Source: Promethearchaeota archaeon (lineage in GTDB: Archaea > Asgardarchaeota > Lokiarchaeia > Sigyniarchaeales > SOKP01). Taken from it: a stretch of 12,162 bases of DNA. Numbering within the stretch: position 1 is the first letter of the stretch; each line of letters starts with the position of its first letter. The translations under genes and the position numbers were made by a program. Location: positions 2,934 to 15,095 of the forward strand of contig JBHLMQ010000065.1 of the NCBI GenBank assembly GCA_048938005.1. Reading direction: 5' to 3'. This document shows positions 1 through 12,162 of the stretch, piece by piece. The notes under the pieces are model-generated. The model had not been told where the DNA came from. It saw nothing but the letters and a program-made list of their open reading frames with translations, and did no database searches.

Positions 1-561
1 GATATTGATCATATCAATAAAGCTAAGGAATTTGTCCGTAGGTTTGTTACGGAATATATGGTTGTAAAACGCCTTGTAAAAAACATTGCTCTAACTACTG
101 ATAAGTATATTAAAGATTTTACCTCCGGACAATATAGTGATTTATTACTTGATTTAAGTGGAACTAGAAAAACTGGCTTGTCTTTAAAAATTAGAGACAA
201 TTTTAATGGAGAATATGAATCAACAGAGGTGCTCTCGGGAGGGGATCGCACTGCTTTAGGAATAGCATTACGTCTTGCAATATCGGAATTAATGAGTTCA
301 ATTAGACCTACAAAAGAATCACCAAAGAGAAATCCAAAAATAGATTTTCTTTTATTAGATGAACCTTTAGCTGCTTTAGATGAAACGCGAAGAGAACGAA
401 TTCTCAAGCATTTAATAAAATTAAAATCATTTTCTCAAATTTTTCTTATAACTCATACTGCCATTCCACAAGATATATATACAACCAAGATAATTGTTGA
501 AAAAGATCTATCCACCGGAATAAGCCGAGCTAGATTTGAAAAACCATTAGTGATGATTTAA
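1..561 (+). CDS. rad50: Rad50/SbcC-family SMC-like ATPase, C-terminal part (5'-truncated by window edge)
   Basis: Frame is open from base 1 (DIDHINKAKEFVRRFVTEYM...). ABC signature LSGGDRTALGIALRLAI, Walker B/D-loop FLLLDEPLAALD and H-loop LITH are present. Could be a Rad50 paralog. Confidence 0.85.
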   Translation, partial: DIDHINKAKEFVRRFVTEYMVVKRLVKNIALTTDKYIKDFTSGQYSDLLLDLSGTRKTGLSLKIRDNFNGEYESTEVLSGGDRTALGIALRLAISELMSSIRPTKESPKRNPKIDFLLLDEPLAALDETRRERILKHLIKLKSFSQIFLITHTAIPQDIYTTKIIVEKDLSTGISRARFEKPLVMI

Positions 562-592
562 TGAATAAAACTATTATTTAGAAATATAAAAT

Positions 593-601
593 AAAAAAAA
601 A
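593..601 (-). terminator. Oligo-T (T9) archaeal-type terminator candidate for the histone gene
   Basis: A9 run on + about 20 nt past the histone stop, in the convergent rad50/histone gap. Confidence 0.45.
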
Positions 602-622
602 GATATTTTTGAGCAAGTGAGT

Positions 623-823
623 TTATAAATCTCTTGCCTTTACTGTCTTTCTATTGTTTCCTTTTGCTCTTCCTACTGCCTTATCTAGCAATTCCATTAT
701 TAAACCATTAAGAGAATCCCCATCAAGGACTCCACTACTCGTATTGCACCCCTTACCTTTAATATATTCCCTTACCTTTGATTTAACAAACAAAGGTTCT
801 GCTTTTGCAGCTTTTTTTGCCAT
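623..823 (-). CDS. Histone-fold protein of the short, alpha3-truncated type (face-to-face / Bd0055-like) with a Lys/Ala N-terminal extension
   Basis: LFVKSKVREYIK alpha1, NTS loop, LLDKAVGRAKGNNRKTVKARDL with the L2 RKTV motif and R-D clamp; the protein ends right after RDL. GAGGA SD-like motif upstream. Confidence 0.88.
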   Translation of the reverse strand: MAKKAAKAEPLFVKSKVREYIKGKGCNTSSGVLDGDSLNGLIMELLDKAVGRAKGNNRKTVKARDL

Positions 824-860
824 TTTAAAATCTTCCTCTTTTAGAATTTTTTTTAAAGAA

Positions 861-870
861 TTTATATAAA
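861..870 (-). promoter_or_regulatory. TATA box candidate for the histone gene
   Basis: TTTATATAAA lies about 38 nt upstream of the ATG at 823, leaving room for a short leader containing GAGGA. Confidence 0.55.
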
Positions 871-1180
871 ATCGGATTTAATATTAAAACAAATTATTTT
901 TTGTTAATTATTATTTTCCTAACTGGATTATTAAATGTTACTGATTTTACCTTAAATTTGTAAATTCATTTTTTTCTTGAGAAAATTGAGGATAGAATTG
1001 ATAATATTAAAATGTTATGAGAATTATTAACAAGAGAATATCTTTCAAAATAATAATACATTAATATACAAACTTCTTCTCTTCCTTCCTAAATGAAAAA
1101 TCATACATGGATTTCTACAACTTTAATATTTTTTAAATGAATTTGTAGTATCAAAATCGATTATTATTTTTTTATATGAG

Positions 1181-1201
1181 AAAAAAAATAAAAAAAAAAA
1201 A
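1181..1201 (-). terminator. Oligo-T terminator candidate downstream of alba
   Basis: T12-A-T8 on the minus strand, about 45 nt after the alba stop. Confidence 0.5.
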
Positions 1202-1247
1202 TAAATTGTGTTATTTTGATTCAGCGAAGAATTGATATTTTCACTGT

Positions 1248-1529
1248 TTATTTTGGAGGTGCAAGTACAATTTCAATGCTTGAAACATTGTTATTTTGCC
1301 CATTTTCTCCTTCAAGCTGTTCTGTGGAAAGTTTAATATCTTTATATTCTGTACCTTTTAAGAATCTATTTCTTAAAATCTCACAAACATCAACAGCATG
1401 AGAGATTGCTCTACCTCTGGCTTTTACTGTGCATTCTTCTCCTTTATTTAGAATCATCATAGTAGCCATAACGTAGTTCATTGTTGGTCTACGTCCAACA
1501 AACACGGCATTTTCTTCTTTGCTTGGCAT
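1248..1529 (-). CDS. albA: DNA/RNA-binding chromatin protein Alba
   Basis: VFVGRRPTMNYV, VKARGRAISHAVDV, LRNRFL and VSSIEIVL are all Alba (Sac10b) hallmarks. GAGGA lies 8 nt before the ATG. Confidence 0.96.
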   Translation of the reverse strand: MPSKEENAVFVGRRPTMNYVMATMMILNKGEECTVKARGRAISHAVDVCEILRNRFLKGTEYKDIKLSTEQLEGENGQNNNVSSIEIVLAPPK

Positions 1530-1594
1530 CTTTAATTTCCTCTTTAGTTGTTAATTTATTATTGTATTTCTTTACTTTTTAGTTAATTTGCGCT

Positions 1595-1646
1595 TGCGTA
1601 TTACGTATTGAAGTTTTAACGTATTTTTGAGTTTAAATTACGTAAT
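1595..1646. promoter_or_regulatory. Cluster of CGTA-core repeats including the perfect palindrome ATTACGTAAT upstream of alba
   Basis: TGCGTAT (1595), TTACGTAT (1601), TAACGTAT (1617) and ATTACGTAAT (1637-1646) in otherwise CG-poor intergenic DNA. Confidence 0.5.
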
Positions 1647-1756
1647 AACATTTTCTTGAAATTTTGGAAATATTTTAAATTTTATTGTCAAATTAATAAA
1701 GAATTTTAATTTTCTGAAATAAATTCATTTAAAAAGAACTTTTTCTCAAAAAATAT

Positions 1757-1765
1757 AAAAAAAAA
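1757..1765 (-). terminator. Oligo-T terminator candidate after the small membrane protein pair
   Basis: T9 on the minus strand about 20 nt after the stop at 1786. Confidence 0.4.
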
Positions 1766-1785
1766 GAAATTTTAATATGAAGAAT

Positions 1786-2016
1786 TCATAATCCTTTCAA
1801 TTTTACAGCAAGAAACATTAGAAACCAAGAGAAAAAGAATACTAATATAGCAATCAACATCCATATTTGGTAAGAGCTTAAACCAAAAAGATAAATTAAA
1901 GGTAATAGAGAAGGAGTCCAAAAGATAGTAAATTGGTCGAGTAAGATGAATAGTCCAAAAACCCATAAAAGGAATGTGATAGATACAATAAATTTACTTG
2001 GGGGTGTCCATGCCAT
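1786..2016 (-). CDS. Small two-TM membrane protein (paralog B)
   Basis: 76 aa with two hydrophobic helices; MAWTPPSKFIV...LKGL shared with its neighbour; GGTGA 7 nt before the ATG. Confidence 0.85.
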   Translation of the reverse strand: MAWTPPSKFIVSITFLLWVFGLFILLDQFTIFWTPSLLPLIYLFGLSSYQIWMLIAILVFFFSWFLMFLAVKLKGL

Positions 2017-2061
2017 AAATTTTTCACCAACTTTTTTTTAGAGAATTTCTTTTAGATTTAA

Positions 2062-2280
2062 TTATAATCCCTTTAGTATTATTGCTAGAAAGAAGAGAAA
2101 CCAAGAGAGAAAAAATACTATCAAAGCAATAATGAACCACCCAGGTTCTGTTCCAATTTGAAAAGAAGGTAGAAAACTGGGCCATATCAAGCTAGCCAAA
2201 TCTATTAAGATAAATATCCCGAAAACCATTAAAAGAAACGTTAAAATAACTATGAATTTGCTAGGTGGAGTCCATGCCAT
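2062..2280 (-). CDS. Small two-TM membrane protein (paralog A)
   Basis: 72 aa with the same termini as 1786..2016; AGTGA 7 nt before the ATG. Synonymous divergence between the copies supports coding. Confidence 0.85.
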   Translation of the reverse strand: MAWTPPSKFIVILTFLLMVFGIFILIDLASLIWPSFLPSFQIGTEPGWFIIALIVFFLSWFLFFLAIILKGL

Positions 2281-2392
2281 TTTATATTCACTGATTTATT
2301 TTTGAATTTTTATATATTAAATTAGAAATATATTGAATAATTTAAACTCATTTTTAAACAATATAGTTTAATGTTTAAATTGAGGAGTTAAA

Positions 2393-3091
2393 TTAGTTGT
2401 TTTTAGTAAAGTCCAACTCAACTTCTTCTATTGAATTGTCTTCTATATATTTCTGATCAAATATTTTGCGATTTTCTTCTTTCTTTTTATCTTTACCTTC
2501 ATCATCCTTTTTAACTAAATCCCAGATAATGCTTATAACAAGCAAAGCAGACACAATAACTAAAAGTGGAATTAATAACCCAGAATCTGTGAGAATAATT
2601 TTTACCCAACCGATATAGGGAATTATTCCTACAACAACTCCTAAAATTTTATTTTCTGGAACCCAAGCTTCATCTGGACTTGGATTTGCATCTCCTTTTG
2701 TTAGGAAAAACCAAGCATTATCATATTTTTTACCAATAACTCGGTGAACTATTGGGTCAGCAGGGGGATTTATCCACAATCCGTGAGCGTCAAAAACAAT
2801 TATATCCCCTTCTTTGCCATCAATTGTACCATTCTTTATTGTAGCGGGATCTTTTCCTTGCAAAAACAATAAATCTCCCCTATGAAGTGTTGGTTCCATG
2901 GAGCCTGAAACAACAACGACCATGGGTGTTGTGGTATTTAGAGTAATTTGTAATATATAATAAATTAAAAAAGATCCTGAAAACGCAAAAATTATTAAGA
3001 TAATTGCAATAATAATTTTTTTCTTTGAAGATGACTCCTTTTCCTTCAATTTTTTCTTATTAAAACCCTTTTTTAGATACTTTTGTTCCAT
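2393..3091 (-). CDS. sec11: Signal peptidase I, archaeal/ER type (S26B, Sec11-like)
   Basis: N-terminal TM, VVVSGSMEPTL (catalytic Ser), GDLLF, PIVHRV (catalytic His), TKGDAN, PYIGW and a C-terminal TM. Confidence 0.95.
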   Translation of the reverse strand: MEQKYLKKGFNKKKLKEKESSSKKKIIIAIILIIFAFSGSFLIYYILQITLNTTTPMVVVVSGSMEPTLHRGDLLFLQGKDPATIKNGTIDGKEGDIIVFDAHGLWINPPADPIVHRVIGKKYDNAWFFLTKGDANPSPDEAWVPENKILGVVVGIIPYIGWVKIILTDSGLLIPLLVIVSALLVISIIWDLVKKDDEGKDKKKEENRKIFDQKYIEDNSIEEVELDFTKNN

Positions 3092-3269
3092 AACAAAAAA
3101 ATATGTTGTTCTATGGTCAAGTTACATCATAATACAAATATAAATTTTCTTAAAATAGTGAATGAAAATTGGAATTTTGATGTTTTCCATATGCTATTTG
3201 TGGAATTGAATTATATTGGAAGAATAACATTTTAAATAAACATGTCTTGAATAAAATTATCCATATTGA

Positions 3270-4103
3270 ATGAATAAATGCAATCTTACTAGGGTTAAGA
3301 ACTTTAAAATGCTTGAGAGAAGTCAGTCATTTGAAATACGAGATAAAAATCATGAAGATATCCAAAGGATTATGGAAAATATCTTAGAAAAAAGATTATC
3401 ATTTTCAACTAATACTAAAAGATTGGGAAGATCTTTACTCAGAATTAACTATTTTGATAATAATCTCGATAAAGAGGCACAAAAAGATAATAGAATTACA
3501 ATTTTACAAGAACCAAAAAAGAGAGTATACATCCAAATAAATGGAAGATTGACTGATACTCAAGTAGAACAATTATGGAATGAGCTTGACAAAAGATTAA
3601 ATAATTATCAGATTACATCAAACTTATCGAAATCTAACCCTTCTAAAGCTGAAATAATTCGGGATATTAAAAGCTTAATTGACGAGAGAGGTTATATTGT
3701 TAGAGATGAAGACGTTCAAGAATTTGTTGAGAATTTTATGAAACAATATGACAGACTACCAAGGGAAGAAGAATTTAATTCAATTGTTAAGGGATACATT
3801 ATAATGGTAAATGAAGAAAAGCTTATTGATATTGTTGATTCAAGTATTATTGAAAGTGAACAGAAAATAGAAAGTTCTGAACCATATTTAGAGCATCCTC
3901 AAACTGATTTATCAATTAGCTCTTATGATGTCAATACTTTATTAAAAAAGGATACAGTTGAGCGTAGGAAATGTCCAAATTGTGGAAATGATGGACTTAT
4001 TCACGAAGTGGATGATAAAAGTGTGATTCTCATGGATTACCCGAAAATTTACGGGAAGAAGAACTGCTGTTCACAATGCGGATTTGAATGGAGATCTCAT
4101 TAG
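3270..4103 (+). CDS. Hypothetical protein with C-terminal C4 Zn-ribbon
   Basis: 277-aa ORF ending in CPNCG...CSQCGFEW. The start may instead be the ATG at 3309. Confidence 0.75.
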   Translation: MNKCNLTRVKNFKMLERSQSFEIRDKNHEDIQRIMENILEKRLSFSTNTKRLGRSLLRINYFDNNLDKEAQKDNRITILQEPKKRVYIQINGRLTDTQVEQLWNELDKRLNNYQITSNLSKSNPSKAEIIRDIKSLIDERGYIVRDEDVQEFVENFMKQYDRLPREEEFNSIVKGYIIMVNEEKLIDIVDSSIIESEQKIESSEPYLEHPQTDLSISSYDVNTLLKKDTVERRKCPNCGNDGLIHEVDDKSVILMDYPKIYGKKNCCSQCGFEWRSH

Positions 4104-4204
4104 ATTAAATTACTTCTCCTAAATTTTGATTAAAAATAGTTTTAAATAGTTTATAATTTAAAATAATGATTAAGTTATCTTGAAATTTTAAATTAATATA
4201 GAAT

Positions 4205-5170
4205 TTGATGAATATGGAAGACTATGCTATTATTTATAATCCTATTGCGGGCACGGCAAAAAAAGCCCAAGAAGATATTGAATATACATGTCAATGTTTG
4301 GACAATTTAAATGTTTCATATAAGTTGTTCAAAAGTGAATATGCGGGTCATATATTAGAATTAGCTAACCAGCTTGCTAAGGACGGATATCGAGTAATAG
4401 GAGCTGGTGGAGATGGTACATGTAATGAAGTATTGCATGGAGTTATAACCGCTAGTTCGAGTGCTTTATGTGGATTCATTCCTATGGGCTCTGGGAATGA
4501 TATCCCTGCTGTTATTGGTGTAATTCCAGATATTAAAAGAGCATGTGAAATAATTGCAGAAGGTTATTCAAGTAAATCAGATATAGGATTTGCCAAGACG
4601 GATGAGGGGGTCGAACGCTACTTTCTGGGAGTAGGAAGTCAGGGTTTCGATGCTGAAGTAGCAAGAAGAGTTAATGAAGAAGAAGTGAAAAATTATAATA
4701 TGATGGTGCTTAAAACAGTATTCTCTTGGAAAAATAAAGAGATAATTGTGAAGATGGATAACGACACTTTTGAAGGTTTTGCGAATTTGGTAGCAGTTGG
4801 AAATGGAGGATCTTATGGAGGGGGAATGTATATTTGTCAAAGAGCGAAGGTTGATGATGGCTTATTTGATATTAGTGTTGTAAATATCGGAAAAATAAAG
4901 CTAATATTACAGTTTAAGAGAATGTATTCTGCCTCATTATTACCTCACCCTAATGTGAACGAATATCGAAGTAAAAAAGTTAGAATAGAAATGAAAAATC
5001 CTGAAGATAAACCGTATCTATGTCAAGTTGATGGTGAAATTCTTGGCCCTTTACCAGTAGCATATGAAACGATTAAAGATGGTTATGAATTCATATGCCC
5101 CAAGACTAATGAAGTAGCAGAGGCTTTTAAAATGAAATATGGTAGATATTTCTATGAATATAGCCATTAA
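4205..5170 (+). CDS. Diacylglycerol/lipid kinase family protein (YegS/DgkB/BmrU)
   Basis: YNPIAG, GAGGDGTCNEV, IPMGSGND, GFDAEV, GNGGSYGGG, DDGLFD and VDGE motifs. The true start is probably the ATG at 4208 or 4214. Confidence 0.93.
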   Translation: MMNMEDYAIIYNPIAGTAKKAQEDIEYTCQCLDNLNVSYKLFKSEYAGHILELANQLAKDGYRVIGAGGDGTCNEVLHGVITASSSALCGFIPMGSGNDIPAVIGVIPDIKRACEIIAEGYSSKSDIGFAKTDEGVERYFLGVGSQGFDAEVARRVNEEEVKNYNMMVLKTVFSWKNKEIIVKMDNDTFEGFANLVAVGNGGSYGGGMYICQRAKVDDGLFDISVVNIGKIKLILQFKRMYSASLLPHPNVNEYRSKKVRIEMKNPEDKPYLCQVDGEILGPLPVAYETIKDGYEFICPKTNEVAEAFKMKYGRYFYEYSH

Positions 5171-5215
5171 TTATTTTTTTTAAAGGATATATTTGAATTA
5201 ATTTATTCTTTTGCT

Positions 5216-5839
5216 ATGCCTGATTGGGACGACATTTTCTCTAAAAAGGGTAAAGTATTCACAGAACCTCACCCAGACATTGAGAGAATATCTGAATTAT
5301 TTAAAGAAAAAGGTATTAGACGAGTATTAGACCTAGGATGCGGAACTGGTCGCCACCTTATATATTTATCTAAGAAAGGATTTGAAGTCTATGGCATGGA
5401 TGCTTCACCTAAGGCTTTAGAAATTGCGAAAAAATGGCTCACTGAGGAAAATGAGAATATAGAATTAAAATTACATAGAATGGAGCATAAATTTCCTTAT
5501 AAGAGTGAATTTTTTGATGCTATTATTTCAATTCAAGTGATCCATCATAATTTAATGAAAAATATTATATTAACAATTAAAGAAATTGAGAGAATCTTAA
5601 AATCTAAAGGTATAATATATATTACATTTCCAAGACTGGGAGGGGGAGCAAAAATAGATAATTGGGAATTAAAAAAAATTGAGAAAGGTACATATATCCC
5701 ACAAGCAGGTCCAGAAAAAGGACTTCCTCATCATTTTTTCACCCTAGAAGAAATTAATGATCTATTTAGCTCGTTTAATTTATTAGAAATCTATGAGGAT
5801 CCTACCAATCATCGAGCAATTCTAGGTGTTAAGAAATAG
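5216..5839 (+). CDS. Class I SAM-dependent methyltransferase
   Basis: Motif I VLDLGCGTGRH, YGMDAS, FDAIISIQVIHH and RILKSKG. Substrate unknown. Confidence 0.92.
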   Translation: MPDWDDIFSKKGKVFTEPHPDIERISELFKEKGIRRVLDLGCGTGRHLIYLSKKGFEVYGMDASPKALEIAKKWLTEENENIELKLHRMEHKFPYKSEFFDAIISIQVIHHNLMKNIILTIKEIERILKSKGIIYITFPRLGGGAKIDNWELKKIEKGTYIPQAGPEKGLPHHFFTLEEINDLFSSFNLLEIYEDPTNHRAILGVKK

Positions 5840-5861
5840 CTGGTAAGTATTTATTTCTATT

Positions 5862-7019
5862 TTAATCTTTAAGTTTGATTCTTTCTCCTGAAACATATTT
5901 TGAAACAATTAGTATTACAATAACTACACCTACAAAAGCGATAATAATTATAAGAGTTATTAATACCTCAGGATCTATAACATTTATATCCTCATTCCAA
6001 GGATAATTCCCTTGATAGGTATTAGAAGGATCACTAAAATAATTATTATAAATGAATTGTTCTACAGTTTTTCCAGTAATTTCGAGGCTGTTGTTTAAAA
6101 TATGGGAAAGATCATCTTGAGTAGTGTGATGATACGACCAATCTGGATTATTCCAGAAATTTATTATTAAATCTGCTGAGGGGATACCTAAATTTAAAAA
6201 TGCTCTATGATCATCGATGATTGAGGCACTATTAGGATTTGAAGGAAATTGAGACGTATACCCTAACTGCCTTCCAATTGCAAACAATTCATCTAATAAT
6301 GAAGATGTAGAGTATTGTTCATTGATAAATTGTAAATTCTCGCCTCCGACCATATCTAATAAAATCATACAATCAAAATTCTCTTGCGTGAAATTATAGA
6401 AATTATTAATATCGGAAACAAAGTTTTGAGAACCTTCACACCAATCCCATCCATCTATTCCATAAGCATTGTCTTTCCCTTGATCTTCAGCATCAAAAAA
6501 TAAGAACCATATTTGGCATGATAAATTAATTCTTTGGGCATAAAGCACTCTAGCGAGTTCGAGAAGAACAGCACTTCCACTTGCTCCATCATTCGCACCT
6601 GGAACTGGTTTGCTTCTATTTGATAAAATTGGATCTTTAGTTGCTTTAGCACGTGAATCATAATGAGCTCCTAAAATAACAATATTACTATTATTCTCGT
6701 TTAATTTAAATAAAACATTTTGGCATTCAGTCGAATGGATTGTAAAATTATGAGTAAGATACGTAAAATTACCGTCAATTTCTGTAAATTTCGTAATAAA
6801 ATAATTAGCACAATTAACTCGTTCTTGTGTTCCAGGTATGCGGAAACCAATATCTAACTGATCTTGAACATAAGAGTAAGCATTATCTCCATTAAAATGT
6901 AAATCTACTTCATAATTTTTGACTATAAGAGCATTTGAAGGATACAACAAATAGACAATAGAAAAGATTATAATTGATGAAAACAAGCTTAAAATCAAGA
7001 TAACGTATCTTTTTTTTAT
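5862..7019 (-). CDS. Membrane-anchored M28-family Zn enzyme, glutaminyl-cyclase-like
   Basis: GAHYDSR, PGANDGASG, FFDAED, LLDMVG, IIDDH and HHT motifs; N-terminal signal/anchor and C-terminal TM. The ORF track starts at TTG 6998, but the frame is open to 7025 with ATA at 7019 behind GGTGA, so the start is uncertain. Confidence 0.88.
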   Translation of the reverse strand: MKKRYVILILSLFSSIIIFSIVYLLYPSNALIVKNYEVDLHFNGDNAYSYVQDQLDIGFRIPGTQERVNCANYFITKFTEIDGNFTYLTHNFTIHSTECQNVLFKLNENNSNIVILGAHYDSRAKATKDPILSNRSKPVPGANDGASGSAVLLELARVLYAQRINLSCQIWFLFFDAEDQGKDNAYGIDGWDWCEGSQNFVSDINNFYNFTQENFDCMILLDMVGGENLQFINEQYSTSSLLDELFAIGRQLGYTSQFPSNPNSASIIDDHRAFLNLGIPSADLIINFWNNPDWSYHHTTQDDLSHILNNSLEITGKTVEQFIYNNYFSDPSNTYQGNYPWNEDINVIDPEVLITLIIIIAFVGVVIVILIVSKYVSGERIKLKD

Positions 7020-7103
7020 AAAAACTCACCAAATTATAAAAATAATGATAAAGATATTGTCTTACTTAATCTAAAATTAAAAGATAAAAAAAATAATTTA
7101 AGT

Positions 7104-7526
7104 TTAGGTTGGTTCAAAACCTAAATCTACTCTTGTTTCGCCTTTGATTTCTGTTTCAATAAATGTTGCCTTAACAGGTATTCCAATATTAATTGTTTCA
7201 GGCTTACTCTCGTCTACACCTATTAATTGCCCGCTTACCATTGGACCTTCATCTAACTTTATAACTGAAAAACAATAAGGCTTATTTCTATCATACCCTT
7301 TTTCAACAAAAAAAGGTGTTCCTACTGTAATACTAGTAAAAGCAGCAAGCTTACCGTTCCCAGACATTTCTACCCATTCCATATTTGCAATATTACATTT
7401 AGTGCAGAGTTTTCTAACTGGTACATATATAGCGCCACAATCTTTACATTTTGATCCCATTAATTTCTTTTCAGCTAAAAAATCTATATAACTCTTTATA
7501 GTAAAATCTCTCTCACTTTCAGACAT
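7104..7526 (-). CDS. DUF35-family Zn-ribbon/OB-fold protein (thiolase partner)
   Basis: CKDC...CTKC ribbon, GKLAAFT and VIKLDEGP OB-fold. Start moved to ATG 7526 (MSESERD), which has GGTGA 7 nt upstream and avoids overlap with the thiolase. Confidence 0.92.
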   Translation of the reverse strand: MSESERDFTIKSYIDFLAEKKLMGSKCKDCGAIYVPVRKLCTKCNIANMEWVEMSGNGKLAAFTSITVGTPFFVEKGYDRNKPYCFSVIKLDEGPMVSGQLIGVDESKPETINIGIPVKATFIETEIKGETRVDLGFEPT

Positions 7527-7539
7527 TTTTTTCTCACCT

Positions 7540-8799
7540 TTATTTTTCAAATATAGTTACGACGCATGTAGCTCCTGATCCACCTAAATTATGCACTAAC
7601 ATACGCTCTACATCAAATTTTACTTGCCTATTTCTTTCTGCAATACCCCTCATTTGTTTAAAGACTTCCACACAAAACGCAGCTCCAGTAGCACCTACAG
7701 GATGTCCTTTACTTTTTAATCCTCCACTGGTATTAATTGGCAATGGCCCATCCCGCTTTGTCTCCCCATTTTTAATCGCTTCAACAGCCTTACCTTTTTC
7801 ATAGAAACCCAAATCTTCAAGTGCTACAATCTCAGCAATAGTGAAACAATCATGGACTTCTGCTATCTGAATATCTTTTGGTTTTAAACCTGACATTTCA
7901 TAAGCTTGCCGTGCTGCTTCTTTTGAAGCAATAAAACTAGTTAAATCATCTCGATCATGCAAGGATAACGCTGCACTACCTTGACCAGTACCAGAAATCC
8001 AAATTGGAGTATCAGTAAAATTTTTTGCTACATTTTCAGCTGCCAAAAAAACACAAGCAGCTCCATCAGTAATCAAACTACAGTCAAATAAGCGTAAAGG
8101 GTAAGCTATTATTGGATTTGATCTACTTTTAAGAAAATCAAATTCATCGTTCCAATCTGGAATTTCTCCTCCTGATTTCTCGATTTTTGCTATTTTATTT
8201 TTCATCATATCGGCAATTGACTGTTGCATTTGCGCGTAAGGATTTTCCGCCCCATTCGCGTGATTCTTGATTCCAACTCTCATTAAATCTTCAACTGTAG
8301 TTCCATACTTATGAAAGTGTGCTGATGCTAAAGTTGCATACAACCCTGGAAATGTTGCTCCAGCAGGGTACTCGAATAAACTGTCTGATGCTGTGGCTAA
8401 CACATCAGTTACATTCACAGTTGGTTGTTCTGTCATACATTCAACGCCAGACACAGCAATAACATCATGAACTCCTGATGCAATCGCTAAAATTGCCTGA
8501 CGAAGCGCAATGCCACTACTCGCACATGCACCTTCAAAACGACCTGCTGGTTTTGGAGTTAAACCTACTAAGTCTGCCATTTGTGGTCCGAGATGTCCTT
8601 GATGATTAAATAAATCTGAAGAATAATTACCAACATAGCAAGCATCGATATCTTTTGGTTCTATTCCATTATCAACTCTACTTACTGCATCGAGCCATGC
8701 ATCAATCCATAAGTCTGGATTTCTCTTAAGAGGAAAATGTGCTCCAAATTTACTCATACCCGCTCCAACCATGGCTACTTTTCTTGCTAATTTTCCCAT
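7540..8799 (-). CDS. Thiolase (acetyl-CoA C-acyltransferase), SCP2-like/archaeal type
   Basis: GAGMSKFG, EGACASSG (catalytic Cys), EVHDCF, INTSGGLKSKGHPVGATG and HNLGG motifs; adjacent to DUF35. Confidence 0.95.
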   Translation of the reverse strand: MGKLARKVAMVGAGMSKFGAHFPLKRNPDLWIDAWLDAVSRVDNGIEPKDIDACYVGNYSSDLFNHQGHLGPQMADLVGLTPKPAGRFEGACASSGIALRQAILAIASGVHDVIAVSGVECMTEQPTVNVTDVLATASDSLFEYPAGATFPGLYATLASAHFHKYGTTVEDLMRVGIKNHANGAENPYAQMQQSIADMMKNKIAKIEKSGGEIPDWNDEFDFLKSRSNPIIAYPLRLFDCSLITDGAACVFLAAENVAKNFTDTPIWISGTGQGSAALSLHDRDDLTSFIASKEAARQAYEMSGLKPKDIQIAEVHDCFTIAEIVALEDLGFYEKGKAVEAIKNGETKRDGPLPINTSGGLKSKGHPVGATGAAFCVEVFKQMRGIAERNRQVKFDVERMLVHNLGGSGATCVVTIFEK

Positions 8800-9001
8800 A
8801 TTTGCACCTTAAATTCTTAATCTGTTATTTATTAATTATAAAATCAAAGAATTGAATAATCGAAAAATTATATTTGTTATTATTTTAGTAATAAGTTAAT
8901 TATCTGATTTAGAAAATAAAAAAAAATTAAGATTCATTAAAGATTTCAATTTTTTGATTTGAAAGAAAAATTAAGAAAAGAATAACAAACTTCAAATCTA
9001 T

Positions 9002-10195
9002 TTAGTTCTTGGTTTTACTTTTCATTATAGGATTTCCTACCAAATCTAACTCACACGAAATCCTTTTTCTTATCCCGTGCACCCTTGCATATTTACTAAC
9101 CTTTACTTGAGGCATGCATGTTTTTAGAATTTCTTCACTAAGTGAAGCGATTTTATTATTAGATAATCCAATAGGAGACCATGTTCTAAGATTACAAATT
9201 GTGTCAGGCAACGTTGTAAGCTCGTTATTTTCTAAATGGAGTAATCCAAGATTTTTAAGATTCCCAATTGAATTAGGAATGGATCTAAGTTTATTATCAT
9301 GGAGAATAAGCTCTTCAAGATATTCTAATTGACCAATAGATTCGGGAAGTTCGGTTAGATTATTGTTTCTTAAATCGAGATGCTGTAAATATTTTAATTG
9401 ATTAATAGATTTTGGTAATCTAGTTAAACCTTTATTAACTATAATGAGTCCGATTATATGATTGCCAAAAATTACATAACTAAATTTGCCTAATTCTCTT
9501 GGTTTAGGTAAATTTTGCCCAAGAGTATAGTTCCATCTAGGAATTTCTCCTAATTCTTTTTCTAATTCTAATATTATCTCTGATTCTTCTTTTATTAAAG
9601 GTTGTCCATGATAGTTAATAAAAGTATAATCTTCAGATTCCTGCCTTTTAAAATGGGATTCTATTAGGTTAATTTCTTTTAGAAATTCTGATTTACGGTC
9701 TTTTTGATGCTTTTCACTTTCTTTTGGAATTGAATCATCATCCCCGAAGTATGTTTTGAAAAACTCTCGAGATTGTTCAGGTGTAAAAGCTCCCTTAAGC
9801 TCTTTCATAATTTCTCTTCTAAGTTTAGGTTGTTTTCTACTCGTTGATGAAGGTTCAGGTTGATACGCTTCCATTCGCGTTCGGAAGTAAAATCTAATAA
9901 TATCAACAATCGCATCAGAATAGTCTGTCCAAATTCCTGATATTATATCTTCATTCAAGCACTCAAGCCAAAAGTTTGGTATTGAGAGAACAATTTTAGT
10001 TCTATTTGTTGATGTGCTTCTTGTAGTGGTAATTGTTACAGGTCTTCCATTCTTATCCCACTGTTTTGCTGCTGAAATTGTACCATAGGAACATTTTTCA
10101 GTTATTACAATCGAAGATTGTTTTTCACCTTTCGCAAGGCGTTCAAGGATACTTTCATATTTTTCTTGATTAATTTTTCTGGTCAAATTGATCAC
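9002..10195 (-). CDS. Multidomain protein: putative N-terminal HTH + ribbon-helix-helix-like domain + C-terminal leucine-rich repeats
   Basis: The LRR part is clear: 4-5 units of 23 aa (LxxLxLxxNxLxxLPxSIGxL), aa ~247-357. HTH-like aa 7-47 (ILERLAKGEKQSSIVITEKCSYGTISAAK) and RHH-like aa 66-105 (KIVLSIP..WLECLNEDIISGIWTDYSDAIVDIIR) are recognised by pattern only. GTG start. Confidence 0.8.
   Translation of the reverse strand: MINLTRKINQEKYESILERLAKGEKQSSIVITEKCSYGTISAAKQWDKNGRPVTITTTRSTSTNRTKIVLSIPNFWLECLNEDIISGIWTDYSDAIVDIIRFYFRTRMEAYQPEPSSTSRKQPKLRREIMKELKGAFTPEQSREFFKTYFGDDDSIPKESEKHQKDRKSEFLKEINLIESHFKRQESEDYTFINYHGQPLIKEESEIILELEKELGEIPRWNYTLGQNLPKPRELGKFSYVIFGNHIIGLIIVNKGLTRLPKSINQLKYLQHLDLRNNNLTELPESIGQLEYLEELILHDNKLRSIPNSIGNLKNLGLLHLENNELTTLPDTICNLRTWSPIGLSNNKIASLSEEILKTCMPQVKVSKYARVHGIRKRISCELDLVGNPIMKSKTKN
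9125..9457 (-). repeat. Leucine-rich repeat coding array (69-bp period)
   Basis: LTRLPKSINQLKYLQHLDLRNNN / LTELPESIGQLEYLEELILHDNK / LRSIPNSIGNLKNLGLLHLENNE / LTTLPDTICNLRTWSPIGLSNNK. Confidence 0.93.
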
Positions 10196-10198
10196 TGT

Positions 10199-10337
10199 TA
10201 CTACTATAAAAATCTTATATATTTAAATCTTTGTAGTAGCATTTTTCATTAAAGTAGTACAATAGTAGTTTATTAAACGAAAAGAAGTAATTTTATCTAA
10301 AAATTGTAACTATTGTTAATAGTAGTGTAATAGTAGA
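10199..10337. promoter_or_regulatory. TAGTAG repeat array / putative operator overlapping the promoter of the HTH-RHH-LRR gene
   Basis: CTACTA 10201; TAGTAG 10234, 10263, 10320 and 10331; AAGTAG 10252. TATA-like TTTAAATATATAA (minus strand, 10215-10227) lies between the inverted pair. Confidence 0.7.
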
Positions 10338-10418
10338 AACATTAAATATAATTTTTTAATAATAAAGAAATCACATTTAAAAGTTTAAATTTTTGAAGAT
10401 GCATAGAAAAAGAAAATT

Positions 10419-10961
10419 TTAATACTCTATTCCATATCGTGCTGTGATTCCTTGCGAGGAATAATAATGTTTTATCATTCTCATTTCAGTTATCAGGTCA
10501 GCCATCTCTTTTATTTTAGGATGCATTTTGGGTCCACCCGTAAGAATTAATTCAACTTTATTTGGTTTATTTTTTATAAGTTCTAAAACTGGTTCAACAG
10601 GTATGACATTCATCGAAATGGCAACACCCACTTCATCAAGAATGATAATATCATATTCATCACTCATTATTATATCTTTAGCAAAAGCTAGTGCTTTTTT
10701 CCCTTCATTTATATCAAACTCATTAGGCTCAGCTATAAGTTCAGGGCTACCAAATTGTTTTAATTCAAAATTGGGAATATTTTTAATAGCTTCTATTTCT
10801 CCGTATTTGTAATTACCTTTCATAAATTGGATCATGTAAACTTTAAAACCATGCCCCGTCGCACGTATCCCTTGCCCTATTGCGGCTGTAGTTTTCCCTT
10901 TACCACGCCCAAAGTAAACTTGAATTAAGCCTTCTTTTAATCTTTTTCTAGGTGAACTCAT
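10419..10961 (-). CDS. cobO: ATP:corrinoid adenosyltransferase (CobO/BtuR/CobA type)
   Basis: GLIQVYFGRGKGKTTAAIG, IQFMKG, YDIIILDE, ELILTG, ADLITEM..IKH and GIEY motifs. Confidence 0.93.
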   Translation of the reverse strand: MSSPRKRLKEGLIQVYFGRGKGKTTAAIGQGIRATGHGFKVYMIQFMKGNYKYGEIEAIKNIPNFELKQFGSPELIAEPNEFDINEGKKALAFAKDIIMSDEYDIIILDEVGVAISMNVIPVEPVLELIKNKPNKVELILTGGPKMHPKIKEMADLITEMRMIKHYYSSQGITARYGIEY

Positions 10962-11042
10962 ATTTAGATAACCTGTTAATTTATTATAATTTGAAATACT
11001 CTATTATTTAATTATTTTTTATTACTATGAAGATGTGATTTA

Positions 11043-11810
11043 ATGGGGAATTATGAGAAATTAGATAATCAATTGAATAAATATTTGAGATTAGCTACTT
11101 TCCCAGTTGCTGTAAAATTACTTCAGGATCCAAAAGAAGTAGAAAACATAAAATTTCTAAAAAAGCCTGAGAATAAACTAGTGATCTGCCAAATTTTTAG
11201 TTACTCACGGTATTATGGGTGGACAATGCTTTGTACTAAAGAAGATAATTTGTGTCCACTTGCTGGAATCTCTTTAGGATTTGAAGAATCTCATGGACTA
11301 TTTGAAGAAGGTGCTTTTTTCATAGGTAGATATAATGAAACTAAGGAAGCCGCAAAAAAGACAACAGCTACTATACCTAAAATTCCATTTGGAAGATATA
11401 ATGCTATTTTATCGGGAGCATTGCGTCGAGTTGATTTTAAACCTGATTTAATTCTAATATGGGGTAATTCTGCTCAAATGATGAGAATAATTCAAGGTTA
11501 TTTATGGAAAAAAGGAGGAAGGATTTCAATGTCTACTTTTTGTGATGGTGTATGCGCAGATACAATATCAAACGCTATGCTCACAGGTGATTTGCAAATT
11601 GCTTTCCCATGTTTAGGTGATCGTCGTTATGGAAATGCGACAGATAGTGATTTAATAGCATCAATACCATTTGGAATTATTGAGGAAATTATAGAAGGCA
11701 TGGAAGAAACGCATAAAGCTGGTACTCGATATCCAATTCCCTATCAAATATCAGAACCAGAATTTTTTATTAATTTGAAAAAACAATTAGAGAAAGTCAA
11801 AAAAGACTAA
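11043..11810 (+). CDS. DUF169 family protein
   Basis: PVAVKL, ICQ, LCP..LG, PDLILIWGNSAQMMR, VCAD and FPCLGDRR motifs; typical length. Confidence 0.85.
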   Translation: MGNYEKLDNQLNKYLRLATFPVAVKLLQDPKEVENIKFLKKPENKLVICQIFSYSRYYGWTMLCTKEDNLCPLAGISLGFEESHGLFEEGAFFIGRYNETKEAAKKTTATIPKIPFGRYNAILSGALRRVDFKPDLILIWGNSAQMMRIIQGYLWKKGGRISMSTFCDGVCADTISNAMLTGDLQIAFPCLGDRRYGNATDSDLIASIPFGIIEEIIEGMEETHKAGTRYPIPYQISEPEFFINLKKQLEKVKKD

Positions 11811-11947
11811 CTTTTATATTAATTTCTTAAGGAAAATAAGGTTGAGTATAAGGTTTTTAATATAGCATATATTGATTCTAAATATTATTTCAAATTCACA
11901 AATTATGGGATAAAATGAGGGGATTTTGAATTAGATCAAGTAAATTA

Positions 11948-12162
11948 ATGTCTTTAGAAGAAGCTATTACCACACACGTTCAAGATGGAGATCTTATTGG
12001 ATTAGGAGGTCTTTCCTTTTGGAGAAAACCAATTAGCGCTTGTAGAGAAATAATTAGACAAAAGAAAAAGAACTTATCAGTATGCACTTTTGTTGGAGGA
12101 ATTGAAGTTGATATGTTAATAGCAGGGGGATGTGTTTCAGAAGTAAAATCTTGTTTTGTTGG
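11948..12162 (+). CDS. CoA-transferase subunit A (family I, glutaconate CoA-transferase GctA-like), 3'-truncated
   Basis: Hand translation: MSLEEAITTHVQDGDLIGLGGLSFWRKPISACREIIRQKKKNLSVCTFVGGIEVDMLIAGGCVSEVKSCFV. Not in the ORF track because it runs off the window. The start may be ATT 11930. Confidence 0.88.
   Translation, partial: MSLEEAITTHVQDGDLIGLGGLSFWRKPISACREIIRQKKKNLSVCTFVGGIEVDMLIAGGCVSEVKSCFV

What the first reader, a model, noticed from the sequence alone, without database searches (positions are those of the whole stretch)
9002..10337. HTH + RHH + LRR fusion with its own operator array: candidate one-component regulator with a eukaryote-type LRR sensor
Seen: a 397-aa protein with 23-aa LRRs preceded by a cap-like segment (YHGQPLIKEESEIILELEKELGEIP), two N-terminal segments with DNA-binding-type patterns, and a dense repeat cluster directly upstream. 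Established: HTH and CopG/MetJ-type RHH proteins commonly autoregulate by binding short repeats over their promoter; LRRs are protein/ligand recognition modules expanded in Lokiarchaeia. Inference: a transcription factor whose DNA binding is gated by LRR recognition of a partner (host, symbiont or viral protein). I do not know a characterised protein with this architecture. It sits as a stand-alone gene between two metabolic genes, like an accessory insertion.
Basis: partly seen in the sequence, partly recalled or inferred. Interest (0 to 1): 0.78.

Follow-up and report, generated by a model that had tools for sequence, protein, structure and literature searches.

The report
Self-regulated DNA-binding protein with LRR domain
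An Asgard archaeal gene encodes a protein that joins two DNA-binding modules to a leucine-rich-repeat domain and sits behind a conserved array of short repeats around its own promoter, which gives a rare experimental handle on what the many archaeal LRR proteins do.

Summary
Window 9002-10186 (-) encodes a 394-aa protein; homologues show the start is the TTG at 10186, not the GTG at 10195. It has an N-terminal three-helix HTH, a ribbon-helix-helix (RHH)-like module, a conserved helix, a variable linker, a conserved cap and five to six 23-residue LRRs. HTH and RHH are supported by fold only. Pfam finds only the LRR in this protein.

The upstream repeats are six CTACTAYWA sites (10201-10336). 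Five are direct, partly in pairs 11 nt apart. One is inverted, between the TATA box (10220-10227) and the start codon. This is the only such cluster in the 3.72-Mb genome. Its layout relative to the TATA box is kept in 26 related loci, including ~140-aa and ~175-aa relatives that have the HTH-RHH module but no LRR.

Best reading: a dimeric, autoregulated DNA-binding protein, to which one lineage added a protein-binding LRR domain.

The gene is not an assembly chimera. It is patchy (29 of 400 genomes of the phylum, one family) and its flanks are not syntenic. No paper describing this architecture came up in four full-text searches. I rate it a new variant of a known kind, interest about 0.6.

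The parts
9002..10186 (-). Gene for the HTH-RHH-LRR protein (394 aa from TTG at 10184-10186; stop at 9002-9004). The longest ORF starts at the GTG at 10193-10195.
10043..10186 (-). Three-helix HTH, residues 1-48 counted from the TTG start. The recognition-helix region CSYGTISAAKQW is invariant.
   Evidence: AF2 gives helices 7-18, 23-30 and 34-45 with pLDDT 89-94. VIA-align: Z 5.8, rmsd 2.0 over 46 residues to the Tn3 resolvase HTH; also SorC, DeoR and Tc3. Relatives hit HTH_23 (10 of 37) and HTH_28 (9 of 37, best E 4.6e-8); this protein itself has no hit.
10001..10042 (-). Thr/Ser-rich linker, residues 49-62.
   Evidence: Low pLDDT (block 51-60: 58). Column entropy 1.08 bits against 0.51-0.58 in the two flanking modules.
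9866..10000 (-). RHH-like module, residues 63-107: strand TKIVLSIP followed by two helices.
   Evidence: AF2 gives an extended stretch at 62-69 and helices 71-83 and 89-106. VIA-align: ParD2 antitoxin Z 5.0 (49 of 49 residues), PrpA RHH Z 4.5, NikR Z 4.2 at rmsd 1.4. Homodimer model: ipSAE 0.51 against a best control of 0.00, with residue 66 pairing with 66, 68 with 64 and 63 with 69.
9785..9826 (-). Conserved amphipathic helix LRxEIMKELK, residues 121-134. This is the end of the module shared with the LRR-less relatives.
9626..9784 (-). Variable, charged, partly helical linker.
   Evidence: Entropy 1.56 bits, the highest of all segments. pLDDT under 50.
9461..9625 (-). Conserved cap before the repeats (beta-hairpin, helix, strand), containing YHGxPLIxxE...LExxxGxIPxW.
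   Evidence: Invariant columns Y195-P219. pLDDT 76-91 for blocks 191-220.
9005..9460 (-). Five to six LRRs of 23 residues (LxxLxLxxNxLxxLPxxIxxLxx). A lineage-specific insertion precedes the last unit ELDLVGNPI.
10220..10227 (-). Putative TATA box TTTAAATA, 41 nt before the start codon.
   Evidence: Columns invariant or nearly so in 20 aligned upstream regions. At -41 to -44 in 26 loci. Its function as a TATA box is inferred from the archaeal consensus, which is recalled.
10201..10209 (-). Site S6, inverted (gene-sense TTATAGTAG), between the TATA box and the expected transcription start.
   Evidence: At +18 to +23 from the TATA box in 26 of 26 loci scored. TAGTAGTA columns are invariant.
10231..10239 (-). 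Site S5, CTACTACAA. It abuts the TATA box on its upstream side, over the expected BRE.
   Evidence: CTACT at -12 in 23 of 26 loci scored; CTACG at -10 in the other 3.
10249..10268 (-). Sites S4 (CTACTTTAA, 10249-10257) and S3 (CTACTATTG, 10260-10268): direct repeats 11 nt apart.
   Evidence: Pair at -41/-30 (or -40/-29) in 14 of 15 long, medium and broken loci.
10317..10336 (-). Sites S2 (10317-10325) and S1 (10328-10336), both CTACTATTA: direct repeats 11 nt apart.
   Evidence: A distal pair with 11-nt spacing in 12 of 15 long, medium and broken loci. CTACT-N6-CTACT occurs 3 times in the genome, and 2 of them are here.

Best explanation
The gene encodes a sequence-specific DNA-binding protein that controls its own promoter.

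Shown by computation: the N-terminal 135 residues form a resolvase-type three-helix HTH, a flexible Thr-rich linker, an RHH-like module predicted to dimerise through an antiparallel beta-ribbon, and a conserved helix.

Shown by comparison: six CTACTAYWA sites surround the promoter. Two pairs of direct repeats, each 11 nt (one helical turn) apart, lie upstream. One site abuts the TATA box over the BRE. One inverted site lies between the TATA box and the transcription start.

Inferred: dimers, probably bound cooperatively on one face of the helix, occupy these sites. They compete with TBP/TFB or RNA polymerase, so the protein represses its own synthesis. Which of the two modules reads CTACT is not resolved.

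Inferred, weaker: the capped LRR solenoid is a protein-binding surface that this lineage added to an older stand-alone HTH-RHH autoregulator. It may couple binding of a conserved cellular partner to promoter occupancy (one-component logic). Or it may bring that partner to the DNA.
For: Conserved fusion. 72 homologue clusters share 48-89% identity over the N-terminal 200 aa. 68 of them carry LRR Pfam families; the other 4 are 226-366 aa on contigs of at most 4,083 nt. Single contigs from two runs of two studies span 8900-10450.

Fold. HTH Z 5.8 to Tn3 resolvase. RHH-like part Z 5.0, 4.5 and 4.2 to ParD2, PrpA and NikR.

Dimer. ipSAE 0.51 against a best control of 0.00. The three runs agree in at least 93% of contacts and partner pLDDT is 74. 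In the tool's calibration, 20 of 30 proteins solved as pairs and 1 of 23 solved as single chains reached the mark. The contacts are those of an antiparallel ribbon centred on V66.

Operator. It is unique in the genome. Site positions relative to the TATA box are kept in 26 loci whose proteins are only 57-87% identical, while the spacers between sites and everything further upstream diverge.

LRR-less relatives. About 140-aa and about 175-aa relatives keep the same motif and layout. This ties the motif to the shared N-terminal module.

Conservation. HTH and RHH are the most conserved parts of the protein, at 0.51 and 0.58 bits of column entropy.
Against: No profile-level membership for this protein. 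Pfam and NCBIfam see only the LRR. A profile of the module finds nothing among PDB sequences at E up to 10. Foldseek gives no match at E <= 0.001.

Structural Z scores of 4-6 are in the range the tool calls common for small helical domains.

The dimer pass may reflect the model's memory of solved RHH dimers.

No DNA-binding experiment and no transcription start data exist. No RNA run was listed for this stretch.

No second target was found. The other three candidate sites lie inside coding regions or at a convergent gene junction. The output of the regulator beyond itself is therefore unknown for the LRR-bearing form.

A conserved promoter-proximal repeat could also be bound by a different factor.
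Confidence: 0.62

Rival explanations
1. It is a DNA-tethering adaptor rather than a regulator. The repeat array would be a unique landing pad, comparable to parC bound by the RHH protein ParR or to the heptad arrays bound by omega. The LRR would attach that chromosomal site to a cytoskeletal, membrane or other partner, and autoregulation would be a by-product.
For: RHH-like dimer module. Repeats spaced 11 nt on both sides of the gene's own core promoter. The array is unique in the genome. The C-terminal domain is a protein-binding fold. The parallel with ParR/parC and omega is recalled, not tested.
Against: No partition NTPase or filament gene lies next to it. The neighbours are thiolase and CobO here, and differ in every other lineage. 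Only six sites are present. The LRR-less relatives keep the array without any adaptor domain.
Confidence: 0.12
2. The conserved upstream repeats are promoter or leader elements read by another factor, and the N-terminal module has a different nucleic-acid target or none.
For: No direct link between protein and sites has been shown. The sites overlap core promoter elements, which are conserved for their own reasons.
Against: The motif occurs as a cluster nowhere else in 3.72 Mb. A general promoter element would recur. The motif travels with the module into different genomic contexts and into paralogous short forms.
Confidence: 0.1
3. It is a remnant or regulator of a mobile element or an antitoxin-like cassette. 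The HTH would derive from a resolvase/transposase-type DNA-binding domain, and the repeats would be element-end or antitoxin operator sites.
For: HTH_7, HTH_23, HTH_28 and HTH_Tnp_1 hits in relatives. Patchy distribution and non-syntenic flanks. A truncated relic in one congener. The nearest Atlas clusters are small viral HTH proteins, at scores of 0.86-0.91, which the tool treats as leads only.
Against: No transposase, recombinase or toxin gene is adjacent. No terminal inverted repeats bracket the gene. No relative was found in viral contigs. The site layout is that of a promoter.
Confidence: 0.08
4. It is an immune-type sensor. The LRR would recognise a viral or foreign protein and the DNA-binding part would switch transcription in response.
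For: LRRs serve as recognition domains in eukaryotic innate immunity (established knowledge). The gene is accessory and patchy.
Against: No NTPase or effector domain is present. No defence genes are adjacent. No regulon was found. Binding-face positions are no more variable than other non-scaffold positions (1.16 against 1.07 bits), and two of them (R276, E295) are invariant.
Confidence: 0.06

Closest known systems
RHH autorepressors (CopG, Arc, MetJ, NikR; ParD-type antitoxins)
   Same: Beta-alpha-alpha module predicted to dimerise through an antiparallel ribbon. Short repeats, partly in tandem about one helical turn apart, over the gene's own promoter.
   Different: No sequence-profile match. 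It is preceded by a second DNA-binding module (HTH) and followed by an LRR solenoid. The archaeal promoter context is TATA/BRE rather than -35/-10.
ParR-parC and omega-type centromere-binding RHH proteins (comparison recalled)
   Same: RHH N-terminal domain, arrays of direct repeats flanking the gene's own promoter, and a C-terminal part that binds another protein.
   Different: No partition NTPase or filament gene is nearby. There are fewer sites. The partner-binding part is an LRR.
Resolvase/Tc3/IS-type HTH domains (Pfam HTH_7, HTH_23, HTH_28)
   Same: Three-helix fold (Z 5.8 to Tn3 resolvase). Relatives score on these Pfam models.
   Different: This protein is below all thresholds. No catalytic recombinase or transposase domain is present.
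Intracellular 23-24-residue LRR proteins (SHOC2, Rsu1, Leptospira LIC proteins)
   Same: Repeat type and fold. Foldseek E 1e-7 to 1e-5 with 30-46% identity over the repeats. Strong profile matches.
   Different: Those proteins have no DNA-binding domain. This one has only 5-6 repeats and its own conserved cap.
One-component transcription regulators
   Same: A DNA-binding module and a putative input domain in one polypeptide. Stand-alone gene that regulates itself.
   Different: The input domain would be an LRR, which I do not know from any characterised prokaryotic regulator. Four full-text searches found no paper describing this architecture. Sensing is not shown.

Membership tests
Leucine-rich repeat proteins (Pfam LRR_8, LRR_14, LRR_4, LRR_1) | Scores above the curated Pfam cut-offs | tested here: met
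   LRR_14 57 bits (cut-off 40), LRR_8 41.2 (27), LRR_1 32.4 (20.6), LRR_4 33.3 (27).
Leucine-rich repeat proteins (Pfam LRR_8, LRR_14, LRR_4, LRR_1) | Curved alpha/beta solenoid fold | tested here: met
   pLDDT 85-96 over residues 241-360. 88 Foldseek matches at E <= 0.001; all those shown are LRR-containing proteins or complexes.
Ribbon-helix-helix superfamily (CopG/Arc/MetJ) | Beta-alpha-alpha topology of about 45 residues | tested here: met
   Extended 62-69, helices 71-83 and 89-106. The full-length model gives strand 66-70 and helices 74-85 and 92-107 in the GTG frame. ParD2 Z 5.0, NikR rmsd 1.4 over 44 residues.
Ribbon-helix-helix superfamily (CopG/Arc/MetJ) | Obligate dimer through an antiparallel two-stranded ribbon | tested here: inconclusive
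   The model supports it: ipSAE 0.51 against a best control of 0.00, with ribbon contacts 66-66, 68-64 and 63-69. This is a prediction that may rest on likeness to solved RHH dimers.
Ribbon-helix-helix superfamily (CopG/Arc/MetJ) | Match to a curated RHH sequence family | tested here: not met
   No RHH family among the Pfam hits at E <= 0.1 for 37 family members (25 of 32 families listed). No PDB sequence at E <= 10 with the module profile.
Ribbon-helix-helix superfamily (CopG/Arc/MetJ) | Major-groove DNA binding by the ribbon | not testable with these tools
   Needs EMSA, footprinting or a co-structure.
HTH_23 / HTH_28 / HTH_7 (homeodomain-like, resolvase-type HTH) | Score above the Pfam gathering threshold | tested here: not met
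   This protein has no hit at E <= 1 or 0.1. Distant relatives do: HTH_28 33.4 bits (cut-off 25) in P0080.
HTH_23 / HTH_28 / HTH_7 (homeodomain-like, resolvase-type HTH) | Three-helix bundle with helix-turn-helix geometry | tested here: met
   Helices 7-18, 23-30 and 34-45 with pLDDT 89-94. Z 5.8, rmsd 2.0 over 46 residues to Tn3 resolvase.
Type II toxin-antitoxin (RHH antitoxin) | Adjacent co-transcribed toxin gene | tested here: not met
   Neighbours are thiolase and CobO. Other loci have unrelated neighbours.
ParR/ParG/omega partition systems | Adjacent partition NTPase (ParM/ParA type) | tested here: not met
   None within the window or in the loci of relatives that were scanned.
NLR/STAND immune sensors | Central NTPase (NACHT/NB-ARC) domain | tested here: not met
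   No such Pfam or NCBIfam hit at E <= 1.
One-component regulators | Signal-dependent change of DNA binding | not testable with these tools
   Needs binding assays with and without the LRR partner.

The most novel reading that the evidence does not exclude
This is the first prokaryotic transcription factor whose input domain is a leucine-rich repeat. The LRR would bind a specific protein (cellular, symbiont-derived or viral), and that binding would directly switch occupancy of a defined operator. That would make it a minimal recognition-receptor-to-promoter circuit in the archaeal lineage closest to eukaryotes. A broader, more divergent HTH-RHH-X-LRR family of 505-605 aa would share the same logic.
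Probability: 0.2. Interest if true: 0.8.

Novelty: new variant of a known kind. Interest (0 to 1): 0.6.

Why it matters
Asgard archaea carry unusually many LRR proteins. [quoted passage not shown]

This family gives one of them a concrete, testable activity. It has a defined DNA module, a defined 9-nt site with a conserved layout, and natural controls that lack the LRR.

It also documents a DNA-binding module of about 135 aa, combining HTH and RHH, that no Pfam or NCBIfam model describes.

If the LRR modulates DNA binding, it would be a new input domain for prokaryotic one-component regulation.

Tried and rejected
Assembly chimera: rejected. Single contigs of runs X1 and X2 (two studies) cover 8900-10450 with 4-5 differences. 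A third run bridges 9327-10068. One of these runs may be the source sample. In addition, 68 of 72 homologue clusters carry the fusion.

Expression: no RNA holder was listed for the stretch, so there is no evidence either way.

Regulon search. Patterns for inverted pairs across a TATA box and for direct pairs spaced 3-9 nt found only this promoter plus a few others. The three I inspected (C63:30149, C97:186145, C9:34166) lie inside ORFs or at a convergent junction. They were rejected as chance.

Paralogues in the same genome: none (1 match at E <= 1).

Viral origin. A scan of viral contigs with the module alignment gave 35 pattern matches, none confirmed. Atlas neighbours are small viral HTH proteins at scores of 0.86-0.91, which are leads only.

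Sequence link to solved structures. The profile of A3 was swamped by LRR columns. The LRR-free profile A4 found nothing at E <= 10. Foldseek with the N-terminal model gave no match at E <= 0.001.

Synteny of thiolase-CobO. CobO-DUF169 is conserved in most congeners. In the 29 CobO loci of congeners that I read (of 44 genomes with a match), the side of CobO where this gene sits holds different genes, and thiolase was not found within the roughly 1.5 kb read on that side.

Operator in the divergent 527-aa paralogue (L028): no CTACT array, only TATA-like words.

Rfam and tRNA scans of the window: nothing.

Literature: four full-text searches returned no paper on an HTH/RHH-LRR protein. Subscription-only papers are not covered.
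Full report
THE GENE

The ORF at 9002-10195 (-) is 397 aa from a GTG. All 24 homologues aligned begin MTRK/MTRE three codons further in. At that position the window has TTG (10184-10186), where 25 of the 27 other loci read have ATG (L014 has ATA). The product is therefore most likely 394 aa. Residue numbers below count from that TTG unless the 397-aa frame is named.

The gene is single-copy in its 3.72-Mb, 101-contig genome. Its neighbours are a thiolase with its ChsH2-type OB partner downstream, and CobO and DUF169 upstream.

IS THE FUSION REAL?

A word-indexed search with the N-terminal 200 aa returned 72 clusters of 48-89% identity.
- 68 of them carry LRR Pfam families.
- The other 4 are 226-366 aa and sit on contigs of at most 4,083 nt.

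That search covered only lengths of 218-695 aa.

Contigs of two public runs from two studies each span window 8900-10450 in one piece, with 4-5 differences. A third run bridges the junction between the N-terminal part and the LRR. One of these runs may be the source sample.

DOMAINS

Pfam and NCBIfam see only the LRR in this protein.

Full-length AF2 model (25 sequences, mean pLDDT 64.8):
- The cap and repeats are confident (pLDDT 76-96 over residues 191-360 of the 397-aa frame).
- The N-terminus is uncertain.

AF2 model of residues 1-135 with 37 rows (mean pLDDT 77.4):
- helices 7-18, 23-30 and 34-45, with pLDDT 89-94;
- a low-confidence Thr-rich linker;
- an extended stretch at 62-69;
- helices 71-83 and 89-106;
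- a further helix at 121-133.

VIA-align against 48,161 PDB representatives:
- Residues 2-48 fall on the Tn3 resolvase HTH (Z 5.8, rmsd 2.0, 46 residues). SorC, DeoR, LsrR, small-terminase and Tc3 HTHs follow.
- Residues 63-111 fall on the RHH antitoxin ParD2 (Z 5.0, 49 of 49 residues), the PrpA RHH domain (Z 4.5) and NikR (Z 4.2, rmsd 1.4).

These Z values are modest, and the tool warns that such values are common for small domains. Foldseek gave nothing at E <= 0.001.

A two-copy model of residues 55-112 scored ipSAE 0.51 against a best control of 0.00.
- The three runs agree in at least 93% of contacts, and partner pLDDT is 74.
- In the tool's calibration, 20 of 30 proteins solved as pairs and 1 of 23 solved as single chains reached the mark.
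- The contacts (66-66, 68-64, 63-69, 96-96) are those of an antiparallel ribbon packed by the second helices.

The pass may rest on likeness to solved RHH dimers.

By sequence, relatives but not this protein hit HTH_23 (10 of 37), HTH_28 (9 of 37, best E 4.6e-8), HTH_Tnp_1 (9 of 37) and HTH_7 (7 of 37). No RHH family appeared. An LRR-free profile found no PDB sequence at E <= 10.

The LRR part matches Leptospira LIC proteins, SHOC2, Rsu1 and plant SERK ectodomains. This repeat type is not exclusively eukaryotic.

THE UPSTREAM REPEATS

Read in gene sense, the region contains six sites of consensus CTACTAYWA and a TATA box.

| Element | Sequence | Window coordinates | Offset from TATA start |
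|---|---|---|---|
| S1 | CTACTATTA | 10328-10336 | -109 |
| S2 | CTACTATTA | 10317-10325 | -98 |
| S3 | CTACTATTG | 10260-10268 | -41 |
| S4 | CTACTTTAA | 10249-10257 | -30 |
| S5 | CTACTACAA | 10231-10239 | -12 |
| TATA | TTTAAATA | 10220-10227 | 0 |
| S6 (inverted) | TTATAGTAG | 10201-10209 | +18 |

The start codon lies 41 nt after the TATA start. S1/S2 and S3/S4 are each 11 nt apart.

How unusual is this?
- 5 of the 8 TAGTAG hits in the window fall in this region.
- In the whole genome (1,599 TAGTAG/CTACTA hexamers, 0.43 per kb) it is the only place with 4 or more within 150 nt.
- CTACT-N6-CTACT occurs three times in the genome, twice here.

CONSERVATION OF THE LAYOUT

I read 27 further loci with a relative of the N-terminal module, taken from 28 other genomes with a match. 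In 26 of the 28 loci (the window's included) a TATA-like word was found with my pattern, and these were scored.
- CTACT lies at -12 in 23 of the 26, and CTACG at -10 in the other 3.
- An inverted AGTAG lies at +18 to +23 in all 26.
- The -41/-30 pair (or -40/-29) is present in 14 of 15 long, medium and broken loci.
- A distal 11-nt pair is present in 12 of those 15.

L030 has the variant TTTGAATA and was not scored, but it shows ATAGTAGTA in the same place. L005 was left out of no count. L008, L006, L019, L021, L022, L024 and L025 were left out of alignment A2 only to save space; they are.

In the 20-row alignment the CTAC core, the TATA word and TAGTAGTA are invariant or nearly so. The spacers and everything upstream of the array are not alignable between the forms.

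Because the proteins are only 57-87% identical over the module, this is a selective footprint rather than recent common descent.

The assignment of the TATA box, the BRE and a transcription start about 25 nt downstream rests on general knowledge of archaeal promoters. It was not measured.

THREE FORMS OF THE FAMILY

Searches show three forms.
- Long: 390-405 aa with the LRR. These are L001-L008 and L011. L010 is split into two ORFs, and L009 is truncated at 137 aa.
- Medium: 175-188 aa with a charged coiled-coil-like tail (L012-L015).
- Short: 138-142 aa (L016-L026, L030).

All three share residues 1-134 and the operator layout. In the short forms the sites are arranged as -23/-12 direct (7 of 11) and +8/+20 inverted (9 of 11).

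In 12 loci the short form is followed on the same strand by a long ORF of about 445 aa (cut by the locus end in two). In the four I scanned, this is a radical SAM + HHH_3 protein.

Each genome has one form, except G199, which has a medium and a short one.

The window's genome has the radical SAM gene (87% identical, C97:67441-68778). It has no short form upstream of it, only a 210-nt spacer to the TPP-enzyme gene.

In a tree of the module, the short forms are one clade (95/100). Long and medium forms are intermixed with poor resolution (midpoint root only, and the bootstrap had not settled).

The LRR is therefore an addition to, or an exchangeable tail on, a self-sufficient HTH-RHH autoregulator.

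A more divergent family has HTH_28, the same RHH-like stretch at 36-54% identity, a middle region of about 250 aa, a cap and an LRR, in 505-605 aa. Examples are P0079, P0081, P0087, P0090 and L028. This shows the combination recurs. One relative instead ends in Cys-rich, zinc-ribbon-like motifs (P0076, judged by eye).

DISTRIBUTION AND CONTEXT

With the 190-aa query, 29 of 400 genomes of the phylum match. All are in one family (28 of 134 without the own genome) and two genera (18 of 53 and 10 of 42). A miss with this query is not proof of absence.

The flanks of the long form differ between genomes: DNA-alkylation repair gene, another LRR gene, ribosomal S12/S7, or HpaB.

CobO-DUF169 is conserved in most congeners, but the other side of CobO is variable. 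One congener (G180, L043) holds only the last 120 codons of a long-form gene there. They are 75% identical to P0019 and lack an N-terminus, so this is a relic.

The closest relative (G228) has the gene about 2 kb from CobO, with HpaB in between.

'Accessory' is therefore fair. 'Insertion' is not shown.

MECHANISM

Shown by computation or comparison:
- two DNA-binding folds;
- a predicted ribbon dimer;
- a unique, positionally conserved site array that overlaps BRE/TATA and the region just before the start.

Inferred:
- Dimers bind the sites. The 11-nt spacing puts tandem sites on one face of the helix, as expected for cooperative binding. Binding shuts off the gene's own promoter by excluding TFB/TBP or RNA polymerase.
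- The LRR binds a protein.

On the LRR binding face (positions 2, 3, 5, 7, 8 of repeats 2-4), mean column entropy is 1.16 bits against 1.07 for other non-scaffold positions. R276 and E295 (397-aa frame) are invariant. There is thus no sign of diversifying change, which fits a conserved partner better than a fast-evolving foreign one.

Whether partner binding alters DNA binding, or the protein merely brings the partner to this locus, cannot be told from sequence.

No further genomic targets were found. For the long form the only visible output is itself. This is the main weakness of a pure 'regulator' reading, and the reason the adaptor reading is kept as a rival.

NOVELTY

RHH and HTH autorepressors are textbook. 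I do not know of a tandem HTH-RHH module joined to an LRR, and four full-text searches found no paper on one.

A 2026 preprint states that Asgard LRR proteins are of unknown function (passages read).

I rate this a new variant of a known kind.

Noticed in passing
L016-L026, L030 (e.g. L016:34-1371 -, L017:2057-3391 +); own genome C97:67441-68778: The LRR-less ~140-aa HTH-RHH gene is followed on the same strand by a long ORF of ~445 aa in 12 loci (radical SAM + HHH_3 in the four I scanned), often with a TPP-enzyme gene divergent upstream. The window's genome keeps both flanking genes but lacks the small gene between them.
   Followed up: partly
L043:2787-3185 (+) (genome G180, downstream of CobO): A 133-codon frame matches only the C-terminal LRR part of the long form (75% identical to P0019 residues 275-394). 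It has no N-terminal module, so it is probably a decayed copy at the same general position as in the window.
   Followed up: partly
L010:759-1977 (-) and L009:526-972 (-): In two genomes the long form is broken. L010 has two overlapping ORFs (165 and 267 aa). L009 has a 137-aa truncated frame. In both the upstream operator array is still intact.
   Followed up: no
P0079, P0081, P0087, P0090; L028:274-1854 (-): A divergent family of 505-605 aa has HTH_28, the same RHH-like stretch, an uncharacterised ~250-aa middle region, a cap and LRRs. The one upstream region I read (L028) shows no CTACT array.
   Followed up: partly
window 1248-1529 (-): A 93-aa ORF is an Alba-family chromatin protein (Pfam E 1.1e-16). 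It lies in a 1.8-kb stretch with only small ORFs.
   Followed up: no
window 3270-4103 (+): A 277-aa ORF has no Pfam family. Its C-terminus has two CxxC pairs (CPNCG...CSQCG), which is zinc-ribbon-like by eye.
   Followed up: no
window 10260-10315 (strain variants in runs X6 and X13): Variants among related strains fall mostly in the spacers between sites. Two touch a site outside the CTACT core: 10260 C>T turns S3 into the consensus CTACTATTA, and 10263 T>G changes position 6 of S3.
   Followed up: no
window 9062-9127 (residues ~357-381 of the 397-aa frame): An insertion (CMPQVKVSKYARVHGIRKRISC) sits before the last LRR unit. It is present in this protein and about half of the aligned homologues, and absent or replaced in the others.
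   Followed up: no
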